The notes under the pieces were generated by a model that saw nothing but the letters and a program-made list of their open reading frames with translations, did not search any database and was not told the origin of the DNA. The position numbers were made by a program, and so were the translations under genes. From a virus: a stretch of DNA of 64,000 nucleotides. The stretch is from positions 14,511 through 78,510 of IMG/VR virus record IMGVR_UViG_3300031566_000014. The stretch is one strand, 5' to 3'. Shown one piece after another: positions 1 through 64,000 of this stretch. Positions within the stretch are counted from its first letter, which is position 1. Each line of letters starts with the position of its first letter.

Positions 1-128
1 AGAGGGGACCTGGCCGGGCCGGTGGACACACTCGGTCGAGGGCAACGAGAGGGGCGGCGCCGGCCAGGAGCTTGTCGTTTTGCGTCGTCACGGTCACTGG
101 GGAACCCTCGACTCGTGTGTCCAAGAGG

Positions 129-157
129 AGTATACCCCACGCGTTGGCGCTTGTCAA
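129..157 (-). promoter_or_regulatory. sigma70-type promoter, leftward
   Basis: Minus strand TTGACA-17 nt-TATACT. Confidence 0.8.
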
Positions 158-189
158 GGGCCGGAAACAAAATCGGCGCGCCCTTTCTC

Positions 190-432
190 CTACTCGCCGG
201 CCTTGTCGAGGATCGCGCGGGCGGCGTTCACGGCGTCGTACAGCAGGCTCCAATCCTCCATGTGCACCGGTCCGCCCGCATGGTGCTTTGCGTCCACGGT
301 GCGAGCGCAGCGCGCCAACTCCCTCAGTGCCTCCTTGGTCCCCTTGGGGCAGACCTCGGCCTCTCGATAGAGGGGGTAGTGACAGGCTTGGCACTCAAAG
401 CCGGTGGGTTCGCCGCAGATTGGGCATTTCAC
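190..432 (-). CDS. small Zn-finger hypothetical phage protein
   Basis: ORF with CPIC...CQAC; overlaps next gene by 4 nt. Confidence 0.65.
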   Translation of the reverse strand: MKCPICGEPTGFECQACHYPLYREAEVCPKGTKEALRELARCARTVDAKHHAGGPVHMEDWSLLYDAVNAARAILDKAGE

Positions 433-779
433 GGCTTGTCTCCTTTCCCAAGGGCGAGGGCGGCACGGAACACGCCCAGCGCCTCGTCGCGCTGGCGATT
501 GTGCGCCGTTCGCATCTCGTCATCTGGTTCGGCGTAATACCCGTGAAAGGCCCCTAGCTCGTAAAGTCGCTCGGCTCCCTCGCAGGCATCCACAAGGGCG
601 GCGTACGCCTTCCAGCGGCGATCCAACTCCCGGACCAGCGCCTCCAGGTACCGGCACTGAGCGTCCTGCGTCGCGGGGTATGGGTGCGGCGGAATCAAGG
701 GCGCGCAGCGCACGCTGAGCGGTTCACAGTCGGCGTCAAAGGCGAGCGCGTCAGGGGGCCTCGGTATCGCTTCGCTCAT
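429..779 (-). CDS. hypothetical phage protein
   Basis: ORF in tightly packed leftward operon. Confidence 0.65.
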   Translation of the reverse strand: MSEAIPRPPDALAFDADCEPLSVRCAPLIPPHPYPATQDAQCRYLEALVRELDRRWKAYAALVDACEGAERLYELGAFHGYYAEPDDEMRTAHNRQRDEALGVFRAALALGKGDKP

Positions 780-946
780 TGCCTTTCCCTTTCACTTGGC
801 GGCGTAGAGCCACAGGATGAGCGCCAGCGCGGCGAGCGCCAGCGCGACGAGAAGGCGGTCAGTCCAGGTCACGGCTGCGCCCTCCTTAGGCCCCCGGCCG
901 TGGGCGCCGGGGGCTGCCGGCGTGGGGGAGCGCCGGCGGTTGTGTG

Positions 947-1234
947 TCAGTGGCCCGCCATGGCCTCATGGTTCGCCAGGGCGTCGGCGGCGGGGTCGTC
1001 GGCGTCACAGCCGCCGTAGGCGTCCCACAGCTTCACCATGTCGGCCACGGTCGGATCGATCTCGATTGCCGCCTCCCACACATTGGCGTCGTCGCCGTCG
1101 GGCAGCCGTGCAAGGTCGCCATCATCGCCGTCAGTGTCCTTGTCCACGACGATGATCCGCAGGTCCGTGGGCGGTTGCTCCGCCGCGTAGACTCCGCGCA
1201 ACGCGCCGCCCTCGATCTCGATTACCAGGTTCAT
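947..1234 (-). CDS. acidic hypothetical protein
   Basis: Start MNLVIEIEGG after AGGAG; IVVDKDTDG motif common in small phage proteins. Confidence 0.7.
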   Translation of the reverse strand: MNLVIEIEGGALRGVYAAEQPPTDLRIIVVDKDTDGDDGDLARLPDGDDANVWEAAIEIDPTVADMVKLWDAYGGCDADDPAADALANHEAMAGH

Positions 1235-1263
1235 GGTTCTCTCCTTCTGCCCCTTGGGGCGTT

Positions 1264-1626
1264 TCACTCCCCCTCAGCCGCCGCGAGGGCGGGGCGGAGT
1301 ATGGCCTGAATCCTGTCGAGCAACTCGCGCTTGGCCTCAAGCGCAGGGGCTATCTCTCGCGCCCACTTCTTCGGCGGCGGCCCCTGGTACGCGCAAGCCT
1401 TTAGGGCGCTTGGGACGTACATGCAAAGGACGGCCTTGCACGCCGCGAGGAGGGCCGGGGCGGCCGCGATCTGCTGCGCGTTCGCCGCTCGTTCGGTGTC
1501 AACGTGCGTGTCGTGGACCTCGCAGATCACGAGGCCCCCGCTCGCCTCGACGGTACGCCTGCCTGTAGTCCACACATTCACTGTCCACGGTCCCGGTGTC
1601 GCTGTTCCCATCGTCGTATCCCTCAA
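1264..1626 (-). CDS. hypothetical phage protein (TPGPW ... ANAxxIAAAP family)
   Basis: Motifs TPGPW and ANAQQIAAAPALLAAC are typical of phage early proteins. Confidence 0.75.
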   Translation of the reverse strand: MRDTTMGTATPGPWTVNVWTTGRRTVEASGGLVICEVHDTHVDTERAANAQQIAAAPALLAACKAVLCMYVPSALKACAYQGPPPKKWAREIAPALEAKRELLDRIQAILRPALAAAEGE

Positions 1627-1696
1627 AAGGTTCCAGGTCGGTCACAGCGGCCCTCACTCCTTCCCCCCGCAGTGCAGGGGGTCGGGGAGGGTCGTG

Positions 1697-1966
1697 TCAG
1701 GTAGTGTGCAGAAGCCGCCCTGCCATCCGAGCAATCCCCGCCAGTTCGTCGGCGGCCTGCAATTCCATGCAGATGTGGCAGAGAGCGCCGGGCACGAGCC
1801 ACGTCCCGCATTCGGGGCATTCTCGCGCTCCGCCCTCATAGGCGGCCTCCTCCATTTCCCTTTTCAGATCGTCGGACAGATCGCACCCGCCGTCGGATAC
1901 GCTGTCGCTCTGCGTGTTGAGCGCCCACAGCACAGCCCCCAAGATGCGTTCATTCGTCGCGGTCAT
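1697..1966 (-). CDS. hypothetical Zn-ribbon protein
   Basis: CPECG...CHIC. Confidence 0.6.
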   Translation of the reverse strand: MTATNERILGAVLWALNTQSDSVSDGGCDLSDDLKREMEEAAYEGGARECPECGTWLVPGALCHICMELQAADELAGIARMAGRLLHTT

Positions 1967-2061
1967 CGTCCAATCCCCCAAAAGTGCCCCAGGTCAGAGC
2001 CGCCGCGCGGCCCGCTCGCCGTGGCCCCGCCCCTCAGGGGCCACGAGCGGCCGGGCAGGGG

Positions 2062-2271
2062 CTAGTCCTTGCGGCACAGGGGGCAGGTCGCCTGCCGCGC
2101 TTCGCCGGAGTGCTCGTACCGCTCCTTGGAGTCGGCAGAACCGAGGTAGTGGTCAATGGCCTCGTGGACCTCGGCGAGGTTGCATGCCTTTGTCGAGAAG
2201 CCGCGGCAGCCGCTGCCCGGGTCCGAGAAAGCCACCTTGTAGCCGTTGCCGGCGCGCGTGATTCGGATCAT
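2062..2271 (-). CDS. hypothetical protein
   Basis: ORF with AGGAG RBS. Confidence 0.6.
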   Translation of the reverse strand: MIRITRAGNGYKVAFSDPGSGCRGFSTKACNLAEVHEAIDHYLGSADSKERYEHSGEARQATCPLCRKD

Positions 2272-2314
2272 CGTTGTCTCTCCTGTCTGGCGGAATGCGC
2301 CGCCGCGCTCGGTG

Positions 2315-2557
2315 TCATGCCCTATGTCTCAGCGCCCAGGCGTTCTCGATGCACGGATCGGGCCGCGGCAGGCTGGTGGGCGGGAGTTCGCTGCCGTGCC
2401 CCTGCCCGATCCGCCGCCGCCCGTCCAGGGTGAACAGTATCCAGGCGCGCCCGTTGCCATTCGCTTGCACGTAGCGCCGCGCCCGGCGCAAGCTGCGTAG
2501 CGGCAGGCGGCCACCGTCCTCGAAGCGAAGCTCGTAGCGGTATACCACCATCGTCAA
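2315..2557 (-). CDS. hypothetical protein
   Basis: ORF between repeated intergenic motifs. Confidence 0.5.
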   Translation of the reverse strand: MTMVVYRYELRFEDGGRLPLRSLRRARRYVQANGNGRAWILFTLDGRRRIGQGHGSELPPTSLPRPDPCIENAWALRHRA

Positions 2558-2594
2558 CCCCCTGTCTGGCGGGAAGCGCCGCCGCGCGTAGAGG

Positions 2595-2777
2595 TCAGGC
2601 TTTTTCTTCTTCTTCCGCCTCAGAGAGGCATTCTTGAATCGCCCAGGCCCGTTCGTCGAGTTCCGCGAGTTCCTCCGTCATGCCCTCGTAAGTGTTGCCC
2701 TGCCTGACGAGGGTTTGCAGTTGCGCCAGTGCCTCAATGGTTGAGCACACGTACTCTGCCGCGGTTGCCATGCTCAA
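2595..2777 (-). CDS. small acidic hypothetical protein
   Basis: ORF with AGGAGG RBS. Confidence 0.6.
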   Translation of the reverse strand: MSMATAAEYVCSTIEALAQLQTLVRQGNTYEGMTEELAELDERAWAIQECLSEAEEEEKA

Positions 2778-3181
2778 TCCTCCTGTGTCACGAGTAGCCG
2801 CTGCGCGGGCGGGGGCTCGACAAAGAGCCGCCCTTGCTCCCGCGCAGCGCGATCGGTCCAGCCCCGGCGCGCGGGGCGGTCCTTAGGCCAGTTGCATTGG
2901 AACATTCGCCCCAAGTCGTCTCGAGGGGCCACTTGGCAAGGCGCGGCCAGCGGCTTTGTCTCGTCGGCCCTTCGGTGCCAGGCGCACGGCGAATCATCGA
3001 AGTCCCGCGAGTAGCCCGCGAACGGCGATCCGATATGCCGGCACTGGCCGCTGCCGCGCTCCGGCTTGCGGGCCTTCAGGTGCCGGCAATCTCCGCACGT
3101 CCGGTCCGTCGGGGCAGGATCGTGCCGCTCCAGGCTCCACAGAGCGGCCCCAGTGCGTCGGCGGGCGGGCGATAGGGTCAT
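2774..3181 (-). CDS. Cys-rich hypothetical protein
   Basis: TCGDCRH...C...C pattern. Confidence 0.55.
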   Translation of the reverse strand: MTLSPARRRTGAALWSLERHDPAPTDRTCGDCRHLKARKPERGSGQCRHIGSPFAGYSRDFDDSPCAWHRRADETKPLAAPCQVAPRDDLGRMFQCNWPKDRPARRGWTDRAAREQGRLFVEPPPAQRLLVTQED

Positions 3182-3184
3182 GGC

Positions 3185-3391
3185 TCATTCCCCCTCATTC
3201 AGTTCCACAGGATAGGCGTCCGCGTAGTCTCGCGGGCGCCCGACGCGCTCTGCCTCATCCAAGGCACGCCGAACCGATGCGGCCATGTCCACGGCGGCGG
3301 CGGCCGTCTGCGCCCGTGCGATCAGTAACTCGCGGCCGGACCAGAGCCGGCACACTACGCCATGGCTGAAACGCTTGCGCTGCATGCTCAA
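3185..3391 (-). CDS. hypothetical protein
   Basis: ORF coupled to the AAA gene. Confidence 0.55.
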   Translation of the reverse strand: MSMQRKRFSHGVVCRLWSGRELLIARAQTAAAAVDMAASVRRALDEAERVGRPRDYADAYPVELNEGE

Positions 3392-4083
3392 TCCCCTTCG
3401 CTCATGGCCTCTTGATAGGCCAGCACGATTGCCAAGCCGATGTTCGTTTCCGCCTTGCGCACGATCCCTTGATAGTACTCTAGCGGCCGGCCGTCAAGCC
3501 CTTCCTCAGTGAGCACGGCGCGGACCAGCTCGGCGGCCGGGCCGGGCACGCGCTCCCCGCCAACCGTGCGCGTCTGCAAGCCATCCTTGCCGAACTTGAT
3601 CGCGGTGACTCTCCTGTGAAACGCGATCCCGTGGGCGCCGGGCAGCAAGCTCCCCGGCTCCAGGTTGCTCGTCATCACGACGATACAGCGCTTCGGCAAG
3701 CGCTCTAGCCACGTCAACAGCCGCCCGATAGCCGCGGCGCTTCCCGTGTCCACTTCCTCGATGATGTACGCCCGCGTCCCATACAGGCTGGTATAGCCCG
3801 ACTCCGCAATGATGGAGTCGATGCGGCCCACGTCAAGCGCCCCGCTTGACACCTCATCGACCTGCGCTTCGCACGCGCCCGCTTCGCGCGCCGCCAGCGC
3901 CGCGCAGAGCGACTTCCCCGTTCCCGACTCCCCCCATAGCAGGATAGCATCAGACTCACCGGTCCGCGCCACGTTCTGCGCGAGCCGCCGCACGAGTCTG
4001 ACTGACTTCTCATTCCCCACGACTCCCTGCCAGCGCGGGCCGGCCAGTATCCGTTGACGGTGACGGTCCAGTACGACGGCCAT
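3388..4083 (-). CDS. AAA+ ATPase, clamp-loader/RarA-like N-terminal module
   Basis: PRWQGVVGN, Walker A GESGTGKS, Walker B YIIEEVD, sensor-1 VMTSN. Confidence 0.8.
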   Translation of the reverse strand: MAVVLDRHRQRILAGPRWQGVVGNEKSVRLVRRLAQNVARTGESDAILLWGESGTGKSLCAALAAREAGACEAQVDEVSSGALDVGRIDSIIAESGYTSLYGTRAYIIEEVDTGSAAAIGRLLTWLERLPKRCIVVMTSNLEPGSLLPGAHGIAFHRRVTAIKFGKDGLQTRTVGGERVPGPAAELVRAVLTEEGLDGRPLEYYQGIVRKAETNIGLAIVLAYQEAMSEGD

Positions 4084-4169
4084 GTCGAGTCCCCCAAAGT
4101 TTCCGCTCCCCTATGAGGCCCGCCGGGGCATTGCACCCCGTAGCCGGCTCCGCCGGCGGGCCGAAGGCG

Positions 4170-4415
4170 CTAGGCCAAGCGCCCGTTCTGCCACCAGCCG
4201 TACCATTCAAAGCCGACGGACGCCACCGAGCACCAGCGCGGCGCTACGATCTCGCCGCTGGGCAGGGACACGAGGGAAAGCCGAAGGGAGGTGCCGTAGG
4301 GGTGATGCGAGTCGACGGCCAGCACCTTTACCCGAGCGCCTAGCGGCACGAAGATGTTGTTGACTACGTAGGCGGCAGCTTGCACGGTCGCAACGGTTCC
4401 GGGGGTTACGTCCAT
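4170..4415 (-). CDS. hypothetical protein
   Basis: ORF with AGGAG and GACAATG start context. Confidence 0.6.
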   Translation of the reverse strand: MDVTPGTVATVQAAAYVVNNIFVPLGARVKVLAVDSHHPYGTSLRLSLVSLPSGEIVAPRWCSVASVGFEWYGWWQNGRLA

Positions 4416-4463
4416 TGTCTTTGCTCCTATTGGCCGGGCCGCGGGCGCCCGGCGGTGAGGGTG

Positions 4464-4757
4464 TCAAGCTACGTGCGCCCCGCCGATCTGATTGTGCTTC
4501 GGCGAGCACCACATCCGCGTCGTGCCGTGATCAACGTCCATGAGATAGACGCGCTGCGCCCCGTTCGCATGGCGCCACTTGATCCCGCCCGCGAGCACTT
4601 CGGCCACTGTGAAGCGCTGCACCACGTTGCCGAAGTTGTTGCACCGCACGGCACCCGCGCACGTCCACTGCCCGGACGGGGCCACACCCGGGCGGGAGAT
4701 CATCCCATTGTCGTGGATTGTGAAGTAGTTTGAGCCGCTAAGGATCGTGATCGCCAT
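4464..4757 (-). CDS. hypothetical protein
   Basis: ORF with GGAG and GACAATG start; C-terminal DVDHGTTRMW. Confidence 0.7.
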   Translation of the reverse strand: MAITILSGSNYFTIHDNGMISRPGVAPSGQWTCAGAVRCNNFGNVVQRFTVAEVLAGGIKWRHANGAQRVYLMDVDHGTTRMWCSPKHNQIGGAHVA

Positions 4758-4807
4758 TGTCTGATTCTCCAGATTGCCGGGGCCACGTGGCCCCGGCGGG
4801 TTGCGGG

Positions 4808-5056
4808 TCAGACCTCGATATCGGTGTCTTCGGCTACGTCGCGCTCCGTCAAGCCGCGCTCGATAGCCGTGCAGATCGCGGTTTCCCGCGCATACCGCGC
4901 CAAGGTTGCCTTGCCGAGCGTACCCGCCGTGCCCGGCTCAAGCCGCGCCGTCGAATCGTGTTGCGAGTTGCCGGCCTCAATCTCCTCGATGATCTGTCCC
5001 GCGTCAATCACCTCGACGCGGTAGCCGTAGCCGCTGGAGTTGTAAAGGACGTGCAT
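4808..5056 (-). CDS. hypothetical protein
   Basis: Start MHVLYNSS after AGGAG. Confidence 0.65.
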   Translation of the reverse strand: MHVLYNSSGYGYRVEVIDAGQIIEEIEAGNSQHDSTARLEPGTAGTLGKATLARYARETAICTAIERGLTERDVAEDTDIEV

Positions 5057-5108
5057 TGTCTTTTCTCCTGTAAGGCCGGGCCGCGGGCGCCCCGGCCGGG
5101 GAAGGGGA

Positions 5109-5324
5109 TCAGAGCTCGTCATTCTCCGCGAGCGCCGCGTCAACGTCGAACTCCCCGCGCTTCTCGTAAGCGTAGTCGTCGGCGCGGGGCTTGCGCCGCA
5201 TCGCATCGGGCCGGCAGTAGGAGCACAGAGCGCCCCAGCGCCACCCGTCGTCGGGCGCCCACCAGGCACGGTCGGGGTATCTCACGTCAGACTCGGTATC
5301 GCCGCAGATCGCACAGTAAGCCAT
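5109..5324 (-). CDS. small Zn-binding hypothetical protein
   Basis: CAICG...CSYC; AGGAG RBS. Confidence 0.65.
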   Translation of the reverse strand: MAYCAICGDTESDVRYPDRAWWAPDDGWRWGALCSYCRPDAMRRKPRADDYAYEKRGEFDVDAALAENDEL

Positions 5325-5369
5325 TGTCGTTTCTCCTATCAAGGCCGGGGAGGCCCGGCGGGTGGGGGA

Positions 5370-5867
5370 TCAAACCTTGCACGCCGCGAGCCGGCAATAG
5401 TCGCCCGCGCTCTTGTAGTACGTGCCGTGGTAGCGCCGGCCATTGCTCCCGCGCACTGACACCGGCACGCGGGTTCCGCCGAAGTTGTCGCGCCACTCGC
5501 GCCCGAATGATACCGCGCCGAGCACATCGCCCATCCAAGTCGTGATCTGGCCGGTCGACTCCTTGACATAGGCGAAGTATCGCACCGGCGGGTCAACGAG
5601 CCATTCGTATAACTCCATCTCTGAGCGCTCCTCATTCGTGATCTGCGCGTCTGCCGGCCACTGCGCGATCTCCGCGCTGGCAACGGCGCAGCGCCCCGCC
5701 CACATGGCCTCATGCCGAGCCGAGCGGGCCTTGCACTCCCTGTACTCTTCTGCCGTCAACATGTCCAGACTCCTACATGGGCCGGCCCCGGCGGGGGCCT
5801 TGAAGGAGTCAAGGTAGGCTCCTAATCCCGCGCGGGGCCGGCGACCACGATTGTCAGTTTTGGGCAT
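5370..5867 (-). CDS. hypothetical phage protein, first gene of leftward cluster
   Basis: GAAGGAG RBS before ATG 5867; ITTWMGDVLG...NGRRYHG...GDYCRL. Confidence 0.75.
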   Translation of the reverse strand: MPKTDNRGRRPRAGLGAYLDSFKAPAGAGPCRSLDMLTAEEYRECKARSARHEAMWAGRCAVASAEIAQWPADAQITNEERSEMELYEWLVDPPVRYFAYVKESTGQITTWMGDVLGAVSFGREWRDNFGGTRVPVSVRGSNGRRYHGTYYKSAGDYCRLAACKV

Positions 5868-5898
5868 TTCAGACTCCTTCAAGGCTACCTGTAGCACA

Positions 5899-5915
5899 AG
5901 CAATCCTCATGCCAA
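5899..5915 (-). promoter_or_regulatory. sigma54 (-24/-12) promoter for leftward early cluster
   Basis: Minus strand TTGGCATGAGGATTGCT closely matches YTGGCACGNNNNTTGCW, about 30 nt upstream of ATG 5867. Confidence 0.65.
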
Positions 5916-6499
5916 ACTGCATCACGCAAGCAAGTATCAACGCAAGCCCTTGACAGCGCAGAGCATACGGCGATACCAGCCAATTGTAACACGACCCGCG
6001 AGTCTGAACCCAACTTCACACTTTCCGGGGCATTCCGCCGCGCCAGCAACGCAAACATAACCCACCACACGACTTAGCACACCTGCACGATAGCACACAA
6101 GTCGGAATACAAGTGCAGACTCCAAAAGGTGAACGCACCGCTACACTGTCTGAACCTGACTTCCGACTGTGCGATATCACACAGCCCAGTGGGGGAAAGG
6201 GGGTAAGGGGGTATAGGGGTCTTCCGGAGAGACTCCATGAAACCCGAGACTCTAAGACAGAGAGAGTAGATACCAGTAAGGGGATGAGTCCCAGATAGAG
6301 GGCATGGTAAGTCAACGGGCGCTCCCTCGCCCCTACCCCCGCCATGGGTCAAGGGGGTGCGCCAGGTGTGCGCAGTGGCCGCGCGGGGCTTGCGCCGTGT
6401 CCAGTGGGCGGATAGCTCGAGGGGCCGTCGAGGGCGTCGCGCCAGGCAGGCGCATTCCCCGACGCGCCCGACGAGCCGATGCCGCTATTCCCTGACCGT

Positions 6500-6600
6500 T
6501 GAATATAATAGTGAGATCGGGCGCTACCCGCATCGCCATAAGTCTAGCAGTAGCAAGGCGCTGCGCCCGTGGCTATACCATATAACTACTATTATATTCA
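6500..6600. repeat. 13-bp perfect AT-rich inverted repeat
   Basis: TGAATATAATAGT at 6500-6512, reverse complement at 6588-6600. Confidence 0.8.
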
Positions 6601-6823
6601 GGGCCGTGGGCGCTGGCCTCGCGCGAGGGTCGCGCACCCCCTGCGCACCAGCCGCGCACGATCTGCGCAGATTCCTCGATCATGCCCCTTGACAAACAGT
6701 GGGCGCGCGGGTACAGACTCATAGCTTGCGCTTGGGGTGCAGAAGGGGCCGGGGGCGTTAGGAAAAAAGGGGAAACCCCGCGCGATGCTACGTTATACGG
6801 GTCTGGTGCGGGGGTCTGGTTCC

Positions 6824-7153
6824 CTAAGTCGTATTCGGGTCATGCTTTGCGGGGGATGGATTGGAATAGGTGATTGGTTGTTTTGGTTCGTCTGGTGAGA
6901 TGAGGTCGGCGAGTGACCTTAGCCCTTCGACAACGGCTTCACGTTCTGTTTCGACCCATCCTATGTCGTATGGTGCCAGTTCGGAAGGTGAATTGGGCTT
7001 ATTATCGAGGCAGGTCATCCATATCCACGGGAGTTTTCCTGGTACCGCGTTTTCTCTGACGAACCATGCGAGTCGAGCATCAGCGACAATGATTCCCCTG
7101 ACGCAGGTGGCCTGATCGGGGACTTCGGTATCGTATCGGCAGTTGGTGCACAT
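6824..7153 (-). CDS. hypothetical protein
   Basis: ORF track; last gene of the 7-10 kb leftward operon. Confidence 0.45.
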   Translation of the reverse strand: MCTNCRYDTEVPDQATCVRGIIVADARLAWFVRENAVPGKLPWIWMTCLDNKPNSPSELAPYDIGWVETEREAVVEGLRSLADLISPDEPKQPITYSNPSPAKHDPNTT

Positions 7154-7222
7154 GGGAGGGGTTGTCCTAAGGGTTGGGTGTGGAGCGGGGGTTGTATCCC
7201 TGGGTGAGGTGCGGGTTGGGGC

Positions 7223-7450
7223 TCACGGGACATCTCCGATCTGTGCGCGGATTCGCTTGCCCTCGACTTGGCTGGGGAAGTCGATAGCAATCCTCCTGCA
7301 CTCGTGCTTGGCGTGGTCGATAGCGGCGTAGAGGGCAGGGAGGTTGGATGCGTAGAACCTCAGTGCGACTGATGGGTCGTTGACATCAGAGAGTTCGATC
7401 CAGATGGGGGAAGGGCATCCGATGGTGACGTTGAAGGGTCCGAATGTCAT
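7223..7450 (-). CDS. hypothetical protein
   Basis: Coupled ORF starting MTFGPF. Confidence 0.5.
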   Translation of the reverse strand: MTFGPFNVTIGCPSPIWIELSDVNDPSVALRFYASNLPALYAAIDHAKHECRRIAIDFPSQVEGKRIRAQIGDVP

Positions 7451-7707
7451 GGTTTGGCCTCGAAGCGGTTGCATGTGAAGGCGAACTGGCCTGGCATGCA
7501 GATGGGGAGTGCTGGGACAGCGCGTTGGATTTCATCGGGGTCTCGCCAGGGGTAGAGGGTTCGCGGGCAGCAGTTGCATCCGCGCCAGCGGCAGTCCCCG
7601 CAGGTTGCGGTCTTGACTGCGTTTCTGCGGGTGAGCCACCCGGCCAACAGGACATATCCGACAGTGCTCATGCAGCCGAACAGGAAGCCCCATGATGCCG
7701 CGTTCAT
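7447..7707 (-). CDS. membrane-anchored Cys-rich protein
   Basis: N-terminal hydrophobic segment, TCGDCRW. Confidence 0.55.
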   Translation of the reverse strand: MNAASWGFLFGCMSTVGYVLLAGWLTRRNAVKTATCGDCRWRGCNCCPRTLYPWRDPDEIQRAVPALPICMPGQFAFTCNRFEAKP

Positions 7708-7748
7708 TGTGGCTAGTCCTTACTGTCCCTTCGGGGGCTTGAAGTCGC

Positions 7749-8036
7749 TCACGGGGTTCTCCTTCCAAGCTCTTGGGGCGGGAGCAGCTGTGCGCCGGGT
7801 CGGTGGCCGTGCAGGGTGCCGTCGGTGGCTGCCCAGTTATCGAGGCCGAGTCGGATGGTGACGTTCATGAGGGCGCATGCGACAGCGGCTCGTTGGCATG
7901 GGGTTCCGTGCGGATCGGTGGCGTGGAGGATTTGGTCGAAGGTCACTGGGCCTGCCGGCGTGAGGAACACGGTCTCGTCGTGTGCGGCGAGCTTCTGCTC
8001 CTTGATCATCTTGGCGAGGGGGTCGAGCGGGTTCAC
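7749..8036 (-). CDS. hypothetical protein
   Basis: GTG start after GGAG, 4-nt overlap. Confidence 0.5.
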   Translation of the reverse strand: MNPLDPLAKMIKEQKLAAHDETVFLTPAGPVTFDQILHATDPHGTPCQRAAVACALMNVTIRLGLDNWAATDGTLHGHRPGAQLLPPQELGRRTP

Positions 8037-8365
8037 TGCGGGGTCTCCCCTGGGTTCATCAGCGGCATTGTCGTGCCGCATTTGTTGCACACGGGCACGT
8101 CCCCGCCATTCGGGGCTGTGCGGAAGATGCTGAAGCTCTCGTGTCTTTCGCCGCAATCGCCGCAGGGGGGCCATTCGGGATGTTCGAGAGCCCTTCGCTT
8201 CTCAGCGAGCTTCGGATGCTGCCAGCACCAGTCGTCGGCCCCCATGGATACCTGGACGGGCATCAGGCGGCATTTCCTATAACCGGGCGGGAGAAGTCCA
8301 CCATCGAGGCTTTCGCAGAGGAACGGGCAGGTGGCGCAGGTGGCGCCAGGGACGGGCGGGTTCAC
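8033..8365 (-). CDS. Cys-rich hypothetical protein
   Basis: TCATCPF, DDWCWQH, CGDCG, CNKCG. Confidence 0.6.
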   Translation of the reverse strand: MNPPVPGATCATCPFLCESLDGGLLPPGYRKCRLMPVQVSMGADDWCWQHPKLAEKRRALEHPEWPPCGDCGERHESFSIFRTAPNGGDVPVCNKCGTTMPLMNPGETPQ

Positions 8366-8871
8366 TTGGGCTTCTCCTTCCCTTCGCGGGCCTTGAGCCA
8401 GCGTTCGGCGGCCTCGGCGAGCGAACGTTCCGCAGCGTCGAACCGGCGCCTCGCAATCCGCATTACCGGCCGCGGCGGGTTGGCGTCGTAGAGCTCGATC
8501 CATTCCCTTGCCCACTCCTTCAATGCCTCGGCGAGTTCGTCGTCGAGGGGGTCGGGCGCTGTCTGGATGGCCAAGCGTCGCGCGACGGACTTGCTGGGTG
8601 CGATGGGCGTTTCGGGGCGCTTGCACGGCCCGAGCCAGACGCCGCCCATCGAGGCGACGGTGCGGGCGGTCATGGTGATGTTCTTGGTCCAGCAGATGTA
8701 GCGCAGCGTCAGGGGGCGGTCACGGCTGTCGGGATCTGGCCCTGGGAGCATAGGAAACCATTCCTCTGGCGGATCGCCACCCATGTATTGGCCTACATAG
8801 ATGGGGAAGCGTTCGCGGCTGTCGGGCGACGGTGCCCACCACCACCATCCTGGCGCGGTCGGCAGTTTCAT
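8362..8871 (-). CDS. hypothetical protein (PTAPGWWW motif)
   Basis: LPTAPGWWWW...WLGP is typical of phage early proteins. Confidence 0.65.
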   Translation of the reverse strand: MKLPTAPGWWWWAPSPDSRERFPIYVGQYMGGDPPEEWFPMLPGPDPDSRDRPLTLRYICWTKNITMTARTVASMGGVWLGPCKRPETPIAPSKSVARRLAIQTAPDPLDDELAEALKEWAREWIELYDANPPRPVMRIARRRFDAAERSLAEAAERWLKAREGKEKPK

Positions 8872-9317
8872 TGCCCATCCTCCTGGATGAATCCCTTGGC
8901 CTTGAGTAAGGCGAGGGCAAGGGCTGCGTTTGGGGTCTTGCACCAACTCCCCCACCACGGGAATATCTTATCGTCGTCCTCGAAAGTGTACGACACCCTG
9001 TATCCGATGCACTGGCCTTCCTCATCCGACGGGTTGTGCATCATGGCGGTTGTTGATCCCGCCGGTACAGACGCGAGCAGTGCCTCCCACATCTGGCCGA
9101 AGAGTTCCCACGAGTCGCCAGAGGCATAGCGCCCAGTGGCATCACATGGAAGTGGCTGATGTTCCCTGATTGCACGGGCCAAGGCAGCATGCCCCAGCGC
9201 CTCGGCCACCATGGCATCGGCCTCCCTGGGCTTCTCCTTGAGCAGCGCGAGCCATTCCGATTCCGTCATCGGAATGCCCGGCGGGCCTTGAGGCCCCTGG
9301 TGCCCTTTGTAACTCAC
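8868..9317 (-). CDS. phage ABA-sandwich domain-like protein
   Basis: READAMVAEALG N-terminus, YASGDSWELF, C-terminal TPNAALALALLKAKG. Confidence 0.6.
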   Translation of the reverse strand: MSYKGHQGPQGPPGIPMTESEWLALLKEKPREADAMVAEALGHAALARAIREHQPLPCDATGRYASGDSWELFGQMWEALLASVPAGSTTAMMHNPSDEEGQCIGYRVSYTFEDDDKIFPWWGSWCKTPNAALALALLKAKGFIQEDGQ

Positions 9318-9673
9318 GGCTGGGCCTCCTTCGGCGCTGTCTTTGGAAGCGTTACGATGCCAGACGCCACCAGCGTCCTGCCGAGTGCTGTGGATAGCGT
9401 TCCGATGAACTCCTCCTCTCGTTCCCCGTTTACGCAGGTGTGGAGCAGCGGAAGCTCGTTGAACAGCGCATGTATCGTCTCGTGCAAGATGCCGTCGAAG
9501 ATTTCGGTGGCCGGGCTGTTTCTTCCGCCCTCTAGGCGCGTGGCAATGCGGATGATGCGCTTCCCGTGCTGCGCCTGTCCGAGCAGGACTCGCACATCGT
9601 CAACGACGGTGCGTTCATATCGGATGGCGTCGTCGCCTCTGAGGCAGCGGATGCGCGTCGGCCAGTCCTTCAC
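9314..9673 (-). CDS. small HExxH metallopeptidase-like protein
   Basis: ILHETIHA followed by EEEFI. Confidence 0.6.
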   Translation of the reverse strand: MKDWPTRIRCLRGDDAIRYERTVVDDVRVLLGQAQHGKRIIRIATRLEGGRNSPATEIFDGILHETIHALFNELPLLHTCVNGEREEEFIGTLSTALGRTLVASGIVTLPKTAPKEAQP

Positions 9674-10080
9674 GACTTGGTCTCCTGAGCGAGTTGGTGA
9701 ATGCAGTCGGCCTTGTGGCAGAGCGCCCCATTGTGGAACTGTCCGCTGCCGCAGTAGTGGCAGACGCGTTCTCCGTTGAGGCGGCCCAACTCCTGCGGGT
9801 CCACGTCCGCCAGCCTCTCCAGGGCCTCCAGCCGCTCCGGCGTGGGGAGGCGGGGGCCGATCTCGATGTCCTTCTCGCTCTCATAGTGAAGCGCGTGACC
9901 GAGCCACCCAGCGAAGATGCAACGGCGTCCGTCATCGAGCGTGACCACGGCGGCGGGCCACCAAGTGCCCTCAGTCCAGCCCTCCTTCCGGCACCAGTGG
10001 AAGGTGTACTGATACCTGCTGGGGGCGGGTCCGGTGTCGGGCGCCTCGGGGGGCAGGACGATGCCATTGGCTTCGCTCAT
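9670..10080 (-). CDS. hypothetical protein
   Basis: Coupled ORF; C-terminal CHYC...HKADC. Confidence 0.6.
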   Translation of the reverse strand: MSEANGIVLPPEAPDTGPAPSRYQYTFHWCRKEGWTEGTWWPAAVVTLDDGRRCIFAGWLGHALHYESEKDIEIGPRLPTPERLEALERLADVDPQELGRLNGERVCHYCGSGQFHNGALCHKADCIHQLAQETKS

Positions 10081-10319
10081 CGGGCTTCCTCCTTGACCAT
10101 CGTCCAGCGGTTTTCCGTCTCCTTCACCTCAAGCCGTGTGGGATATTCGTCACTGTCGAGCGTGATCTTCGGTTCTCCCTTGTGTTTGCCCTCCACCTCG
10201 ATCCTGAAGTGGTCATACATTAGGATATGCGTCTTGCCATCCTTCTCCCAGACGTGGAATGAGCCGTTGCCCGTGTCGATGATGACGCAGTTCTTCTCAC
10301 AGGGCCAGATTTGCAGCAT
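10077..10319 (-). CDS. hypothetical protein
   Basis: GGAGG RBS. Confidence 0.6.
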   Translation of the reverse strand: MLQIWPCEKNCVIIDTGNGSFHVWEKDGKTHILMYDHFRIEVEGKHKGEPKITLDSDEYPTRLEVKETENRWTMVKEEAR

Positions 10320-10527
10320 CGGCTTCCTCCAGGGGGCGGCGGGCGCAGAGCGGCGGTCTCTAGCTAGGGCTCCGCGGGAGCAGGCCCCCGATGCACCTGC
10401 CGCCCCGTGATGTTGATGGTCCCGCCGCCCGGCCGAGTGAGAGACTCGCCGGAGGCGGGTAAGGCTCGGCGCGGGTGGCGGAGTTGTTGTTCATTGGGCA
10501 GTTCTCCAGCTAGTCTCTCTAGTTCAG

Positions 10528-10556
10528 AGTCTACCATACAAAACGCCCCTTGTCAA
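10528..10556 (-). promoter_or_regulatory. sigma70 promoter, leftward arm of divergent pair
   Basis: TTGACA-17-TAGACT with TG extension. Confidence 0.75.
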
Positions 10557-10626
10557 CTCCGGGCGACTCGGATTTCCGCTCCGCCAGACAGATTCTTGTG
10601 GCATTCAGAAAAATCAGACCAGCGGC

Positions 10627-10655
10627 TTGACAAACTAGCTTACCTCATGTATGCT
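10627..10655 (+). promoter_or_regulatory. sigma70 promoter, rightward arm of divergent pair
   Basis: TTGACA-17-TATGCT. Confidence 0.75.
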
Positions 10656-10707
10656 TTGGATAGGCGTTGTCCAGTCCGGCTGACAGTCCGAGTTGAGGAG
10701 AAGGCCA

Positions 10708-11766
10708 GTGTGTGACGGCCCGATTCGTTGCGAGTGCTGGAAGGATGGCTTCGCCCGTGGGCGCAGTGACTACAAGGCCATTCGCGCCCGTGCCGAGAAG
10801 GTCGAGGCTGGATGGGAGCGCGCCGAGTCTGCGGTATCCGCCGAGATGGAGCGTGCCGAGAAGGCCGAGGCGAAGTTCACCGAGATGATGGATTCAGAGC
10901 ACGCGCTGTCGGACGCCTACGTTCGGCTTCGTGTCATTCTAGGGGCGATGAATCCGCCGCGCACGACGCGGGATGGCGCCCTGTTTGAGTACGTCGAGAA
11001 CATCGCCGCAGATCGGATGATAGCGCTGGGAAAGGCCGAGGCGCGCGTCCGCGAAGTTGAGGCCGGCGCTCTGCCGAAGGACTGGGAGGCACATGTCCGC
11101 GCGCTGCGCCGCGAGAATGCCGAGCGGGGGAGGCGCATCCGCGAACTTGAGAAAGAGTTCGCCGCGGCGCAAGACCTCAACCGGCGGCTTGAGGCGGAGC
11201 TTCGGCAGTTCCCCTGGCGTGCGACGGGGGACCGGCTGCGGGTGGCTCAGGCGCGGTGCAAGCGGATGGAGGAGGCGATGAGCCGCAATCCTCCCCCTGA
11301 CAGTGGGCTTCCGCAGGCTTTGGCAGTCCATGCCGAGTGGGGTTGGAATGAAGCCTACGCCCACATCCGCCGCAAGGCGGGCCTCGACGCCCCCGACAGC
11401 CACATAGACGCGCAGTTGGCCGACCTGTTCAAGCAGGCGGATCGTCACTGCCGCGACTGCCGCAACCACGTGCAGGGGTTGCCGAACCCTCAGTGCGACC
11501 AGTGCTCGTTCCCGGAGCGAACGCATTTCGCCGCGAAGGAGGCGGACCGCGGCCCCAAGGGCGAGCCGGGCAAGCCCGCCGCGATCTGGGTGTGCGGCTT
11601 CTGCCACCATGCAGTCAATGAACTGCCTGACGGTGAGCCTGCCGAGTGGTGTTCGCACGATGGGGAAGCGCGCCTGTGCCACTCATGCTGCGCCACTATT
11701 CAGGAGTCGCGCCTTCGCCGCCACGTCTGGGACGGGGAGAAGTTCGCCCCGGAGGAGAAGCCATGA
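10708..11766 (+). CDS. coiled-coil/Zn-finger mosaic accessory protein (Ead/Ea22-like)
   Basis: GAGGAG RBS; RAEKAEA coiled-coil repeats; multiple CxxC. Confidence 0.65.
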   Translation: MCDGPIRCECWKDGFARGRSDYKAIRARAEKVEAGWERAESAVSAEMERAEKAEAKFTEMMDSEHALSDAYVRLRVILGAMNPPRTTRDGALFEYVENIAADRMIALGKAEARVREVEAGALPKDWEAHVRALRRENAERGRRIRELEKEFAAAQDLNRRLEAELRQFPWRATGDRLRVAQARCKRMEEAMSRNPPPDSGLPQALAVHAEWGWNEAYAHIRRKAGLDAPDSHIDAQLADLFKQADRHCRDCRNHVQGLPNPQCDQCSFPERTHFAAKEADRGPKGEPGKPAAIWVCGFCHHAVNELPDGEPAEWCSHDGEARLCHSCCATIQESRLRRHVWDGEKFAPEEKP

Positions 11767-11972
11767 CCTCACTGTGGCTCAGAGACGCTGCCGTCGTGCG
11801 CTTTGCCGGAGAGGGGTGGCTGAATAGGATCGGCTCGTTCTGGGATTATTCAGCCGCCCATTTCCTGTGCGAAGACGCCCTCGACTTCGCGTACGCATGT
11901 CTTGGATGGGAAGAAGCGGTTCGTCGATTTGGCATTGAGCACGAGGAGAAGCCCCCATGCCCGCCTCAGTGA
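11763..11972 (+). CDS. small protein, MTSLWLRD family copy 1
   Basis: Repeat-headed ORF with RBS. Confidence 0.65.
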   Translation: MTSLWLRDAAVVRFAGEGWLNRIGSFWDYSAAHFLCEDALDFAYACLGWEEAVRRFGIEHEEKPPCPPQ

Positions 11973-12223
11973 AACCGAGCGTCCGCGTAGGTGTTCTGGA
12001 CTGCCTCTCGACCGGCGCTCTGCTATCGGAACTTCGCAACCGAGCGTCAGACGTGCCGAACACGCTTCTGGTGCAGAACGAAGCCGGCGAGCAAAGCGAA
12101 GCGATTGTGACGGACGCTCTGTGCGTTGGCGAAGGGCGCTTTCTCGTGTCCTTCGACGGCGACGTGTACCAGCGGCTCAACATGCTCGTGCTTGAAGCGG
12201 ATAAGCCCAAGGAAAAGCCATGA
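11957..12223 (+). CDS. small protein, MPASV family copy 1
   Basis: Repeat-headed ORF with RBS. Confidence 0.65.
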   Translation: MPASVKPSVRVGVLDCLSTGALLSELRNRASDVPNTLLVQNEAGEQSEAIVTDALCVGEGRFLVSFDGDVYQRLNMLVLEADKPKEKP

Positions 12224-12441
12224 CCTCGCTGTGGCTCAGAGACGAGTTCGCCAAGCCGTGGGGAGGCCCTAACGGCCCAGGAATCTGGTGCGGCAACTTC
12301 TGGGACGTGATCGTCGGCATTCACATGTGGGACATGACCACGCGCGAAGTCATTGATCCTGAGTTTGGCGTTGGCTATGAGACGACGGTGCCCATCGGTG
12401 TATGGGAAGAAAGCGGCCATGTGGCCGTGATGGAAGCATAG
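12220..12441 (+). CDS. small protein, MTSLWLRD family copy 2
   Basis: Repeat-headed ORF. Confidence 0.65.
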   Translation: MTSLWLRDEFAKPWGGPNGPGIWCGNFWDVIVGIHMWDMTTREVIDPEFGVGYETTVPIGVWEESGHVAVMEA

Positions 12442-12452
12442 GAGAAGCCCCC

Positions 12453-12668
12453 ATGCCCGCCTCAGTAATCACCATTCCTGTTGGCAACCCGTCGATGTGG
12501 CACAGGAACATGACAGTTCTCGTCGTTGGCTATGCCTCCGGCAGGATTCTGTCTGTGAACCATCATGAACGGACTATTCGGGTCCTGCTTGATGGTCGTC
12601 TTGAGACTTCGATACCGAAAGGCACGCTCATCCTGCCTAGAGGGAAGCCCCCATGCCCGCCTCAGTAG
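12453..12668 (+). CDS. small protein, MPASV family copy 2
   Basis: Repeat-headed ORF with GGAG RBS. Confidence 0.65.
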   Translation: MPASVITIPVGNPSMWHRNMTVLVVGYASGRILSVNHHERTIRVLLDGRLETSIPKGTLILPRGKPPCPPQ

Positions 12669-12835
12669 TCCGCTGCCGGTACCCAGACGGGACGCTTCAG
12701 CAGATGCGCACCAGCACGTCGAGCGGGCCGCTGGCCATTCAGGCGTTTCGGCTCTGGGAGCGCGTCCAAGCGTTGAAGCAGAGAGCAGCGATGCCGCATC
12801 AGGGAGCAGAGCGCAGGGAGGCCCCGAATGCCTGA
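12653..12835 (+). CDS. small protein, MPASV family copy 3
   Basis: Repeat-headed ORF. Confidence 0.6.
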   Translation: MPASVVRCRYPDGTLQQMRTSTSSGPLAIQAFRLWERVQALKQRAAMPHQGAERREAPNA

Positions 12836-13067
12836 CCGCCTGTGCCCCGGCCCGAAGGGAGAACCGCACGCCGGCATTCCGCCGCCGCTGCTGCGACGCA
12901 AGAAGCTGTGCCCAGCCTGCCGGGCCAAGGCGCGGCGCGCCGTGAACCGCCGGACGCAGCGGGCGTTCCGAGCGAGGAAGAAGCGGCGGGCCATGGAGCT
13001 GCTGGACAGTCAAATCGCCTACCTGACTCCAGACGGGCCTGTGTTCAAGGAGAAAGCCGATGGCTAG
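12828..13067 (+). CDS. basic Zn-finger-like protein
   Basis: LCPACR followed by Arg/Lys-rich helix. Confidence 0.55.
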   Translation: MPDRLCPGPKGEPHAGIPPPLLRRKKLCPACRAKARRAVNRRTQRAFRARKKRRAMELLDSQIAYLTPDGPVFKEKADG

Positions 13068-13431
13068 GGTCAAGTTGCTTCGCTTCGTCAATGAGGGCGG
13101 CCTGGACGTGTGGCTGCCCGGCACCGAGGGCCTGTGCGAGTGGAGGCGGGTCGTGCATGCGCGACGCTTCATTGTCCAAGACGGTCAACCTACAATTACG
13201 GTAGAAGAGGACATTCTAGGAACTCCGAAACTGTTCATCATCCGCGGCCTCGGCCCGCGCGAGGACGACGCCCTGTGCCTGCCCGTTGTACGGCGCGAGG
13301 ACGGCACGCTCGAAGCGGACACCTCGCAGGGTGCCGCTGGCCAGGTGAAGTCCTGCCGTGAGCTTCCTGCGGGCTACTGGACGTTCATCCGCCCGCTGCA
13401 AGAGGGCGACCCCGAGATTCCAGGAGCGTGA
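13060..13431 (+). CDS. hypothetical protein
   Basis: AAGGAG RBS. Confidence 0.6.
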   Translation: MARVKLLRFVNEGGLDVWLPGTEGLCEWRRVVHARRFIVQDGQPTITVEEDILGTPKLFIIRGLGPREDDALCLPVVRREDGTLEADTSQGAAGQVKSCRELPAGYWTFIRPLQEGDPEIPGA

Positions 13432-13610
13432 CAATGAACCCTGACTGCCTGACGCGATCCGAGAAGGACGCTTTGCGGCGCGGCGAACCGGTGCAGGTGG
13501 GCAATCACAGATACCTGCTCTGCCCCCAGTGCGGGAAGATCGTCTGCATGACGAAGCGCCTGTTCGGCGCGCTGCATGTGTGTACTGGTCGCAAGATTCC
13601 GGGGGCCTAG
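13428..13610 (+). CDS. small Zn-ribbon protein
   Basis: CPQCG...LFGALHVC. Confidence 0.55.
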   Translation: MTMNPDCLTRSEKDALRRGEPVQVGNHRYLLCPQCGKIVCMTKRLFGALHVCTGRKIPGA

Positions 13611-13638
13611 CATTCACGGGGAGGGAAAGGAGAAAGTG

Positions 13639-13857
13639 ATGATCTTTGAGATTGGTGACGTTGTAGTGCTCAAGAGCGGCGGCTCGCTGATGACGGTAGC
13701 TGAACAAGAGCAAGTTGACGGCAGAGCCATCAAGTGTGTGTGGTTCGTCGGTAGCTACCTCCTGAGCAACACATTTCGCAACGAGTCGCTGAGAAAGGCG
13801 ACTGACGCAGAGATGGCGCAGATAGTGGGTTGTGGCAAGGCCTCGCCAGAGTCTTGA
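13639..13857 (+). CDS. DUF2158/YodC-family protein
   Basis: FEIGDVVVLKSGGSLMTV...CVWF signature. Confidence 0.85.
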   Translation: MIFEIGDVVVLKSGGSLMTVAEQEQVDGRAIKCVWFVGSYLLSNTFRNESLRKATDAEMAQIVGCGKASPES

Positions 13858-13865
13858 CAAGCCCG

Positions 13866-13939
13866 CGCCGGGTAGCTCAGCGGTAGAGCAAGAAGCCTCA
13901 TAAGCTTACGCGCAGGTTCGATTCCTGCCCCGGCGGCCA
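13866..13939 (+). tRNA. tRNA with CAT anticodon (Met-elongator or Ile2-like), atypical
   Basis: Acceptor CGCCGGG/CCCGGCG, D arm GCTC/GAGC, loop CTCATAA, T arm GCAGG-TTCGATT-CCTGC, encoded CCA. Confidence 0.8.
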
Positions 13940-13960
13940 TCTGCCGCCCTCGCCAGAGTC

Positions 13961-13989
13961 TTGACAAGGCCGCGCTGAGGCGGTAGAAT
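13961..13989 (+). promoter_or_regulatory. sigma70 promoter
   Basis: TTGACA-17-TAGAAT. Confidence 0.8.
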
Positions 13990-14012
13990 TAGTAGAGCAG
14001 CCCAGCTCTATC

Positions 14013-14050
14013 CATGCTGGCGCCCTCGCTTCGGCGGGGGCGTCGGCATG
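14013..14050 (+). ncRNA. candidate structured RNA hairpin (family of three)
   Basis: CATGCTGGCGCCCTCGC-TTCG-GCGGGGGCGTCGGCATG; related stems at ~14691 and ~15107. Confidence 0.45.
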
Positions 14051-14227
14051 TCCGCCCCGCCTTGTCAGATTCCTCCGACATTTCGGCCCGCCGAGTCCGC
14101 TCCGCCGGACTCCGCGCGTGATGCAGATTGCAAATTGCAACAAATTTCTCTTGCAATATGCACGATGGCGGGCCATACTATACCACTGGTGGTGGATACT
14201 ACGCCCTGAGCGCCCAAGAGGGAAGCA

Positions 14228-14617
14228 ATGCCAGAGGCGAGCGTCTACGAGGCAATGCGGTGTCTCATCTGCACCCGCGAGCTTGACGGCCTCGAAAACC
14301 TGTCGCTCTACGGGCGGCGGAACATCACGGATCACTGGCTCCCTGGAATATGTGTGTTTTGTGCCCCACGGCTGCATAGGGCGTGGCGAAAGCCGAAAAT
14401 GACACCACGGAGCGGGGGGCCGCGCGAGCCATTGAGCGGGCTTCTGCGGCGGTGCGGGTGCGGGGCGATCCTTCGCAAGTGGCGGAAGAAGTGCAACGTG
14501 TGCGCGGGCGTGGCACGCAAGGCGACGTATCGTGCCGCGAACGCCCGACGGAAGCGGGGTACAACAAAACCTTTCCGCCGCCGGCGGCACGCGCGGAAAA
14601 GTCACGCAGCAGGGTAG
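14228..14617 (+). CDS. basic Cys-rich (Zn-binding) protein
   Basis: CLIC, CVFC, CGCG, CNVC; upstream TTGCAA-17-CATACT. Confidence 0.6.
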   Translation: MPEASVYEAMRCLICTRELDGLENLSLYGRRNITDHWLPGICVFCAPRLHRAWRKPKMTPRSGGPREPLSGLLRRCGCGAILRKWRKKCNVCAGVARKATYRAANARRKRGTTKPFRRRRHARKSHAAG

Positions 14618-14683
14618 AGAAGCGGCCTCTCGCCGGCCCCATAAGTCGGAGATACGTGGGTTCGACTCCCACCCCTGCCACCA
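14608..14683 (+). tRNA. tRNA-Met(CAT), initiator-like
   Basis: Acceptor AGCAGGG/CCCTGCC with 1:72 mismatch, A11:U24, loop CCCATAA, T arm GTGGG-TTCGACT-CCCAC, ACCA end. Confidence 0.8.
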
Positions 14684-14750
14684 TCTACGGTGACGCCCTC
14701 GCATCCTGCGGGGGCGTTGGCATGTCAGGGGAGCGCGAAAGGAGCCAAAT

Positions 14751-15053
14751 GTGTCTGACGAACAGGTCGTGTCTGACGAGGAAAAGCTGGCCGGGTTGGT
14801 TGGTTTGACTCGTGACACACTGGAGGATGCCAGGACCATTGAGGAGTTTGGTGAGCGCTTGAGCAAGCATCTCATCCACAAGAGAGCCGACGACGAAGTG
14901 AGGCCCAGGGTGCGCGGCCATTATCACAACGTCGAGAAGAACGTGAAGGCAATCCACTGTTGCATCAAGCGGGTGTTCTACCAGCTTGGTGAACTGCTGA
15001 ATTGCGTCATCCCGGAGATGCAGGACGACCAAGAACCTGCTGCCAAGGGATGA
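14751..15053 (+). CDS. hypothetical protein
   Basis: AAAGGAG RBS, GTG start. Confidence 0.6.
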   Translation: MSDEQVVSDEEKLAGLVGLTRDTLEDARTIEEFGERLSKHLIHKRADDEVRPRVRGHYHNVEKNVKAIHCCIKRVFYQLGELLNCVIPEMQDDQEPAAKG

Positions 15054-15169
15054 GTCCCCGATTGCCTGTGTTGGATTAGCTGACCGCCCACGTGGCGGAA
15101 CAGTACAGGCGCCCTCGGCTAGACAGCCGGGGGCGTCGGCATGTCAGGGGAGCGCGAAAGGAGAAGTCG

Positions 15170-15301
15170 GTGCCTAAGAAGCTGCACGACAAGCTAGCGC
15201 GCGAGGCCCGCCAGAAGGGCTACACCGGTGAGCGCGCGGACCGCTACATCTACGGCACGATGGAGAACATTGCGAAGGCCAAGAAGCGGAAGGGCAAGTA
15301 G
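15170..15301 (+). CDS. small basic phage protein
   Basis: AAAGGAG RBS; MPKKLHDKL...ADRYIYGTM. Confidence 0.6.
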   Translation: MPKKLHDKLAREARQKGYTGERADRYIYGTMENIAKAKKRKGK

Positions 15302-15302
15302 C

Positions 15303-15851
15303 ATGGCCCGTCTCAGCCTCCCAGAGCAAGCCTTCCTTCGCAAGCTGGCGCGGATCGACCCGCGCGATCACAAGGCCGTCTACGCTGCCTACCGCGAGGC
15401 GTTCAAGCTGCCGGAGGACACGCCGGCGGACAAACTGGCTCCGAGCGTCAGGAAGATTCGCGGCAAGTTCGAGGCGTTGGACTTCCTTGAGAACGAGCGG
15501 GCGCGTGCGGAGGAAGGGCAGGCGGCGGCGGCGGCGCGTCAGGACGTGGCTATGTTCGACCGCGACAGAGCGTTGGCGGAGATGGAGCAGGTGACAATCA
15601 ATGCCGTCACGGAGAAGTTGCGCGATCCGGAGACGGGAGCGCGCGGCGTTTCGGACCTCGGCGGAACGGCGGTGAAGTTGCTCGCGCGCACGAAGCAGGG
15701 CAAGTTCGACGCGGCGGTCATCCGCCAGAAGTCGGCGCTCCTTCGCCAGTTGACGGATGCGAAGAAGCAGCGCGACGAGGACGCCGCGCATGGCGAGAAG
15801 CCGGAAGACCCCCCCATCATCGCACCTGGGCAAGACTATGGCACAGCCTGA
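15303..15851 (+). CDS. putative terminase small subunit
   Basis: Helical protein directly upstream of and overlapping terL (positional inference). Confidence 0.55.
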   Translation: MARLSLPEQAFLRKLARIDPRDHKAVYAAYREAFKLPEDTPADKLAPSVRKIRGKFEALDFLENERARAEEGQAAAAARQDVAMFDRDRALAEMEQVTINAVTEKLRDPETGARGVSDLGGTAVKLLARTKQGKFDAAVIRQKSALLRQLTDAKKQRDEDAAHGEKPEDPPIIAPGQDYGTA

Positions 15852-17532
15852 AGCTGACGTGCTGGATGCAGAGCTTGAGGGTGACGACCTCGACGCGCGG
15901 ATCGCGCGCCTCACACGCGAGCTTCTACTGGACAATCCAGCGGCGGCGCTCAGCGGCTTCGAGCCGTGGAAGTCCCAGCGGCCGTTCTTCTACGACGACC
16001 ACATGGTCTGCTACGTGACGGGCGGGAACAAGTCGGGGAAGGACTACATCCTGTGCACGCGGCTGGCGATTGCGGTGACGCGGATCGAACCGCTGTCACT
16101 GCCCGGTTCGCTGCGGTTCGTTCCTGAAGCGCCCATCTTCTGCCGCTACTATGTGCCCGTGGCGCAGACGTGGGAAAAGAGCATCCTGCCGATGCTCTTG
16201 GAGATGATCCCCGTCGAGTTCCGCAACAGTTCCCGCAGTTCCGATGGCAGCGGCTACAACCAGAAGGACTGCACGGTGCATCTGGTGGACGGGGGCTGGA
16301 TACAGGGCTGCACCTATACGGCGCACAAGCAGGACGAGTCCCGGTCGCAGGCGGTGCGGTTGAATCTGGCGTGTCTGAGCGAAGTTCCGCCGCAGGACTT
16401 GCACGATCAGTTGACGGGTGCCCGCACGATACTTGAGCCTGGTGCGAAGGTATGGGGCGCCATGACGATGGACAAGCGGCTGTCGAAGTATCCGATGGGC
16501 TGGGTTCGGAAGCGGATCATCATGGGCGGCGACGGCCCGATGGTGACGCGGATGAAGATCAGCACGGTGGAGAACGTGTACGGCATGGCCGCCTTGTATG
16601 AGAAGGCAGGCCAGCCAGAGAAGGCGAAGGCCCTTATCGCAGGTCTTGAGGCGCGGCGCAGGATGCTTCCGCCGCAGGACTACGCGGCGCAGGTTCTAGG
16701 CGAGTGGGCGGGCATGGAGGGCATCGTCTACAACCGATTCGACGAGCACGACAACGCCTATCTGGACGGCGAGGACGTGGACCCGCAGGTGTGGCGGACG
16801 CTGGCCGACAAGGGCTACGGCATCATCGAAGCCGGCTGGGACTACGGGAAGGCGGCACCGACGAGCATCCAGTACTACTTCCTGTGCCGCGAGGGTGTCG
16901 AGGACTTGCAGCTTGTCGAGGGCGACGTGATTCAGTTCGCGGAGTACTACCGGGCGGGCGCGCGGGTGCCCGAGCATTTGCTCAGGGTCATCGAGCTTCA
17001 CAAGCAACTGCGGCCTTCGGCGTACTTCTTCGACCCGCACATGGACGACAGCCAGGACGACGCGCCGAGCGTCATCAAGCAGTACGTCGAGGCCATGTCG
17101 AAGGCGTGCGGCCCGATCAATGTGCATCCTGGCAACAACTCGCCGGGGTCTGTGGACGCTGGCGTCGAGTTCGTGGCCCGGCTTCTGACAAAGCGTGAGG
17201 AGCCGTTTCCGTGGCCGCAACTGCGGGTGGTGGTTCCGCGCTGCCCGAATGCCTGGGAGTCGTACATCTGCTGGGCGCTGGTGAAAGGCGCGGAGAACAT
17301 GTCGTCTGGCGAGAAGTACGAGGAGGAGTACAAGCACGCCAACGACTGCACGCGGTACTTCCTGTCGCATCACGGCGAGTTGCGTCCGCCGGAGCCGGCG
17401 TGGGAGCAGCCGCGCCAGCCGCTCGTGTGGCTGATTGACGGCGAGCGGCGGCGGCCGCGCGCCGCGACTCCGAACGGCAGGCTTGCGGCGCAGATGAATT
17501 CCATGGTCGAAGCATACAGGGCGCTGGCATGA
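15838..17532 (+). CDS. terL: terminase large subunit
   Basis: Walker A GGNKSGKD, ISTVEN, LGEW..EGIVY, nuclease AGWDYG, FFDP, HANDCTRY. Confidence 0.9.
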   Translation: MAQPEADVLDAELEGDDLDARIARLTRELLLDNPAAALSGFEPWKSQRPFFYDDHMVCYVTGGNKSGKDYILCTRLAIAVTRIEPLSLPGSLRFVPEAPIFCRYYVPVAQTWEKSILPMLLEMIPVEFRNSSRSSDGSGYNQKDCTVHLVDGGWIQGCTYTAHKQDESRSQAVRLNLACLSEVPPQDLHDQLTGARTILEPGAKVWGAMTMDKRLSKYPMGWVRKRIIMGGDGPMVTRMKISTVENVYGMAALYEKAGQPEKAKALIAGLEARRRMLPPQDYAAQVLGEWAGMEGIVYNRFDEHDNAYLDGEDVDPQVWRTLADKGYGIIEAGWDYGKAAPTSIQYYFLCREGVEDLQLVEGDVIQFAEYYRAGARVPEHLLRVIELHKQLRPSAYFFDPHMDDSQDDAPSVIKQYVEAMSKACGPINVHPGNNSPGSVDAGVEFVARLLTKREEPFPWPQLRVVVPRCPNAWESYICWALVKGAENMSSGEKYEEEYKHANDCTRYFLSHHGELRPPEPAWEQPRQPLVWLIDGERRRPRAATPNGRLAAQMNSMVEAYRALA

Positions 17533-19751
17533 GCTACTTCGATGACAAGGTGTACGACGACGACGGCAAGCTGTCCGCCGAGATACAGCAGTTCGTGGAC
17601 GACTCGAAGGCGGCCACGAGCGTCCTGCGCAACGAGGTGTGGCCGCGCGCCTACAAGTACTACCACAACATCCCCGACCCGAGCATGTTCAAGGGTTCCG
17701 ACGCGCTTCCCGTGGGCGCCAACAAGTCGCCACTGGACAGTTCGGTGTTCCGCGCGCTCGTTCACCCGCAGGTGGAGAACACCGTGGCGCGGCTTCGGCC
17801 TGCAATCCTGAATGCGGACCCGCCGTGGCGTTGCGTTCCATACATCGACGACGCGGAGTTCTGCGATAAGGACGTGCTGTGGAAGTACGCCGAGGCGATG
17901 CAGCACCTTCTGCACAACCAGTGGCACCGCGACGCGAAGGCCCCGTGGCTCGTTGGCCCGGCGTTGCGCGAGGCGTGCCTGTATGGGACGTGCGTGCTGC
18001 GGGTGGAGTGGATGCGTCGGTTCGCGCCGCGCTGGCGCCAGATTGCCCACGTGGACGGGCAGGCGTACCCAGACGGCGTGCCCGATGACATCCGGGAGAA
18101 GGGCGGGAAGCGGACGTGGGCATTTGGGAAGCTGACAAGCCGCCGTCCCGTGGAGGACAGGGCGCGGGTGAATATCGTTCCGCTATGGAATTGGTTCCCC
18201 GATCCCTTTGGGCGCTCAATCGACGGCGAGAACGACACGCAGCCGATCCGTGGGTGCGCGGAAATGCTGATCATACCCGAGGATGGGCTTGTGGATTGGA
18301 TTGCCAGTTCGCCACGGCGCGGCTGGAACAAGAAGTTCTTCAAGCGCAGCGGCGAAGTGAACGAGAAGAAGCTGCGGGAGATGCTTGAGCCGGTTCGTGG
18401 CGGCATCACGTCGGACGACGACTGGATCAAGAACCAGCAGGTTGACGTTGGCAAACTCTCGGCGGACGGCTACGGCACGACTTCGGCCAACGAGAGGTTG
18501 GTGCGCGTCTATGCGTGGAGCGAGAACTGGCCGGAGCCGCGCTACATCCTGTCGGCAGGGAAGCCCGGCGCTGGTCTGACGCTGTTGGATGAAAGCGGGC
18601 CGCAGCATCCCGGCCTGAATGCGGGCATCGGGTATGTGCTGATCAAACTCATTCCGTTGGCGCACGAACTTTACGGCCTGAGCAAGGTGGAGCAGATTGC
18701 GGGTATCCAGCACGAGATGAACATCCTGGTGAATCTGCGCATTTCGGCTCTGTCGCGCAGCATCAGCGGGATCACGATTATCTCGACGCAGGGCGGCCTG
18801 CACGCAAAAGACTTCCTGGCGCAGGTTGGCGGGTTTGTGGAACTGAATGGCTACTATGACCCGGCGAAGCAGGCTCACCACATCGACTTCAAGGACCCCA
18901 GTTCTAACGTCTACCGCGAGGTAGACGAGTTGCACAATGACGGCACCGTGGCCTTCGGCAATACGGACCCGATGATGGGGAACGCCGGCGGCGGCGGCGG
19001 CCAGATACCCGACACGGCGCGTGGGCTGGGCGTCATCGTGGAGCAGGGCACGGTTCGCCAGACCATGGAAGCGGAGGATGCGGGCCTGTGCTTCTGCCAG
19101 CTTGGCTACAAGCTCAAGGCATTGGACGAGCAGTTTATCACGGCTCCGAAGTACGTTCGGATCGCGGGCAAGAAGGGTGCGGACGCCTGGGACGTAATTG
19201 ACCCGGACATGATCGGGACGCGCGTCGAGTTGACATTCGACACGCGCCCCGTCGTTGCGAACCCGGCGCTTGCGGAGCAGAAGTTCGTGAACTTCGCGCA
19301 GTTGTGGGGAGAGGCTCCGGAGTTCCCGCGCGGGCTTGCGATGCGGGCGCACGCGAAGATGCTGCGGATACCTGACGCCGAGCAGTACGGCGGCCCGCCG
19401 GTGAACGACGCGGAGTGGGAGAACGTCGAGTTCCTTCGCTCGGGGAAGTTCCGTGGCGTGCTGCAGGCTGACGCGCACGACTTCCACCAGGACGTGATGA
19501 GCCGTGCGGAGATCATTCAGGCGGCGCAAACGAAGGGTGCTGAGGCGGTCGCGTCGTGGAACGCCCACTACGAGCAGCACGAGAGTTTCAAGCAGCAGGG
19601 AGCCATGGGCGCTGGCGCAGCCGCTGGCGCAGAGCCGCCGCCCCAACCGCCCGGAGCGCCAGCGCCCGAAGGCCCGCCCGCTGGCGGCGAACCGTCGCCG
19701 CAGGGCTTGAACATCCCCCTTCCCGAACCCGGCGTTGAAGCCGCCGCCTGA
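17529..19751 (+). CDS. portal protein (podovirus-type)
   Basis: 740 aa after terL; LYGTC, WFPDP, LYGLS..EQI...QHEMN, DTARG motifs; Pro-rich tail. Confidence 0.85.
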   Translation: MSYFDDKVYDDDGKLSAEIQQFVDDSKAATSVLRNEVWPRAYKYYHNIPDPSMFKGSDALPVGANKSPLDSSVFRALVHPQVENTVARLRPAILNADPPWRCVPYIDDAEFCDKDVLWKYAEAMQHLLHNQWHRDAKAPWLVGPALREACLYGTCVLRVEWMRRFAPRWRQIAHVDGQAYPDGVPDDIREKGGKRTWAFGKLTSRRPVEDRARVNIVPLWNWFPDPFGRSIDGENDTQPIRGCAEMLIIPEDGLVDWIASSPRRGWNKKFFKRSGEVNEKKLREMLEPVRGGITSDDDWIKNQQVDVGKLSADGYGTTSANERLVRVYAWSENWPEPRYILSAGKPGAGLTLLDESGPQHPGLNAGIGYVLIKLIPLAHELYGLSKVEQIAGIQHEMNILVNLRISALSRSISGITIISTQGGLHAKDFLAQVGGFVELNGYYDPAKQAHHIDFKDPSSNVYREVDELHNDGTVAFGNTDPMMGNAGGGGGQIPDTARGLGVIVEQGTVRQTMEAEDAGLCFCQLGYKLKALDEQFITAPKYVRIAGKKGADAWDVIDPDMIGTRVELTFDTRPVVANPALAEQKFVNFAQLWGEAPEFPRGLAMRAHAKMLRIPDAEQYGGPPVNDAEWENVEFLRSGKFRGVLQADAHDFHQDVMSRAEIIQAAQTKGAEAVASWNAHYEQHESFKQQGAMGAGAAAGAEPPPQPPGAPAPEGPPAGGEPSPQGLNIPLPEPGVEAAA

Positions 19752-19762
19752 GAGGAGACCCG

Positions 19763-20386
19763 ATGACGCGCGTGAGTGCTCTGCCGGAGCCGCTTCCGTT
19801 CCGCGAGATGATCCCTGAGTTGGCCGTTCGCGTCGCGGACGAGTGCAAGGCTCTGCGGAAGTTCTTCGAGAGTCCGCTGTGGGCGGGCCTCAACGACCTG
19901 TTGCAGTCGCATCGGCAGGCGCTTCGTGGGCAGATGCTCACGACCTCGGAGGACTCCGAGTTGCTGGCGCAGCAGATCGGCGTGCTGGTCTGCGAGTTGC
20001 CGGGCCGTATCGCGGCGGAGCGTCTCGGGTTGGAGGGAGTTGCCGACGACGAGACGCAGCATCGCCAGTTGAATCGCTCGGTGACATTCGAGACGGAGCA
20101 GGCCGCAGATGCCGCTATCGCGCGTGGGCAGACTGCGGTAGAGGCCGTGGGGTCGGACGGGTACGCCGTGTGGGCGCGAATGATGACGGCGCTGACGTGG
20201 GCGCACTACTTGGCGCTGACGTGGTGCCAGCCGTCGGAACGCGCCGTTCACCAGGCGTGGATACGCGAAGTGAAGCACATGTTCGACCGCATACAGGACA
20301 CAATTGACCTCGGCATTGTAGCCGAGGAGTTCCGAGAGAGGCAAGTGAAGGAGCAGATCGCAAAGGAGAAGGGCAATGGCAGATGA
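19763..20386 (+). CDS. hypothetical head-region protein
   Basis: Between portal and scaffold; GAGGAG RBS. Confidence 0.65.
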   Translation: MTRVSALPEPLPFREMIPELAVRVADECKALRKFFESPLWAGLNDLLQSHRQALRGQMLTTSEDSELLAQQIGVLVCELPGRIAAERLGLEGVADDETQHRQLNRSVTFETEQAADAAIARGQTAVEAVGSDGYAVWARMMTALTWAHYLALTWCQPSERAVHQAWIREVKHMFDRIQDTIDLGIVAEEFRERQVKEQIAKEKGNGR

Positions 20387-21515
20387 GACCGGAACGGACT
20401 CCCAAGGGCAGGCTCAAGCTGGCGGCCCTGGCGCCCCGACGGGGGATGCCGGGACTCCCGCCGCGCCGGCTGCGCCCGCGGCCCCGACTGGTCCCGGAGC
20501 CGGTGCAGGCGCTTCGGCCCCCGGCGGTGCAGGCGGCGGCGAACCCGCCCCCAAGGTGCCGTCAGGGCTTCCCGACTTGCCGCCCGCCGTGTGGGACAGC
20601 GAGAAGAATCCGTACCAGAAGCGCTTCAAGGACACACGCACTGCGCTCAACCAGAGCCAGGAGCGCCTGAAGCAACTCGAAGCCGAGAAGGCCGAACTGG
20701 CAGCGAAGCTCACCGCCCCGTCTGTGACGGATTCGCGGTCAGTTTCCGCCCCAGTTCCGGCACCGTCCGCTGGCGACGCGCAGGGCTACTCCGATGAGGA
20801 GTACCTGACCGTCTGCACGCGGACGCTTGACCAGTGGAAGCAAGATGCCGTCGCGCAAGCCCAGCAGCAAAGCGACGTGAGTGGCGTTCAGGTGCAGCCC
20901 GTCTGGCCGACTGTAGAGGCCCGGCGATTCGCTGCGACCATGGACTCCGAACTCGCGCGCAGGGGCATCCCTCAACCCTGGCAAGCCTACGGCATGCTCG
21001 TCAAGCGGCAGCAGCCGTCCAGACCTGAACCCGAACCCGTGAGGCGGGTAGACCAGCCCGCCGCTCCTACTGACCCGGACGCCGTGCGCAACATGCTCAA
21101 CGAGGAATTGAACCTCAGAGGGCAGGTTGATGAGGGTATGAATGGCGTCAGCCAGTCGTACCCGCAGGGCTTCCTTCAGCAGAAGGTGACGCTGGACAAT
21201 GGGCGGACCTCGACGCTCGGAGCGGCGCTGAAAGGCTTCTGCCTTTCCAACCGCCTCGGCGACGTTGAAGGGGCGCTCAAGGTCTACTTCACGGGGTTCT
21301 GGGAGAAGGCGCTTGCGGCCAAGTACGAGCAGAACCGTCCCGGCATGGCAGCGGGTCAGCAGTTCACCGGCGTGCGCACCAGCCCGATTCCCCAGCACAA
21401 CCCGAGCGATGACGTGCAGCGCCTCTACGAGGGCGTCGGCATGAATCGCGGCGGAACCTCGGTAGCACCGGGGGCCGATGAAGCGGACTGGGAGTACGTG
21501 CAGCCTGACCGGTAG
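20376..21515 (+). CDS. putative capsid scaffolding protein
   Basis: Low-complexity N-terminus, YQKRFKDT coiled coil, immediately upstream of capsid gene. Confidence 0.7.
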   Translation: MADETGTDSQGQAQAGGPGAPTGDAGTPAAPAAPAAPTGPGAGAGASAPGGAGGGEPAPKVPSGLPDLPPAVWDSEKNPYQKRFKDTRTALNQSQERLKQLEAEKAELAAKLTAPSVTDSRSVSAPVPAPSAGDAQGYSDEEYLTVCTRTLDQWKQDAVAQAQQQSDVSGVQVQPVWPTVEARRFAATMDSELARRGIPQPWQAYGMLVKRQQPSRPEPEPVRRVDQPAAPTDPDAVRNMLNEELNLRGQVDEGMNGVSQSYPQGFLQQKVTLDNGRTSTLGAALKGFCLSNRLGDVEGALKVYFTGFWEKALAAKYEQNRPGMAAGQQFTGVRTSPIPQHNPSDDVQRLYEGVGMNRGGTSVAPGADEADWEYVQPDR

Positions 21516-21573
21516 GCTGCCACCAGCCCGCAAGGCTCCTTCTCATTGCCTCGCGCAATGAAGGAGAGGACAG

Positions 21574-22893
21574 ATGCCACAGTACACCCCGGGGTCCACG
21601 TTCACACCGTCCCTGGACGCCGCTGGCGTTACCACGGTGAACGATGGGTACGCGTCGACCCTCATTCAAGCGATTACGTCGATCAACGCCGACGCTACGG
21701 CGGGCGCTCTCGCCACGACCTGGCCCACTATGCAGGTCCCTATCGAGAAGACCATCTGGGTCAGGAACGCCAAGCTCGGCCCGTGTCGGGTGCTGCTCGA
21801 CAAGAAGCCGATGCGGCACATTGTCTCCCACGGGAGCAAGTACTTCTGGAAGGAACGGGTGATGATGCCTGAGCGGGACCGGCCGACCGGCTCGTTCAGC
21901 GCAGGCACCACGATGACCATCGCCGTCGGCAACGCCGGCATGTGGACGGTCAACGACATCTGCGTGGGCTTCTCGCCTCAGTTCCAGGGCTGGGTGACTA
22001 CTACCCCGGCAAGCGGTGGCGCTGCGGGCAGCATCACCGTGTCGTGCGGCAACAACCCGCCCGCTACGGCGCTGAGCACGAGCACCATCCTGCTCCACAT
22101 CGGCAGCACCCGCCGGGAACTGGCGATCCCCTACACCAAGCCCCGCACCCAGGAGACGCAGTTCGAGAACATCTACGCCTTCCCCGAGGACTGGCTGATC
22201 ATCTCCCGCAAGGAGGCCAACACGGTCGAGGACATCACCCTGCCCGTGGGCGGCCGCTGGGAAGGTGAGATGAATCTCCTGAAGGAGGAGCACCTCACCT
22301 GCAACGAAAAGATGATCCACTGGGGCATGTCGGACATCGACACGACCGGCTCGAATGCCGTGGGCTTCCTGGACGGGCTTTACAACCTGACCACAACCCA
22401 CATCTACGACGCCGCGACCACGGTGCCCAACATCAACAGCATCGAGCAGTTCCTCAGTGACTTCTGCGCGGAGTCCATCTCGCAGGAGGGGAACATTTTC
22501 GGCTTCACTGGCCGGCATCTGTTCCAGATTCTCTCGCAGCAGGCGTCCTCGAAGCTCCAGATCGTCAACCAAGACGAGACGATGTACGGGATGCACGTCT
22601 CGAAGTACAGGGTGGCTGCGACGGGCGAGATCATCACGCTCATGTACCACCCGCTCTACACGCAACTGGACAACACCTTCGATGGGTATGCCCAGTTCGT
22701 GCGGATGAACCCCGAAGCCGTTGCCATGGTGTGGCACCGTGCGTATCCCGCGACGAAGCGGATCGACGCTGTGCTGCCCTACGGCCTCGACGGGCTCATG
22801 GCAGGCTTCCGCAGCGCGTTCACCGTGATGGTGAAGGACGAGGCGCTGCACCTCGCAAAGATTGAGAACATCGGCCGGCCCACCATGTCCTAG
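21574..22893 (+). CDS. major capsid protein (HK97 fold)
   Basis: Strong RBS and codon bias; KYFWKE, ENIY, EKMIHWG, DGLY; followed by hairpin. Confidence 0.8.
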   Translation: MPQYTPGSTFTPSLDAAGVTTVNDGYASTLIQAITSINADATAGALATTWPTMQVPIEKTIWVRNAKLGPCRVLLDKKPMRHIVSHGSKYFWKERVMMPERDRPTGSFSAGTTMTIAVGNAGMWTVNDICVGFSPQFQGWVTTTPASGGAAGSITVSCGNNPPATALSTSTILLHIGSTRRELAIPYTKPRTQETQFENIYAFPEDWLIISRKEANTVEDITLPVGGRWEGEMNLLKEEHLTCNEKMIHWGMSDIDTTGSNAVGFLDGLYNLTTTHIYDAATTVPNINSIEQFLSDFCAESISQEGNIFGFTGRHLFQILSQQASSKLQIVNQDETMYGMHVSKYRVAATGEIITLMYHPLYTQLDNTFDGYAQFVRMNPEAVAMVWHRAYPATKRIDAVLPYGLDGLMAGFRSAFTVMVKDEALHLAKIENIGRPTMS

Positions 22894-22922
22894 TGGCCGT
22901 GGTGAAGGACGGTAGGACTGTT

Positions 22923-22958
22923 GCGGGCCGGGCGGGCCTTCGGGTCTGCCCGGCCCGC
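22923..22958 (+). terminator. GC-rich UUCG hairpin after capsid gene
   Basis: GCGGGCCGGGCGGGCC-TTCG-GGTCTGCCCGGCCCGC; no U-tract. Confidence 0.55.
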
Positions 22959-22981
22959 TCCACATCAGGAGATGATTCGAG

Positions 22982-23779
22982 ATGGCGAAGTCAACTGCCC
23001 AAGAGGGTGCTTCCGGCGATGCGGGCCTGAAGTCGCTGCCAGGGCTTCAAGAGATCCAGAACGCCGAGCCTGCCCCCGGCGGCGCGCGGAAGATCAGCAA
23101 CGAAGCGGCCTCGGCGGCTCAGCACAAGATGGTGGCAGGCGCTCCGCTCCTGTCGCCCAAGCCGCCCGTGCTGGACTTCCGGCAGATGGAAGCGCAACTG
23201 TCGGCTATCAAGACGAAACTCGCCAACGGCGAGGAGCCGGACGACCTCGGCCAGGAGACGTGGCAGGCGGTGGGCCACGCGCAACTGAAGCTCGCCGTCA
23301 TGCAGGGCGGCTTCACGCGCTTCGGCGGGCAGCAGATGCCCTACGCACCGATCACCATTGAGTTTGGGAAGCCGAGCGGCAACCCGCCAGAGATGTACGT
23401 CACGCCTGACTACTACACCGAGTGCGCCGCCGAAACGAACAAGCGCATCCTCGCGGGCGCTGCGGTTGACGACGCGGCGCTCGATGCCAAGGCGTTTGTG
23501 GCCTACAAGGTCGGCCTCATCAAGGAGCATCTGCGCAACGCGGCGTTCTACCACCCGCAGTACGCCGGCCGGCTGCGCTGCCCTGAGAAGGAAGCCGACC
23601 ACCTCGAAGACGCCCAGATTCAGGCCGGCCTCGAAGCCATGGAGCGCAAGGCGAAGAAGGCAGGCAAGAAGATCGACGTGTCGGGCATCGCGGCGCAACT
23701 GGCGAAGATCGACCAGCCATTCGACGCCGAACACCCGAACATTCGGCCTGGGATGCAGATTCCGGGCATAGCGAGGTAG
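22982..23779 (+). CDS. hypothetical virion-region protein
   Basis: AGGAG RBS, strong codon bias. Confidence 0.7.
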   Translation: MAKSTAQEGASGDAGLKSLPGLQEIQNAEPAPGGARKISNEAASAAQHKMVAGAPLLSPKPPVLDFRQMEAQLSAIKTKLANGEEPDDLGQETWQAVGHAQLKLAVMQGGFTRFGGQQMPYAPITIEFGKPSGNPPEMYVTPDYYTECAAETNKRILAGAAVDDAALDAKAFVAYKVGLIKEHLRNAAFYHPQYAGRLRCPEKEADHLEDAQIQAGLEAMERKAKKAGKKIDVSGIAAQLAKIDQPFDAEHPNIRPGMQIPGIAR

Positions 23780-23785
23780 CCCACG

Positions 23786-24469
23786 ATGGCGAACGACACC
23801 TTCGGTGACATCATCCAGGCGTGCCTCGACTTCCTGCCTGGGCCGACGGATGACCGCACGGAGCGCATTCTGAAGCGCCAGATCAACATGGCGCACGGGA
23901 AGTTCGTCAACATGGCGCGTTGGTCGTTCCGCCGGCGCTCATGCGTGTTGGCGATCACGTCGAGCACTACGGCGGTGACGCTGCCCGACGGGACCACGGT
24001 TCTGGACACCGACGGCGCGACGCCAGACTACTGCGCCCTCGTCACGTCGGTAAGCCTTGGAAGCAGCGGACGGCCTCTGGATTTCAGGCCGCAGGAACTC
24101 GTGGCACGGGCTGGCGGGACAATGACGTTCCGTGGTCGTGGGATGCCGCAGTGGTGGGACGTGGTTCGGCGCACGCTGATCCTCATGCCCTATCCAGGTG
24201 CCGCCGACACGATCACCCTGTCCTACCTCGCGGGGCATTCGGACATGTCTGACGACGCGGACATCCCCATCATTCCTGCCGAGCACACCGACGTACTCAT
24301 CTGGGAGCCGCTGAAGTTCATGACGCTGGCTGGCGGCAACCCCGATCTGTACCCCTTGGCGAAAGATGAGGCGCGTCGGGCCGAGGAGAATCTGAAGTAC
24401 AACGGCGACGTGATCGGGCCTGAGTACTTCGCGCAGTTGAAAATCACCGGCCTAACGAATCGGGGATGA
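23786..24469 (+). CDS. head-tail adaptor (tail tubular A-like)
   Basis: INMA...WSFRR, G.PQWW, MPYP, DIPIIPAEHTDVLI motifs; position. Confidence 0.75.
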   Translation: MANDTFGDIIQACLDFLPGPTDDRTERILKRQINMAHGKFVNMARWSFRRRSCVLAITSSTTAVTLPDGTTVLDTDGATPDYCALVTSVSLGSSGRPLDFRPQELVARAGGTMTFRGRGMPQWWDVVRRTLILMPYPGAADTITLSYLAGHSDMSDDADIPIIPAEHTDVLIWEPLKFMTLAGGNPDLYPLAKDEARRAEENLKYNGDVIGPEYFAQLKITGLTNRG

Positions 24470-24470
24470 C

Positions 24471-26798
24471 ATGCCCCAGCCTGTGCAGCCACTCTACTTG
24501 TCTGCCTCTGCCGCCAACGGCATGCGCGACCGCGCCGAGCGGGGCCAGGCCGGCTTCGGCGACAAGCTCGAGCTCCGCAACGTCGAGGTTCGAGACGGCA
24601 ACTACACGACACGCCGGGCGTGGGCGAAGACGCTGACAGCCGCCGTCGCTGGCGTCTCGCGCTGGATCGGCGGCACATTCTACAGGGACACGACGGGCGC
24701 GCCGCACTGGCTTCTGGCGGGTGACGACGGCTACCTCTACCACTGCGGCACCGAAGCGTTGACGGCTCTGACTCAGGTGACGGTCTACGCCGATAGCGCC
24801 GTGACGTGGGACGCCACGTATCGGGCGAAGTTCGCCCCGTGGCAGGATGATTGCTTCGTATGTGTCTCTCAGCCGAGCGAGATTGCCGATGACGTGGCCG
24901 CGACGGCGCAGAATCTCCGCTACGACGGCATGTCCGACCCGCCGGCGGCATTCGGCGTGACGGTCGCCAGACCCGCGACGGAGCCTACCCTTGCCGATGG
25001 CGGGGCGGGGGCCGTCCCCTATGGCGAGTACTACTACAAGGTCACGTTCAAGGACGTGGACACGGGGTGGGAAAGCCCGGCGTGCGATGCCGTCAACATT
25101 GAACTGGCGAGGCCCGACGCGCCCTCGATAGCGAGTATGACGGCGACGCCCGTGGCTCCCGGCGCCCTCGCGGCAGGCTACTACCTCTACGGCGTCACGT
25201 TCTATGAGGCAACGACGCTAGTCGAGTCCGTCATGGGGCCGACGATTGGCGTGGACGTTGCGGCTGCCGAGAACGTGGACTTGGCGGGCATCCCCAGATG
25301 CGCCGAGACGGCGGGCACGTGGCATCGGCGCATCTGGCGGTCGAGCGGCGGCGGGGCCTTCTACCTGCTCGCCACGATAGCCGACAACACCACCGAGACG
25401 ATCACGGACAACACGCTGGCAGTGCCGCCGAGTGCGACGCTCTACGCCGCCGACACCACGGGCCGCAGGGTCAATCTCACTGTTGTCCCAACCTACGCTG
25501 GCGCGGGAAGGGACATCCACCGCTGCATCTACCGCAGCGACGACGGCGGCCTGACCTACACCATGCTCGTGCCCGTTGGCAACGCGGACTCGATAGACGA
25601 CAACACCACCACAACCTATGCCGACAACGATGAGGAAGCCACTGGCGACGTGTACACGCAGGTGTGGGCAGTGCCGCCGATGGCGTTTGTCGAGGTGTTT
25701 TCTGACGGGCAGGTGGCGTGGGCGAACGACCGCGGCAATGTGGTGCCCGCCGGCATCTACCCAGCGGATGGCCCGGACACGCCCGAGGGCCTTGCTCTGC
25801 TCATTGCGGAGTCTGGAGCGGCGTCGTTGGACCGCGCCTACGCGGGTTCACACAGCGAGCCAATTACGGCCTTCAAGGCGGCGCGCGACGTCATCTTCAG
25901 CGGCAAGACGCGCAGCATCTACTTGATGGGCCGCCGCTGCAAGACGGCAGACTGCCGACGGATCATCGAAGGCGTCGGGGTGGTGAACGACGCCAGCGTG
26001 CAGGTGATCGACTCGCGCGTGGCCTTCCTGTCGCCCGAAGGCCCGCGACTCCTGACGCACTACTCGCAGGGCGACGTGATCTTCTGCGGGAGCGACCCTT
26101 ACCGATTCGACTTGGCAACGACGTGGGATAGCGTGGTCAAGGCGCGACTGCCCTACGCCTTCAGTATCCACATCCCCGACCAGACGCTCGTGATCTGGTT
26201 CCTTCAGGCGTGTTCGTCGTGGCCTCTGACGCCGCCGCACAGCGACCTCGCCATCGTGTGGGACTACGGGGCGGCGAACGACGCCAATCCAGGCGGCAAG
26301 GTGTGGGTTTCAGATTACGTCGGGCTGGACTGCGCGTGGCAATACTACCCCGTGGGCAACGGAAGTCCGGTGCCGTATGTGGGCGCGGCATTCGGCTGGG
26401 CGGGGAAGTTGCTAGGCGAGCGCACGGGCAACACGGCCTACGGCGACGGCACGACGGGAGCGCTGACGGGCCTGGTTACGTCCATTGCGGGCAACACTGT
26501 GGTGGTGCCCACGGCCGCCCTTGGTGGGAAGAACGTCATTGGCTCGCGGCTGTTCCCGACGCGCGGGACTGGCGGGCACATCGACGACACGGAAGTGACT
26601 GTCTGCGATGGCCCGAACGAGTTGATCACGAGCCAATGCGGCGGGACGCTGACGACGGCCGGGGCGCTCGCGCTCGCGGCGGGCACGAAGTTCTGGATTG
26701 GGGGGTTTCAGGTAGTGGACCACGGGGTTGTGAACAACAGGCGCGACCCCGACAGCGTGACGATCTGGCAGAGTTTGCAGATTCAGAGAGCACCATGA
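24471..26798 (+). CDS. tail nozzle / stabilisation protein (P22 gp10-like), apparently lacking its C-terminus
   Basis: Beta-propeller-like; GVGVVNDASVQVIDSRVAFLSPEG; inserted YxVTF/RIYRS Ig-like modules. Confidence 0.7.
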   Translation: MPQPVQPLYLSASAANGMRDRAERGQAGFGDKLELRNVEVRDGNYTTRRAWAKTLTAAVAGVSRWIGGTFYRDTTGAPHWLLAGDDGYLYHCGTEALTALTQVTVYADSAVTWDATYRAKFAPWQDDCFVCVSQPSEIADDVAATAQNLRYDGMSDPPAAFGVTVARPATEPTLADGGAGAVPYGEYYYKVTFKDVDTGWESPACDAVNIELARPDAPSIASMTATPVAPGALAAGYYLYGVTFYEATTLVESVMGPTIGVDVAAAENVDLAGIPRCAETAGTWHRRIWRSSGGGAFYLLATIADNTTETITDNTLAVPPSATLYAADTTGRRVNLTVVPTYAGAGRDIHRCIYRSDDGGLTYTMLVPVGNADSIDDNTTTTYADNDEEATGDVYTQVWAVPPMAFVEVFSDGQVAWANDRGNVVPAGIYPADGPDTPEGLALLIAESGAASLDRAYAGSHSEPITAFKAARDVIFSGKTRSIYLMGRRCKTADCRRIIEGVGVVNDASVQVIDSRVAFLSPEGPRLLTHYSQGDVIFCGSDPYRFDLATTWDSVVKARLPYAFSIHIPDQTLVIWFLQACSSWPLTPPHSDLAIVWDYGAANDANPGGKVWVSDYVGLDCAWQYYPVGNGSPVPYVGAAFGWAGKLLGERTGNTAYGDGTTGALTGLVTSIAGNTVVVPTAALGGKNVIGSRLFPTRGTGGHIDDTEVTVCDGPNELITSQCGGTLTTAGALALAAGTKFWIGGFQVVDHGVVNNRRDPDSVTIWQSLQIQRAP

Positions 26799-27262
26799 TA
26801 AAGCCGACTTGGGAATATCGCCTCCAGCAGTATGCCGCGTGCCAACTGGTGGCCGCGATCAACGCGCGCATCTACCTGGGCGGAGGTGATGTATCGGATG
26901 ATGAGTTTGAGCGATTGGTGGATGTGACGTTGTGCCGTTACGGGGCGGCGCTCAGAATGGAAAAGGCCGTGCCCGAATTGGGCTTGACCGCGTTGCATGG
27001 AGAACTCTCGCTGGAGTGGATTGCGGCGCATCTTCCCGTTGCGGTCTCGACGCATGAGATCGAACACCACGGGTTCCACCAAATCCTCGTGGTGCAAGTG
27101 GACGGCGACATGTTGGGAGTTGTGAACTTCTACAAACCGCGTCTCACATGGCATGAACTGGTGGACCTGCAACCGCCGCCGCACGTGAGACAGTGCATCG
27201 CCTACACCATCGAGAAGGCGCCTGCTGCCCGTGACGCGCAGTTGCCGTTCAAGGTCGCATGA
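26795..27262 (+). CDS. hypothetical protein, possibly C39-like Cys peptidase
   Basis: QQYAACQLVAAINA and GFHQILVV could supply Gln/Cys/His. Confidence 0.45.
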   Translation: MIKPTWEYRLQQYAACQLVAAINARIYLGGGDVSDDEFERLVDVTLCRYGAALRMEKAVPELGLTALHGELSLEWIAAHLPVAVSTHEIEHHGFHQILVVQVDGDMLGVVNFYKPRLTWHELVDLQPPPHVRQCIAYTIEKAPAARDAQLPFKVA

Positions 27263-27275
27263 GAGGAACCGTTGA

Positions 27276-27599
27276 ATGCCAATGGCGAGAAGCAAGGGCG
27301 GCATCATCCTCCCCTTCGCGTGGAAGGGCGACTTCCCCGATAAGAGCGTCAACGAGGCGGCACAGGACTTGGGCCTGGCCCCCAAGGGCATCGGGCGGCG
27401 CTCGTACCACTGCAACAGGTGCCAGCGCGACCTGACCAGCTACATCAAGGACGGCAAGCAGCCGCCGCTGGTGTGCGAGGATTGCGTGGCGGAGTTGCAG
27501 GCGCAGGTGGAAGCGCAGAACGCCGAAGGCGTGCCCATCGGCAATCGAGGCCCTGGTTTCGACATCGTGAAGGGCGGCGTGGCGCCGCCGAGAGCCTGA
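27276..27599 (+). CDS. Zn-finger hypothetical protein
   Basis: CNRC...CEDC. Confidence 0.6.
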   Translation: MPMARSKGGIILPFAWKGDFPDKSVNEAAQDLGLAPKGIGRRSYHCNRCQRDLTSYIKDGKQPPLVCEDCVAELQAQVEAQNAEGVPIGNRGPGFDIVKGGVAPPRA

Positions 27600-27615
27600 A
27601 AGGAGACTCAATCGC

Positions 27616-28833
27616 ATGCGTGCCGAGTTTGCGGCGAAGATGATGTGGCTTGAGCCTGAAATCATCAAGCGGCGAAAGGGAAGGACAGCGGTTATCACGG
27701 CGGAAGGCCGTGGCGAGGTTGCCCGCGCCATCGCCACAACGGCGGCCATCCCGACGCCGAAGGGCGGCGTTGATTTCTACGTGCCATACGACGGCACGGC
27801 GGCGAAGCACGACATGTGCGCCAAGGCCGTCGAGGACGGGATCATCGCGCAGATGATCCCGACGCCCGACCTGCCGCGCACGATGCGGCTGACGGCGCTT
27901 CTGCGGCACTACCGCGAGGTGTGGGACATGTGCTCCGTGGTTCCCGTCTGCCACGACCCCTACGGGCACATCCACATCGCGGCGGACTACGGCGACCTGT
28001 ACTACGGCTACCCGCAAGCCAACTGGCGGCTGAAGTATCTGGGGGAGCCGTGGTGGGAAATCGCGTGGCACGCGCTCGGGGTGCCTGTGGACCCGAAGCT
28101 GCTGAAGCACGCCGCACCCGTGGGCCAGTGTTCGGCCATTGACGACGCCCTGCTGCCGCCGCCGCACCTGACGGGCAAGTGGGACGAGCGCTGCAAGGGC
28201 CAGGTGGAGAACTGGGAGAAGGTGGCGCTGCACGGGGTTCCGCGCTACGCGGTGATCTTGACGAGCGCGGGCGCTGGCAGCCAGGTCAAGTGCGCTCCGA
28301 AGGCCGTGTGGGACGCTATCGTGGGCCACTTGGGCCGACTCGGCGTGCGGTGCGTGCAGGTTGGCTTCAAGATGGACGGGCAGCCGGACGGCGACGTGAT
28401 CGACCGCCGGGGTACGCGGCTTCCGCTTGTGAACCGTCTGCTTCAGGGTGCTCTCTGCTGCATCGCCAACGAGGGCTTCCTGCACTACATGGCCTATGGC
28501 TTGCAGGTGCCCGCCGTAGCGCTCTACGGCCCGACGCCCATAGACGCCTACGGCTTGCCTGGGCATCTGCCGCTGATCCGTGGCGACGGCAAGGGGCACG
28601 CGGCCTGCCCGATGGGGACGTGCTTCTGGACGGCGCGCGAGAACTGGGGCCACGAGTGCATGATGGCAGGCGCCTACACCAGGGATGAGCAGGGCAATGA
28701 GCATCTCGTGAACCCGTGCGACAAGGTGTGCATCAACATGTCTGAGCCGGACGCTGCGGCGGGTGCCGTTGGGGAGTTCGTCATGGCCCTGATGGGCAAG
28801 TTCAAGGGCCGCGAGGAGGATGGGAAGGCATGA
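27616..28833 (+). CDS. glycosyltransferase, GT9 (heptosyltransferase-like)
   Basis: VQVG, IDRRGT.L, IANEGFLHYMA...VPAVALYGPT. Confidence 0.8.
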   Translation: MRAEFAAKMMWLEPEIIKRRKGRTAVITAEGRGEVARAIATTAAIPTPKGGVDFYVPYDGTAAKHDMCAKAVEDGIIAQMIPTPDLPRTMRLTALLRHYREVWDMCSVVPVCHDPYGHIHIAADYGDLYYGYPQANWRLKYLGEPWWEIAWHALGVPVDPKLLKHAAPVGQCSAIDDALLPPPHLTGKWDERCKGQVENWEKVALHGVPRYAVILTSAGAGSQVKCAPKAVWDAIVGHLGRLGVRCVQVGFKMDGQPDGDVIDRRGTRLPLVNRLLQGALCCIANEGFLHYMAYGLQVPAVALYGPTPIDAYGLPGHLPLIRGDGKGHAACPMGTCFWTARENWGHECMMAGAYTRDEQGNEHLVNPCDKVCINMSEPDAAAGAVGEFVMALMGKFKGREEDGKA

Positions 28834-29129
28834 AGCCTGACCTGCCGGACATGGCGATAGAGGACGCGGCGCGCAGGGCGCTTGGCCTGCCGCCTATCGA
28901 GCGCCTAGCCATGCCTCCCGCCATTCTGCCCGACGCCGAGACGCAGCGTGAGAACCCGTGCGCCGGCTGCGAAATGGAGCAGCGAAACCTCCCGCAGTGC
29001 CAGCGCGACGCCGCCCACTGCATCTACGGCATGGGCAACAACCATCGCGGCTACTGGAACGGGCAGCTTCACAAGACGGCGCGCGGCAGGCGCAAGCCCG
29101 ATGCGGACGGCCATGAAGAACGGACATAG
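28830..29129 (+). CDS. small Cys-containing hypothetical protein
   Basis: Coupled ORF, CAGC. Confidence 0.5.
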   Translation: MKPDLPDMAIEDAARRALGLPPIERLAMPPAILPDAETQRENPCAGCEMEQRNLPQCQRDAAHCIYGMGNNHRGYWNGQLHKTARGRRKPDADGHEERT

Positions 29130-29132
29130 CGC

Positions 29133-30011
29133 ATGCCAACGCGGCGGGAACGAATCGCACAACGGCGGCAGGGCCGGAAAGGCGGGCACCTCGTCGTTGG
29201 CAAAGTGGTTGCCGAGTTCGGCTGGGAGTTGATGAGCATTGGCCCGTTGCGGTATTACGTGCACCAGCACGGCTTTGACAAGGTAACGGTTTGCACGAGG
29301 CCGGGCCGCGAGGCGCTGTACGCCGACTTCGCCACGGAGTTCAAGCCGCACGACATCCAGTGCGAGAGCGCCCTCATGTCGGGTTACAAATTGGTGGACG
29401 GGAACCGTGTGGACTTGCCTGTTGAACGCCCGCGGATTCCCAACGCCGACGACTGGTATCGTCCGCAGACGTACAACGGAGGGCGTGCTGAATGGCGCGT
29501 CTACGGCGAAATGCGCGCAGAGCGGCTTGGCGTGACCGTGTTCCACGCTAGGAATCGCCCGCACTGCCCTGAGCGGAATTGGCCGGTGAAGAATTGGACT
29601 GCCCTAGCCGATAATCTGCGGAAGGCAAGTCTTGCGGAGAAGATCGTGTGCATCGGCACGCCAGAGGCGGCGGCGATGGTCCCTGGCTGTGATGATGCTC
29701 GTTCTGTTTCGTTGGCGGGCCAGATGGACATTTTACATTCGGCAGCCTATGCAGTGGGTGTGTCGAGCGGGCCGATGCACTTGGCGCAGCATTGCAAGTG
29801 CCCTGTGGTGGTGTGGTGTGGTGGAGGGGCAGGTGAACAGGCGAATACGCAGCGCCGGTATAAAGAGGCGTGGAATCCTTTTCTTGTGCCATTCATCGCC
29901 GTTCGGGAGGGTTCATGGCAGCCGCTTGTGAATGACGTTGTTGATTGGACAACGCAGTTTGGCGCCATGCTCAGTGCGCTAGAGGAGAATGTGGCTATAG
30001 ATGAACAATGA
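29133..30011 (+). CDS. glycosyltransferase, GT9-like
   Basis: AEFGWELM, RNWP...W, VGVSSGPMHLA..C.CP. Confidence 0.8.
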   Translation: MPTRRERIAQRRQGRKGGHLVVGKVVAEFGWELMSIGPLRYYVHQHGFDKVTVCTRPGREALYADFATEFKPHDIQCESALMSGYKLVDGNRVDLPVERPRIPNADDWYRPQTYNGGRAEWRVYGEMRAERLGVTVFHARNRPHCPERNWPVKNWTALADNLRKASLAEKIVCIGTPEAAAMVPGCDDARSVSLAGQMDILHSAAYAVGVSSGPMHLAQHCKCPVVVWCGGGAGEQANTQRRYKEAWNPFLVPFIAVREGSWQPLVNDVVDWTTQFGAMLSALEENVAIDEQ

Positions 30012-30675
30012 AACCCCAAGGTGCTACCTGACGCTTCGTTGCAATCTCAAGTGTTCCTACTGCTCCAACGGCCCGAGGCTGGCGGCCTACAAGGAGATGA
30101 GCGCCTGTGAGTGGGACCAGATTCTCCACTGCCTGCCGGGCAAAGAGGTGGTGTTCACCGGCGGCGAGCCGACGCTCTACCCCGACTTCTACGCCTTGGT
30201 CAACGGCCTGGTGCGCAGCGAGTACTACGTGAACGTCTACAGCAACTTCGCCCGGCCGCTGGACTTGGGGCGGCTGCCGCGCGGGCGCATCCACTGGCGG
30301 GCTTCGTGCCACGCCCAGACGCCAGAGGACGGCCAGGACTGGTTGAAGAACGTCGAGGCGGCGCGGAACCGTGGCGACCTCGTGACCTGCACGACCGTCC
30401 TGTGCCCCGGCGACGTGCTCGAAGTGCTGCGGCCCCACGAGGTCGTGGTGGACGCTCCGCAGGAGAAGCCCACCCCGCTGCCCGGCCCGGTGCGATGCAC
30501 GCTTCCACGCCGCCTCATCGCGCCGGACGGGCGGCGGTTCCACTGCGTGGGGAAACTGGTGAGAGCCGATCCCACGGGCGTAGTGGGGCTGAGCGACCCC
30601 TGCGATACCGTCGTGTGCCAGACGCCAGATCAGTGCGCCAAGTGTGACTTCGCAAGCCGAAAGAGCCCAATGTGA
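30001..30675 (+). CDS. radical SAM protein
   Basis: CNLKCSYC, FTGGEPTLY, VYSN. Confidence 0.9.
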   Translation: MNNETPRCYLTLRCNLKCSYCSNGPRLAAYKEMSACEWDQILHCLPGKEVVFTGGEPTLYPDFYALVNGLVRSEYYVNVYSNFARPLDLGRLPRGRIHWRASCHAQTPEDGQDWLKNVEAARNRGDLVTCTTVLCPGDVLEVLRPHEVVVDAPQEKPTPLPGPVRCTLPRRLIAPDGRRFHCVGKLVRADPTGVVGLSDPCDTVVCQTPDQCAKCDFASRKSPM

Positions 30676-31205
30676 GCGTTGAAAAGGCCGAACAGGTTGT
30701 GTCCAGCATCGTTGCCGTTGTCGGCGATCAGGCGCATTCTCAGTCGTCTGTTGCCGATGGTCTTGCCAAGCAACTCGCCGGGCGCAGGTGGAACACCATC
30801 CTTGAGATTGGGACGTTGCGCGGGCTGTCCGCTGCCGTGCTGGCGTGCTTCGCAGAGAAGGTGTTCACGATTGACGTGGAGAATACTCCAGGAAGGTCCG
30901 ATGTGTTCGGGGCACTGACGCGCGACATTCGCAATCGCATCTGCTCCATCATCGTGCCCGACAACGACGCGAAGGTGCTGCTGGTGCGGGCACTGTCCTT
31001 CGACTTCGCCTACATCGACGCGGGGCACACGGAGGGGCAGGTAGCCATCGACTTCAGTCTGACGCAGAAGTGCGGCGAGATGCTGTTCCACGATTACCCT
31101 GCGTCTGGCTCCGGGGCGAATGGGGTCTCGCTGGTGCTGGACGCCCTCACCGAGGGGAAGGTGACGGCCTGCAAGCCCTTCGCGTGGTGGAGGGCGAAGG
31201 AATGA
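30672..31205 (+). CDS. class I SAM methyltransferase (Methyltransf_24-like)
   Basis: LEIGT.RG.S, FAYIDAGH, FHDY. Confidence 0.85.
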   Translation: MSVEKAEQVVSSIVAVVGDQAHSQSSVADGLAKQLAGRRWNTILEIGTLRGLSAAVLACFAEKVFTIDVENTPGRSDVFGALTRDIRNRICSIIVPDNDAKVLLVRALSFDFAYIDAGHTEGQVAIDFSLTQKCGEMLFHDYPASGSGANGVSLVLDALTEGKVTACKPFAWWRAKE

Positions 31206-32419
31206 TCGTCCGCGTTGATGATTTCCCGCATGGCAAAGAAGGTTGCATGCAGCCGATAATGGACCATTGGGCCGTGTTATCGAGATTTCAGGATGCGGTG
31301 CGAGTTCCATTCTGTATCGGGATGATGACAGGACCGCTGTCTGACGATGAGAAGGAACGCCTACTGGCCTTTTCGGAAGACATCGAAGTCGCCTATCACG
31401 GGCACATGCACACGCACACGGATGGGGAAAAGCCCGATGAACTCAGGGCGGCGAAGCCGATGCTTGGCATAGACCCTGTATTCATCCCGCCCTACAACGC
31501 CCTCACGCAGAAGGCGGTGGATACCCTTGAGGCGGAGGGCTACCGCTACATCTGCACCGGGCCGGAGACGCCGGCTGGGTTGAAGGCGGAATTTGCCAAG
31601 TTTGTTCCGTCGAAGTTCTACGGAACAGCGAAGGAGTTCCTGGCTCACGATCCTGACCTTCGGGCGTTTGATTGCATAACCCTGCATCTGACGTGGGAGA
31701 ACAATGACGACATGCGCAGCCTGCGCGAGTTGGGCGACGTCGTTGCCGGTGACGTATTCACATGGAAGACCTTCTTTGACGCCGCGCGCTACAGGTTTCC
31801 AATAGTCCGAAAGGCGGTGGCGGACCTTGGCATGCACATGTGCCAGAAGATGACCTACGATTGGCTTTTGGACGCCGTTGACGTGCGTGGCCTGAAGGTA
31901 TTGGATTTTGGGTGTTCTGATTACCCGCTGTCGAGTTTTCTAGCCGGCCTCGGCGCCCAAGCCTGGTGGTATGACAGGGATGCTGAGGCGTGCAAGATGC
32001 AGGCCAAACGCGCCAGCCAGGCCGGCGTTGCGACGCGCATGCTTGATGCCGATGCGGGTCCATTCGACCTCATTATCTTTTCCAATACTCTCCAGCACAA
32101 CAAGGATGGCGCGCATGCGATTCTCGCATCAATGGTAGCTAGACTGAAGCCGGATGGCAGGGTGTTCATTGCGGAGAAACTGACTGGCCAAGCATCGAGG
32201 TGGGATGATGGCAGAAACGACCCATGCTGGATTCGGAACATGAAAGACCACAAGGCGCTGTGGCGAAGCGCTGGGCTTGTTCCATCCATGCGCCAACATC
32301 GGGAAGTCATAAGCTACTTGGTCTACTCATGGGAACGAGACACGGCAAACGAAGTTGGGGCGTGGACTGTTGAGACAGAAGCCGGCGAAGTGTGCGCCCT
32401 TTTGGAGCGCATCGCATGA
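31202..32419 (+). CDS. polysaccharide deacetylase-like (NodB/DUF2334) fused to class I methyltransferase
   Basis: RVDDFP, AYHGHMH, FIPPYN; C-terminal VLDFGC, NTLQH, LKPDG. Confidence 0.8.
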   Translation: MIVRVDDFPHGKEGCMQPIMDHWAVLSRFQDAVRVPFCIGMMTGPLSDDEKERLLAFSEDIEVAYHGHMHTHTDGEKPDELRAAKPMLGIDPVFIPPYNALTQKAVDTLEAEGYRYICTGPETPAGLKAEFAKFVPSKFYGTAKEFLAHDPDLRAFDCITLHLTWENNDDMRSLRELGDVVAGDVFTWKTFFDAARYRFPIVRKAVADLGMHMCQKMTYDWLLDAVDVRGLKVLDFGCSDYPLSSFLAGLGAQAWWYDRDAEACKMQAKRASQAGVATRMLDADAGPFDLIIFSNTLQHNKDGAHAILASMVARLKPDGRVFIAEKLTGQASRWDDGRNDPCWIRNMKDHKALWRSAGLVPSMRQHREVISYLVYSWERDTANEVGAWTVETEAGEVCALLERIA

Positions 32420-33402
32420 GAATCGTGTCGTGTTGTCGAGCTTATCCGACGTTCAACCCAGGCGGCATGGAAGCCGTGTGCCAAGTTCGCGCGGAAGAAT
32501 TGGTTCGCCAGGGGCACGAGGTCCATGTAGTCACCGCCGGTGGCAAGGCTGCGAGCCTCGTCCATAATGGCGTGATGCTGCACTATACCGAAGGCCCGAT
32601 GGCCAAGTATAGCCAAGCATACTCGGACGAATGCTACAAACTGGCATGTCAACTGCGGCCCGACGTGCTGCACCTAGACTCCTTCGATCAAGAGCGGTTG
32701 TGGTGGAAAGATCGGCCTGGTTCGCCGCGCCGAATCGCTATGACCTATCACGGGTTCGGGTGGCAACGTATCCTCACAGATTGGGCGATGTACCGCGATG
32801 GCGTGGATACGCATCCATGCAAGGTCGATCTGGACATGGTAGACAAGCAAGTGCGTGGCGTGAAGTCGTTCGATGTGGCGATCTCTATCAGCCTGTTCGA
32901 GCAATGGCAGATTCAGGACTTGTACGCGGTCGGGTCGCCGCTGGTCTACAACCCGATTGCCATCAGGTTCTTTGATGAACCGCCGGTTCCCGATAGACCC
33001 AAGCGTCCGTGGGTTGTGAATGGCAAGCGCTTTCCAGCAGTTGCGCAGAAAGTTGCCGAACGGGCCGGGATTCCCGTGATTCCCCTAAGCGGAATCAGGC
33101 CCGAGGACATGCCCAAGACCTACGATGGCGCAGCAGGGCTTGTGCTGCCAACCTACTTCTATATTGGGTTTGACTTGATGGTAGCTGAATCGCTTGCTCG
33201 CCGCCGGCCCGTCGTGACGTTCGCGCTAGGAAGTTACTACTGGGCTGCCCGCATCTTTGAGGGCATTCATGCCGTGCTTCCCGGCGACATTGAAGCCATG
33301 GGTGAGATGATATCGTCAGATCTGCCGCCTGTGCCTTCCGGGGTTGTCGATCAGTTTCGCCCAGAGCGGCATGTCAAGAACTGGGTGGAGGCCGTGCAAT
33401 GA
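32416..33402 (+). CDS. glycosyltransferase GT4
   Basis: YP...GGME...L...GHEVHVVT; GFDLMVAESLA..RPVV. Confidence 0.85.
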   Translation: MRIVSCCRAYPTFNPGGMEAVCQVRAEELVRQGHEVHVVTAGGKAASLVHNGVMLHYTEGPMAKYSQAYSDECYKLACQLRPDVLHLDSFDQERLWWKDRPGSPRRIAMTYHGFGWQRILTDWAMYRDGVDTHPCKVDLDMVDKQVRGVKSFDVAISISLFEQWQIQDLYAVGSPLVYNPIAIRFFDEPPVPDRPKRPWVVNGKRFPAVAQKVAERAGIPVIPLSGIRPEDMPKTYDGAAGLVLPTYFYIGFDLMVAESLARRRPVVTFALGSYYWAARIFEGIHAVLPGDIEAMGEMISSDLPPVPSGVVDQFRPERHVKNWVEAVQ

Positions 33403-33962
33403 GTTCAGCGAAGAACTGGGAGTTCCCTCATCGGATGTTGGCGTGCTATAGCCTGCTGCCTTGGGTCAACGAAGATTTCCCGCCATTGGTGCTCGATGCC
33501 TGCACGGCCTACGTGGACCCTCGATGTAAGCGCATTGCGGAGGAGCGCGGTTACAGGTTGCAGGGTTGCGACATCACTGCTGGGGACAAACTGATTGACC
33601 TTGTGGACATCCAGCGTCTTCCCTACAAGGCTAGCCAATTCCGTGGTGTCGTGAGTTCGGACACGCTTGAGCATGTTCCCGACATGGACGTGGCTCTCCA
33701 CGAGTTGCATCGCGTCACCGAGCCTGGCGGGTTTCTCGTCTTGTGTCTGCCTGTGTGCTTTCTGCCTGACGGCACAAAGCGCAAGAACACGGAAAAGGCG
33801 GCGCCGAATCATCCTGCGCATCATTTGTGGAATCCTGGCATGGACATGGAGGCTCGCGTGATCAAGGTTGGCTACAGCCTTGTGGCTCGTCTTGAATGCG
33901 TTCGATGGGACAAGATGAAGACCTCGGCAATCTGGCTCATGGAGAAGCCGGTCACATCCTGA
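33399..33962 (+). CDS. class I methyltransferase (Methyltransf_11-like)
   Basis: DIQRLPY, TLEHVPD, ELHRVTEPGG. Confidence 0.8.
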   Translation: MSSAKNWEFPHRMLACYSLLPWVNEDFPPLVLDACTAYVDPRCKRIAEERGYRLQGCDITAGDKLIDLVDIQRLPYKASQFRGVVSSDTLEHVPDMDVALHELHRVTEPGGFLVLCLPVCFLPDGTKRKNTEKAAPNHPAHHLWNPGMDMEARVIKVGYSLVARLECVRWDKMKTSAIWLMEKPVTS

Positions 33963-33976
33963 TTGGAGGCCGTCCA

Positions 33977-34588
33977 GTGACCTTCGATGAGATGTTCGCC
34001 ATCTGCAAGCCGCACAGCGTCGTGAATCGTGAACGGATGATGGGCCTCTACGGAGCGGTGTGCCATGTTGACAAGCTGGGCATTCCTGGCGACATCGTTG
34101 AATGTGGATGTTTCAGAGGTGGCACTGCCGCGATGATGGCGCTCGCCAACGACTTCAAGCGCCACGTCTGGCTCTTTGACTCATGGGAGGGCATGCCGCC
34201 GCCTACCGCTGACGACCCGCCAGATGCGATGCATGGCACGAGCGGGTGTCGCGTGGATTGGGTGGAGGTCGTTAGCTTCCTTACGAGCGTCGGTGTGCTG
34301 CGCAACGGCACGATGGTAAAGGGCTGGTACAAGGACACCTTTCCAACGCACAAGATCAAGCAGATTGCCGTCCTGCATGTGGATTGCGACTGGCATGACA
34401 GCGTGAAACTCTCTCTTGAGACCTTTTACGATCTCGTATCGCCCGGCGGTGTCATTCAGATTGACGACTACGGTCACTGGTCTGGAGCACGCAAGGCGGT
34501 AGATGACTTCTTCAGGGCGCGCGCCATTGACCCGTGCTTGCACCCTCTGGACTACACCGGAGCTCAACACATCAAGGCGACCGCATGA
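33977..34588 (+). CDS. TylF/MycF/NovP-family sugar O-methyltransferase
   Basis: GDIVECGCFRGG, FDSWEGMP, KGWYKDT, LHVDCDW, IDDYGHW.GARKAVD. Confidence 0.9.
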   Translation: MTFDEMFAICKPHSVVNRERMMGLYGAVCHVDKLGIPGDIVECGCFRGGTAAMMALANDFKRHVWLFDSWEGMPPPTADDPPDAMHGTSGCRVDWVEVVSFLTSVGVLRNGTMVKGWYKDTFPTHKIKQIAVLHVDCDWHDSVKLSLETFYDLVSPGGVIQIDDYGHWSGARKAVDDFFRARAIDPCLHPLDYTGAQHIKATA

Positions 34589-35214
34589 CGCGCACAGACT
34601 ACAGCCAGTGGGGCGAGCAGCAGATCATCCTCGACTTCTTCGGGGGCAAGGTCGGGCGCTTCCTCGACCTCGGTGCCTTCGACGGGTTGACGGGCAGCAA
34701 TGTGCGGGCGCTGGCTGAGGATGGCTGGTCGGGACTGTGCGTGGAGGCCAGCGCGATGACCTTCCCCTCGCTCCTTGAGAACATGGCCGAGTTCCACCGA
34801 GTCCAGTTGGTCAACGCGGCCGTCATGCCGCGCGCGGAGATCGTTCGTCTCTATGAGACCGGAAGCCAGATTTCCACCTGCATGCCGGGGCACAACGTCG
34901 GCAAGTGGGTGAAGGCATCCTACTGGGTGCCTGGGATCACGCCTGAGCAGATCGCGGAGACGTTCGGCGGGAACTTCGATTTCGTGTCCATCGACATAGA
35001 GGGCATGGAGCTTCCGCTACTGTCCGCGATGGGGTCCACCCTCATCGAAGCCCAACTGGTCTGCGTGGAGGAGCGGATTCACAACGCACCGCGCGACGCG
35101 AGGTACGGCGACGCTCTCCTGGCGGCTCTGGCGCGGCACGGTTTTGTCCGCCAACTCGCCCGAACCAATCAGGGCAGCGGCAATCTCCTGTATGCCAAAG
35201 AAAAGGCGGTGTAG
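34585..35214 (+). CDS. FkbM-family methyltransferase
   Basis: YSQ.GEQ, LDLGAFDG...SN, GWSGLCVEA, SIDIEG.E. Confidence 0.85.
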   Translation: MTRTDYSQWGEQQIILDFFGGKVGRFLDLGAFDGLTGSNVRALAEDGWSGLCVEASAMTFPSLLENMAEFHRVQLVNAAVMPRAEIVRLYETGSQISTCMPGHNVGKWVKASYWVPGITPEQIAETFGGNFDFVSIDIEGMELPLLSAMGSTLIEAQLVCVEERIHNAPRDARYGDALLAALARHGFVRQLARTNQGSGNLLYAKEKAV

Positions 35215-35218
35215 CGCA

Positions 35219-36052
35219 ATGATCTTCGCAGGGCCATGGCTGGGCGAGTTCGGCGTCTATTTGGGCTGGATTGCAGGTGTTCGCTATCATGCGCAGCTTA
35301 CTCGTGTTCCTGTGACGGTGTGCGCTCGTCGTGGCTGGGAGTATCTCAGCGAGGATTTTCACGGTGATTACATTCCGCATAGCTTCGGCGGAATTGCCGT
35401 GGGGTCTGGTGTCAGATGTGGCACCGGGCCATCGAATGAGGCTGTCGCCGCTCTCATTCCGGCGGATGCCGACGTATTCGCTCCGGTTCACACCTTCATG
35501 TTCGGCAACGTCTATGCCGAGCCTGTTGGCGACAAGCAGTTGTGGATCAAGTATGGGCGCACAATCTCTGGATGTGGCAATACCATCCTGTTTCATGCTC
35601 GCGCCAGGCAGGAATGGGGCGTCGCGCGTAACTGGCCTCAGCATAAGTGGGACGAGTTGGCGGATCGCTTCTCTTGTGGGCCGTGGCAACTTGTCTCCGT
35701 TGGCACGCGGACAGCTTCCTTGCGGGTATCTGGTACAGAAGACCTGCGCGGCATACCGCTGCATGAGTTGGCAAACATTACGCGGTCATCTGCTCTGGCT
35801 GTTGGCCCATCAAGCGGCTACATACACTTTGCGGCGTTGTGTTGCTGTCCGCACGTACTCTGGTTTGGAGGAGACGACGGCTCACCATCGCAGGAGAATG
35901 ACGAGGTCAAGATGCGCGTTCTGAATGAACGCTATCGAAGCGCGTGGAACCCATGGAACACTCCGGTCCACGTTATCGCTCAATCGGACTGGCAACCGAG
36001 CATTCCTCGTGTAGCAGCCGGCGTCCTATCCATGCTTACCGTGAGCGCATGA
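35219..36052 (+). CDS. glycosyltransferase, GT9-like (paralog of 29133)
   Basis: GPWLGEFG, RNWP..KW, VGPSSG.IHFAALC.CP. Confidence 0.8.
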   Translation: MIFAGPWLGEFGVYLGWIAGVRYHAQLTRVPVTVCARRGWEYLSEDFHGDYIPHSFGGIAVGSGVRCGTGPSNEAVAALIPADADVFAPVHTFMFGNVYAEPVGDKQLWIKYGRTISGCGNTILFHARARQEWGVARNWPQHKWDELADRFSCGPWQLVSVGTRTASLRVSGTEDLRGIPLHELANITRSSALAVGPSSGYIHFAALCCCPHVLWFGGDDGSPSQENDEVKMRVLNERYRSAWNPWNTPVHVIAQSDWQPSIPRVAAGVLSMLTVSA

Positions 36053-36091
36053 CCAATGGGTAAATGATGCAACCAACCGAGGGGCGCTCAG

Positions 36092-37123
36092 TTGAGCGCG
36101 AATGACAGACGGCTTGAACGCATAAGCCGCAAACGGCAAGAGAGGAAGCAAATGCCATATCCTCTGCGCGATGATACTCTATCGGGGATGCTGGGCATAC
36201 CAGCGGCGATACCAGACAAAGGGCTGTCTCCACATGCAGTGCATGAGTCCAGCGCTGCGACGCCGGTTGTCGCTCCGCTTCGATTATTCTCAATGCGTGA
36301 CCGCCGCCTCGAAGCGACGCGAGCGCTCGCCCGTGGACCGCTGCCCAACGAACGACCACCGCAAGGCCCAGGCGCATTCAGACCATCCTTCATGTCCAGC
36401 AAGACAATGGAAGGAATTGGGATAGGGATCATCACCTATTATGGTCTGGAAGACGTGCAGAAGGCCATTGATAGCATCTATGCAAATGGAGGGGAGAAGT
36501 ACCACGTCGTTATCTTCGACAATACCGAGGACCAGAGCATTGGGGACTGGGTGATTGCCAATGCTCCTCTGGTGAAGTACATTCACAGCCCGCAGAACGT
36601 AGGTTGCTCGAACGCGCGCAACCGCCTTGCCGAAGTGTTCGCTGCCCTTGGTATCAGGCATTTCATCATCCAGGACCAGGACGTGGAGTGGCTTATTGAC
36701 CCTGTACCTGAAATGCTGAAAGTGTTCACCGATTACCCAGACACCGGTCAGGTAACGGTACCACTCGCGATCCGGCAAATGCAAAGTGCTGACCCGGATT
36801 CGTGGGATGAATCTGGACTGCTGAAACTGCCTGAGACGCCTGGCATGTGCTGCATGTACAGCCTCGATTGCGTGGCTGGCATCGGCGGGTGGGAACCCAC
36901 GATGTTCATGTTTCTGTTCGACACGCTGTTCAGCCTTCGGGCGAACCATGCTGGCTACAAGATTCGTACCATTCTGAATGAAGGCGACGTGGTAAAGCAC
37001 GAACGCCGTGGTTCTGGCACAGGCAGGTATCCGCTCAAGATTCAGGAGCAGATGTGGTCTCGGCGGCGCTTCCGCGAAGTGATGGAGGCAGAAGGTATCC
37101 CTGCACCGTCCCGGTTCACGTAG
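36092..37123 (+). CDS. glycosyltransferase GT2 with ~100-aa low-complexity N-terminal extension
   Basis: IGIITY, VIFDN, NVG.SNARN, QDQD. Confidence 0.8.
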   Translation: MSANDRRLERISRKRQERKQMPYPLRDDTLSGMLGIPAAIPDKGLSPHAVHESSAATPVVAPLRLFSMRDRRLEATRALARGPLPNERPPQGPGAFRPSFMSSKTMEGIGIGIITYYGLEDVQKAIDSIYANGGEKYHVVIFDNTEDQSIGDWVIANAPLVKYIHSPQNVGCSNARNRLAEVFAALGIRHFIIQDQDVEWLIDPVPEMLKVFTDYPDTGQVTVPLAIRQMQSADPDSWDESGLLKLPETPGMCCMYSLDCVAGIGGWEPTMFMFLFDTLFSLRANHAGYKIRTILNEGDVVKHERRGSGTGRYPLKIQEQMWSRRRFREVMEAEGIPAPSRFT

Positions 37124-37136
37124 GTAGGATGCGATA

Positions 37137-37745
37137 GTGGGCACACCTGTCTGGAATCGTACCGGCGTGCCCACGCTGCGCTACTACTGGCGCCTGCTGC
37201 GCAACATTGCGAGCGTCGTCCTGCCGCGCAAGATCATCCTGATCGGCGATGGCGCCGTCAAGGAAGCGGAGCGCATCGTGTCCGGGTTCTCATTCCGGCC
37301 CAAGCGCTGCCCCAGGCCCAGCGATGTGCCACGGATTCTCGTCTTCTGCTCACGCGCCAGAGACTACGCGGAGGGCAATAGGGAGGTTGGCCGAAGCCCT
37401 GGGGTGTACCGAAGGGAGCGGCGCATCAACATCCGCTACATCGACATGCCGTGGCACGAGGCGATCCGCGAGTTGGTGGTTCCGCCGGTGAAGGATTCGC
37501 CTCACTGGGTTCCGTTTGTGGCTGGCGCGGTATTCCTGTTCGCGGACGGCGACTCGGCGCGGGCGCTGAGACGATTCAAGCTGATGAAGCCGCTGCTGGG
37601 CGACGGCACTCTGATTGTCGTCCCGCGCATCCAGGAGGAGGCGCAAGCCGAGACCGTGGAGATGCTGGGACGCCTGGGGTATGCCGGCATCACATTGGGC
37701 GCGGTCGCTATGATGCGACGCGAAGCTGAAAGGGGCAGGGGATGA
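37137..37745 (+). CDS. hypothetical protein, possible degenerate methyltransferase
   Basis: FLFADGD...LLGDGTLIVV resembles the C-terminal half of class I MTases. Confidence 0.5.
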   Translation: MGTPVWNRTGVPTLRYYWRLLRNIASVVLPRKIILIGDGAVKEAERIVSGFSFRPKRCPRPSDVPRILVFCSRARDYAEGNREVGRSPGVYRRERRINIRYIDMPWHEAIRELVVPPVKDSPHWVPFVAGAVFLFADGDSARALRRFKLMKPLLGDGTLIVVPRIQEEAQAETVEMLGRLGYAGITLGAVAMMRREAERGRG

Positions 37746-37987
37746 CAGATGCTCACTGCGAGAAGGCCCGGCGCCGCTGCCAGGGAATCATCGGCACCAT
37801 CCTGCTTCTCCTGTGGACGGCGCTGGGCGTCCTGCTCTGGCGCGGTGTGGCAACCGAGACAGCGGTTGCCTCTGGCAAGGCCACGCGCGAGGCGCAGTAC
37901 GAAAGTATCAAGGGATCGCTCGAAGAAATCAAGAGGTCTCTGGCGCACCTGAAGCGCAGCGACCTTCGCGCGGAGCCAAGCCCATGA
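37742..37987 (+). CDS. single-TM coiled-coil protein (holin-associated)
   Basis: One hydrophobic helix followed by coiled coil. Confidence 0.6.
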   Translation: MTDAHCEKARRRCQGIIGTILLLLWTALGVLLWRGVATETAVASGKATREAQYESIKGSLEEIKRSLAHLKRSDLRAEPSP

Positions 37988-38068
37988 GCATCCCCACCGT
38001 CGGCCCCTGCTCGGAACGCCTGCTCGCTGGGCGGCTCAAGTTCCCTGACCCTGAGAAGGAGATGTGAC

Positions 38069-38284
38069 GTGGCTGGAGTCACATACGTTCACGACTCTGA
38101 ACTGAGCAACCTCATCACGGCCATGGAGGAACGCACCGGCGGGCCGTGGTTTGTCAGTGACATGGAATGCACCCGTTGCGGCGAACGCTGGGTGCTCGCT
38201 CACCAAGGCGCACAGGAGCGGTATCACTGCCCGAACTGCAAGTGGCTTGAGCAGTGGCCCCCAACCGCTCAGAAGGAGACGTGA
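38069..38284 (+). CDS. small Zn-ribbon protein
   Basis: CTRCG...CPNC; AAGGAG RBS. Confidence 0.6.
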   Translation: MAGVTYVHDSELSNLITAMEERTGGPWFVSDMECTRCGERWVLAHQGAQERYHCPNCKWLEQWPPTAQKET

Positions 38285-38285
38285 C

Positions 38286-38813
38286 ATGGCACAGTTGGAC
38301 ATGGCTCTCTTGGCTGCGATGGCTGGCGTGATCGTGTTTTTCACTCAGGCGGCGCGCAAGGCCCTCGGCGACGCGGCCATCGAGCGGTTCGGCCCCTTCA
38401 TCAGCATCGGGTTCGGATTCATCGTGGCTGCGGTCTATGGCCTGTCCTTCGGCGTGATCCCGCCTGACATGTCGAAGATCGGCTACATCGTGGGCTATGG
38501 GCTGTTCGCCGGCATCTCCGCAGCGGGCGGATTCTCCGCTGGCAAGCGGCTACTCACAGGCGGGAGCAACGGCGCGGCGAAGCTCCTCATCTTCGGGTTA
38601 CTCTCCGTGGGTATGCTCCTGCCCGGCTGCGCCACAGGGATCACGACGAGCGAGAAGCCGCACGCCACGCTTCAGGTGTGCGTGCTCGCCGCCGATCCCA
38701 TCATCGTTGGCGAGGTGAAACCGGCCTGCCGCGTGTGGGGCTTCGCCTACGACCGCGTGCTGCTGGGCGCGTCGATCAATAGCGCCTATGTGCGCTCGAC
38801 GGGGATTTCATGA
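38286..38813 (+). CDS. holin-like membrane protein with internal lipobox-like segment
   Basis: Three TM helices, GLFAGISAAGGFS; fourth hydrophobic stretch ending LLPGC. Confidence 0.6.
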   Translation: MAQLDMALLAAMAGVIVFFTQAARKALGDAAIERFGPFISIGFGFIVAAVYGLSFGVIPPDMSKIGYIVGYGLFAGISAAGGFSAGKRLLTGGSNGAAKLLIFGLLSVGMLLPGCATGITTSEKPHATLQVCVLAADPIIVGEVKPACRVWGFAYDRVLLGASINSAYVRSTGIS

Positions 38814-38899
38814 CTGAAGCGCATCCACGTAGGCTACGTGGGCATCTTTGCGGACGTTGACTGGACTAGGCCCCTTTACTGGATTGCAGGAGGTTTGCG

Positions 38900-39352
38900 A
38901 TGAAGGTGCTGCTCTGTGTGTTGCTTGTGGTGCTCCCCGGCTGCGCGGGCATCCTGACGGCAAGGGACGCGGCGCCAGCCGTGCCCGCCGCGGCCCCCAT
39001 GCCCCCCGGCTGGGCCTATGCCATGACCATCGAGTTTCTCGACACCCCTAGCACCGCGCCGCTCACCGCTGAACAGCAGAAACTCCTCGGCCTCGATGTG
39101 CAGACGAAGGATACTGCCTTCGGCATCACCGCCGCGCTGAGCAAACTGCCCCTCGTCGGCTGGATGTTCGCGGCCAGCAAGGTCGCCGACATCGCCCAGG
39201 GCGGCATCGGCGGAACCTCCGGCGGTGGCCCCGTGACGGACGGCGTGTTCAAGGCAGCCATCGCCAGCGGCCGCGTCAAGAGTATTCGGTGGATCCCCGT
39301 CAAGGCTGATGAAGTCGTCAAGGCGCCTGAAGTGGCCAAGGAGGTCGAATGA
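38900..39352 (+). CDS. lipoprotein
   Basis: MKVLLCVLLVVLPGC lipoprotein signal. Confidence 0.7.
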   Translation: MKVLLCVLLVVLPGCAGILTARDAAPAVPAAAPMPPGWAYAMTIEFLDTPSTAPLTAEQQKLLGLDVQTKDTAFGITAALSKLPLVGWMFAASKVADIAQGGIGGTSGGGPVTDGVFKAAIASGRVKSIRWIPVKADEVVKAPEVAKEVE

Positions 39353-39387
39353 CCGCCCGCTCCGCAACCGCTCGAAAGGAGACCGTG

Positions 39388-39795
39388 ATGAAGCGAATCG
39401 TGACCGTGCTGGTGCTCGCCCTCGTGGCGGGCGTGGCGTTCGCCGGCGAGTTGCCGGAGAACTGGGAGACCGCGAAGTTCGGCCTCGCCGACCTGGATGC
39501 AGCGGTCAAGACGGCCGGCGGGTTGCTCGACTCTGCTGAGAAGTCGGCCACGACCGCGAGCAACAACATGGGGACCTTGACGGAGGTCAAAAAGGCTATT
39601 TTCGACGTGATCGACGCCGGTGTGGCCGCCGCGTCCACGGATGCCAAGTGGCTCTGGGCCAAGTCGAACGCCGATAGCCTCAAGGCCCTGGCGGCGAAGC
39701 GCAAGGCCACCGCCGACGCGGTGCTGCTCCTGTTCACGAAGCTCAAGACAAACGACCCGGCGGCCATTGTGACAAAGCTCAAGGAACTCCCGTGA
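39388..39795 (+). CDS. secreted helical protein
   Basis: MKRIVTVLVLALVAGVAFA signal peptide. Confidence 0.7.
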   Translation: MKRIVTVLVLALVAGVAFAGELPENWETAKFGLADLDAAVKTAGGLLDSAEKSATTASNNMGTLTEVKKAIFDVIDAGVAAASTDAKWLWAKSNADSLKALAAKRKATADAVLLLFTKLKTNDPAAIVTKLKELP

Positions 39796-40967
39796 TGCGC
39801 CGAGTGCTGGCCCTGCCCATCCTCGCGGTCTGCTGCCTCTCCGCCTTGGCCGTGGAGCCGTGGCGCGACGCGGCGTTTGCCAAGCGCGTCCAGATTGCGA
39901 TTGACCACAACGCGGTGTCGGCCACGCTTACCTGGCATCCTCTGTTGGTCAAGGGCACAGATACCTGGCTGCCAGGTGGCGTCGGGATTCCGTTCGCGGA
40001 CGTCGAAGAGGATAAGTGGGCCTTCTACGATGCGGCCGGCAACAAGATGAACTCCGACAAGGAGAAGTACGCCGACAACGCCGGCGCGGGGTATGCGAAC
40101 TTCGAGATTTGGGTGAGCCTTGACGGCTGGCAGATCGACTCCGCCTCGGACACCTACATCTGGATGTACTACTCACCCACGGCGAGCGACCCCGGCACCG
40201 CCACGGGCGTGTGGGACGTGAACTTCAAGGCCGTCTACCATCTATCCGAGGCGAGCGGCACGGTCTACGATTCGACCTCCAACAACCTCGATCTCGCCGC
40301 GAGCGGATCTCCCTCGTATGCGCAAGCGGGCAAGATCGGCAGTTCCATGCGGTTCGTCGCCGGCACGAGCGATTATCTCTCGACAGGCACTGCGGCACTT
40401 GCCGATTTCCCTGTGACGCTGTCATGCTGGTTCTCCGGCACGGACGCGGGCCAGAACATGATTTATGTGGGCGACAAGGACCACGCCTACGGGAAAGTCG
40501 CACTCTCGGCATTGGGAGCGACGGCTGGCGATCCGGGCCTGAGTTACGCCGACTCCAGCGGCAAGTACACTTACTCCCATAGCACCGACGGCTTTTCTGC
40601 TGCCACATGGACTCACCTCGTCGGCACGATGGACGATGGCGACACGGCAGACGCCTACCTCAACGCCGGGACGAGCCAGGCCGAAATCACCACCGGAACG
40701 GTTGGTCATGAGTACCCATGGGACACCACGAGCATTGGGGCGCTGCGTGATAGTACGCCCAGCTACAGCGCGGATGTCTACATAGACGAGGCCCGCATTT
40801 CTAATATTGTCCGCTCCTCCTCCTGGATCGCCTTCGAGCACAGCAACGTTTCCGAGGCCGACAACGAGCTGACCGCAGGCTCGCCTGAGACCTACTCGCC
40901 CCCGGCGGGCGGGATTCCGGGACACCTGAACTTGCGTAACCCGCACTTGGATGGAGGTCATCTCTAA
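39795..40967 (+). CDS. DUF2341 + LamG/concanavalin-like protein with signal peptide
   Basis: EIWV...DTYIWMYY, VWD.NFKAVYHL.E, WTHLVGT, IDEARISNIVRS..WI. Confidence 0.8.
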   Translation: MRRVLALPILAVCCLSALAVEPWRDAAFAKRVQIAIDHNAVSATLTWHPLLVKGTDTWLPGGVGIPFADVEEDKWAFYDAAGNKMNSDKEKYADNAGAGYANFEIWVSLDGWQIDSASDTYIWMYYSPTASDPGTATGVWDVNFKAVYHLSEASGTVYDSTSNNLDLAASGSPSYAQAGKIGSSMRFVAGTSDYLSTGTAALADFPVTLSCWFSGTDAGQNMIYVGDKDHAYGKVALSALGATAGDPGLSYADSSGKYTYSHSTDGFSAATWTHLVGTMDDGDTADAYLNAGTSQAEITTGTVGHEYPWDTTSIGALRDSTPSYSADVYIDEARISNIVRSSSWIAFEHSNVSEADNELTAGSPETYSPPAGGIPGHLNLRNPHLDGGHL

Positions 40968-42190
40968 TGAAGCGCTTCCTACTCATCGTGGCGCTCGCGC
41001 TTGCTGCGATTGTGCAGGCGGCGCCCCAGGAACTCGGCAACGTTGCGGACGATTCCACCGTGATCTTCTCGTGGAACACCTTCGACGACGACGGCGCCAG
41101 CGTGACGCGCGCCACGGACGGCACGGTCAAAGTGCTGCGCTTGGTAGACGACACTGACTGCACGGCAGGCGTCGTGACAGATAGTGAGGATGATCCTCTG
41201 ACGGGCATCCACAAATGCACGCTTGACCTCAGCGGTAGCGCGAACTGCATCGCAGATCGTGACTACATCGTCTATGTGGAAGGCATGGTGGTAGACGGCG
41301 ACACGATCAACGCCGTGCTGGCGCGGTTCAGCATCCAGAAGCGGTATGACGTGGCATCCAGCGTGACGGCCGGCGTCACCCTTGCCGACGATGCGATCAC
41401 CAACGCGAAGTTTGACGAGACGACCGCCTTCCCCATCACGGGCGCGGCGCTCAACGGCACGAACGCCAACACCCTCAGCGGCCACGACCCCGGCGAAGCG
41501 ATCATGGGAACGAGCGACCTCGGCACGGGCGCCGGCCTAACCAGTCTCGCCCCATCCGCCACGGCGCTCGACAACACCGTGTGGACTAACGCCAAGGCGG
41601 CCTTCCTCACGGGCGACGCCTACGTGAGGCTCGGGGCGCCAGCGGGTGCCAGCATCGCGGCGGACATCGCGGACATCCCGACGAATGCCGAGTTGAACCT
41701 GCGGACCCTACCCACGGCCAGCTACTTCGACCCGGCGGCGGACACCGTGGCCCACGTGACGCTCTGCGATACGACCACGACGAACACCGACATGCGCGGA
41801 ACCGACAACGCGGCGCTCGCGGCTACGGCTCTGAGCACCGCGCAGTGGACGGCGGCACGCGCTGGCTACCTCGACGAACTGGCCGCCGCGAACCTGCCGG
41901 CCGACGTTGACGCCATTCTCGCGGACACCGCCGTCATCGGCGCGGCGGGCGCCGGCTTGACGGCCATCCCCTGGAATGCCGCATGGACCGCCTCGACCGC
42001 AGGTGCCGTGTGGAACGCCCTGACGGCGACCTACGGCACGGCAGGAACCTACGGCGCCCTCGTGGAAACCACACTGGATGGGACCATCACGTCGCGCCCG
42101 ACCGCCGCGCAGGTGCAGGCGGCAGTTACCGCCGCTCTGACGGCCTTCCCCGTGGCGCGGCCCGCAGATGTGATCATCATCAACAGGTGA
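40967..42190 (+). CDS. fibre-like protein with signal peptide
   Basis: MKRFLLIVALALAAIVQA; Thr/Ala-rich; DAYVRLGAPAGASIAADI, TNTDMRGTD, RAGYLDEL repeats. Confidence 0.7.
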   Translation: MKRFLLIVALALAAIVQAAPQELGNVADDSTVIFSWNTFDDDGASVTRATDGTVKVLRLVDDTDCTAGVVTDSEDDPLTGIHKCTLDLSGSANCIADRDYIVYVEGMVVDGDTINAVLARFSIQKRYDVASSVTAGVTLADDAITNAKFDETTAFPITGAALNGTNANTLSGHDPGEAIMGTSDLGTGAGLTSLAPSATALDNTVWTNAKAAFLTGDAYVRLGAPAGASIAADIADIPTNAELNLRTLPTASYFDPAADTVAHVTLCDTTTTNTDMRGTDNAALAATALSTAQWTAARAGYLDELAAANLPADVDAILADTAVIGAAGAGLTAIPWNAAWTASTAGAVWNALTATYGTAGTYGALVETTLDGTITSRPTAAQVQAAVTAALTAFPVARPADVIIINR

Positions 42191-42193
42191 GCC

Positions 42194-43075
42194 ATGCGCG
42201 TCTACCACAGACCCATCGAACGCTACACCCACGCCACGGGCTGGGTCTACATAGACCCCGATGCAGCGCCCAGCGTCATAACGCGGCCCGCAGGCGGCGG
42301 GGCTACCATCGAGACGCTCACCGGCGTCCGATACGCCACGGGTCTTTGGTTCATAACCATAACGGACGCGCTGTACTCTAGCGGCACTGATTATGAAATG
42401 GTGTGGACCGTCACGATTGACGGCGACACCGGCGACGCGCCGCCAGAAATGTTCCGCCACGTCACCGCCGTCGTGTCCGGCGCGCCCACGGAAGCCGTCA
42501 CCCTCAGCAGCCCGCGTCTCGCCGCTGGTGGAACGAGCGCTTCCTTCACACTTACCTTGCCCACAGACGCCAACCGCCATCACGTCCTGCTCCTGTGCAT
42601 CCCGCGCACCACGGGCGGCGCCGCCATCGAGTCTACCTCGAGCACGACGGCCATAAGCAGCGGCACGCTCACGCCCGTCACAACCTACTATGCCGTCGCC
42701 ATCCCCGTGAGCGCCGACGGCAAGTACGGCCCCATCGCGCAGGGCAGCATCCGCAGCTTCACCACGCTCGGCACGACGCACGCCTACTCCAAGCCCGACG
42801 AGACGGCACCAGACGCCTGCCTGGTCATCAACACGCGCGTCAACGACTACGACTCCTTCCAAGCCGACGGCCCGCACTACCGCGACCTCGCCGACGTGGA
42901 CGGCTCCCAGAGCATCCAAGTCGGCAACGACATCCGCGCCGTCGGGCAGGGCCGCAACTTCGAGTACCGCTTGACCTGTTGCGACCCCGTGGTGTTCCGC
43001 GAGCGCGGCATCGTCTTCCGCATGCGCCAGCGCGACGAAGGGCCGCGCGGCACGCAGGAGAGGAGCAAGGCGTAA
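42194..43075 (+). CDS. Ig/FN3-like protein carrying a nozzle-like C-terminal segment
   Basis: LTPVTTYY FN3 motif; C-terminal GQGRNFEYRLTCCDPVVF. Confidence 0.65.
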   Translation: MRVYHRPIERYTHATGWVYIDPDAAPSVITRPAGGGATIETLTGVRYATGLWFITITDALYSSGTDYEMVWTVTIDGDTGDAPPEMFRHVTAVVSGAPTEAVTLSSPRLAAGGTSASFTLTLPTDANRHHVLLLCIPRTTGGAAIESTSSTTAISSGTLTPVTTYYAVAIPVSADGKYGPIAQGSIRSFTTLGTTHAYSKPDETAPDACLVINTRVNDYDSFQADGPHYRDLADVDGSQSIQVGNDIRAVGQGRNFEYRLTCCDPVVFRERGIVFRMRQRDEGPRGTQERSKA

Positions 43076-44451
43076 TGCCAACCCACGCCGTCAGCAAGCG
43101 CACGCTCGACGCCTTCGACGCGGCGGGCGTCTGCCTCGATTGGGACTTGACGGACATCGCAGACCCGGCCGCAGCCGCGCTGTTCAACGACATTCTGAAC
43201 CTGGTGAAGGTCCAGTTGCCGCGGGCCGTGGATAATGCGCTGCCAGAGGTGACGGCGCTGAGCGATCCCGATGATATTCAGGGCGACAACATCTGGACGC
43301 AGCGGGGGGGAGCGATTCCCGCTGGCCTTGGGGGAGGGGCGCAAGGCCCCAACGTCATAGGGCATGTCAACTGGGCCGTGGGCGGCCTGACAATGGCACC
43401 CCCCGACGATGCAGCGCCGACTCACGGTCAGTACGTGGCCGACGTGATTATAGACGCGGTGAAGCATACGCATAGGGTGGTCAAGGGCGATTTGCCGAGC
43501 AACTTCAGTGGTTTCAGTGGGCCGCCCGGAAGCGGTTTCAGTTCCCCATGGTCGGGTTATTCTTCGCCATGGTCGGGATTTAGTTCACCATGGAGCGGAT
43601 TCTCTGGCCCAAGTTCACCATGGAGCGGATTTTCAAGCCCATGGTCGGGTTGGTCCTCGCCATGGAGCGGTTTCGGAGGGCCACCAGGCAGCGGATTTTC
43701 CGGCTTCAGTTCGCCATGGTCCGGGCATTCCGCATGGCCGCAACTCAGCGGATGGTCGGGGTACTCAGCGTGGCCTCAGCTTAGTGGGTTTTCAGGATCG
43801 CCAGGACAATCCATGTCCGGCTGGAGCGGGTTCAGCGCGGGGCCACAACTCAGCGGATGGTCGGGGCCGCCGGGCGAGTCAATGTCGGGCTGGAGCGGTT
43901 TCAGCGCTCATGCCTATTCGGGCTGGAGTGGCCCTCCAGGTGCCGATGGGTCTGGACTTTCAGGATGGTCATCCTGGCCTCAACTGTCGGGTTTCAGCGG
44001 ATGGTCTTCCAGCGGCTACGTGTTATCTGGCTGGAGTGGGCGCTGTGGCTGGTCGGGGAAGCAGGCGATCCTCGCCTTCACAGACGGCGTGAACCGAGCG
44101 CTGTTCTGCACCGAAGCGCCGATGGCGATCTTCGATGACATCGTGGAACTCACGGTGATTGCAGATCAAAGCTATGCGTGGGTGCCCATCGACTCCCTGT
44201 TCATCGAGGCGTGCGAGCCGGATACCATCGTTCCTACGGGGGCCGTTGCAGAAACGCCAGTGATTGGTCTGGCGGCCAGCGTGTCGGCTGGCGCAGTGCG
44301 GGTGGACTTGGCTGAACCCACAATGAAAGACGTGAAGGTTCACGTCCGGCTCACGGGCAAGCGGCGGGGGATGACCTGCCGATTCCCTGCCAGGTCGGAC
44401 GAAGCGATGCGGCGCAACAGCGCTTTCTGGGCACAGGCCCACCATAACTAA
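43075..44451 (+). CDS. tail fibre-like protein with Ser-Gly-[W/F/Y] repeat stalk
   Basis: ATG overlaps upstream TAA; ~185-aa SGF/SGW/SSPW tract; C-terminal ALFCTEAP..FDD domain. Confidence 0.75.
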   Translation: MPTHAVSKRTLDAFDAAGVCLDWDLTDIADPAAAALFNDILNLVKVQLPRAVDNALPEVTALSDPDDIQGDNIWTQRGGAIPAGLGGGAQGPNVIGHVNWAVGGLTMAPPDDAAPTHGQYVADVIIDAVKHTHRVVKGDLPSNFSGFSGPPGSGFSSPWSGYSSPWSGFSSPWSGFSGPSSPWSGFSSPWSGWSSPWSGFGGPPGSGFSGFSSPWSGHSAWPQLSGWSGYSAWPQLSGFSGSPGQSMSGWSGFSAGPQLSGWSGPPGESMSGWSGFSAHAYSGWSGPPGADGSGLSGWSSWPQLSGFSGWSSSGYVLSGWSGRCGWSGKQAILAFTDGVNRALFCTEAPMAIFDDIVELTVIADQSYAWVPIDSLFIEACEPDTIVPTGAVAETPVIGLAASVSAGAVRVDLAEPTMKDVKVHVRLTGKRRGMTCRFPARSDEAMRRNSAFWAQAHHN

Positions 44452-44461
44452 GGAGTCGAAC

Positions 44462-46555
44462 GTGGCCTTGGTGCATTGGGATGGCGAACGATGGAAGCCG
44501 ATGACGTTCAAGGGAGCGTTCCACGGGGCAGACGTGTACCTGTGCTGCCCAGGCCCGTCGCTTGCTACTCTCGACCCGTCCCTATTGCAGAAGCCGGGCA
44601 TCGTGACAATCGCAGTCAATAGTGCCTACCCAAAGGTGCGTCCGACCATCTGGGCGGGCACCGACCACCCGACGTGCTTTGACCAGAACTTCCTCTGGGA
44701 GCCGTTCATCAAGGTGCTGCGAATGTGCTGGCGCGACCAGTGGGTATTTGGCAAGCCCATCAAGGAATGCCCCGGCGTCTACTTCGCAGACGTGGACGAC
44801 AAAAGCCATGCCCTTGAGATGTGGGATAGGCAAACCGACAACTTGGCGCTCGTGGCCCCTGTGCGCAACAGCTTCGAGGCGGCGCTGCATCTTGCTCTGT
44901 GGATAGGAGCGCGTCGCATCCACCTCGTTGGCTGCGACTTTGGCGGCGGGAAGGACTATCATGATGATCGGCAACTCACGGATCATCAGCGGGTCAACAA
45001 CCAAAGGCTGTACCACCAACTCGCCCGACGGCTCATTCACCACCGCGTCGAGGGAGCGTTGCGGAAGATCGAGTTGATTAGCTGCACCGAAGGCTCGCCC
45101 ATCAATTCGATCATGCCCCACGTGCCCCTCGATGACGCCATCGCGGCGTCCGTGGCGCGCGTCCCCGTCGGTTGGTCGCCAACCCTTGATGCGCGTGACG
45201 CAATGAAGTGCCGCTGGCAGGGAGAGGTGAAGGCCGAGCAGGGCGTCGTTGTCGGCGTGATCGAGGGCCACGCATGGATGCTGGACTGGTGGTACGAGAA
45301 CTTCCGCAAGCACAACCCCTCGCTGGCAGTCGTCTTCGCGGATTTTGGCTTGTCAAAGTCGAATCAGGACTGGTGTGACGCTCACGGGGGTCGCATCGTC
45401 GTCAGTTGCCCAGACACAGTAGAGGGATGGTTCCGCAAACCTTTCGCTATCCTTCAAGCGCCCTACAAGAAGATTCTGTGGCTCGACCTGGACACGGAAA
45501 TCAGGAAGCCATTGACGCCCTTCTTCGATGCCATCACAGGCGACAACCTTCTGATCTGTGGCGTTGACGAAGTGCTCGGCCCGCACTACGGCACGTCCCA
45601 CGACCACGGGTGGTTCCTCATGCTGCCCGAGGTCAAGGTGGATATGTGCAGTGGGATGGTTGGCGTGATGCGCGGCAATCCGCACATTCAAGAATGGGCA
45701 GCCAACTCCGTACCGCCCCGCGAGTTCAACTACAAGGGCGACCACGAGATTCTTGGCGTCGGGATTCACCGCCGCGACCCGAAACTGCATCGGGTCAAGG
45801 GCACCGAGTATACGCTGGCTCGCTTTCCTGCATCGGATGATCCTTGCGTGCTTCATCACGCCGGCATTCCTGCCAAGGAACGCTTGCGGGCGCGCCTGTT
45901 CGGGGGCGGGCAGGCGCCCGCAAGTGGGGCACCGTTGATGCTCGCAGAGGAAACGTGGCGGCTTCAGGAACTTGTCAAGGAACTGGCAGGGCGGGCCGAT
46001 CCCATCCGCATCCTTGAGATCGGCGTAGCAGAAGGCGCTACCGGTTCCGCAATGATGCAGGCTGCCATCGGCGTTGGCAGGCGATTCCTCTACGTGGGCG
46101 TGGACCCGATGACGTGGAAGCGCCCATCATTCGCCCCTTCGTTCGCCCAGGGCGGCGACGTGCATCTTGTGCCGAAACCTAGCAGCCTCGCCGTGCCCGA
46201 TGTGACGGCGCTGTCAGAAGTCTTCGATCTGGTGCTCATCGACGGCTGCCACTGCGAGAAGTGTTGCCGGTTCGACTGGGAGCACTATGGGCCGCTTGTG
46301 GGAGAAGGTGGCTATCTGGCGTTCCACGACACGGCCACCCCCACCGATACGCATTCGCGCCAGCCGGGCAACAATCATGTCGGTCACGGCGTCAGGGAAG
46401 TCTACCTGCCCGCGCTCAAGACGGAGGGATGGGAGGATGCGGGCCACGTGGGCGAGTGGGGTCTTGGCAGAAAGTATGGCCTTGGCCTCTTGCGCCGCGT
46501 CAGTCCTTCGGCAGCGGCGGCGGCACTGGCGGCTTCCATACCTTGTAGGACGTAG
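44462..46555 (+). CDS. three-domain enzyme: MAF/DUF115-like glycosyltransferase + GT-A + class I methyltransferase
   Basis: CPGPSL, IAVNSA, GARRIHLVGCDF; WFRKP..LWLDLD; LEIGVAEG, LIDGCH, FHDT. Confidence 0.8.
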   Translation: MALVHWDGERWKPMTFKGAFHGADVYLCCPGPSLATLDPSLLQKPGIVTIAVNSAYPKVRPTIWAGTDHPTCFDQNFLWEPFIKVLRMCWRDQWVFGKPIKECPGVYFADVDDKSHALEMWDRQTDNLALVAPVRNSFEAALHLALWIGARRIHLVGCDFGGGKDYHDDRQLTDHQRVNNQRLYHQLARRLIHHRVEGALRKIELISCTEGSPINSIMPHVPLDDAIAASVARVPVGWSPTLDARDAMKCRWQGEVKAEQGVVVGVIEGHAWMLDWWYENFRKHNPSLAVVFADFGLSKSNQDWCDAHGGRIVVSCPDTVEGWFRKPFAILQAPYKKILWLDLDTEIRKPLTPFFDAITGDNLLICGVDEVLGPHYGTSHDHGWFLMLPEVKVDMCSGMVGVMRGNPHIQEWAANSVPPREFNYKGDHEILGVGIHRRDPKLHRVKGTEYTLARFPASDDPCVLHHAGIPAKERLRARLFGGGQAPASGAPLMLAEETWRLQELVKELAGRADPIRILEIGVAEGATGSAMMQAAIGVGRRFLYVGVDPMTWKRPSFAPSFAQGGDVHLVPKPSSLAVPDVTALSEVFDLVLIDGCHCEKCCRFDWEHYGPLVGEGGYLAFHDTATPTDTHSRQPGNNHVGHGVREVYLPALKTEGWEDAGHVGEWGLGRKYGLGLLRRVSPSAAAAALAASIPCRT

Positions 46556-46958
46556 TGACTTGGTAGCAGTAGAGAACGGCATCCAAGGACTTGAGATCGG
46601 GCGCGATGCAGGTGAACTTCACCGCCTTGTCGGGTGCTGGCCGCTCAATCGTCGCCCGCGCGCCGCCGCTCTGCTGTGGCATCTTGAGGGAGCCGCAATT
46701 CCGCACGAGGTTGAAATCCACATAGACGACCCAGTTGTCATTGGGAAGGTGCGTGGTGATCGTACCAGTGATGATGGTGCAGGGCTGGCTCTTCTCTGCC
46801 AGTTTGCAGGAATAGAAGGTGACGCCAGCGACCTCAATGAACTCGAAGGCGGGAAAGCGCGGGCCGGGGATGACTTCCTTGCCTTCGACTTCCTTGGTCT
46901 TCACCGTCGCCCCCATCGCAGCCGCGGCGCACAGCGCCAGAAGCATCAGAGCTTTCAT
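46500..46958 (-). CDS. secreted protein (moron)
   Basis: AGGAGGAG RBS; signal peptide MKALMLLALCAAAAMG. Confidence 0.65.
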   Translation of the reverse strand: MKALMLLALCAAAAMGATVKTKEVEGKEVIPGPRFPAFEFIEVAGVTFYSCKLAEKSQPCTIITGTITTHLPNDNWVVYVDFNLVRNCGSLKMPQQSGGARATIERPAPDKAVKFTCIAPDLKSLDAVLYCYQVTTSYKVWKPPVPPPLPKD

Positions 46959-46973
46959 CGCTTCTCCTCCTTT

Positions 46974-47480
46974 TCACGAGGACACATGTTTCAGGGTCAA
47001 CTCATGCTCTTTCGCCAATGCCAAGATGGCGTCAAGCCATTCGCCGTCCAGATACCACAGGCGGTCCTTTCTCTTACCCACGCAGGGCTTCGACTCGTAG
47101 TTGCCCCGCCGCAGAATGGCGAGATCGCGCAGTTGCCCCCGCTGGGTGAATCCAGTCAGGCAACCGCCAATCGCCTTGCCAGTCGGCGCGATCCTTCCAT
47201 TGGCGCGCGCGACATGTTCGGCCAGCGCGGCGATCTGGCTTGTAGTCAGGCAGATGCTTCCTGTCTTGGTGCGAACCATCGGCTCGCCGGAAGCAGAGTA
47301 GAAGGCGCACAGGACGAACAGTTCCCCATCGGTGTTTACGGCCTCCCGCAACCTCCCAAGCATGTCCGACTTCGGACACGACTGCGTGGATTCATGAGTG
47401 CTGACGCGCCTGCCGAGGCCCTCCAAGATGAGGCTCAGCCCGTCTCTCACCAAGTCCAGGCCATCCGCGCTAATCGTCAT
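46974..47480 (-). CDS. hypothetical protein (moron)
   Basis: AAAGGAG RBS; own promoter. Confidence 0.6.
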   Translation of the reverse strand: MTISADGLDLVRDGLSLILEGLGRRVSTHESTQSCPKSDMLGRLREAVNTDGELFVLCAFYSASGEPMVRTKTGSICLTTSQIAALAEHVARANGRIAPTGKAIGGCLTGFTQRGQLRDLAILRRGNYESKPCVGKRKDRLWYLDGEWLDAILALAKEHELTLKHVSS

Positions 47481-47517
47481 GCGTCTTCTCCTTTCATCCG
47501 TTTCTCCCCTCGTTATG

Positions 47518-47546
47518 AGTATACCACGGGACATTGCGGATGTCAA
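47518..47546 (-). promoter_or_regulatory. sigma70 promoter of the antisense moron
   Basis: TTGACA-17-TATACT with TG extension. Confidence 0.85.
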
Positions 47547-47581
47547 GGCCCCGCTCTATCCCCTTGTCAAGGAGTTCCGCC

Positions 47582-48466
47582 ATGTTGTCCCTAGCCTCGC
47601 AGAAGAAGACCTACGACCCGAATGCCGCTGGACTGACTGGCGGGCTGGGGCCTCTGGCCAGCATGGCGTCGGGCGCTCCTGGCTCGCAGGTGGCCTCGCC
47701 GTCGCCAGTGAAGCCCATCATGTCATCCGGCGGCGTGCCGCTGGGGGCGGGCTGGTCGAATGCCAGGGCCGGCGCTGGCGGCGTCGTGGCTCCCGCCTAC
47801 ACGACGCGGGGCGACATCGCTGCCCAGCGCGGAGTGGAAGCTGGCAGGGAGGCGCAGCGCAACGAGTATCTCTCGGGGGCCATGGCGGCGGGCGCGCCGG
47901 GCGCCTGGCAGCAGGCCGGCTACGGGCAGGAGTACTGGGAGAATGAGCGCAAGACGCAAGAGGCCCTGCTGAGCCGGCGTATCGCGGCCAAGCGGGCGCA
48001 GCTAAATGCCCGCCGCCGGGCGGGCAGCATCGACGCGGCGGATTACGACCTTGAGATGAGCAATCTGGCCGCGCAGCAGAGTTCCGGGCTTACGGCGATC
48101 CGCAACAGCATCGCGGCGCAGCGGATGGAACAGGGCCAGTCTGCGGCGATGCAGCAGGCCCAGTTGGGCATCGCGGCGGCGGGGGCCGTGCCGAGCGACC
48201 GCATGTCGCCCGTGGACACGACGCCGAAGCTGCCGAACGTGAGCGCCATGGGTGGGGGGAGGGGAGGGGGCAGCAGGACGGAACTCGGGCAGGAGATGGC
48301 GGCAATCGCCCAAGACCTCGCCAAGTATGGGAGTTGGGACAACGTTCCGAGGCCCATACAGGACGCATACAGGCAGCGATACCCGAATGCCGGGTTGCCC
48401 GCTCCGGCCCAGCCTAGTACGGGCAGTTTCGTAGATGCATCCGGCAACACGCAATGGTATGGCTAG
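47582..48466 (+). CDS. putative internal virion/ejection protein
   Basis: AAGGAG RBS; Ala/Gly/Gln-rich helical; position before the large internal proteins. Confidence 0.65.
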   Translation: MLSLASQKKTYDPNAAGLTGGLGPLASMASGAPGSQVASPSPVKPIMSSGGVPLGAGWSNARAGAGGVVAPAYTTRGDIAAQRGVEAGREAQRNEYLSGAMAAGAPGAWQQAGYGQEYWENERKTQEALLSRRIAAKRAQLNARRRAGSIDAADYDLEMSNLAAQQSSGLTAIRNSIAAQRMEQGQSAAMQQAQLGIAAAGAVPSDRMSPVDTTPKLPNVSAMGGGRGGGSRTELGQEMAAIAQDLAKYGSWDNVPRPIQDAYRQRYPNAGLPAPAQPSTGSFVDASGNTQWYG

Positions 48467-48485
48467 CAATACATAGGGGCACCCC

Positions 48486-50540
48486 ATGGAAGTTGACACC
48501 GACAAGGACATCGCCTCCTGGTCCGACGAGGAACTCGCGCGGGCCAAGAGCGAGTACGAGGCGAAGATGGCCGGCTTGCAGAGCAAGCTCTACAGCGCCC
48601 AGATCATCGGCGGCAACACGGCGGCCATGGAGGCGCTGAAGTATCAGGGGCGCGTGGCCAAGATCAACCAGGAGACGGCGAAGCGCAACGCCGCCGCAGT
48701 GAAGGGAGGGGAGGCCGCAGATGCCCAGAAGATGACGGCCCGCAGCATTCAACATCAGGGCCTGCGGGCGGCTGGGCGGACGCCGACCATGGCCCCGTCG
48801 ACTCCGAATGCTGGAGCGCCTCTTGCCGAGGCTTCGGCTGGCCCGCTGGCGCGGCCCGCTCCGCCGTCGGTGAGTGTTGCGGACTTCTTCGGGCGCGGGG
48901 CCGATGTGGGGCCGGCGGCCGGCGGGGGCACGTTCGCTTCGCTCGGCGAGGCCCCCTCGCAGGAGGGCGGCGGGGGGCAGACACTCTACACCACGCCAGC
49001 GCCCGCGCTTCTTCCCAACGCGCCGGCCCCACGGGCGCGCATGCCGCTGGGGGTAACGCCGCCGATGCAGCGGTACGATCGCGTGGCACCTGAGCCGCGC
49101 TCGCCCGCGCAGAGGGACATCGCCCATAGTGAGTACATCGTGAAGTTGGGGATGGCCGGCCTCATGGCCCCGCCGCACAACCTGACGGCGGAGCAGGCGC
49201 AGAAGCAGCTCGCAGTGGCGATGCAGCACCTCGAAGGCGTCAAGGCCATGGAGGGCGCCGTGGCGCCCCCTATCCCCGGAGTGGGGCAAGGGGTAGGGCA
49301 GGCCGTAGACGAGTTCGGCAACCCGCTACCCACAGAGGCCGACCTTGCCGCCGCTACCCCGCGCGTCGGTATCCCAGGCACATATCGCGGCGCGACGACC
49401 ATGGAGCAGACCAAGGCGGGGCAGGGGCAGTTCCTCGGAGCATATCAGAACGAGGCGCCGGGTATCAGTCACGGCGGCATGATTCCTGCCGCGCCCGCCG
49501 TTCCTGCCCGCGGCCCATTCGTCGAGGGCGGACCCGCCGAAGCTGTGCCCGCGCGACCTGCCCAGTTCATTGCCCCCACGGGCAGCGAGGCCGGTCCCGG
49601 CAGTTACGCCACATACCAGGGCACGCGGTTCATCCAGGACGAGAAAGGCGTCTGGCGCGCAAAGGGTAGCGCCAAGTGGCAGGCGACGGTGAAGAAGTTC
49701 CAAGCTGAAAAGGCTGCCACGGTTGCCGCCGAGGCGCAGAAGAAGCTCGATGAGGGCGCGGCCATGCCCGACTACGCCAAGGCTCAGTTGAAGGCCATCG
49801 ACGCGAGCCTGCCCGTCGTGGCGAAGCGGCTGAAACTGGGGCCGGTTGAGAAGGAAGCCTACCGCCAGCAGAAGCATGCGGAAGTCATCGGCAAGGTGTC
49901 CCACGAGATGGTGGTCGAGGGGGAGCAGTGGAACGAGCGGGCGGATAAGGTGGTGCAGCGGCAGAAGGACACCATCGACAAGACGGCGGTGTCCATCATG
50001 GCTGCCAATGAGCGGAAACTGGCGAACAAAGACCCCGTAATACAGATGACCGCTGACCCGAACATGACGTGGGACAATGCCTTGGCCGAAGCCAAGAAAC
50101 GTATCGGCAAGCCGCAACTGCCCGCGAAGTCGAAGCGCTTGCAGGCGTGGGAGAAGGTGTTCGGAGCCGTGACGACGGACTTCACGGAGCCTGAGCCGCC
50201 CGCGGCGGCCCCAGGGCCGACGCTTGGCGAACGCATCGGCGGATGGTTCAAGGGAACGCCGGTGGAGAGTGCGCCGGCTGCCGCTGGGGCAGCGGCGCCT
50301 GCGCCCGCGCCACCGGCGGCTGTGGCCCCGCAGCAAGCGCCGCCGCCGGCCTCTGTGCCGTATCAGGCAGCGGGCACTGCCCCTGGCGTGAATCCGCTCA
50401 TGAGGGCCGAGCCTACGGTGACGCTCAAGAACGGTGAAGCCGTACCACAGGCCAAGGTCGATCAGGCGCGGCAGGTAGCCGCTGGCGGTGGGCCGAAGGC
50501 CGCTGCTGCCCAAGCGTGGCTTGCGAAGTACGCCGACTGA
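48486..50540 (+). CDS. putative ejection protein
   Basis: 684 aa, Ala/Pro-rich with helical segments. Confidence 0.65.
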   Translation: MEVDTDKDIASWSDEELARAKSEYEAKMAGLQSKLYSAQIIGGNTAAMEALKYQGRVAKINQETAKRNAAAVKGGEAADAQKMTARSIQHQGLRAAGRTPTMAPSTPNAGAPLAEASAGPLARPAPPSVSVADFFGRGADVGPAAGGGTFASLGEAPSQEGGGGQTLYTTPAPALLPNAPAPRARMPLGVTPPMQRYDRVAPEPRSPAQRDIAHSEYIVKLGMAGLMAPPHNLTAEQAQKQLAVAMQHLEGVKAMEGAVAPPIPGVGQGVGQAVDEFGNPLPTEADLAAATPRVGIPGTYRGATTMEQTKAGQGQFLGAYQNEAPGISHGGMIPAAPAVPARGPFVEGGPAEAVPARPAQFIAPTGSEAGPGSYATYQGTRFIQDEKGVWRAKGSAKWQATVKKFQAEKAATVAAEAQKKLDEGAAMPDYAKAQLKAIDASLPVVAKRLKLGPVEKEAYRQQKHAEVIGKVSHEMVVEGEQWNERADKVVQRQKDTIDKTAVSIMAANERKLANKDPVIQMTADPNMTWDNALAEAKKRIGKPQLPAKSKRLQAWEKVFGAVTTDFTEPEPPAAAPGPTLGERIGGWFKGTPVESAPAAAGAAAPAPAPPAAVAPQQAPPPASVPYQAAGTAPGVNPLMRAEPTVTLKNGEAVPQAKVDQARQVAAGGGPKAAAAQAWLAKYAD

Positions 50541-50552
50541 TAGGAGCCTCCT

Positions 50553-53500
50553 ATGGGAGCGCTTGACGAACTTGATGCCATCGTCGGTGACGTGCCGCCG
50601 CCTGCGCAGGGACAGGCCCCCGCTACGGGCGGCAGCGCGCTGGCCGAATTGGACGCCATACTGCCGAAGCGCGCGGACGTTGCAGAGTACGCAGGCAAAG
50701 AGCGCTGGGCGGAAATGATCCCCTACGTTGGGCCCGCCGTTGGCCTCGAACGCCAGAGAATCACCCGCAATGCTGCCTTGGTAGCCGCCGGTGAGCAGCA
50801 AGAGCCTACCCCGGCTATTGTCCCGTTTCAAGCCGCTGGCGTCCCTGCTGGCGTCAACCCGCTTACCCGTCGAATGACTCCCGAATCGGCTCAGGGCATT
50901 CTAGCCAAGGATGCGGCCTACAATGAAATGATGGAGCGTGGGCTGACGCCGGGGGCGCAGATACTTCAGGGCGGCGCAAAGATGGTCGGCTACGCGACGG
51001 AAATCGCGGGTGGCGGCGGCATGGCAACATTGACGCGGGGTGCTGCCCGTAAGGGGCTTATGGCGATCCCCGGCATTGCGGTAGCGGCTGGCAAGCGTGG
51101 GATTGCTGGCACGCTCACGCGCGCTGGAATCAAGGTTGCTGGCAGGGTGGCTGGCGAAACTGCCCGTTCCCTCATCACGCCCAGCGCGCTCGCAGGCAAC
51201 TATGAGGACAGGACACGCCAAGGGCAAGGGCCTGGCACGGCGCTTGCTGGCGCCTTCCTGGATACCGTCATCGGCAATGTCGCGGAGCAGAGCGGCGAAG
51301 CCGTGCTGGGCGTCGCCGCCAAGATCGGCGCGAAGATACCTGTCATCGGCAAGGCCGTGACGCTCATCAACGGCGGACTGCGCAAGGCGTGGGCCAAGGC
51401 GGGCTTCTCGGCGGGTGCCTTCGATGCGGCAATGAAGGCCGGCGGCTGGAACGGCGTCATCGCGGAACTCACAGAGGAGCGCGTCGAGCCGTTCCTGAAA
51501 GCCGTGTTCCAGGGCGACGAATGGCGCAAGATCATCCCATCGCTTGAACAGTTGGGCGTCGAGGCGGCGGTGCTGTCCCTGCCCATGGCCCCCGGCATTG
51601 CGATGGGCACCATGCGCAACGCGGCGGGACGGGCTAAGGCCAAGGCCGAAGTCAAGAAGGAGATGGACCGCTTCGTTCACGACGCCATCGCCAAAGGGCT
51701 GGGCGAGGAAGTGGCTCCCCCGCCCCCGCAAGAGGAGGCGCCCCCCGCTCTGGACGAGGCGCAGCAGGCGGCCATGGCCGAGGCGCTGGCGCTTGAGAAG
51801 CAGGGCGTCGCTGCGCCCACGGCGGCTGAGGAACTGGACCAGATCACGGCGGCGCCCCCTGCCGTGGAAGCGCCCCCCCAGACGGCCCCAACTGCCCCCG
51901 AAACCACACCGACTGCCCCTGAGATGCCCGCGAAAGAGGCGGGCGCACAGCCGGTGGTATCAGAAGCCTTACAGGAACCCGCGACGCAGCAGGGGCCGTC
52001 TCCTGCCACCACAGGGGAGATTGCGGCACAAGCCCCCACCACGGAGCGCGCCCGCGTCCACGCCGAGTTCCGCCAGTCCTTCGCCAACCTCGCGCCCGCA
52101 GAGCAGGAGAGCACCCTCGCCATTGCCGACGCCATGGTATTCGCAACGGCGCGGGCCAGCGGCATTGACTCCGAAGATGTGTGGAAGCGGCTCAATTTCG
52201 CCGAGGGCGTGGCTACTGCGCCCGCGACTACCACGGAGGGCATGGCGGCGCTCAAGAAGAAGGGGCTGAAGGCCGTAGCCGTCACGGAACTGGCTGACAG
52301 CCTCAATGCCACGGTAAGGGCGCTCGACGCGCCCACGGTTGACGAGGCCATGCACGAGTTGGGCCATGTGGGCATGGTGTGGCTGCCTACGGACGTGCGC
52401 AAGCAGGCGGAGACGTGGGCGGGCGCGAAGTACGGCAAGTGGGACGTGCCGACGAAGGAGAAGTTCGCCAACGCATTCGTGGAATGGCTCAATGGCAGGG
52501 CACGCGCGCCCAAGGGCTTGGCTCGGGTGTTCAGCGACTTGAAGAAGTGGCTGACCAAGGTGTTCGGCTCGCTGCGCGCGGTGCAAGGGCTTGAGAAGCA
52601 AGAGGCAATCGAGCGGGTGTTCAAGTTCCTGACGGGGGAGGAGGCGGGCAAGGGCGCTGCGGCCCAGGCAGGTCCAAAGGGCGAGTCCCTGTTTGCGGTG
52701 CGCGATCCATGGGAACTGACCAAGGAGGACTATGTTGCTGAAGGTTCCTACGGGCTGCAACAGGCGGTGTTTACGCAGGCGTTCAATCAGGCCATCAAAG
52801 ACGAATACATGAGCGCTGAAAAGGACCGCGGCAAGGTGATGCGCCCGCATAAAATCGCCACGGTTGGCGACGCCCTTGCGCCCGAAGTGCTGGCGCTCTT
52901 CCCAAGGGAGTCCCATGGTGTCGAAATCTGGGTCGCGTCAAGGCTCAACGATGAGTCATTCAGCGGCTTTGCCATAGGTGGCCCAACGGAGGCCGGAGCT
53001 TACAGGATCGTGATGCACCCGCAACAGGCTGCGGCCCGCTACGTGCCCGGCCTGATGCACGAACTCAAACACCTGACAGACATTCTGGCTGGCAAAGAGA
53101 CGACGCCAACGGATGCCATCAGGCGGGAGAGTTACGCCGCATACCGGCGTCTGCCTAGCGAGCGCAGGGCGCGTCGGTTCGAGAAGTCTATGAACAACGC
53201 ATACGTTCATAGGCTGTTCATAGAGCGCGCCATAGAGCAGGGCCGGCAGATTCCACCGGACGTGCTCGCTGACTACCCAGACCTAGCTGGCAAGGGCGCG
53301 GCGGCTGGCGCGGGCGGGAAGCAGACGTTGTTTGCGACGAGGCCGGCTACCAACGAATCCGAACGCGACCGCATGGCCCCCGTGTGGTACTCGAAACTCT
53401 CGCAGGCCGTCGATACCAAGATGGGCGGGCGCGCGACGCCTCAGCAGCTCATGGGCATGCTCAAGGGCGCTGGCGTCAAGGACGAGGAAATCGAATGGAG

Positions 53501-56500
53501 CGGCCTGCCTGAGTTGCTCAAGGGCAAGGGCAGCGTGACGAAGGCCGAGGTGCAGGAGCACCTTGAGGCCAACGCAATCCAAGTGGTGGACGTGGTGAAG
53601 GGGGGGAGACCGTCTGGGGAGCCTCAATGGGCAGTCGTTGACGAGGATGGGCAGCCGCGTTTCAGCAGGCGCTTTGATACGGAGGATGAGGCGTGGGACT
53701 ATGCCGAGCGCTATCAAGGTGAGGACGAGCCGCCGCTTGATGTAGAACAGGTTCCCGGCACGGAAGCCCCTGCCACAAAGTTTTCTCAGTATCAGGCGGT
53801 GCCGGGTGGAGAAAATTACCGGGAACTGCTGCTTCAGATGCCGGCAGCGAAGAAGGCGATTGCACTAGAGCCAACAGTGCCCTTCAATGGAACAGGTGTT
53901 GCGTACCAGGACGGGTCGCGGCAGGTCCAAGGCGTCACAACGACCCCGTGGACCATCGGGTCAGAGCACGGCACGATCACCTACTGGCCATACCGATACG
54001 ACTGGAGCGCACAGCGCACTGGGGCGGAGTACGTCGTTGATTCTGAGAAGATGCAGAACGCCCACTTCAAGACGATGGAGGCCGCCGTGGCCGCTATCGA
54101 GAAGTCCTACGCGGGCACGCAGCGTGGCGAGGACATGGGGGCGTATCGTAGCGACGTGTTCACCGGCCAGCACTGGTCTGAACCCAACGTCCTCGCCCAC
54201 GTGCGCACGTCGGACTTCACGGACGCGCGGGGCAAGCGCGTGCTGGTGATTCAGGAGATTCAGTCAGACTGGCACCAGGAGGGAAGGGAGAAGGGATATG
54301 GGGGCGCGAACGTTCTAACGAAGCAAGACGCGGAGAGCCTGGGGTACTCTGTGCGCCGATCCGCGAGCAGTCGCGGGGGAAGCGCATACTTTCTGGACGG
54401 CCCGAACCTTCCGAGAGGAACCACCAATTACATCGGCTTCGAGACAGAGGCCGAAGCGTGGGACACGCTTGTTGCGAAGTTGCGGGCGCAGATGTCCGAA
54501 AACGCCGTCCCCAACGCCCCCTTCAAGAGCACGTGGCCCACGCTCGCAATGAAGCGAATGATCCGATGGGGCGCGGAGAACGGATACGACAGGATCGCGT
54601 GGAGCACGGGGGCGCAGCAGGCGGACGTGTACAGCCTTGCGACTGCCGTTGACAAGTTGACGTGGAACCCATCTGACGAACGGCCCGGTGGCAAGTATGT
54701 CTACGGAACGAAGGTTGGGCAAGGCGAAGTCGTCGGTATGGGCGTTGACGAACAGGGCAACATCGTCAACGCGAGCATGGACGAACTGAATGGCAAGCAC
54801 TTGTCAGATGCTATTGGCAAAGAGATGGCCGCTCGTGTCATGGCGGAGCCTCGTGGCGAACTCAGCGGCGAGGGCCTCAAGGTCGGCGGCCACGGCATGC
54901 GCGCCTTCTACGATCAGATGCTCGTCAACGAAACGAACAAGCTCGTCAAGCGATACGGAGCGAGGGTGGGGGAGGTGAAGCTGCTGACGATGGATAGCCC
55001 AGTAGGGCCGTTCCCTCTTGATATAGAGGTTCGTGGCGGCAAGTATTGGGTGGTGGATAGCAACAGGGCAAGGGCGTCCGAAGATTTTGGCAGCTATCAG
55101 GAAGCCGACGCACAGCGCCAGAGCATAATGGCGGCGGCGGCTGACGCGGCGAAGGGGCGTGGAAGAACCACCGTCCACGGATTCGACATCACGCCCGCCA
55201 TGCGCGACGAGGCGCTGGGCAAGGGCATGTCCCTCTTTGCCACGCGCCCAGACGAGGAGGGCAGGCCCAAGGGCGTCCCCGTCCCTGCTCTCGCCATGGC
55301 TATCACCCGTGGCCGCGCCTATCTCGATGACGGTGTGACCGACTTCCGCAAGTGGGCGGGTGCCATGGTGGGCGTCTACACGGAGAACATCAAGCCCTAC
55401 CTCGCGCCCATCTACGAGGCGCTGCGCACAGAGGGCACCCACGCCGACGCCATGACGCCACGCGAGAACATCCGCATCCCGCGAAGCCCCAAGGCGGGTA
55501 AGGCCCCCGGCACGGCGAAGCTCGTCACGCCCGAAGGCGGCACACCGCGCGTCGCCCTTGGCCCGCGCCCCACGCCATCGGGCGCCGCCTATCTCGCCGG
55601 CCTTGGCACATCCGAGGAAGCTCGCGCGGGCGTAGACGTGCTCGACACCGAGCGCGAGGAACGCCGCCGCGTGTCCCAACAGATCGCCATGCTCATCAAC
55701 CAGCGGAAGAAGTTCGAGGACGGGGCACCAGAGGCAGTAACGATTGACGAGCGTCTTGAGAAGTTGCGCGAGCGCGAGAATGCCCTGACGCTGGGCGGGC
55801 AGGTGCCGGCCTACGCGCAGACGCCCCTGAAGCCCCTTGAGGACGCCGCAGATGCCCGAGTCGCCGCCGACCCCGTGGCCGAGCGGGCGCGCATCGTCGG
55901 CATGGCCGCCGCCAATCAGGTGCCAGAGGCCGTTGACACGTACATCATGGACCGTCTCGTGGATCAGATCATCCCCGAAGTGCTGACGGCAGACCCCGCC
56001 GAGGTGCCGAACATCACCATCTTCTACGACTCGGTGCGGAAGTTGCGTGGCAACGTCGGCCTTGTCTTTCGCACGATGCAGGACAAGAAGCTGTCACCCG
56101 CTCAGCGCAGGCTCCGCGCTATCTCAGAGGCCATTGCCTTCCCCGCGAAGCCGTGGCTCGACAAGATGGCCGCCGCCGAGAAGGCCGGCAACATGGCCCT
56201 CGTGGCACAACTGCGGAAGCAGCGCGACGAGGAACTCATCGCCTTCCGCGCTATCCTTGCCAAGCACGGCGTGGACCCGAAGAACCTGGGCAAACTCAGT
56301 AAAGACCGTCGCAAGGCCGCCGCCATCCACCGCGAGATGATCACCAGCCGCTCAGGCGGGTGGGACGTGGTGCAGGAACTCTACCGCAATATCCTGCTCT
56401 CGGGCACACCGACGCACAGCGCCAACTTCTTCTCCAACAGCGCCTTCTTTGCTTACCACTTCGGCATCCGCGAGTCGCTTACTGCCCTGTGGAACTCCGC

Positions 56501-58130
56501 CACGGGCGCGAAGGAAGGCACCCACCTGTCTGATCTCAAGCACATGCTCGACTTCACCAGTACGCTCGGGCCGGCCATAGCCGACGCCTATCGCAATGCC
56601 ATCGAGACGTTTGTCACAGAGATACCCACGATGGAGGAGTTGCACGGCGAGGAAGGGCAGGCCAAGTTTGTCGAGGGCGGCGTCGCCATCGCAGGCAAGA
56701 AGGGCAGGGCCATCCGCTATCCGCAGCGCTGGCTCATGGCAATGGATGACTTCGCCGTGACCCTCGCCGCGCGGATCAAGGTCGCCATGGTGGCCCACCG
56801 CATGGCCGTCAACGAGGGCTTCAAGGGCGCGGAACTCACCGAGCGCATGCAGGCGCTCATCGCGGACCCCGTATCCCCAGCGTGGAAGAAGGCTATCGAG
56901 CTTTCCCAGGAAGTCACGTTCAAGGGCAAGCCCGACCCCTTCGCCCAGTGGGTGATCAATATCCGCAAGAAGCATCGCTGGGCCTACTTCTCCTTCCCCT
57001 TCATCACGACCCCCGCGCACATCGCCGTAACGGGCATGAAGATGTCGCCCTACCGCCTGCTGCGGCACCTTGCCCTGCCTTACACGGCGGGCGTAGCGGC
57101 CATCACGGGCGACTGGAGCCGAGTCAAGAACTCACTGGCAGGCCACAAGATTGCTGCCGATCTCATTTCCGCCGGCCTCCTGTGGCTCATCATCGGCCAG
57201 GACGACGACGACCCGTGGATTACGGGCAAGGACGGGATCAACGGCCAGAACCGCTACAGCATCAAGATCGCAGGCCAGTGGTGGTCATACTACCGCATCG
57301 AGCCGTTCGCAACTGCCCTCGCCGCCACGGTTGACCTTGGCAGAGGCATCAAGTCGGGCGACCCGTCCGTGGCCGTCCGCGAAGGCTCCATGGGCTTCCT
57401 TCAGCAGATGGGCGACAAGACCTACTTCCAAGGCATCCAAGACCTCTATCGCGCCGTGGGCGAACCCGTAGCGGGCAGGGCAGACCTTGTTGATTCTCTC
57501 GCCACCTATGCCAGCCGCTTCGCGTCCTCGTGGGTGCCCAACTTCATCAAGGCACCCGCCCGCGCCTTGCAGGCCACGATCAAGGAACGCCGCGCCTACG
57601 GCAAGCCCGGCACCCGAGCCGGCCTGCTTCTCGGTCAACGGGCGCTTCAGCAAGCCGAGCTTGCCCCCGGCCTCGACCATCCACGATACGACATGTGGGG
57701 CCGCCCAATGCTCCGCGACGGCTCCCCGTGGAACTACGCCGCAACGGACTTCCTGTGGCGAATGATCGCCCCCGCCCAAGTCGGAAAGACCCAACCCTAT
57801 GTCGGCGATGTGATGGTCTACAACTGGAACCGCCTGCATCCCATGGATGAGTTCCACCCCCGGCCGCCCGACCGCTCCCTGACATGGCGTGGCAAGAAAG
57901 CCTACATGGACGACGCCACGTATGAGAAGTTCATGCAGGAAGTGGGGACGCGCACCAAGGCTGGCTTCGATGCGTGGTTCGCCGTGGCAGAGCGCTACGG
58001 CGCGACACTCGACCCGCAGAACCCCTCGCCCGAAATGAAGAACCAACTAGAGAGTATCCGCGAGAGGGCTACTAATGCGGCGCGCGCCGTCGTGATCAGA
58101 ATGATGGCGGAGCGCGGCGAGTTGAAGTAG
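50553..58130 (+). CDS. large polyvalent / ejection protein
   Basis: 2525 aa; HELGH and HELKH motifs; WYSKL, GGENYRELLL, EIQSDWHQ block; LPD38-like SYYRIEPFA near C-terminus. Confidence 0.8.
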   Translation: MGALDELDAIVGDVPPPAQGQAPATGGSALAELDAILPKRADVAEYAGKERWAEMIPYVGPAVGLERQRITRNAALVAAGEQQEPTPAIVPFQAAGVPAGVNPLTRRMTPESAQGILAKDAAYNEMMERGLTPGAQILQGGAKMVGYATEIAGGGGMATLTRGAARKGLMAIPGIAVAAGKRGIAGTLTRAGIKVAGRVAGETARSLITPSALAGNYEDRTRQGQGPGTALAGAFLDTVIGNVAEQSGEAVLGVAAKIGAKIPVIGKAVTLINGGLRKAWAKAGFSAGAFDAAMKAGGWNGVIAELTEERVEPFLKAVFQGDEWRKIIPSLEQLGVEAAVLSLPMAPGIAMGTMRNAAGRAKAKAEVKKEMDRFVHDAIAKGLGEEVAPPPPQEEAPPALDEAQQAAMAEALALEKQGVAAPTAAEELDQITAAPPAVEAPPQTAPTAPETTPTAPEMPAKEAGAQPVVSEALQEPATQQGPSPATTGEIAAQAPTTERARVHAEFRQSFANLAPAEQESTLAIADAMVFATARASGIDSEDVWKRLNFAEGVATAPATTTEGMAALKKKGLKAVAVTELADSLNATVRALDAPTVDEAMHELGHVGMVWLPTDVRKQAETWAGAKYGKWDVPTKEKFANAFVEWLNGRARAPKGLARVFSDLKKWLTKVFGSLRAVQGLEKQEAIERVFKFLTGEEAGKGAAAQAGPKGESLFAVRDPWELTKEDYVAEGSYGLQQAVFTQAFNQAIKDEYMSAEKDRGKVMRPHKIATVGDALAPEVLALFPRESHGVEIWVASRLNDESFSGFAIGGPTEAGAYRIVMHPQQAAARYVPGLMHELKHLTDILAGKETTPTDAIRRESYAAYRRLPSERRARRFEKSMNNAYVHRLFIERAIEQGRQIPPDVLADYPDLAGKGAAAGAGGKQTLFATRPATNESERDRMAPVWYSKLSQAVDTKMGGRATPQQLMGMLKGAGVKDEEIEWSGLPELLKGKGSVTKAEVQEHLEANAIQVVDVVKGGRPSGEPQWAVVDEDGQPRFSRRFDTEDEAWDYAERYQGEDEPPLDVEQVPGTEAPATKFSQYQAVPGGENYRELLLQMPAAKKAIALEPTVPFNGTGVAYQDGSRQVQGVTTTPWTIGSEHGTITYWPYRYDWSAQRTGAEYVVDSEKMQNAHFKTMEAAVAAIEKSYAGTQRGEDMGAYRSDVFTGQHWSEPNVLAHVRTSDFTDARGKRVLVIQEIQSDWHQEGREKGYGGANVLTKQDAESLGYSVRRSASSRGGSAYFLDGPNLPRGTTNYIGFETEAEAWDTLVAKLRAQMSENAVPNAPFKSTWPTLAMKRMIRWGAENGYDRIAWSTGAQQADVYSLATAVDKLTWNPSDERPGGKYVYGTKVGQGEVVGMGVDEQGNIVNASMDELNGKHLSDAIGKEMAARVMAEPRGELSGEGLKVGGHGMRAFYDQMLVNETNKLVKRYGARVGEVKLLTMDSPVGPFPLDIEVRGGKYWVVDSNRARASEDFGSYQEADAQRQSIMAAAADAAKGRGRTTVHGFDITPAMRDEALGKGMSLFATRPDEEGRPKGVPVPALAMAITRGRAYLDDGVTDFRKWAGAMVGVYTENIKPYLAPIYEALRTEGTHADAMTPRENIRIPRSPKAGKAPGTAKLVTPEGGTPRVALGPRPTPSGAAYLAGLGTSEEARAGVDVLDTEREERRRVSQQIAMLINQRKKFEDGAPEAVTIDERLEKLRERENALTLGGQVPAYAQTPLKPLEDAADARVAADPVAERARIVGMAAANQVPEAVDTYIMDRLVDQIIPEVLTADPAEVPNITIFYDSVRKLRGNVGLVFRTMQDKKLSPAQRRLRAISEAIAFPAKPWLDKMAAAEKAGNMALVAQLRKQRDEELIAFRAILAKHGVDPKNLGKLSKDRRKAAAIHREMITSRSGGWDVVQELYRNILLSGTPTHSANFFSNSAFFAYHFGIRESLTALWNSATGAKEGTHLSDLKHMLDFTSTLGPAIADAYRNAIETFVTEIPTMEELHGEEGQAKFVEGGVAIAGKKGRAIRYPQRWLMAMDDFAVTLAARIKVAMVAHRMAVNEGFKGAELTERMQALIADPVSPAWKKAIELSQEVTFKGKPDPFAQWVINIRKKHRWAYFSFPFITTPAHIAVTGMKMSPYRLLRHLALPYTAGVAAITGDWSRVKNSLAGHKIAADLISAGLLWLIIGQDDDDPWITGKDGINGQNRYSIKIAGQWWSYYRIEPFATALAATVDLGRGIKSGDPSVAVREGSMGFLQQMGDKTYFQGIQDLYRAVGEPVAGRADLVDSLATYASRFASSWVPNFIKAPARALQATIKERRAYGKPGTRAGLLLGQRALQQAELAPGLDHPRYDMWGRPMLRDGSPWNYAATDFLWRMIAPAQVGKTQPYVGDVMVYNWNRLHPMDEFHPRPPDRSLTWRGKKAYMDDATYEKFMQEVGTRTKAGFDAWFAVAERYGATLDPQNPSPEMKNQLESIRERATNAARAVVIRMMAERGELK

Positions 58131-58161
58131 CCCCACCCCCTAGCTTGCGGGCGGGGGCTGC
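58127..58161. terminator. GC hairpin at the convergence of the late operon and the pentamer array
   Basis: GTAGCCCCACCCCC-TAGCTTGC-GGGCGGGGGCTGC. Confidence 0.5.
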
Positions 58162-58890
58162 CTCGCCTTGCCTTGCCGTAGCGATGCATGGTCATGCCGG
58201 GCCTTGCCTCTGCCGGGCCGTGCCTGTCTCCGCCTCGGCTCGGTTGCGCTCTGCCCAGCCATGCCACCGCCGGTCACCGCTGGCCAAGGCAGTGCCTCAG
58301 CGTCGGGCTGCTGCGCATCGCCGTCGCTGCGGTTGCCATGCGCTTCCGGTGCCATGCCTCCCGTGGCCTCGCTCCGCCCCCGCCAAGTAGTGCAGCGCAG
58401 TCCCGTGCTATCGCTCCGCCACGCCAAGCGACGCATCGCGCCGCCATGGCTCAGCTTGGCTCTCCACGCCCCCGCGGCGCTAGGAGCCGCATCGCCACGG
58501 CAATGCAAGGCACCGCCAAGCGCGGCCTGGCCTTGCCCCTGCCTTGGGTCGCATCACCTCGCCGTCTCTGTGCTTGGCATTGCCCCGCCGGGCCGTGCGG
58601 CGCCGTGCCGTCTCTGTGCTTTGCTTCGCGGCGACGGGCGTCCGTTGCCACTCACTGCCTCAGCATCGCGGTGCACTCCTCCGCTGCGCCGTTGCTAAGC
58701 GCCGAGCCGCGCAGCAGCGCCCCTGCGGCGCAAAGTGCGGCTCCGCGGGGCTGCGCCCCGCCGTTGCCGAGCGCCGCCGGACTCAGCGTGGTTCCGCAGC
58801 ACATCGCCATCGCCTCGTAGCGCAAGGTTGCGCGTGGCCTCGACTGGCGCAGCCATCGCGGCGCCCCGCAAGTCCGATCTGGGCACCGCC
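58158..58890 (-). ncRNA. NGC-NN pentamer-periodic array (candidate guide-RNA locus)
   Basis: Minus strand reads GGCGG TGCCC ... GGCAA GGCAA GGCGA GGCAG; ~140 units in ~23 blocks, each usually closed by a hexamer; no credible ORF. Confidence 0.8.
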
Positions 58891-58956
58891 CTAGCCTGTC
58901 ACCTCCTTGGCCTTCGCCAGAGTCACCTCGGCGGTGAAGGCTCCGTGGCCCGCATT
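58891..58956 (-). pseudogene. orphaned original 3' end of the RAMP gene
   Basis: Encodes NAGHGAFTAEVTLAKAKEVTG*, paralogous to NSGMGRF of the RAMP Gly loop. Confidence 0.75.
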
Positions 58957-58959
58957 CAC

Positions 58960-58988
58960 TTGACAGCATCCTTTCCCTGTGATAGAAT
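58960..58988 (+). promoter_or_regulatory. sigma70 promoter for HNH gene (likely leaderless mRNA)
   Basis: TTGACA-17-TAGAAT with TG extension; ATG 6 nt downstream, no RBS. Confidence 0.8.
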
Positions 58989-58994
58989 GACGGC

Positions 58995-59543
58995 ATGCAT
59001 TACCATCGCCGCGAGCCAAAGGTTCTTCGTACATGCGAACATTGCGGCAAGCGATTCATCGTACTCGCGAACCGCATCAGATACAAAGCGTGCAGATTTT
59101 GTAGCCATAGGTGCTACATAGCGTCCTTTGGTCCACGAAGCAAGCGAGTGATATGCCCAATGTGCGGCACAGAGTTTACTGTGCAGATGCATGTTGTGCG
59201 TAAGACTGTGTGGGGGCCATTCTGTTCTCGCCGGTGCTATGGCAAGTGGAGAAGCGCTCATGTGAAGGGCGATAACTGCTCCTGGTGGCGTGGCGGGAAG
59301 ACCGTGTACTACCAAGGGCATTGGAAACGACAACGCCAAGCCGCGAAACGGCGCGACAATTGGACGTGCCAGTCGTGCCATAGAACATTCGCGCCGCGTA
59401 GCCGCGGAATTGACGTCCACCATGTAATCCCCTACACCGTGGGCCAAGACCCGGAGATTGCGCACGCCCTCGACAACCTCATTTCGCTTTGTCGGCAGTG
59501 TCATAATGCACTGCACCGGGGGCAAGAACGCACTCGTGAATAA
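58995..59543 (+). CDS. HNH homing endonuclease with Zn-finger repeats
   Basis: CEHCG..FCSHRC, CPMCG..FCSRRC, WWRGG, RDNWTCQSC, DVHHVIP, NLISLCRQCHNALH; lower GC. Confidence 0.9.
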   Translation: MHYHRREPKVLRTCEHCGKRFIVLANRIRYKACRFCSHRCYIASFGPRSKRVICPMCGTEFTVQMHVVRKTVWGPFCSRRCYGKWRSAHVKGDNCSWWRGGKTVYYQGHWKRQRQAAKRRDNWTCQSCHRTFAPRSRGIDVHHVIPYTVGQDPEIAHALDNLISLCRQCHNALHRGQERTRE

Positions 59544-60261
59544 ATCTACCCATTCCGGAATTCCTCCACTGCCCCAACCCGCGAAGCTGTCCGTAGTCGA
59601 ACCACTCCTGCACCATCGGAAGCAGTTCCTTCCGCAGCAGCTTCACTTGGAACCGCAGCATGGTCCCAGCGGGCACGCTCTGCGAACGGGCCAGCGCCAC
59701 GCGCTCGCCCTGGGCCGTCTGCGCGCGAAGCGGGCGCTCGCAGTACCCGATCTCTGCGCCTTCCGGCAGTTCCAGCCGAATGCGGCGCGGCGTCACGAAG
59801 ATCAGGCCGTCGATCTCCTTCTTGTACGCCTTGAGCTTCTTGCTCTCCGTGCCGTCAGCCCGCCGCAGCATCCCGCAGGCGTCCTTGAAAAAGCCCTTCA
59901 CGGTGTAATCGTACACGAACGGGCAGCCGTCAGCATCCTGCATGAAGACGGTCGTGCCCAGGGCGATCTCCTCGTCCACGGGGATGGCCTCAGACTCGTC
60001 CTCGGCCTCGCCGTTGTCGGGCCGCTTCGACTCCACGAAGGTCTTGTACACCTCCTTGTCGCCGGGCGAGGTGCCCAACATCTGCTCCGTCAGCGTCAGG
60101 ATCACGTCCAGAGTAAGGAAGCCGTTGCGTTTCGCGGCTGCCGTCGCCAGCGCTTCCGATACGGGGGCGGCGCTGCCGCCGGCACCCGGAGTCACTACCT
60201 CGTGCTCCGCGTGCGCGCTCCGGGGCACCTGCCTGTGTTTCGCCATTCCCAATTCCGCCAT
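59479..60261 (-). CDS. solitary RAMP / Cas7-like RNA-binding protein
   Basis: AGGAG RBS; LTLTEQMLGT strand, YTVKGFFKDAC helix, ERPLRAQT..GER thumb, SVPAG, terminal Gly-rich loop GLGQWRNSGMGRF. Confidence 0.8.
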   Translation of the reverse strand: MAELGMAKHRQVPRSAHAEHEVVTPGAGGSAAPVSEALATAAAKRNGFLTLDVILTLTEQMLGTSPGDKEVYKTFVESKRPDNGEAEDESEAIPVDEEIALGTTVFMQDADGCPFVYDYTVKGFFKDACGMLRRADGTESKKLKAYKKEIDGLIFVTPRRIRLELPEGAEIGYCERPLRAQTAQGERVALARSQSVPAGTMLRFQVKLLRKELLPMVQEWFDYGQLRGLGQWRNSGMGRFIHECVLAPGAVHYDTADKAK

Positions 60262-60356
60262 GTCACGTCTCCTATGCAGCCTGGTCGTGTGTGTCGGCAA
60301 GCGGACGGCTGCTTCCCGCTTGCCTCTTGCGGGCGCGCCGCTCGGCGCGTTCCCTG

Positions 60357-60596
60357 TCAGCTTCTCCTCACGGAGTCCACGATGGCGTCGAGATGCGCGT
60401 CGGATAGGCGCGGCGGATGCTTCCGCGTTTCCTCGGCCTGGCGCGCGAGTTCGGCGGCGATGCGCTCCTGCCAGTCGGCGGGCTTGGCGGGGCCGGTGCC
60501 GCGCCACTTGGTCTTGCGCTCGCGCATCAGCTTGGCGCCCTCGCGGCGCGCCCGGCTCCGAGCGGCCTTGGCCCAGGGGCAGGGGCGGGGCTTCAT
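60357..60596 (-). CDS. small basic hypothetical protein
   Basis: Coupled ORF upstream of the RAMP gene. Confidence 0.5.
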   Translation of the reverse strand: MKPRPCPWAKAARSRARREGAKLMRERKTKWRGTGPAKPADWQERIAAELARQAEETRKHPPRLSDAHLDAIVDSVRRS

Positions 60597-60751
60597 TGCT
60601 CGTCCTCCTCATCCACGGGTTCGCACAGCACATCCTCCTCGGCGTCGAAGGCGTCGCACGGCTCCGCGCATGCGGGGATGTAGTCGTGCTCGCCATAGTG
60701 CGGGCAGCCGCCAGCTTCGCACGTCTCCCAGCGCGGGCATCTGACTCTCAT
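60593..60751 (-). CDS. small Cys/His-rich protein
   Basis: AGGAGG RBS; CPRWETC..CPH..H..C..C. Confidence 0.55.
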   Translation of the reverse strand: MRVRCPRWETCEAGGCPHYGEHDYIPACAEPCDAFDAEEDVLCEPVDEEDEQ

Positions 60752-61074
60752 GGCGCGTCCTCCTTTCCCTCCGCCTTCCGGCGAGACGTGCGGGCGGCCT
60801 TGGCGGCTCCCCAGGCTCTCCACCCGTCTGTGTCCATGGCCTTCCTGTGCTCTGGCGACGGCAACGCATCTCGATAGGCGTCAAGCGCGTTCGCGTGCTG
60901 CCACGTCATCGTCAGCGCCCGCTCGTAGGCGGCGAAGGCGAGCTTGACGGCGGGGTGAAGATAAGGCTTCCGCCAATCGCAGCACATGCTTGGGCACACC
61001 CACCAGGCGTCTCCTGTGTGGATATCGTCCACGAAGATGTAGACGTTCTTGTCACCGCACTTTGGGCACCTCAT
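60748..61074 (-). CDS. Zn-ribbon hypothetical protein
   Basis: MRCPKCG...CPSMCC; AGGAGG RBS. Confidence 0.6.
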   Translation of the reverse strand: MRCPKCGDKNVYIFVDDIHTGDAWWVCPSMCCDWRKPYLHPAVKLAFAAYERALTMTWQHANALDAYRDALPSPEHRKAMDTDGWRAWGAAKAARTSRRKAEGKEDAP

Positions 61075-61099
61075 GATGAGAGCCTCCTAATTCCTACGA

Positions 61100-61378
61100 T
61101 CATCGGCTCTCCTCCTTCTTTGGCAGCGCCGACACGCAATGCACGCGCGTCCCGTCGAGCCAGTAGACGGACCCCGTGGAACCCTTGACGCGGAAGCGAG
61201 GGAAGTACTCGTTGTTCTCCACGACGACCGCGAAGCGCATGTCGTCGCCGTGGAAGTAGGCGACTTCGGTGCCAGGCGGGAACGCCTTCTTGCACGCTGC
61301 CGCCTCGCGCTCCTGGGCGTCTCTGCGGGCGCAATAAGCCTTCTGGTAGACGGCCAGAGCATGCTGTTCTTGGGTCAT
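61100..61378 (-). CDS. hypothetical protein
   Basis: Start MTQEQ after AAGGAGG. Confidence 0.6.
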   Translation of the reverse strand: MTQEQHALAVYQKAYCARRDAQEREAAACKKAFPPGTEVAYFHGDDMRFAVVVENNEYFPRFRVKGSTGSVYWLDGTRVHCVSALPKKEESR

Positions 61379-61671
61379 CGGCTGTCCTCCTTCGGTTGCG
61401 CGGCCTCGCGCCGCGCCCTCATGAATGCGACTTCCTCCCTCTGTGTGTGCTCGACCGCCCCGGCCGCGAGCGCCTCGCCCCGCTTGCGTTCCGTGAGATC
61501 GTAGTGAGCCTTGTACGTCCCCCTCGCCTGACACCATGCCGAGCGCAGGCCAATGAGCAGGGCGAACCCGTCGAGCTCCCATGGCGTGTCGGCGTAGAGG
61601 TGGGCCGCGTGCCGCCAGCGCCAGTTCGCATTCGGACAGCAGGGGAACGGCGGGCCGACGTAGACTGCCAT
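61375..61671 (-). CDS. DUF4031 family protein
   Basis: MAVYV...HLYADT..EL..FA..IGL...W.Q...HYDLT..KR..A...GA. Confidence 0.85.
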   Translation of the reverse strand: MAVYVGPPFPCCPNANWRWRHAAHLYADTPWELDGFALLIGLRSAWCQARGTYKAHYDLTERKRGEALAAGAVEHTQREEVAFMRARREAAQPKEDSR

Positions 61672-61674
61672 CGG

Positions 61675-62358
61675 TCAACACTCCTTCGGTTCCTCGACCA
61701 CCTCGAAGCGACACCGCCAGAACCACTCGTTGGCGGCCAGAAGCTCCGCGACGGGCCGCTTGAGCACCGCCGCCAGCATCGTGTGGTAGCTGGCGAGCGC
61801 GGTGGCGCACGGTCGGAGTCGCAGGCCGTAGTTCACCCACATGTCCGAATGGGGCGGCTTCAACCGTTCCACCAACTCCTCGATGGCGTCCTGCTCCGTG
61901 CGGCACAGGAGCCTCTGAGGCTCGGCGCTGAGGCACAGGAGCCACTGCGTAGCCGCCCGCGAGGGCAGGCAGTAGGAGGAGCAGCGGCGCCATTGGATGT
62001 TGTACTGTGAGAGTTCGTCCAACGATGCGTGGTAGACCCAGCCCCCGGCACCTTGGAATCTCTTGGTGAACTCGTCCCAGCACCACTGCTTGTCGATGCT
62101 CCGCCAATGCGGCACCCCGACGTGGTAGACCTTGCCACGGCGGTAGCGGGGCTTATAGATGCGCGGGGAGTCCATTCTGCCGTCCGGCAGCCAGAACGCC
62201 CAGTGGTCCGGCTCATGGTTGTAGAGGTCGGCATACAGGCCGGGCAGATTGGCAGGCTGGTCCTTCATCTCCCGGCTCGTCTGCACGATGTCGCCAAGCT
62301 CGCGGGCGAGCACTAGCGGCGCCTTGGGCCATCCGAAGCCGATGCAGGGGGTCGTCAT
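61675..62358 (-). CDS. ASCH/PUA-like phage protein
   Basis: QTSR, PRY..G, LPSRAA, EPQRL...TEQDAIEE, NEWFWRCRFEVV. Confidence 0.6.
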   Translation of the reverse strand: MTTPCIGFGWPKAPLVLARELGDIVQTSREMKDQPANLPGLYADLYNHEPDHWAFWLPDGRMDSPRIYKPRYRRGKVYHVGVPHWRSIDKQWCWDEFTKRFQGAGGWVYHASLDELSQYNIQWRRCSSYCLPSRAATQWLLCLSAEPQRLLCRTEQDAIEELVERLKPPHSDMWVNYGLRLRPCATALASYHTMLAAVLKRPVAELLAANEWFWRCRFEVVEEPKEC

Positions 62359-62630
62359 TTCGTGGCCTCCTTGTCATTCCGCTCATTGAGCCGCCGCTGC
62401 GTGTCGAGCGCCTTGCGGCGTTCCGTTTCGAGTTGGGCCGTGTCGATTCCCAGGAACTCGTAGAGCAGGCCGTCGATCTGAGATTCCATGGCCATGCGCC
62501 AGTCTTGAGTTCCGCAGTCTTGCTCCAGGCACAGGACCGCCTTGCGGGCGCGGCAATAGTCCAGGAATCCCTTGATGCCAATGAACTGAGCGCGCTCCGC
62601 CGCCCACTTGTCAAGCATTTCTCGCCCCAT
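62355..62630 (-). CDS. hypothetical phage protein
   Basis: IDGLLYEFLGID..QLETERRKALD. Confidence 0.65.
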   Translation of the reverse strand: MGREMLDKWAAERAQFIGIKGFLDYCRARKAVLCLEQDCGTQDWRMAMESQIDGLLYEFLGIDTAQLETERRKALDTQRRLNERNDKEATK

Positions 62631-62648
62631 TTCGGCCCTTCCTTTCTT

Positions 62649-63317
62649 TCAGAACTCGCACTCGGCGCACAGGCCCTTGCCCCTGGCGTACAGCGCCTTT
62701 GACACGGCCTTCCCGCACTTGCAGCAGTGCAGCGGCTTTGGCGGCTCCCCGCCATCGTTCCCATCTGTCGCCAGGTGGTCGGCCCACGTGACCCACGCGC
62801 CGCACTCCTCGCACCAGACGACGTGCTCGCACAGGTCGTACTCGTTCGGATAGGTGTCGTCGCACGTCGGGCAGTAGATCCCCCGACCCTCCGAAGCGAT
62901 GCGGTCGTTGAAGGGGCTGAGCACGCCGGGCAGCAGTTGGAGCGGCTGGCGCAGCAACCGATAGCCCATGGCCCTCAGTTCCGCGGGCGAGAGCGCGGGG
63001 CCGTCGCACACGCCGCCGTTCGTCACGGGGAAGCCCGGCTCTACCCACAGGTACGACTTGGGCTGGCCCTTCAGTTGCCCGTGCACATAGGCGTAGCCCC
63101 CGCCGCCCGATTGCTCCAAGCACAGCAGCCCGAACTTCTTGGACCAGTTGCAGTCGTGTTCGTGGACATAGCCCTTGTCGTCGGCGGTGAACACAGAGAA
63201 GGGCTTGAGGCCGTCGTAAACGATCACCACGATGCGCTCCGGTTCCTTCTCGGCCCCATAGACGGGCGCGAACGGCAGACCATCGGTCTGCCACGGCTGG
63301 ACGGTCCACTTGTTCAT
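62649..63317 (-). CDS. multi-Zn-finger hypothetical protein
   Basis: CPTC, CEHVVWCEECG, CCKCG, CAEC. Confidence 0.65.
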   Translation of the reverse strand: MNKWTVQPWQTDGLPFAPVYGAEKEPERIVVIVYDGLKPFSVFTADDKGYVHEHDCNWSKKFGLLCLEQSGGGGYAYVHGQLKGQPKSYLWVEPGFPVTNGGVCDGPALSPAELRAMGYRLLRQPLQLLPGVLSPFNDRIASEGRGIYCPTCDDTYPNEYDLCEHVVWCEECGAWVTWADHLATDGNDGGEPPKPLHCCKCGKAVSKALYARGKGLCAECEF

Positions 63318-63778
63318 TGCGGGCCTCTCTTTCTTCGCTTCCTTCGCTTGGCCGCCTTGTCGTGGTCGGCGAAGGGCAGTTCCCAGTTCTCGATCACCTT
63401 GTTCCAGTTGATCGCCGCTTCCGACGCCTGCGCGTGCCCGGCCACGAATAGGCGCCGCACCGACTCTCTGACGTGCGGCAATAGCAAGACTTGAGGCCCG
63501 CGTTTCGGGCTGTCGGGGCCGTCTAATTCCTTGTCCCATCCCTGCTTGCGGCAGTACTCCGCTTCGCGCGGGTCTACCGCATCGCCCTTGCCGAACAGGA
63601 AGCAGATTGGCGGTGTCAGGAACATCCACTCCGTCACGGCGCATTCGAGGCAGTAGCCTTCTGGCGTTGCCGAGAGCCGCAGAAGCCGGGCCTTGGGATC
63701 CGGCCCGCCGCCTACCCGCAGCGGAACGCCGCAACGCGAACACGAGCCGACGAGTCCAAGCGATTGCTGTTCGTTCAC
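63314..63778 (-). CDS. Zn-finger hypothetical protein
   Basis: CSRCG...CLEC; INWNKVIENWELPF. Confidence 0.6.
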   Translation of the reverse strand: MNEQQSLGLVGSCSRCGVPLRVGGGPDPKARLLRLSATPEGYCLECAVTEWMFLTPPICFLFGKGDAVDPREAEYCRKQGWDKELDGPDSPKRGPQVLLLPHVRESVRRLFVAGHAQASEAAINWNKVIENWELPFADHDKAAKRRKRRKRGPQ

Positions 63779-64000
63779 TGGGGCCGCTCCCTTCTCCTGT
63801 TGCGGCTGCCCACCGCCGCGTCGAGCGCGAGGTAGAGCAAGTCCCACGGGCCGCGCGTCTTGCGGCGGAAGCTCGCCACCGTCGAGTGCTTCCACGCCTC
63901 AGAGGGGCGCCCCCATTTCGAGAACGTCGCTTCGTAGGCGCCGACCGTGCCCTGCTCGGACACGCCCTTGAGGCTGATCGTCGCCGTGCCCATGTGGCGG
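63775..64000 (-). CDS. hypothetical protein (probably 5'-truncated by window edge)
   Basis: WDLLYLALDAAVG.RN motif. Confidence 0.55.
   Translation of the reverse strand, partial: RHMGTATISLKGVSEQGTVGAYEATFSKWGRPSEAWKHSTVASFRRKTRGPWDLLYLALDAAVGSRNRRRERPQ

What the first reader, a model, noticed from the sequence alone, without database searches (positions are those of the whole stretch)
58127..60261. Solitary RAMP/Cas7-like protein paired with a pentamer-periodic non-coding array: candidate phage RNA-guided system without CRISPR
Seen: the minus-strand gene 60261-59479 has RAMP hallmarks (N-terminal strand LTLTEQMLGT, helix YTVKGFFKDAC, thumb-like ERPLRAQTAQGER, C-terminal Gly loop GLGQWRNSGMGRF). 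No other cas gene and no repeat-spacer array is present in the window. Downstream on the same strand lies ~730 nt in which GC recurs every 5 nt with variable flanks (NGC-NN), closed by a hairpin. The array starts at the base right after the stop codon of the gene's apparent original 3' end (58891). Known: Cas7-family RAMPs polymerise on guide RNA with a fixed nucleotide step. Inference: each subunit binds one constant NGC and displays the variable NN(N) bases, so the guide would read its target through a gapped, non-contiguous code, for example to silence competing phages or host genes. From memory this resembles the recently reported phage VIPR architecture (solo RAMP plus GGY/NN repeats), which I cannot verify here. 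This copy has a relaxed first base (NGC rather than GGY).
Basis: partly seen in the sequence, partly recalled or inferred. Interest (0 to 1): 0.96.

Follow-up and report, generated by a model that had tools for sequence, protein, structure and literature searches.

The report
Soil-phage VIPR system with HNH insertion
This soil phage carries a VIPR system, a CRISPR-related class first described in 2026 (a lone Cas7-like protein followed by a 734-base array of five-letter guide units), so it is a further member of a known kind, with a mobile HNH endonuclease gene inserted into the protein gene.

Summary

The protein belongs to a very large family (2186 clusters at 50% identity). In 78 of 80 related viral loci, the strongest 5-nt periodicity lies directly beside the gene. 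The relaxed motif corresponds to the published "YNNNG" variant. The 5k+1-nt punctuated units resemble the published "staggered arrays".

A contig from another soil run lacks the 624-bp HNH cassette. It restores a reading frame that ends at 58891, one base before the array.

Not shown here: transcription, binding, or any target. All decoding searches were at chance level.

This scan has noted VIPR-like loci on other DNA many times (866 notes, at least 501 genomes), including this protein family. Verdict: a new member of a known kind; interest is modest.

The parts
59479..60261 (-). vipr gene in its present form: a 260-aa single-domain Cas7-like RAMP. Residues 44-250 form the fold; residues 1-43 are a low-confidence N-terminal extension.
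59545..59583 (-). Codons of the Gly-rich loop GLGQWRNSGMGRF. From 59560 downward the codons come from the inserted cassette.
   Evidence: Invariant G228, G230, W232, R233, N234, G238. Aligns with the SUSP1 G-loop GVGDWRPRFGRF. Junction at 59561.
58937..59560 (.). 624-bp mobile cassette. It is absent from an allele in another soil run, has lower G+C (55% against 66% in vipr), and supplies the last 27 codons of the present vipr gene.
   Evidence: Contig joint 58936|59561 in run X3, with 18 other letters between the two sides. G+C content and translation.
58995..59543 (+). HNH endonuclease gene (182 aa), convergent with vipr and overlapping its 3' end.
   Evidence: PF01844 at 2.9e-11. PHROG HNH families down to 1e-20. 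Single copy in the genome.
58960..58988 (+). Sigma-70-like promoter TTGACA-17-TAGAAT (11 of 12 matches, with TG before the -10), 6 nt upstream of the HNH start codon.
   Evidence: This is a consensus match only.
58891..58960 (-). Remnant of the original vipr 3' end: a decayed second copy of the G-loop codons (NAGHGAF), then TAEVTLAKAKEVTG and the stop codon.
   Evidence: Alignment to family C-termini. Read-through of the HNH-free allele.
58157..58890 (-). Candidate vrRNA array: 22 head-to-tail units holding 138 [N-G-C-N-N] pentamers. Thirteen of the 22 units are 5k+1 nt long (16 to 46 nt), and 20 of 22 begin with GGC.
   Evidence: The same grammar is seen in relatives.
58128..58158 (.). G+C-rich hairpin between the end of the array and the stop codon of the convergent 2525-aa gene. 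It has no U tract.

Best explanation
The locus is a VIPR (Viral Interference Programmable Repeat) system of a soil phage.

The gene encodes a Vipr protein, a minimal single-RRM Cas7-like RAMP. The 734 nt that originally began one base after its stop codon encode guide RNAs on the same strand.

By analogy with the solved SUSP1 system, one protomer would bind each 5-nt step. It would hold the constant G-C (positions G2 and Y3 of GGY) between the thumb and the Gly-rich loop, and would present the variable bases for gapped pairing with double-stranded DNA. The result would be silencing of genes of rival mobile elements or of the host.

In this protein clade only G2 and, less strictly, Y3 are fixed. 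A full GGC appears only at the first pentamer of each unit. Units are set apart by one extra base (5k+1 nt) and not by a structured tail. I infer that the extra base either marks a processing site or breaks the filament register, so that each unit of 3 to 10 pentamers acts as one short guide.

Later, a mobile HNH endonuclease cassette entered the Gly-loop codons. It replaced the gene's last codons with its own version and now separates the gene from the array by about 590 nt.

Shown here: the fold, the family, the conserved gene-array association, the grammar of the array, and the polymorphism of the insertion. Inferred: transcription, RNP formation, the pairing rule and the biological targets.
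For: Fold:
- Foldseek E 1e-8 with probability 1.0.
- The best BFVD match is a phage protein named "Cas system-associated RAMP superfamily protein", 53% identical.
- Weak sequence hits all point to RAMPs: Csm4 at 0.014, Cas7 at 0.066, Cas7_IIId at 0.0013.

Family and association:
- 2186 clusters at 50% identity.
- 78 of 80 related viral loci have their periodicity peak touching the gene.
- In 50 whole phage genomes, arrays lie beside vipr in 49 and always on the gene strand; four weak signals elsewhere look like false positives.

Grammar shared with the window:
- The consensus is N-G-(C>A)-N-N.
- 809 of 1231 runs are 5k+1 nt long, with peaks at 26, 31 and 36 nt.
- The junction motif is GCAA-N-GG(C/A).

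Published match:
- Vipr plus pentamer vrRNAs, YNNNG/NNNNG variants and staggered arrays with 1-nt offsets.
- A six-unit guide (18-bp footprint) works in SUSP1.

Link to SUSP1 Vipr:
- Collinear hhalign over the full length, E 7e-4.
- G-loop profile-profile match, E 2.5e-4.
- The SUSP1 residues that read G1 (H17, D177) align with T64 and Q231 here. Those that read G2 and Y3 (W178, R179) align with the invariant W232 and R233. This fits an array that keeps G-C and has lost G1.

Strain differences inside the array fall on N4, N5 and the extra base.
Against: - No RNA data exist for this phage, and no promoter-like site for the array strand was found after the HNH cassette.
- No target was found under any decoding rule.
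- Sequence similarity to the experimentally characterised type II Vipr is weak (probability 26-43%). An HMM of this family finds nothing in the SUSP1 genome.
- There is no conserved accessory (vap) gene and no structured 3' tail.
- The cassette may have uncoupled the array from its gene, so this copy could be impaired.
- The residue correspondences rest on low-probability alignments.
Confidence: 0.85

Rival explanations
1. The locus is a VIPR system by descent but is crippled in this phage. The HNH cassette, with its own strong antisense promoter, cut the array off from the vipr promoter and changed the protein's C-terminus, so the array is now a relic.
For: - The cassette lies between the gene and the array and is transcribed convergently from a near-consensus promoter.
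- No minus-strand promoter-like site was found upstream of the array.
- An HNH-free allele coexists in nature.
Against: - The cassette preserves the G-loop (NSGMGRF) and a predicted beta4 strand with good confidence.
- The array keeps a clean grammar: 108 of 138 G-C cores and 20 of 22 GGC unit starts.
- No terminator-like site lies between the gene and the array, so read-through is possible.
Confidence: 0.15
2. The protein is an RNA-targeting Cas7, like its closest solved structural matches (Csm3, type VII Cas7). The array guides it to transcripts and not to double-stranded DNA.
For: The top structural matches are all RNA-targeting Cas7 subunits.
Against: - The published Vipr proteins, which share the locus architecture, bind dsDNA.
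- No other type III or type VII subunit is present.
- Structural rank among RAMPs does not indicate the substrate.
Confidence: 0.07
3. The periodic tract acts as DNA and not as RNA: phased binding sites, bent DNA or a recombination substrate. It only happens to sit next to a RAMP gene.
For: A 5-nt period is half a helical turn. No expression evidence exists here.
Against: - The association with this one gene family holds in 78 of 80 loci and 49 of 50 genomes, and always on the gene strand.
- The tract begins right after the stop codon.
- Equivalent arrays of the published system are transcribed and co-purify with the protein.
Confidence: 0.03

Closest known systems
VIPR systems with relaxed repeats (YNNNG/NNNNG) and "staggered" vrRNA arrays, as named in bioRxiv 10.64898/2026.04.26.720920 (methods; fig. 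S17, S18)
   Same: - A lone Vipr RAMP in a virus and no CRISPR array.
- A pentamer array in which only G-Y is fixed.
- Guides that abut one another with a 1-nt offset and have no tail.
   Different: I could not see the figures or data tables, so I cannot say whether this clade, or which of the seven types, is meant. Here there is no conserved vap gene, and an HNH cassette interrupts the gene.
Type II VIPR of Escherichia phage SUSP1 (Vipr ALH47069.1, vap1, four GGY/NN vrRNAs) and the P. fulva prophage
   Same: - A roughly 195-200-aa single-RRM RAMP with a thumb and a GxGxWR...GRF loop.
- Pentamer guides on the gene strand beside the gene, in a phage.
- Short guides of about 6 units are functional there.
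   Different: - Sequence similarity is only at profile level (E 2.5e-4 to 7e-4).
- SUSP1 has a strict GGY, 9-16 repeats per guide, a structured 3' tail with a pseudoknot and a vap1 partner.
- Here G1 is free inside units, guides are 3-10 repeats long and delimited by one extra base, and there is no tail and no vap.
- The G1-reading residues H17 and D177 are replaced by T64 and Q231.
Cas7 backbone subunits of class 1 CRISPR-Cas (Csm3 of type III-A, e.g. 6XN3 and 6IFN; Cas7 of type VII, 8YHD)
   Different: - There is no repeat-spacer array, no Cas10, Cas5, Cas6, Cas11 or Cas14 partners, and no adaptation genes.
- The step is 5 nt with 2-3 constant bases, against a 6-nt step with one flipped base.
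Free-standing HNH homing endonuclease genes of phages (own knowledge: for example the T4 mob genes)
   Same: - A small HNH ORF with its own promoter.
- Lower G+C than its surroundings.
- Present or absent between closely related genomes.
- Inserted at the most conserved codons of a conserved gene without destroying it.
   Different: - Cleavage specificity and mobility are untested.
- The insertion left a decayed duplicate of the target codons instead of a clean intergenic position.
- Only distant relatives exist in the databases (37% identity at best).

Membership tests
VIPR (Vipr protein + vrRNA) | Stand-alone context: no CRISPR array and no other cas genes | tested here: met
   No CRISPR-like repeats and a single RAMP in the 78.5-kb record. 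Neighbouring ORFs match no Pfam or PADLOC family.
VIPR (Vipr protein + vrRNA) | Adjacent tandem pentamer repeats with a constant GGY or a related consensus (NNNGG, YNNNG, NNNNG) alternating with variable bases, at least 4 units | tested here: met
   138 pentamers with G2 at 91% and C3 at 88%, which equals YNNNG. Periodicity z 8.9.
VIPR (Vipr protein + vrRNA) | The gene-array association is conserved across homologues | tested here: met
   78 of 80 viral loci. 49 of 50 whole phage genomes, on the gene strand and, apart from four weak signals, nowhere else.
VIPR (Vipr protein + vrRNA) | Sequence homology to published Vipr proteins (PSI-BLAST family seeded on X1U2U4; SUSP1 Vipr) | tested here: inconclusive
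   hhalign E 7e-4 (probability 26%, full length) and 2.5e-4 (probability 43%, G-loop only). The family HMM finds nothing in SUSP1. The preprint's tables are not held.
VIPR (Vipr protein + vrRNA) | Accessory vap gene next to vipr (typical of most types, not stated to be obligatory) | tested here: not met
   No conserved neighbour in 80 loci apart from synteny with a cI-like repressor and an integrase. The HNH gene is an insertion and is not conserved: 2 distant hits in 231 held stretches.
VIPR (Vipr protein + vrRNA) | Array transcribed into small RNAs that co-purify with the protein | not testable with these tools
   No RNA run is listed for this DNA.
VIPR (Vipr protein + vrRNA) | Variable dinucleotides spell natural targets under the 1-nt skip rule | tested here: inconclusive
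   There was no excess over shuffled controls in any held sequence, and the collection scans gave nothing or chance-level hits. The likely targets, soil phages and their hosts, are poorly represented.
Type II VIPR (SUSP1 clade) | Strict GGY, 9-16 repeats per vrRNA, conserved structured 3' tail | tested here: not met
   G1 is G in only 34% of internal pentamers. Units hold 3-10 pentamers and abut without tails. So this is not a type II member.
Class 1 CRISPR-Cas effector (type III / VII Cas7) | Repeat-spacer array and partner subunits (Cas10/Cas5/Cas11 or Cas14) | tested here: not met
   None in the whole record.

The most novel reading that the evidence does not exclude
Two readings are not excluded by the evidence.

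(1) In this very large Vipr clade, guides are delimited purely by register. A full GGC would nucleate the filament, relaxed N-G-C pentamers would extend it, and a single extra base would end it. The freed first base may then be read as a third specificity letter, giving a 3-of-5 code.

(2) The HNH element is a homing endonuclease specialised on the Gly-loop codons of vipr genes. It would be a selfish element, or a rival phage's weapon, that lives on VIPR systems.
Probability: 0.2. Interest if true: 0.6.

Novelty: new member of a known kind. Interest (0 to 1): 0.3.

Why it matters
VIPR was described only in 2026, from E. coli and Pseudomonas phages. This locus makes four points.
- The class reaches high-G+C soil phages.
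- It belongs to a clade that appears very large (2186 clusters at 50% identity) and that dominates gut and rumen prophages.
- It offers a natural experiment in how the protein grips its guide. The two residues that read the first G in SUSP1 are replaced here, and the first G is free in the array.
- The 5k+1 punctuation and the HNH insertion (with an uninterrupted allele in nature) give ready-made constructs for testing how guides are delimited and whether the gene and array must be co-transcribed.

None of this changes the known picture of the class.

Tried and rejected
Targets
- Units were decoded as NN with 0-3 skipped bases and as contiguous or skipped triplets (N4 N5 N1). They were searched in the phage's own 78.5 kb and in 80 related loci. 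Nothing exceeded shuffled controls. The apparent excess under the period-5 rules reflects residual array sequence.
- 261 family units searched against 2 Mb of 50 related phage genomes gave no excess under any rule. Windows spanning unit boundaries gave none either. Two earlier scripts for these searches timed out.
- IMG/VR scans found nothing: the 1-nt-skip patterns of units 58854 and 58808, contiguous-triplet patterns of two window units and of one relative's unit.
- A JGI metagenome scan with unit 58609 gave 9 hits. They lie in unrelated genes and frames and are not wobble-aligned, which is about the chance number.

Expression
- No RNA holder is listed.

RNA families and terminators
- Rfam gave only a sub-threshold SAH riboswitch match, E 0.43. 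No hammerhead ribozyme was found.
- No intrinsic terminator-like site was found.

Other protein checks
- Pfam, PHROGs and NCBIfam have no family for the protein.
- The family HMM finds nothing in the SUSP1 genome.
- The substitution tally by pentamer position shows that only G2 is strongly constrained. N1 varies about as much as N4 and N5, so it does not settle whether N1 is read.

HNH as an accessory (vap) nuclease
- Rejected. The gene is absent from an allele, lies on the opposite strand, and is not conserved in relatives.

Full report
**What is there**

The window belongs to a 78.5-kb virus record from a soil metagenome.

On the minus strand, an ORF runs from an ATG at 60261 to a stop at 59479. 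An AGGAG lies 7 nt upstream of the ATG.

Downstream on the same strand, from 58890 to 58157, the sequence is not coding: the period-3 signal disappears. Instead it has a G-C dinucleotide every fifth base.
- 46% of GC dinucleotides have another GC at +5.
- In 1000 dinucleotide-preserving shuffles the mean was 19% (sd 3%, maximum 30%), z 8.9.
- In the rest of the window the figure is about 11%, and no other region approaches the array.

A phase-tracking segmentation gives 22 head-to-tail units with 138 pentamers of the form N-G-C-N-N (G 91%, C 88%).
- Thirteen of the 22 units are 5k+1 nt long (16, 26, 31, 36, 41 or 46 nt).
- The base before the first G-C of a unit is G in 20 of 22 units, against 34% for internal pentamers.
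- The segmentation tends to place the extra base at a GG, but the GG itself is in the sequence.

A G+C-rich hairpin at 58128-58158 sits between the array and the stop codon of the convergent 2525-aa gene. That gene has PHROG matches to families annotated internal virion protein and endolysin. The hairpin has no U tract.

**The protein**

No Pfam, PHROG or NCBIfam family covers the protein. Even so, it has more than 6600 homologues of about 200 aa. A family profile finds 2186 clusters at 50% identity, 901 of them below 1e-30.

An AlphaFold model built on 59 sequences has pLDDT above 90 over the core. Its order of elements is that of a one-RRM RAMP: beta1 (49-57), helix 1 (118-132), a long beta-hairpin (172-196), helix 2 (211-227), a Gly-rich loop and beta4 (240-247).

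- Foldseek against the PDB returns only Cas7-type subunits at the top (E 1e-8, probability 1.0).
- The best viral match is a phage protein already named a RAMP superfamily protein.
- The whole record has no CRISPR-like repeat and no second RAMP, and the neighbours match nothing.

**Is the pairing of gene and array real?**

Yes.
- In 78 of 80 related IMG/VR loci, the strongest 5-nt periodicity lies directly against the gene, upstream or downstream.
- I fetched 50 of those phage genomes whole (2 Mb). Arrays appear beside the gene in 49, always with the purine-rich strand on the gene strand. Only four weak signals, probably false positives, lie elsewhere.

The grammar is the family's, not a quirk of this phage.
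- The consensus is N-G-(C>A)-N-N.
- 809 of 1231 runs are 5k+1 nt long, with peaks at 26, 31 and 36 nt.
- The junction is conserved as GCAA-N-GG(C/A).
- In relatives, as here, the array can start right after the stop codon.
- In relatives the locus usually lies a few kb from a cI-like repressor and an integrase. No conserved partner gene was found.
- The family is common in prophages of gut and rumen Clostridia, Bacteroidota and Atopobiaceae. This high-G+C soil copy is the outlier: its nearest relative is 63% identical.

**Comparison with what is known**

Three 2026 bioRxiv preprints describe Viral Interference Programmable Repeat systems.
- A lone Vipr RAMP is encoded mostly by phages and is flanked by vrRNAs made of GGY/NN pentamers.
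- One protomer binds each repeat and sequesters GGY.
- The NN bases pair with dsDNA while skipping every third target base.
- The result is silencing of rival elements.

The first preprint's methods state that some clades use NNNGG, YNNNG or NNNNG repeats. They also describe "staggered arrays", in which one vrRNA ends where the next starts with a 1-nt offset. The present N-G-C-N-N motif is YNNNG in that notation, and its 5k+1 punctuation fits the description of staggered arrays. A six-unit guide with an 18-bp footprint is functional in SUSP1, so units of 5-9 pentamers are not too short.

I located the SUSP1 locus (KT454805.2; arrays at 27.6-28.0 kb and 29.2 kb; vipr at 28474-29061) and compared the proteins.
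- The family HMM does not find it.
- hhalign gives a collinear full-length alignment at E 7e-4.
- A profile-profile match over the Gly loop gives E 2.5e-4: GLGQWRNSGxGRF against GVGDWRPRFGRF.

So membership of the VIPR class rests on fold, context and array. It does not rest on strong sequence homology to the characterised type II proteins, and this is not a type II member: no strict GGY, no 3' tail, no vap.

**A mechanistic detail that fits**

In the SUSP1 structures:
- G1 is read by H17 and D177.
- G2 is read by thumb R138 and W178.
- Y3 is read by R179 and neighbouring residues.

In the alignments, H17 and D177 correspond to T64 and Q231 here. Both are nearly invariant in this family. W178 and R179 correspond to the invariant W232 and R233. 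The protein has therefore kept the residues for the two bases that the array keeps and changed the residues for the base that the array has freed. This is an inference from low-probability alignments, not a demonstration.

**The HNH cassette**

Between the gene and the array lies a plus-strand HNH endonuclease ORF (58995-59543). A near-consensus promoter sits just upstream of it. Its G+C is 55%, against 66% for vipr.

Contigs of a different soil run include one that joins 58936 to 59561, skipping 624 nt, with 18 other letters in between. Read through, that allele gives ...GLGQWRNSGCGRYTAEVTLAKAKEVTG-stop, ending at 58891, with the array starting at 58890.

The cassette therefore entered the Gly-loop codons. 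It supplies a replacement end (NSGMGRFIHECVL...) and left a decayed duplicate of those codons (NAGHGAF) downstream.

It is not an accessory nuclease of the system. It is polymorphic, lies on the opposite strand, and is absent from relatives.

Whether the array is still expressed behind the cassette is open. No terminator-like site intervenes, but no promoter-like site for the array strand was found either.

**What could not be shown**

No RNA run holds this DNA.

Searches covered the phage itself, related loci, 50 related genomes, IMG/VR and one metagenome scan. All results were at chance level.

The four strain differences seen inside the array fall on N4, N5, N4 and the extra base. This agrees with variable guide positions, but the number is too small to count as a test.

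Across near-identical units in relatives, only G2 is strongly constrained. N1 varies about as much as N4 and N5, so whether N1 is read remains open.

**Verdict**

- The thing is a VIPR system of the relaxed-repeat, tail-less kind, which is a known class. This scan has already noted such loci many times on other DNA, including this protein family.
- It is a new member and not a new kind.
- The HNH insertion with its natural uninterrupted allele, and the residue changes that match the relaxed repeat, are the points specific to this copy.

Noticed in passing
window 58937-59560: The HNH cassette is polymorphic in nature. A 335-nt contig from another soil study joins 58936 to 59561 with 18 different letters between, restoring an uninterrupted vipr. 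The insertion point lies inside the most conserved codons of the gene (the Gly loop).
   Followed up: yes
window 58960-58988 (+): Near-consensus sigma-70 promoter (TTGACA, 17 nt, TAGAAT, with TG before the -10) directly upstream of the HNH start. It points into the 3' end of vipr, so transcription would be convergent.
   Followed up: partly
P0121 (458 aa) and P0122 (432 aa): Two family members are about twice the normal length and match the profile in two stretches. They may be tandem-fused double Vipr proteins.
   Followed up: no
related loci L001-L080, about 2-3 kb upstream of vipr: In gut and rumen relatives, the vipr locus usually lies next to a divergently oriented cI-like HTH repressor (43 of 80 loci), with an integrase further upstream in some (10 of 80). 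This places it in the lysogeny/early region.
   Followed up: partly
window 50553-58130 (+): The convergent 2525-aa ORF has no Pfam hit. It matches PHROG families annotated internal virion protein and endolysin. Its stop codon overlaps the hairpin that closes the array.
   Followed up: no
window 60300-60335 (-): Perfect 9-bp hairpin (GGCAAGCGG ... CCGCTTGCC) in the 95-nt spacer upstream of vipr, after the 79-aa ORF 60596-60357. It may separate vipr from the upstream genes.
   Followed up: no
window 58563-58642 (-): Two units end with the same 11 nt (AGCACAGAGAC). Tandem Repeats Finder also reports two short 16-nt duplications at 58195-58225 and 58325-58357. This hints that the array grows by local duplication.
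   Followed up: no

Follow-up and report, generated by a model that had tools for sequence, protein, structure and literature searches.

VIPR systems, described in 2026, are phage-borne and CRISPR-related, and mediate RNA-guided DNA binding by a Vipr protein in combination with a vrRNA composed of GGY/NN pentamers (bioRxiv 10.64898/2026.04.26.720920 and 10.64898/2026.04.26.720927). Vipr is an ancestral phage RAMP of ~20 kDa, and the NN bases of the vrRNA read double-stranded DNA, with one base skipped per unit, silencing rival mobile elements. The filament contains one protomer per repeat and six subunits per turn. H17 and D177 recognize G1 of the repeat, R138 and W178 hold G2, and the pocket for Y3 shuts out purines. 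In type II systems, every pentamer is bound by a single Vipr protomer, which holds the constant G-Y and presents N4 and N5, giving an NN-skip-NN-skip reading of double-stranded DNA. Six accessory genes (vap) have been named for the seven VIPR types. The Methods of the first preprint list the relaxed repeats NNNGG, YNNNG, and NNNNG, and the legend of its fig. S18 describes staggered arrays, in which neighboring vrRNAs overlap by 1 nt, the end of one being the start of the next (bioRxiv 10.64898/2026.04.26.720920). In that preprint, RNA sequencing did not confirm the staggered architecture.

The stretch of DNA analyzed here, referred to as the window, covers the final 64 kb of an IMG/VR virus record of 78.5 kb. 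The phage has a GC content of 64% and was recovered from soil metagenomes; the sequencing runs listed as containing the sequence are soil DNA metagenomes, with no RNA run among them. A megablast search of positions 50000-64000 against phage records returned no match. The minus strand of this region carries a small RAMP gene, vipr, and next to it, on the same strand, a tract of pentamers of a consensus related to GGY with variable NN (Table 1). The tract is likely to be a staggered vrRNA array of a VIPR system, located downstream of vipr and containing ~22 separate guides. The array in this phage is real and tidy and belongs to the class published in 2026; the class, the code, and, as far as the figure legend describes it, the array style are already known. 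The locus is encoded by a virus and contains neither CRISPR repeats nor other cas genes; none were found near vipr by Pfam and PADLOC searches of the neighboring genes. On the opposite side of the array, a 2525-residue open reading frame (50553-58130, plus strand) converges on it, and a GC-rich imperfect hairpin is located at ~58129-58159. The product of this reading frame has weak PHROG matches to a giant 'endolysin' family and an internal virion protein, and contains no Pfam domain. Elsewhere in the window, two tRNA-Met (CAT) genes (13866-13939 and 14608-14683) lie 0.7 kb apart.

Table 1 Features of the vipr locus (positions refer to the window).
Feature	Position	Strand	Remarks
Candidate vrRNA array	58157..58896	minus	144 N-G-C-N-N units in ~22 blocks; 21 six-nt units (+1 register shifts)
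Paired blocks sharing the 15-nt ending AAGCACAGAGACGGC	58561..58621	minus	Neighbors; copies at 58561 and 58607
Remnant of the original vipr 3' end	58894..58936	minus	...TAEVTLAKAKEVTG, then TAG 58893-58891; severed from the gene
HNH homing-endonuclease cassette	58937..59560	plus	Gene 58995-59543, Pfam HNH E=2.9e-11
vipr gene (Cas7-like RAMP), present form	59479..60195	minus	Start uncertain (GTG 60195 or ATG 60261); last 20 codons from the inserted cassette

A preliminary description of the tract, made from the sequence alone, presented it as an array of pentamers punctuated by hexamers, and it was right in all essentials. The autocorrelation analysis of GC dinucleotides that it proposed has been carried out on the minus strand of the tract: lags of 5 and 10 are enriched 2.5-fold and 2.3-fold, respectively, and a lag of 4 is nearly absent (0.04-fold). 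The lag-5 count per 200 nt peaks at 23 in the tract; the median for the window is 2, and the highest count outside the tract is 11. No second period-5 tract was found elsewhere in the 64-kb window, upstream of vipr, or in the whole 78.5-kb genome. The chain of 114 GC dinucleotides advances in steps of 5 (63 occurrences), 10 (23), 6 (20), and 11 (3). A tolerant parse divides the tract into units comprising 121 pentamers, 21 hexamers, and two tetramers; the period averages 5.14. Within the units, position 2 is G in 89% and position 3 is C in 88%; position 1 is G in 43%, and positions 1, 4, and 5 are almost uninformative, the information at N4 and N5 being near zero. As stated in the preliminary description, the tract is not a slippage microsatellite, because 70 of the 121 pentamers have distinct sequences and Tandem Repeats Finder calls no repeat in it. 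It is not a CRISPR array either: the tract contains no identical direct repeats of 23–50 nt separating unique spacers, and no long direct repeats. The 15-nt internal duplicate that had been reported occurs exactly at the two positions listed in Table 1.

The hexamers divide the tract into blocks that are mostly 5–10 units (26–51 nt) long, with an overall range of 4–10 units and 6–7 units being the commonest. This range for most blocks replaces the 16–46 nt initially given. A GGC start is found in 18 of the 21 units that follow a hexamer and in 33 of the 120 other units (Fisher p=6e-7); the earlier claim that blocks restart with this triplet holds. The same bias appears when no parse is imposed: on the minus strand, the base 5' of GC is G after 19 of 21 six-nt steps and after 25 of 50 five-nt steps, whereas on the plus strand the test gives no G bias after six-nt steps. 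A few junctions are irregular (58659-58640 and 58342-58322). The first hexamer, GGCTAG, includes the ancestral stop codon of vipr. The junction N6-G-G-C would fit the sharing of 1 nt between neighboring guides, with G after 19 of 21 six-nt steps, as judged against the published legend. The +1 slips are consistent with the staggering as worded in that figure legend, on which their equation is based.

The product of vipr has a core of ~200 residues. Its structure, predicted by AlphaFold from 21 homologues, has a pLDDT of 77, and a Foldseek search of the PDB with this model returned only Cas7-type RAMPs, namely type VII Cas7, Csm3, Cmr4, and Cas7-11, with E values of 2.6e-8 to 1e-5 and TM scores of 0.5–0.63. 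By its predicted fold, the protein is therefore a Cas7-like RAMP, and the model has the features of a small single-RRM RAMP with a G-loop and a thumb. No Pfam or PHROG family was found for the protein, and a sequence search of the PDB with the Vipr family profile gave only weak matches to Csm4 and Cas7. Its relatives number 360 in viral contigs, at ~50% identity, and only four among deposited phage records, all of them uncultured. The G-loop G-x-G-Q-W-R-N-S-G-x-G-R-F is invariant in the family. The reference locus of phage SUSP1 was located in KT454805, and hhalign aligned residues 26-226 of the protein with residues 1-194 of SUSP1 Vipr, collinearly over the full length, with 27% identity and E=0.0043 but a probability of only 8%. 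In this alignment, the SUSP1 loop GVGDWRPRFGRF is matched with GLGQWRNSGMGRF, after which the vipr product ends with 20 further residues; the G-loops read GVGDWR and GLGQWR, respectively. A tblastn search from the vipr family at 1e-5 did not reach SUSP1. D177 and H17 of SUSP1 Vipr correspond to Q and T in this clade, and the W and R are conserved. Upstream, positions 60262-60696 form part of an open reading frame that continues in frame with vipr, is rich in Arg and Pro, and has no relatives. This segment is probably non-coding high-GC sequence, so that the true start of vipr is likely to be near 60195 or later.

In the present phage, vipr and the array are separated by the HNH cassette, the gene of which is preceded by a near-consensus promoter (58960-58988, 11 of 12 positions matching). 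The cassette has exchanged the last 14 original residues of Vipr for 20 unrelated ones. In a contig from another soil sample (run X3), which lacks the cassette, position 58936 is linked to 59561 through 18 divergent letters. The joined vipr frame in X3 reads ...GQWRNSGCGRYTAEVTLAKAKEVTG* and ends at the TAG of 58893-58891, one base ahead of the first GGC unit. The cassette is also absent from the relatives inspected, in which the array follows directly after the vipr stop codon. Because vipr abuts the array in the X3 variant without the cassette, the ancestral layout had the array immediately behind vipr, which is also the layout of the relatives. From the same comparison of sequences, the HNH gene is a mobile insertion that is polymorphic in nature and replaced the tail of Vipr. 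Three substitutions are listed between the arrays of X3 and of this phage (58733, 58734, and 58754), all of them at N4 or N5.

The pairing of gene and array is conserved, with hundreds of phage contigs showing it. Most of the 80 related loci that were fetched, including those of phages with 40–50% GC, have a period-5 array next to the vipr homologue and on its strand; where loci were read in detail, the stop codon of vipr marks the beginning of the array. The mean period is 5.13–5.2 across all arrays, and eight relatives also show the two-level grammar of pentamers and hexamers, with p values between 5e-4 and 5e-10. In a group of gut phages, the junction RGCAAR followed by GGCAT is conserved and the blocks are 31 or 36 nt long. 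In the arrays of this group, after position 6640 of loci L051, L045, L006, L047, and L012, A occupies position 4 in ~70–85% of the units (R-G-C-A-N), which leaves fewer free positions than the published GGY/NN, and the reading rule may differ. In one gut-phage group (L008-L023), pentamer arrays flank vipr on both sides (~5569-5903 and 6544-6798), as in SUSP1.

The preliminary description had also suggested a comparison of related phages for the gain and loss of blocks. Among the closely related phages of loci L009, L011, L014, L015, L018, L023, and L031, some blocks are common and others are present, absent, or replaced as a whole, and the differing blocks are bounded by junctions of a hexamer and GGC. 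Among 51 distinct arrays, 58% of the starts of similarity segments are located between -6 and 0 nt relative to a block boundary and 38% of their ends between -1 and +5 nt, with ~21% expected in each case; these counts are not independent, as related arrays repeat identical break points. The differences between related blocks and variants are mainly at N4 and N5. The exchange of whole blocks supports the interpretation, drawn from comparison of the arrays, that the blocks are separate guides. The proposal that hexamers bound individual guides of a RAMP thus gains support from the predicted fold of the neighboring gene product, the conserved pairing, the VIPR preprints, and the block-wise turnover. 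The analogy to CRISPR repeats that accompanied it is loose, since the blocks are set apart by a shift of the register by one base and not by a repeat. The genes next to vipr in the window have no homologues at the 80 related loci, and the neighbors of vipr in the relatives are not shared, so that no candidate accessory gene was found; a vap gene is not strictly defining, the preprint stating that it is 'typically' present.

The way in which guides could be delimited may follow from the junction itself. In N6-G-G-C, the first G would serve in two registers, as position 2 of the old one and position 1 of the new one, and such a dual-register G would constitute the 1-nt overlap, so that blocks restart with GGC. 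The purine that would then stand on position 3 of the old register could not enter the pyrimidine pocket, and the filament would stop and a new one start. The outcome would be ~22 separate guides of 5–10 units each, reading targets of 14–29 bp. The Q and T residues at the G1 contacts fit, as far as sequence comparison goes, a relaxed position 1 (a YNNNG-type repeat) with G2 and C3 kept. With less than even confidence, we propose that the register shift itself delimits the guides, by phasing of Vipr on a repeat-free transcript, and that the changes of D to Q and H to T freed position 1 in parallel. The shared G would close one filament and open the next, host RNases would trim the exposed junctions, and the system would need neither a Cas6-like nuclease nor a ribozyme or a tail. 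The role of the array is probably the silencing of rival mobile elements.

The tract could instead be a single continuous vrRNA covered by one long Vipr filament, in which the extra base is a bulge formed approximately once per helical turn and does not mark a guide boundary. The six subunits per turn of the published filament agree with the commonest block length of 6–7 units; however, the variation of blocks from 4 to 10 units is not that of a fixed ruler, the blocks are exchanged as cassettes among related phages, and the old-register position reserved for a pyrimidine is occupied by a purine in the G-G-C of the junction. This arrangement is considered unlikely. There is also only a slim chance that the tract is a true VIPR array that has become inactive in this phage after an HNH cassette of opposite orientation entered the 3' end of vipr, split the array from the gene, and replaced the Vipr C-terminus by unrelated residues. 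The part of Vipr from the G-loop through GRF is retained, C-terminal tails vary freely in relatives, and the grammar of the array is intact and free of decay. Moreover, the insertion looks recent, because the recovered parts of the X3 array are nearly identical to those of this phage.

Two readings of the tract that do not involve a guide RNA fare worse. GC steps at every half helical turn could provide a protein-binding or packaging site at the level of DNA, and the mean period shared by all arrays lends itself to this, since 2 x 5.14 is 10.3 bp. Such a role is highly improbable and was rejected owing to the strand asymmetry of the pattern and its linkage to vipr, as the arrays always lie on the coding strand of the RAMP gene and begin at its stop codon; furthermore, the variable positions are those of the published guide RNAs. 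That the tract encodes a protein is practically ruled out. Open frames exist on both strands, for example that of 58188-58820 (plus strand, 210 residues), but the GC content is flat across codon positions (0.71/0.72/0.75), unlike that of real genes, there is no Pfam match, the periodicity is 5 rather than 3, and the block lengths are not multiples of 3; the flat GC content and the lack of a Pfam match led to the rejection of a coding function. The sole Rfam match, to the SAH riboswitch, was sub-threshold (E=0.83) and was taken as chance.

Targets of putative guides were sought in several sequence sets. In the phage's own genome and in L002 and L003, scans with skip rules of 0–2 bases and two or three variable bases per unit gave no excess over shuffled guides. 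When 120 blocks of gut phages were compared with 0.9 Mb of related loci, no signal was obtained except for period-5 matches of arrays to arrays. Exact-pattern scans according to the published 1-nt-skip rule gave no matches for guides 58854, 58808, and 58496, and nine and twelve scattered matches for guides 58537 and 58762, respectively. Guide 58609 has one viral, nine metagenome, and eleven genome matches, five of which represent one repeated actinobacterial element from soil Actinomycetota MAGs. In this element, all 18 variable bases match (18/18) within an FtsK/SpoIIIE-like gene (L094:6376-6401, and L096, L095, L084, and L091), and the skipped base is codon position 2; the element was rejected as a target, because the match is at chance level and no other guide converges there. 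Guide 58537 matches at 16/16 bases, in frame and with the skip at the wobble base, within the portal gene (phrog_156) of a 46-kb phage whose genome is complete and has 63.5% GC (G001:C1:15971-15993; L105/L125). This candidate was also rejected, as none of the other 18 guides scores above shuffled controls there. The numbers of matches for the six guides scanned are near the estimated chance expectation. Read as degenerate peptides, the guides contain no recognizable motif.

Of the VIPR architectures, the staggered array is the least tested; the locus probably adds a clean natural case of it, with ~22 guides in a soil phage of high GC content. The comparative evidence added here is that +1 junctions bound the units of guide gain and loss, and it offers a simple testable rule for guide delimitation without repeats. 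The co-variation of protein and RNA, with the G1 contacts lost and G1 relaxed, could aid the engineering of Vipr scaffolds. Added here are the proposed junction logic, the cassette-wise turnover of blocks, the co-variation of the G1 contacts with position 1, and the HNH polymorphism.

The locus shares its protein fold with the Cas7/Csm3 backbone of class 1 CRISPR systems and would resemble it in a filament whose protomers each cover a fixed number of nucleotides and in base flipping induced by the thumb. By contrast, the class 1 period is 6 nt with five paired bases, the guide has no constant bases, repeats cut by Cas6 delimit the guides, and further Cas proteins as well as an adaptation module belong to the system; the locus has none of these. 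The type II VIPR system of the Escherichia phage SUSP1 has in common with this locus a Vipr of ~200 residues with a G-x-G-x-W-R...G-R-F loop, units with a constant G-Y and two variable bases, and an array on the strand of vipr. Unlike here, SUSP1 has four separate vrRNAs of ~100 nt, each made up of 9–16 GGYNN repeats together with a leader and a 3' pseudoknot tail that is conserved; its G1 is strict and contacted by D177 and H17, in the place of which this clade has Q and T; and it has vap1, which was not found at this locus. The closest resemblance in architecture is to the staggered VIPR arrays, which, according to the published legend, also lack tails, ribozymes, or repeats between guides; their guides overlap by 1 nt, as the putative guides of this locus would, and in both cases, a solo small RAMP gene of a phage adjoins a pentamer array. 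The array described here differs from them in being long, with ~22 guides, in belonging to a soil phage with 64% GC, and in the presence of an HNH cassette between vipr and the array.

Follow-up and report, generated by a model that had tools for sequence, protein, structure and literature searches.

A free-standing cassette carrying an HNH homing endonuclease gene has very probably invaded the 3' end of a vipr-like gene in the phage DNA analysed here (a 64,000-nt stretch, hereafter the window). The cassette sits in a minus-strand gene for a Cas7-like RAMP protein, among the codons of its conserved Gly-rich loop (G[LTI]GQWR-NSGxGRF), and the live RAMP ORF is a chimera, native up to position 59561 and cassette-borne from 59560 to its stop codon. 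The earlier note on this DNA had described a RAMP ORF with a tail of AT-richer codons running antisense into the HNH gene, and this arrangement was found as described (Table 1). The reading is supported by an HNH-free allele in a soil metagenome, by compositional breaks at the borders of the insert, and by the recurrence of an unrelated HNH lineage at the same codons in other phages.

Table 1. Features of the invaded locus, in coordinates of the window.
Feature	Position	Strand	Evidence
Inserted cassette, 624 nt	58937..59560	.	X3 contig joint 58936-59561; low GC
HNH endonuclease gene, 182 aa	58995..59543	+	Pfam PF01844 and PHROG matches
Promoter-like site, TTGACA-17-TAGAAT, TG before the -10	58960..58988	+	11/12 positions match
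Live Cas7-like RAMP (Vipr-like) ORF, 260 aa	59479..60261	-	ORF list, homologues, AF2, Foldseek
Live second half of the G-loop, NSGMGRF	59542..59562	-	PSSM 23.2 bits; AT-rich minority codons
Replacement tail IHECVLAPGAVHYDTADKAK and stop	59479..59541	-	Antisense to the last 21 HNH codons
Degenerate second G-loop copy, NAGHGAF	58936..58956	-	PSSM 15.7 bits together with the tail
Displaced native tail TAEVTLAKAKEVTG and stop	58891..58935	-	Colinear with the X3 HNH-free contig; native-type codons
Pentamer-periodic non-coding array (vrRNA-like), 733 nt	58158..58890	-	Starts right after the displaced stop

An HNH-Free Allele in a Soil Metagenome

Logan contigs of four soil metagenomes were compared with the window over positions 57600-60900. 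Contigs of run X1, the presumed source, cover the whole of this interval, and contig 22 of run X3 (335 nt, depth 3.9), from a soil sample and a study other than those of the source, carries the uninterrupted gene. It aligns to 59739-59561 with 5 mismatches in 179 positions and to 58936-58821 with 8 in 116, and joins 58936 to 59561 through 18 other letters that take the place of the 624 nt. On the minus strand, the junction reads CAG TGG AGG AAC AGC GGC TGC GGG CGG TAC ACC GCC GAG, and the encoded allele, QWR-NSGCGRY-TAEV, is continuous with the tail and the array and scores 23.3 bits on the family matrix described below. An assembly artefact is disfavoured because the 18 new letters spell the family motif in frame. 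In runs X2 and X5, contigs do not extend over the HNH gene, and this gap in cover carries no weight as evidence. The HNH-bearing state is therefore an insertion, which exchanged 18 nt of the uninterrupted gene for the cassette and lengthened the locus by 606 nt, and the tail and the array were once contiguous with the RAMP gene.

These data bear on several proposals of the earlier note. That the HNH gene was inserted in the Gly-rich loop of the RAMP gene and supplied a replacement 3' end agrees with a contig that skips 58937-59560, and the original contiguity of gene and array is seen both in this contig and in many HNH-free relatives. The HNH-free allele had been expected to carry the NAGHGAF tail directly followed by the array; such an allele exists and its tail and array are contiguous, but its loop reads NSGCGRY. 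The AGG codon had been assigned to the foreign tail, which proved incorrect, since the contig places the boundary inside the Asn234 codon and the AGG of Arg233 is native. The presence/absence polymorphism with an intact empty site is documented by one short low-depth contig from one run, with flanks 93-97% identical to those of the window; exact scans for the 27-nt HNH-free junction in IMG/VR and in metagenome contigs retrieved nothing.

The Invaded Gene and the Adjacent Array

Homologues of the RAMP protein number more than 6600, are about 200 aa long and all lack a Pfam domain, and the family has 28 invariant columns, in line with the earlier view of the gene as conserved and widespread. All 28 of the invariant residues are retained in the window ORF, as proposed for a gene kept intact after the invasion. 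In 116 of the best 120 homologues, the C-terminus takes the form G[LTI]GQWRNSG[KM]GRF followed by 5-25 residues; among these 116, the W, R, N and three Gly residues of the G-loop are invariant, and Ser is present in 113. Several homologues end in TAEVE or TAEVEVVK tails, so the anticipated resemblance of homologous C-termini to NAGHGAFTAEV was borne out. The window ORF ends in GLGQWRNSGMGRFIHECVLAPGAVHYDTADKAK and a stop codon, and the Q-W-R of its G-loop immediately precedes the insertion point.

The AF2 model of the RAMP protein has a pLDDT of 80.7, and its terminal beta-strand (residues 240-247) corresponds to the new tail. The best Foldseek matches of the model are subunits of Csm, type VII and Cmr complexes, and Cas7-11 (E values of 3e-8 to 1e-5, probability 1.0), while the family profile gave weak matches to Csm4 and a Cas7 chain. 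Together, the AF2 and Foldseek results describe a minimal RAMP fold with an RRM core, a thumb and a G-loop. A protein-based scan of metagenome contigs revealed no RAMP relative with more than 61% identity, and a megablast search of 57000-62000 against GenBank phages gave no match.

The non-coding stretch downstream of the gene is a tandem pentamer array on the gene's strand with a degenerate consensus. Its lag-5 identity is 0.40-0.51, versus about 0.25 elsewhere, and the periodicity spans 58150-58890; GGY..GGY occurs 19 times on the minus strand, versus 3.5 expected, this enrichment being limited to the minus strand, and three GGY units in a row occur 7 times, versus 0.2 expected. The consensus is closer to nGCNN than to strict GGYNN, and a strict GGY filter retained only 4 seven-unit stretches. 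In many HNH-free relatives, the periodic stretch begins at the RAMP stop codon, while at the invaded loci L128, L147-149 and L152 the periodicity begins after the stop codon of the second copy of the gene end.

VIPR systems consist of a lone phage RAMP (Vipr) and GGY/NN pentamer arrays that guide DNA binding (10.64898/2026.04.26.720920, 10.64898/2026.04.26.720927, 10.64898/2026.10.15.759431), and in the solved SUSP1 Vipr complex the D-W-R of the G-loop contacts the GGY bases (10.64898/2026.04.26.720927). The window shares with them a lone minimal Cas7-like phage RAMP, the W-R pair of the G-loop, and a pentamer-periodic non-coding array on the same strand; it differs in its array, which is degenerate compared with GGY/NN, and in the lack of a tblastn match to the SUSP1 phage, no SUSP1 record having been returned from 50,697 phage records at E values up to 10. 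Vipr has been studied experimentally in SUSP1 and in P. fulva, and the VIPR discovery preprint reports little sequence similarity among RAMPs. On fold and architecture, the gene and the array fit a VIPR-like system, in which the protein would bind array transcripts and be guided by them to DNA; RNA runs containing this DNA were looked for and none was listed.

The HNH Gene and Its Promoter

The HNH protein matches Pfam PF01844 over residues 125-175 (E=2.9e-11) and the HNH families phrog_1271 and phrog_8446 (about 1e-20), and carries at its N-terminus two zinc-ribbon-like modules (YacG/zf-FCS-like matches). The core CxxC...DVHH...N...CxxCHxxxH is represented by CQSC...DVHH...DNL...CRQCHNALH, with the catalytic residues (His/Asn/His) and zinc ligands complete, as expected of the HNH (beta-beta-alpha-metal) nuclease domain. 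The gene is present in a single copy in the 78.5-kb genome. It is convergent with the RAMP ORF, and the two overlap in antisense orientation by 65 nt (59479-59543).

A near-consensus promoter of the HNH gene, pointed out earlier, agrees with the consensus in 11 of 12 positions, and neither strand of 58000-60500 has another, shuffled sequences containing 0.3 on average. It is directed towards the 3' end of the RAMP gene, and since its -10 element ends 6 nt before the ATG, a leaderless HNH mRNA is plausible from the spacing. An intron reading of the insert was rejected on the basis of the antisense orientation of the HNH gene relative to the RAMP gene and of an Rfam scan of 57900-60400, which detected no group I or group II intron, the sole match being a chance-level SAH riboswitch (E=0.42).

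Motif Copies and Nucleotide Composition

The insert has a GC content of 0.546, compared with 0.639 for the window; across 58950-59550 the values are 0.51-0.56, versus 0.65-0.75 on both sides. The GC content at third codon positions (GC3) is 0.87 in the body of the RAMP gene, 0.375 in the eight live loop codons from R to F, all of them minority codons, 0.61 in the HNH gene, and 0.81 in the downstream copy with the native tail (58894-58956). Thus, the live loop has the AT-rich codons noted earlier, and the downstream stretch has codons typical of the phage, also as noted. In the phage, the relative usage of each NSGMGRF codon is 0.04-0.24. The live NSGMGRF copy lies in the segment missing from the HNH-free contig and is a replacement copy brought by the cassette; the tail that follows it, IHECVLAPGAVHYDTADKAK, is similar to family tails such as THEVRIVA.

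A second copy of the motif is found where the cassette ends on the promoter side, about 600 nt downstream of the live copy, on the same strand and at a compositional boundary. Positions 58956-58891 (minus strand) encode NAGHGAFTAEVTLAKAKEVTG and a stop codon, directly after which the array starts. A HMMER profile of the C-terminal 20-30 residues lacked power, giving even the live motif no more than 6 bits, and an ungapped 11-column position-specific scoring matrix (PSSM) built from 93 homologues was used instead. Over the 103,045 positions in all six reading frames of the window, the live motif ranked first with 23.2 bits and NAGHGAFTAEV (58924-58956) second with 15.7 bits, the next score being 7.2. 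When the 64-kb sequence was shuffled by dinucleotides 200 times, only 2 shuffles contained a score of 15.7 bits anywhere; by this measure, the downstream copy resembles the family C-terminus more than chance would explain.

The NAGHGAF copy is degenerate: its K and R positions are occupied by His and Ala, neither of which is among the five commonest residues listed for 116 homologues. Of its 21 nt, 11 are mismatched to the HNH-free motif and, likewise, 11 to the live copy. The three 21-nt copies (empty, live and downstream) differ from one another at 11-12 positions, versus 3-7% in the flanks, and NAGHGAF is therefore not simply the displaced native motif. To judge from this divergence, it was probably carried in by the cassette or may represent a strongly diverged native segment.

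A Second HNH Lineage at the Same Codons

Close relatives of the window HNH were found neither in IMG/VR nor in a set of 5.8 billion proteins, the two best matches in the latter set having identities of 37% and 29%, and none of 43 distant IMG/VR relatives had a vipr motif nearby. A spread of this nuclease to homologous sites in other genomes was not seen, the searches having returned neither a donor nor a second insertion. We examined 80 IMG/VR loci of the RAMP family and 80 metagenome loci; the window HNH was present at none of these approximately 160 loci, and the few sampled loci with a second copy of the loop motif carry another, mobile HNH type.

At two of the 80 IMG/VR loci, L067 and L098, a second motif copy is located 640-730 nt downstream of the first, and the interval holds an ORF on the same strand, about 200 aa long, for this other HNH type (a match to phrog_3377 at 1e-45 and a weak one to NUMOD1). 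In IMG/VR, 24 of 25 full-length relatives of the L098-type HNH, many of them from near-identical loci, with about seven sequence types represented, are located directly after the vipr loop motif, and 22 of the 25 have a second motif copy at the 3' end, often in frame and ending the nuclease ORF. None of 55 relatives sharing only the nuclease domain has a vipr loop motif nearby. One further L098-type case was found among the 80 metagenome loci.

Two pairs of filled and empty alleles are available for this lineage. In the pair L067 versus L068/L072, the flanks are almost identical over hundreds of nucleotides, the live motif matches the empty allele base for base until the Phe/Tyr codon, of which the first base is still shared, and the second copy, KTGKGKFVWAES with a stop codon, is only about 60% like the native end, indicating that it came with the cassette. 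In the pair L147 versus L109, the flanks are 95% and 93% identical, and the second copy, KTRKGRFTWEEIQ with a stop codon, is 86% identical to the end of the empty allele. Mismatches in this pair amount to 9.4% in the 320 nt beside the insert, versus 3% further out, a gradient that has the pattern expected of a co-conversion tract. Judged by their sequences, two unrelated HNH lineages use the same few vipr codons, since the recurrence of the L098 type adds to the window HNH; this agrees with the earlier suggestion that the RAMP gene is a homing target.

Proposed Mechanism and Alternative Explanations

The sequences show an insertion in the 21 nt that code for N-S-G-x-G-R-F/Y, the distal half of the Gly-rich loop. 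The inserted DNA has its own promoter and an HNH gene opposite in strand to vipr; one end holds foreign, presumably functional loop codons with a tail, by which the RAMP ORF is completed, and the opposite end holds a degenerate version of these codons, probably also cassette-borne. The native tail and the guide-RNA-like array, formerly right after the gene, have thereby been moved 606 nt downstream. By what is known of homing endonucleases, the HNH protein would cut or nick the uninterrupted loop codons in co-infecting relatives, and repair of the cut site would copy the cassette in. With roughly half of its bases unlike those of the target, either motif copy of the invaded allele would be resistant; we infer this because neither looks like the empty site, as self-immunity requires. 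The HNH protein would accordingly be predicted to cleave the empty site and spare its own allele.

The position of the HNH gene between the RAMP gene and the array could also be explained if it encodes a genuine VIPR accessory nuclease (Vap) that works with the RAMP-RNA complex and is not selfish, and the VIPR discovery preprint indeed lists HNH-domain Vap proteins and nuclease-bearing types III-V. We consider this very improbable, since the HNH gene is absent from a close relative in which gene and array are contiguous, is of foreign composition, and breaks the coding sequence in such a way that a duplicated gene end is required. Convergence with vipr, a promoter of its own and the antisense overlap of the gene end also speak against an accessory role, as do the failure to find a homologue of this HNH beside another vipr gene and its absence from all of the roughly 160 sampled RAMP loci. 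That the apparent second gene end is a chance look-alike, with the HNH gene lying in a spacer between an intact native gene and the array, is barely conceivable: although the NAGHGAF-TAEV stretch is short (21 codons) and 3 of its 7 loop residues deviate from the family consensus, it is the second best of all the PSSM positions, with a score seldom reached in the shuffles, the break in codon usage falls inside the live ORF and not at its stop codon, and in the HNH-free contig this tail follows the native loop without a break.

Phage HNH proteins also assist terminases. One could therefore suppose that the HNH protein is inactive or has another role, such as packaging or host takeover, and that the cassette was moved by ordinary or illegitimate recombination between co-infecting phages, as would suit a singleton element for which no donor was found. 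Such an origin appears improbable, given that the insertion falls precisely within 21 nt that are highly conserved, that recoding has changed about half of the bases in each flanking copy, which is the footprint expected of target-site immunity, and that all catalytic residues and zinc ligands are present. Moreover, the HNH gene is compositionally foreign and far from the packaging genes, and an independent HNH lineage is clearly mobile at the same codons. Invasion by a homing endonuclease cassette remains the explanation that we favour.

Comparison with Known Systems

The closest described architecture, by analogy, is that of the mobile endonuclease ORFs (mORFs) of fungal mitochondria, which bring a foreign C-terminus to atp6 in Allomyces macrogynus and to atp6, atp9, cox2 and nad3 in Glomus sp. 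(PMC3630166). In both cases, a conserved gene harbours an endonuclease gene in its 3' part, together with a diverged gene end supplied in frame with the native 5' part, while the native end remains downstream as an unused duplicate, the two copies of the end being far more diverged in DNA than the flanks; the uninterrupted gene is found in close relatives. The window differs from mORFs in its host, a bacteriophage, and in its target, an RNA-guided RAMP gene. Moreover, its nuclease is of the HNH type instead of LAGLIDADG or GIY-YIG, its HNH gene is antisense, with its own promoter and a 3' end that overlaps the new gene tail, and the duplication comprises only about 21 nt and the tail.

Reports on free-standing homing endonuclease genes of phages (T4 seg/mob, F-CphI, ICP1; PMC2988022, PMC2790892, PMC6083498, PMC10055350) describe further common features: a stand-alone, compositionally foreign nuclease gene that adjoins or lies in a conserved gene, its presence in some close relatives and absence from others, and signs of flank co-conversion, seen here in the L147/L109 pair. 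A limited literature search found no phage case of an element supplying a replacement 3' end. To our knowledge, classical phage homing endonuclease genes are either intergenic or divide a gene into two halves that both work. The three VIPR preprints (10.64898/2026.04.26.720920, 10.64898/2026.04.26.720927, 10.64898/2026.10.15.759431) do not mention homing.

Biological Implications

Altogether, this is a clear and fairly ordinary case of homing in the newly described VIPR system, and its interest comes from its target. The replacement-end trick, well documented in fungal mitochondria, is met here in a bacteriophage, with both filled and empty alleles. The independent choice of the same 21 nt by two unrelated nucleases marks the most constrained DNA of the vipr gene, in agreement with the structural role of the loop. 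The HNH protein and the 21-nt site form a candidate enzyme-target pair, possibly with a new specificity.

A more speculative and on the whole unlikely extension is that homing endonucleases specialised on the G-loop codons of vipr are themselves players in the inter-phage conflict that VIPR serves. If this were true, the HNH protein would cut the vipr gene of a rival at its most constrained site and swap its 3' end during co-infection, and co-conversion would drag the neighbouring guide array along, so that homing would drive both sabotage and the horizontal exchange of arrays. A strong convergent HNH promoter could then also throttle vipr read-through into the array.

Nuclease genes located between vipr and the array are not necessarily accessory effectors, as some are parasites of the gene. 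Such parasitic nucleases bear on the annotation of "Vap" nucleases and on the VIPR types.

A second HNH lineage at the vipr G-loop

The codons of the C-terminal Gly-rich loop (G-loop) of vipr, the Cas7-like RAMP gene, are also occupied by a second HNH lineage, of the phrog_3377 type and unrelated to the endonuclease of the window; this was the case at 24 of the 25 loci with full-length relatives in IMG/VR. The replacement gene end that it carries is of the type ...GR[YM]VWDELD..GN[VI]IGGN..., and the endonuclease's own C-terminus is often a read-through of the old vipr gene end. Comparison of a filled locus, L147, with its empty counterpart, L109, revealed 9.4% mismatches beside the endonuclease insert versus 3% further upstream, an approximately threefold rise that looks like a co-conversion tract.

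Some loci depart from this pattern. The second-type endonuclease is present in L150 and L151, where the periodic array begins 3' of it and no second copy of the motif is recognisable. L129 holds a full-length relative of this endonuclease (57% identity) with no adjoining vipr motif; this enzyme may recognise another target, or its gene may have been relocated.

The long tail ...VWDELD..GN[IV]IGGN... was also found at RAMP 3' ends with no endonuclease downstream. In these loci the tail either belongs to the lineage from which the cassette-borne end was derived or is the footprint of an endonuclease that has since been lost.

Location of the features discussed
Feature	Location	Strand	Details
Second-type HNH	L098:2498-3896; L067:2423-3743; L128-L152	same as vipr	~200 aa
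Long-tail RAMP 3' ends	L087, L092-L097, L102, L106, L114, L119, L121, L122		no endonuclease downstream
Elevated mismatch density	L147:1130-1451		versus L109
N-terminal extension of RAMP ORF as called	window 60121-60261	-	47 residues, missing from homologues
Array	window 58158-58890	-	
Sigma-70-like promoter of HNH	window 58960-58988	+	predicted

RAMP gene start and array expression in the window

The N-terminal extension of the RAMP ORF is mostly of low confidence in the AF2 model (mean pLDDT 41-53 for residues 1-40), with the exception of a helix predicted at residues 34-46. Since no closer ATG, GTG or TTG start codon is evident, the true start is uncertain.

The units of the window array are closer to nGCNN than to strict GGYNN, and only four seven-unit stretches passed a strict GGY filter; therefore, the published rule cannot readily be applied to decode guides here. 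The sole sigma-70-like promoter predicted within 58000-60500 is that of the HNH gene, apparently directed against the RAMP gene. The array has no comparable site ahead of it on the minus strand of this region, and its expression may therefore rely on read-through of the HNH gene, which lies antisense.
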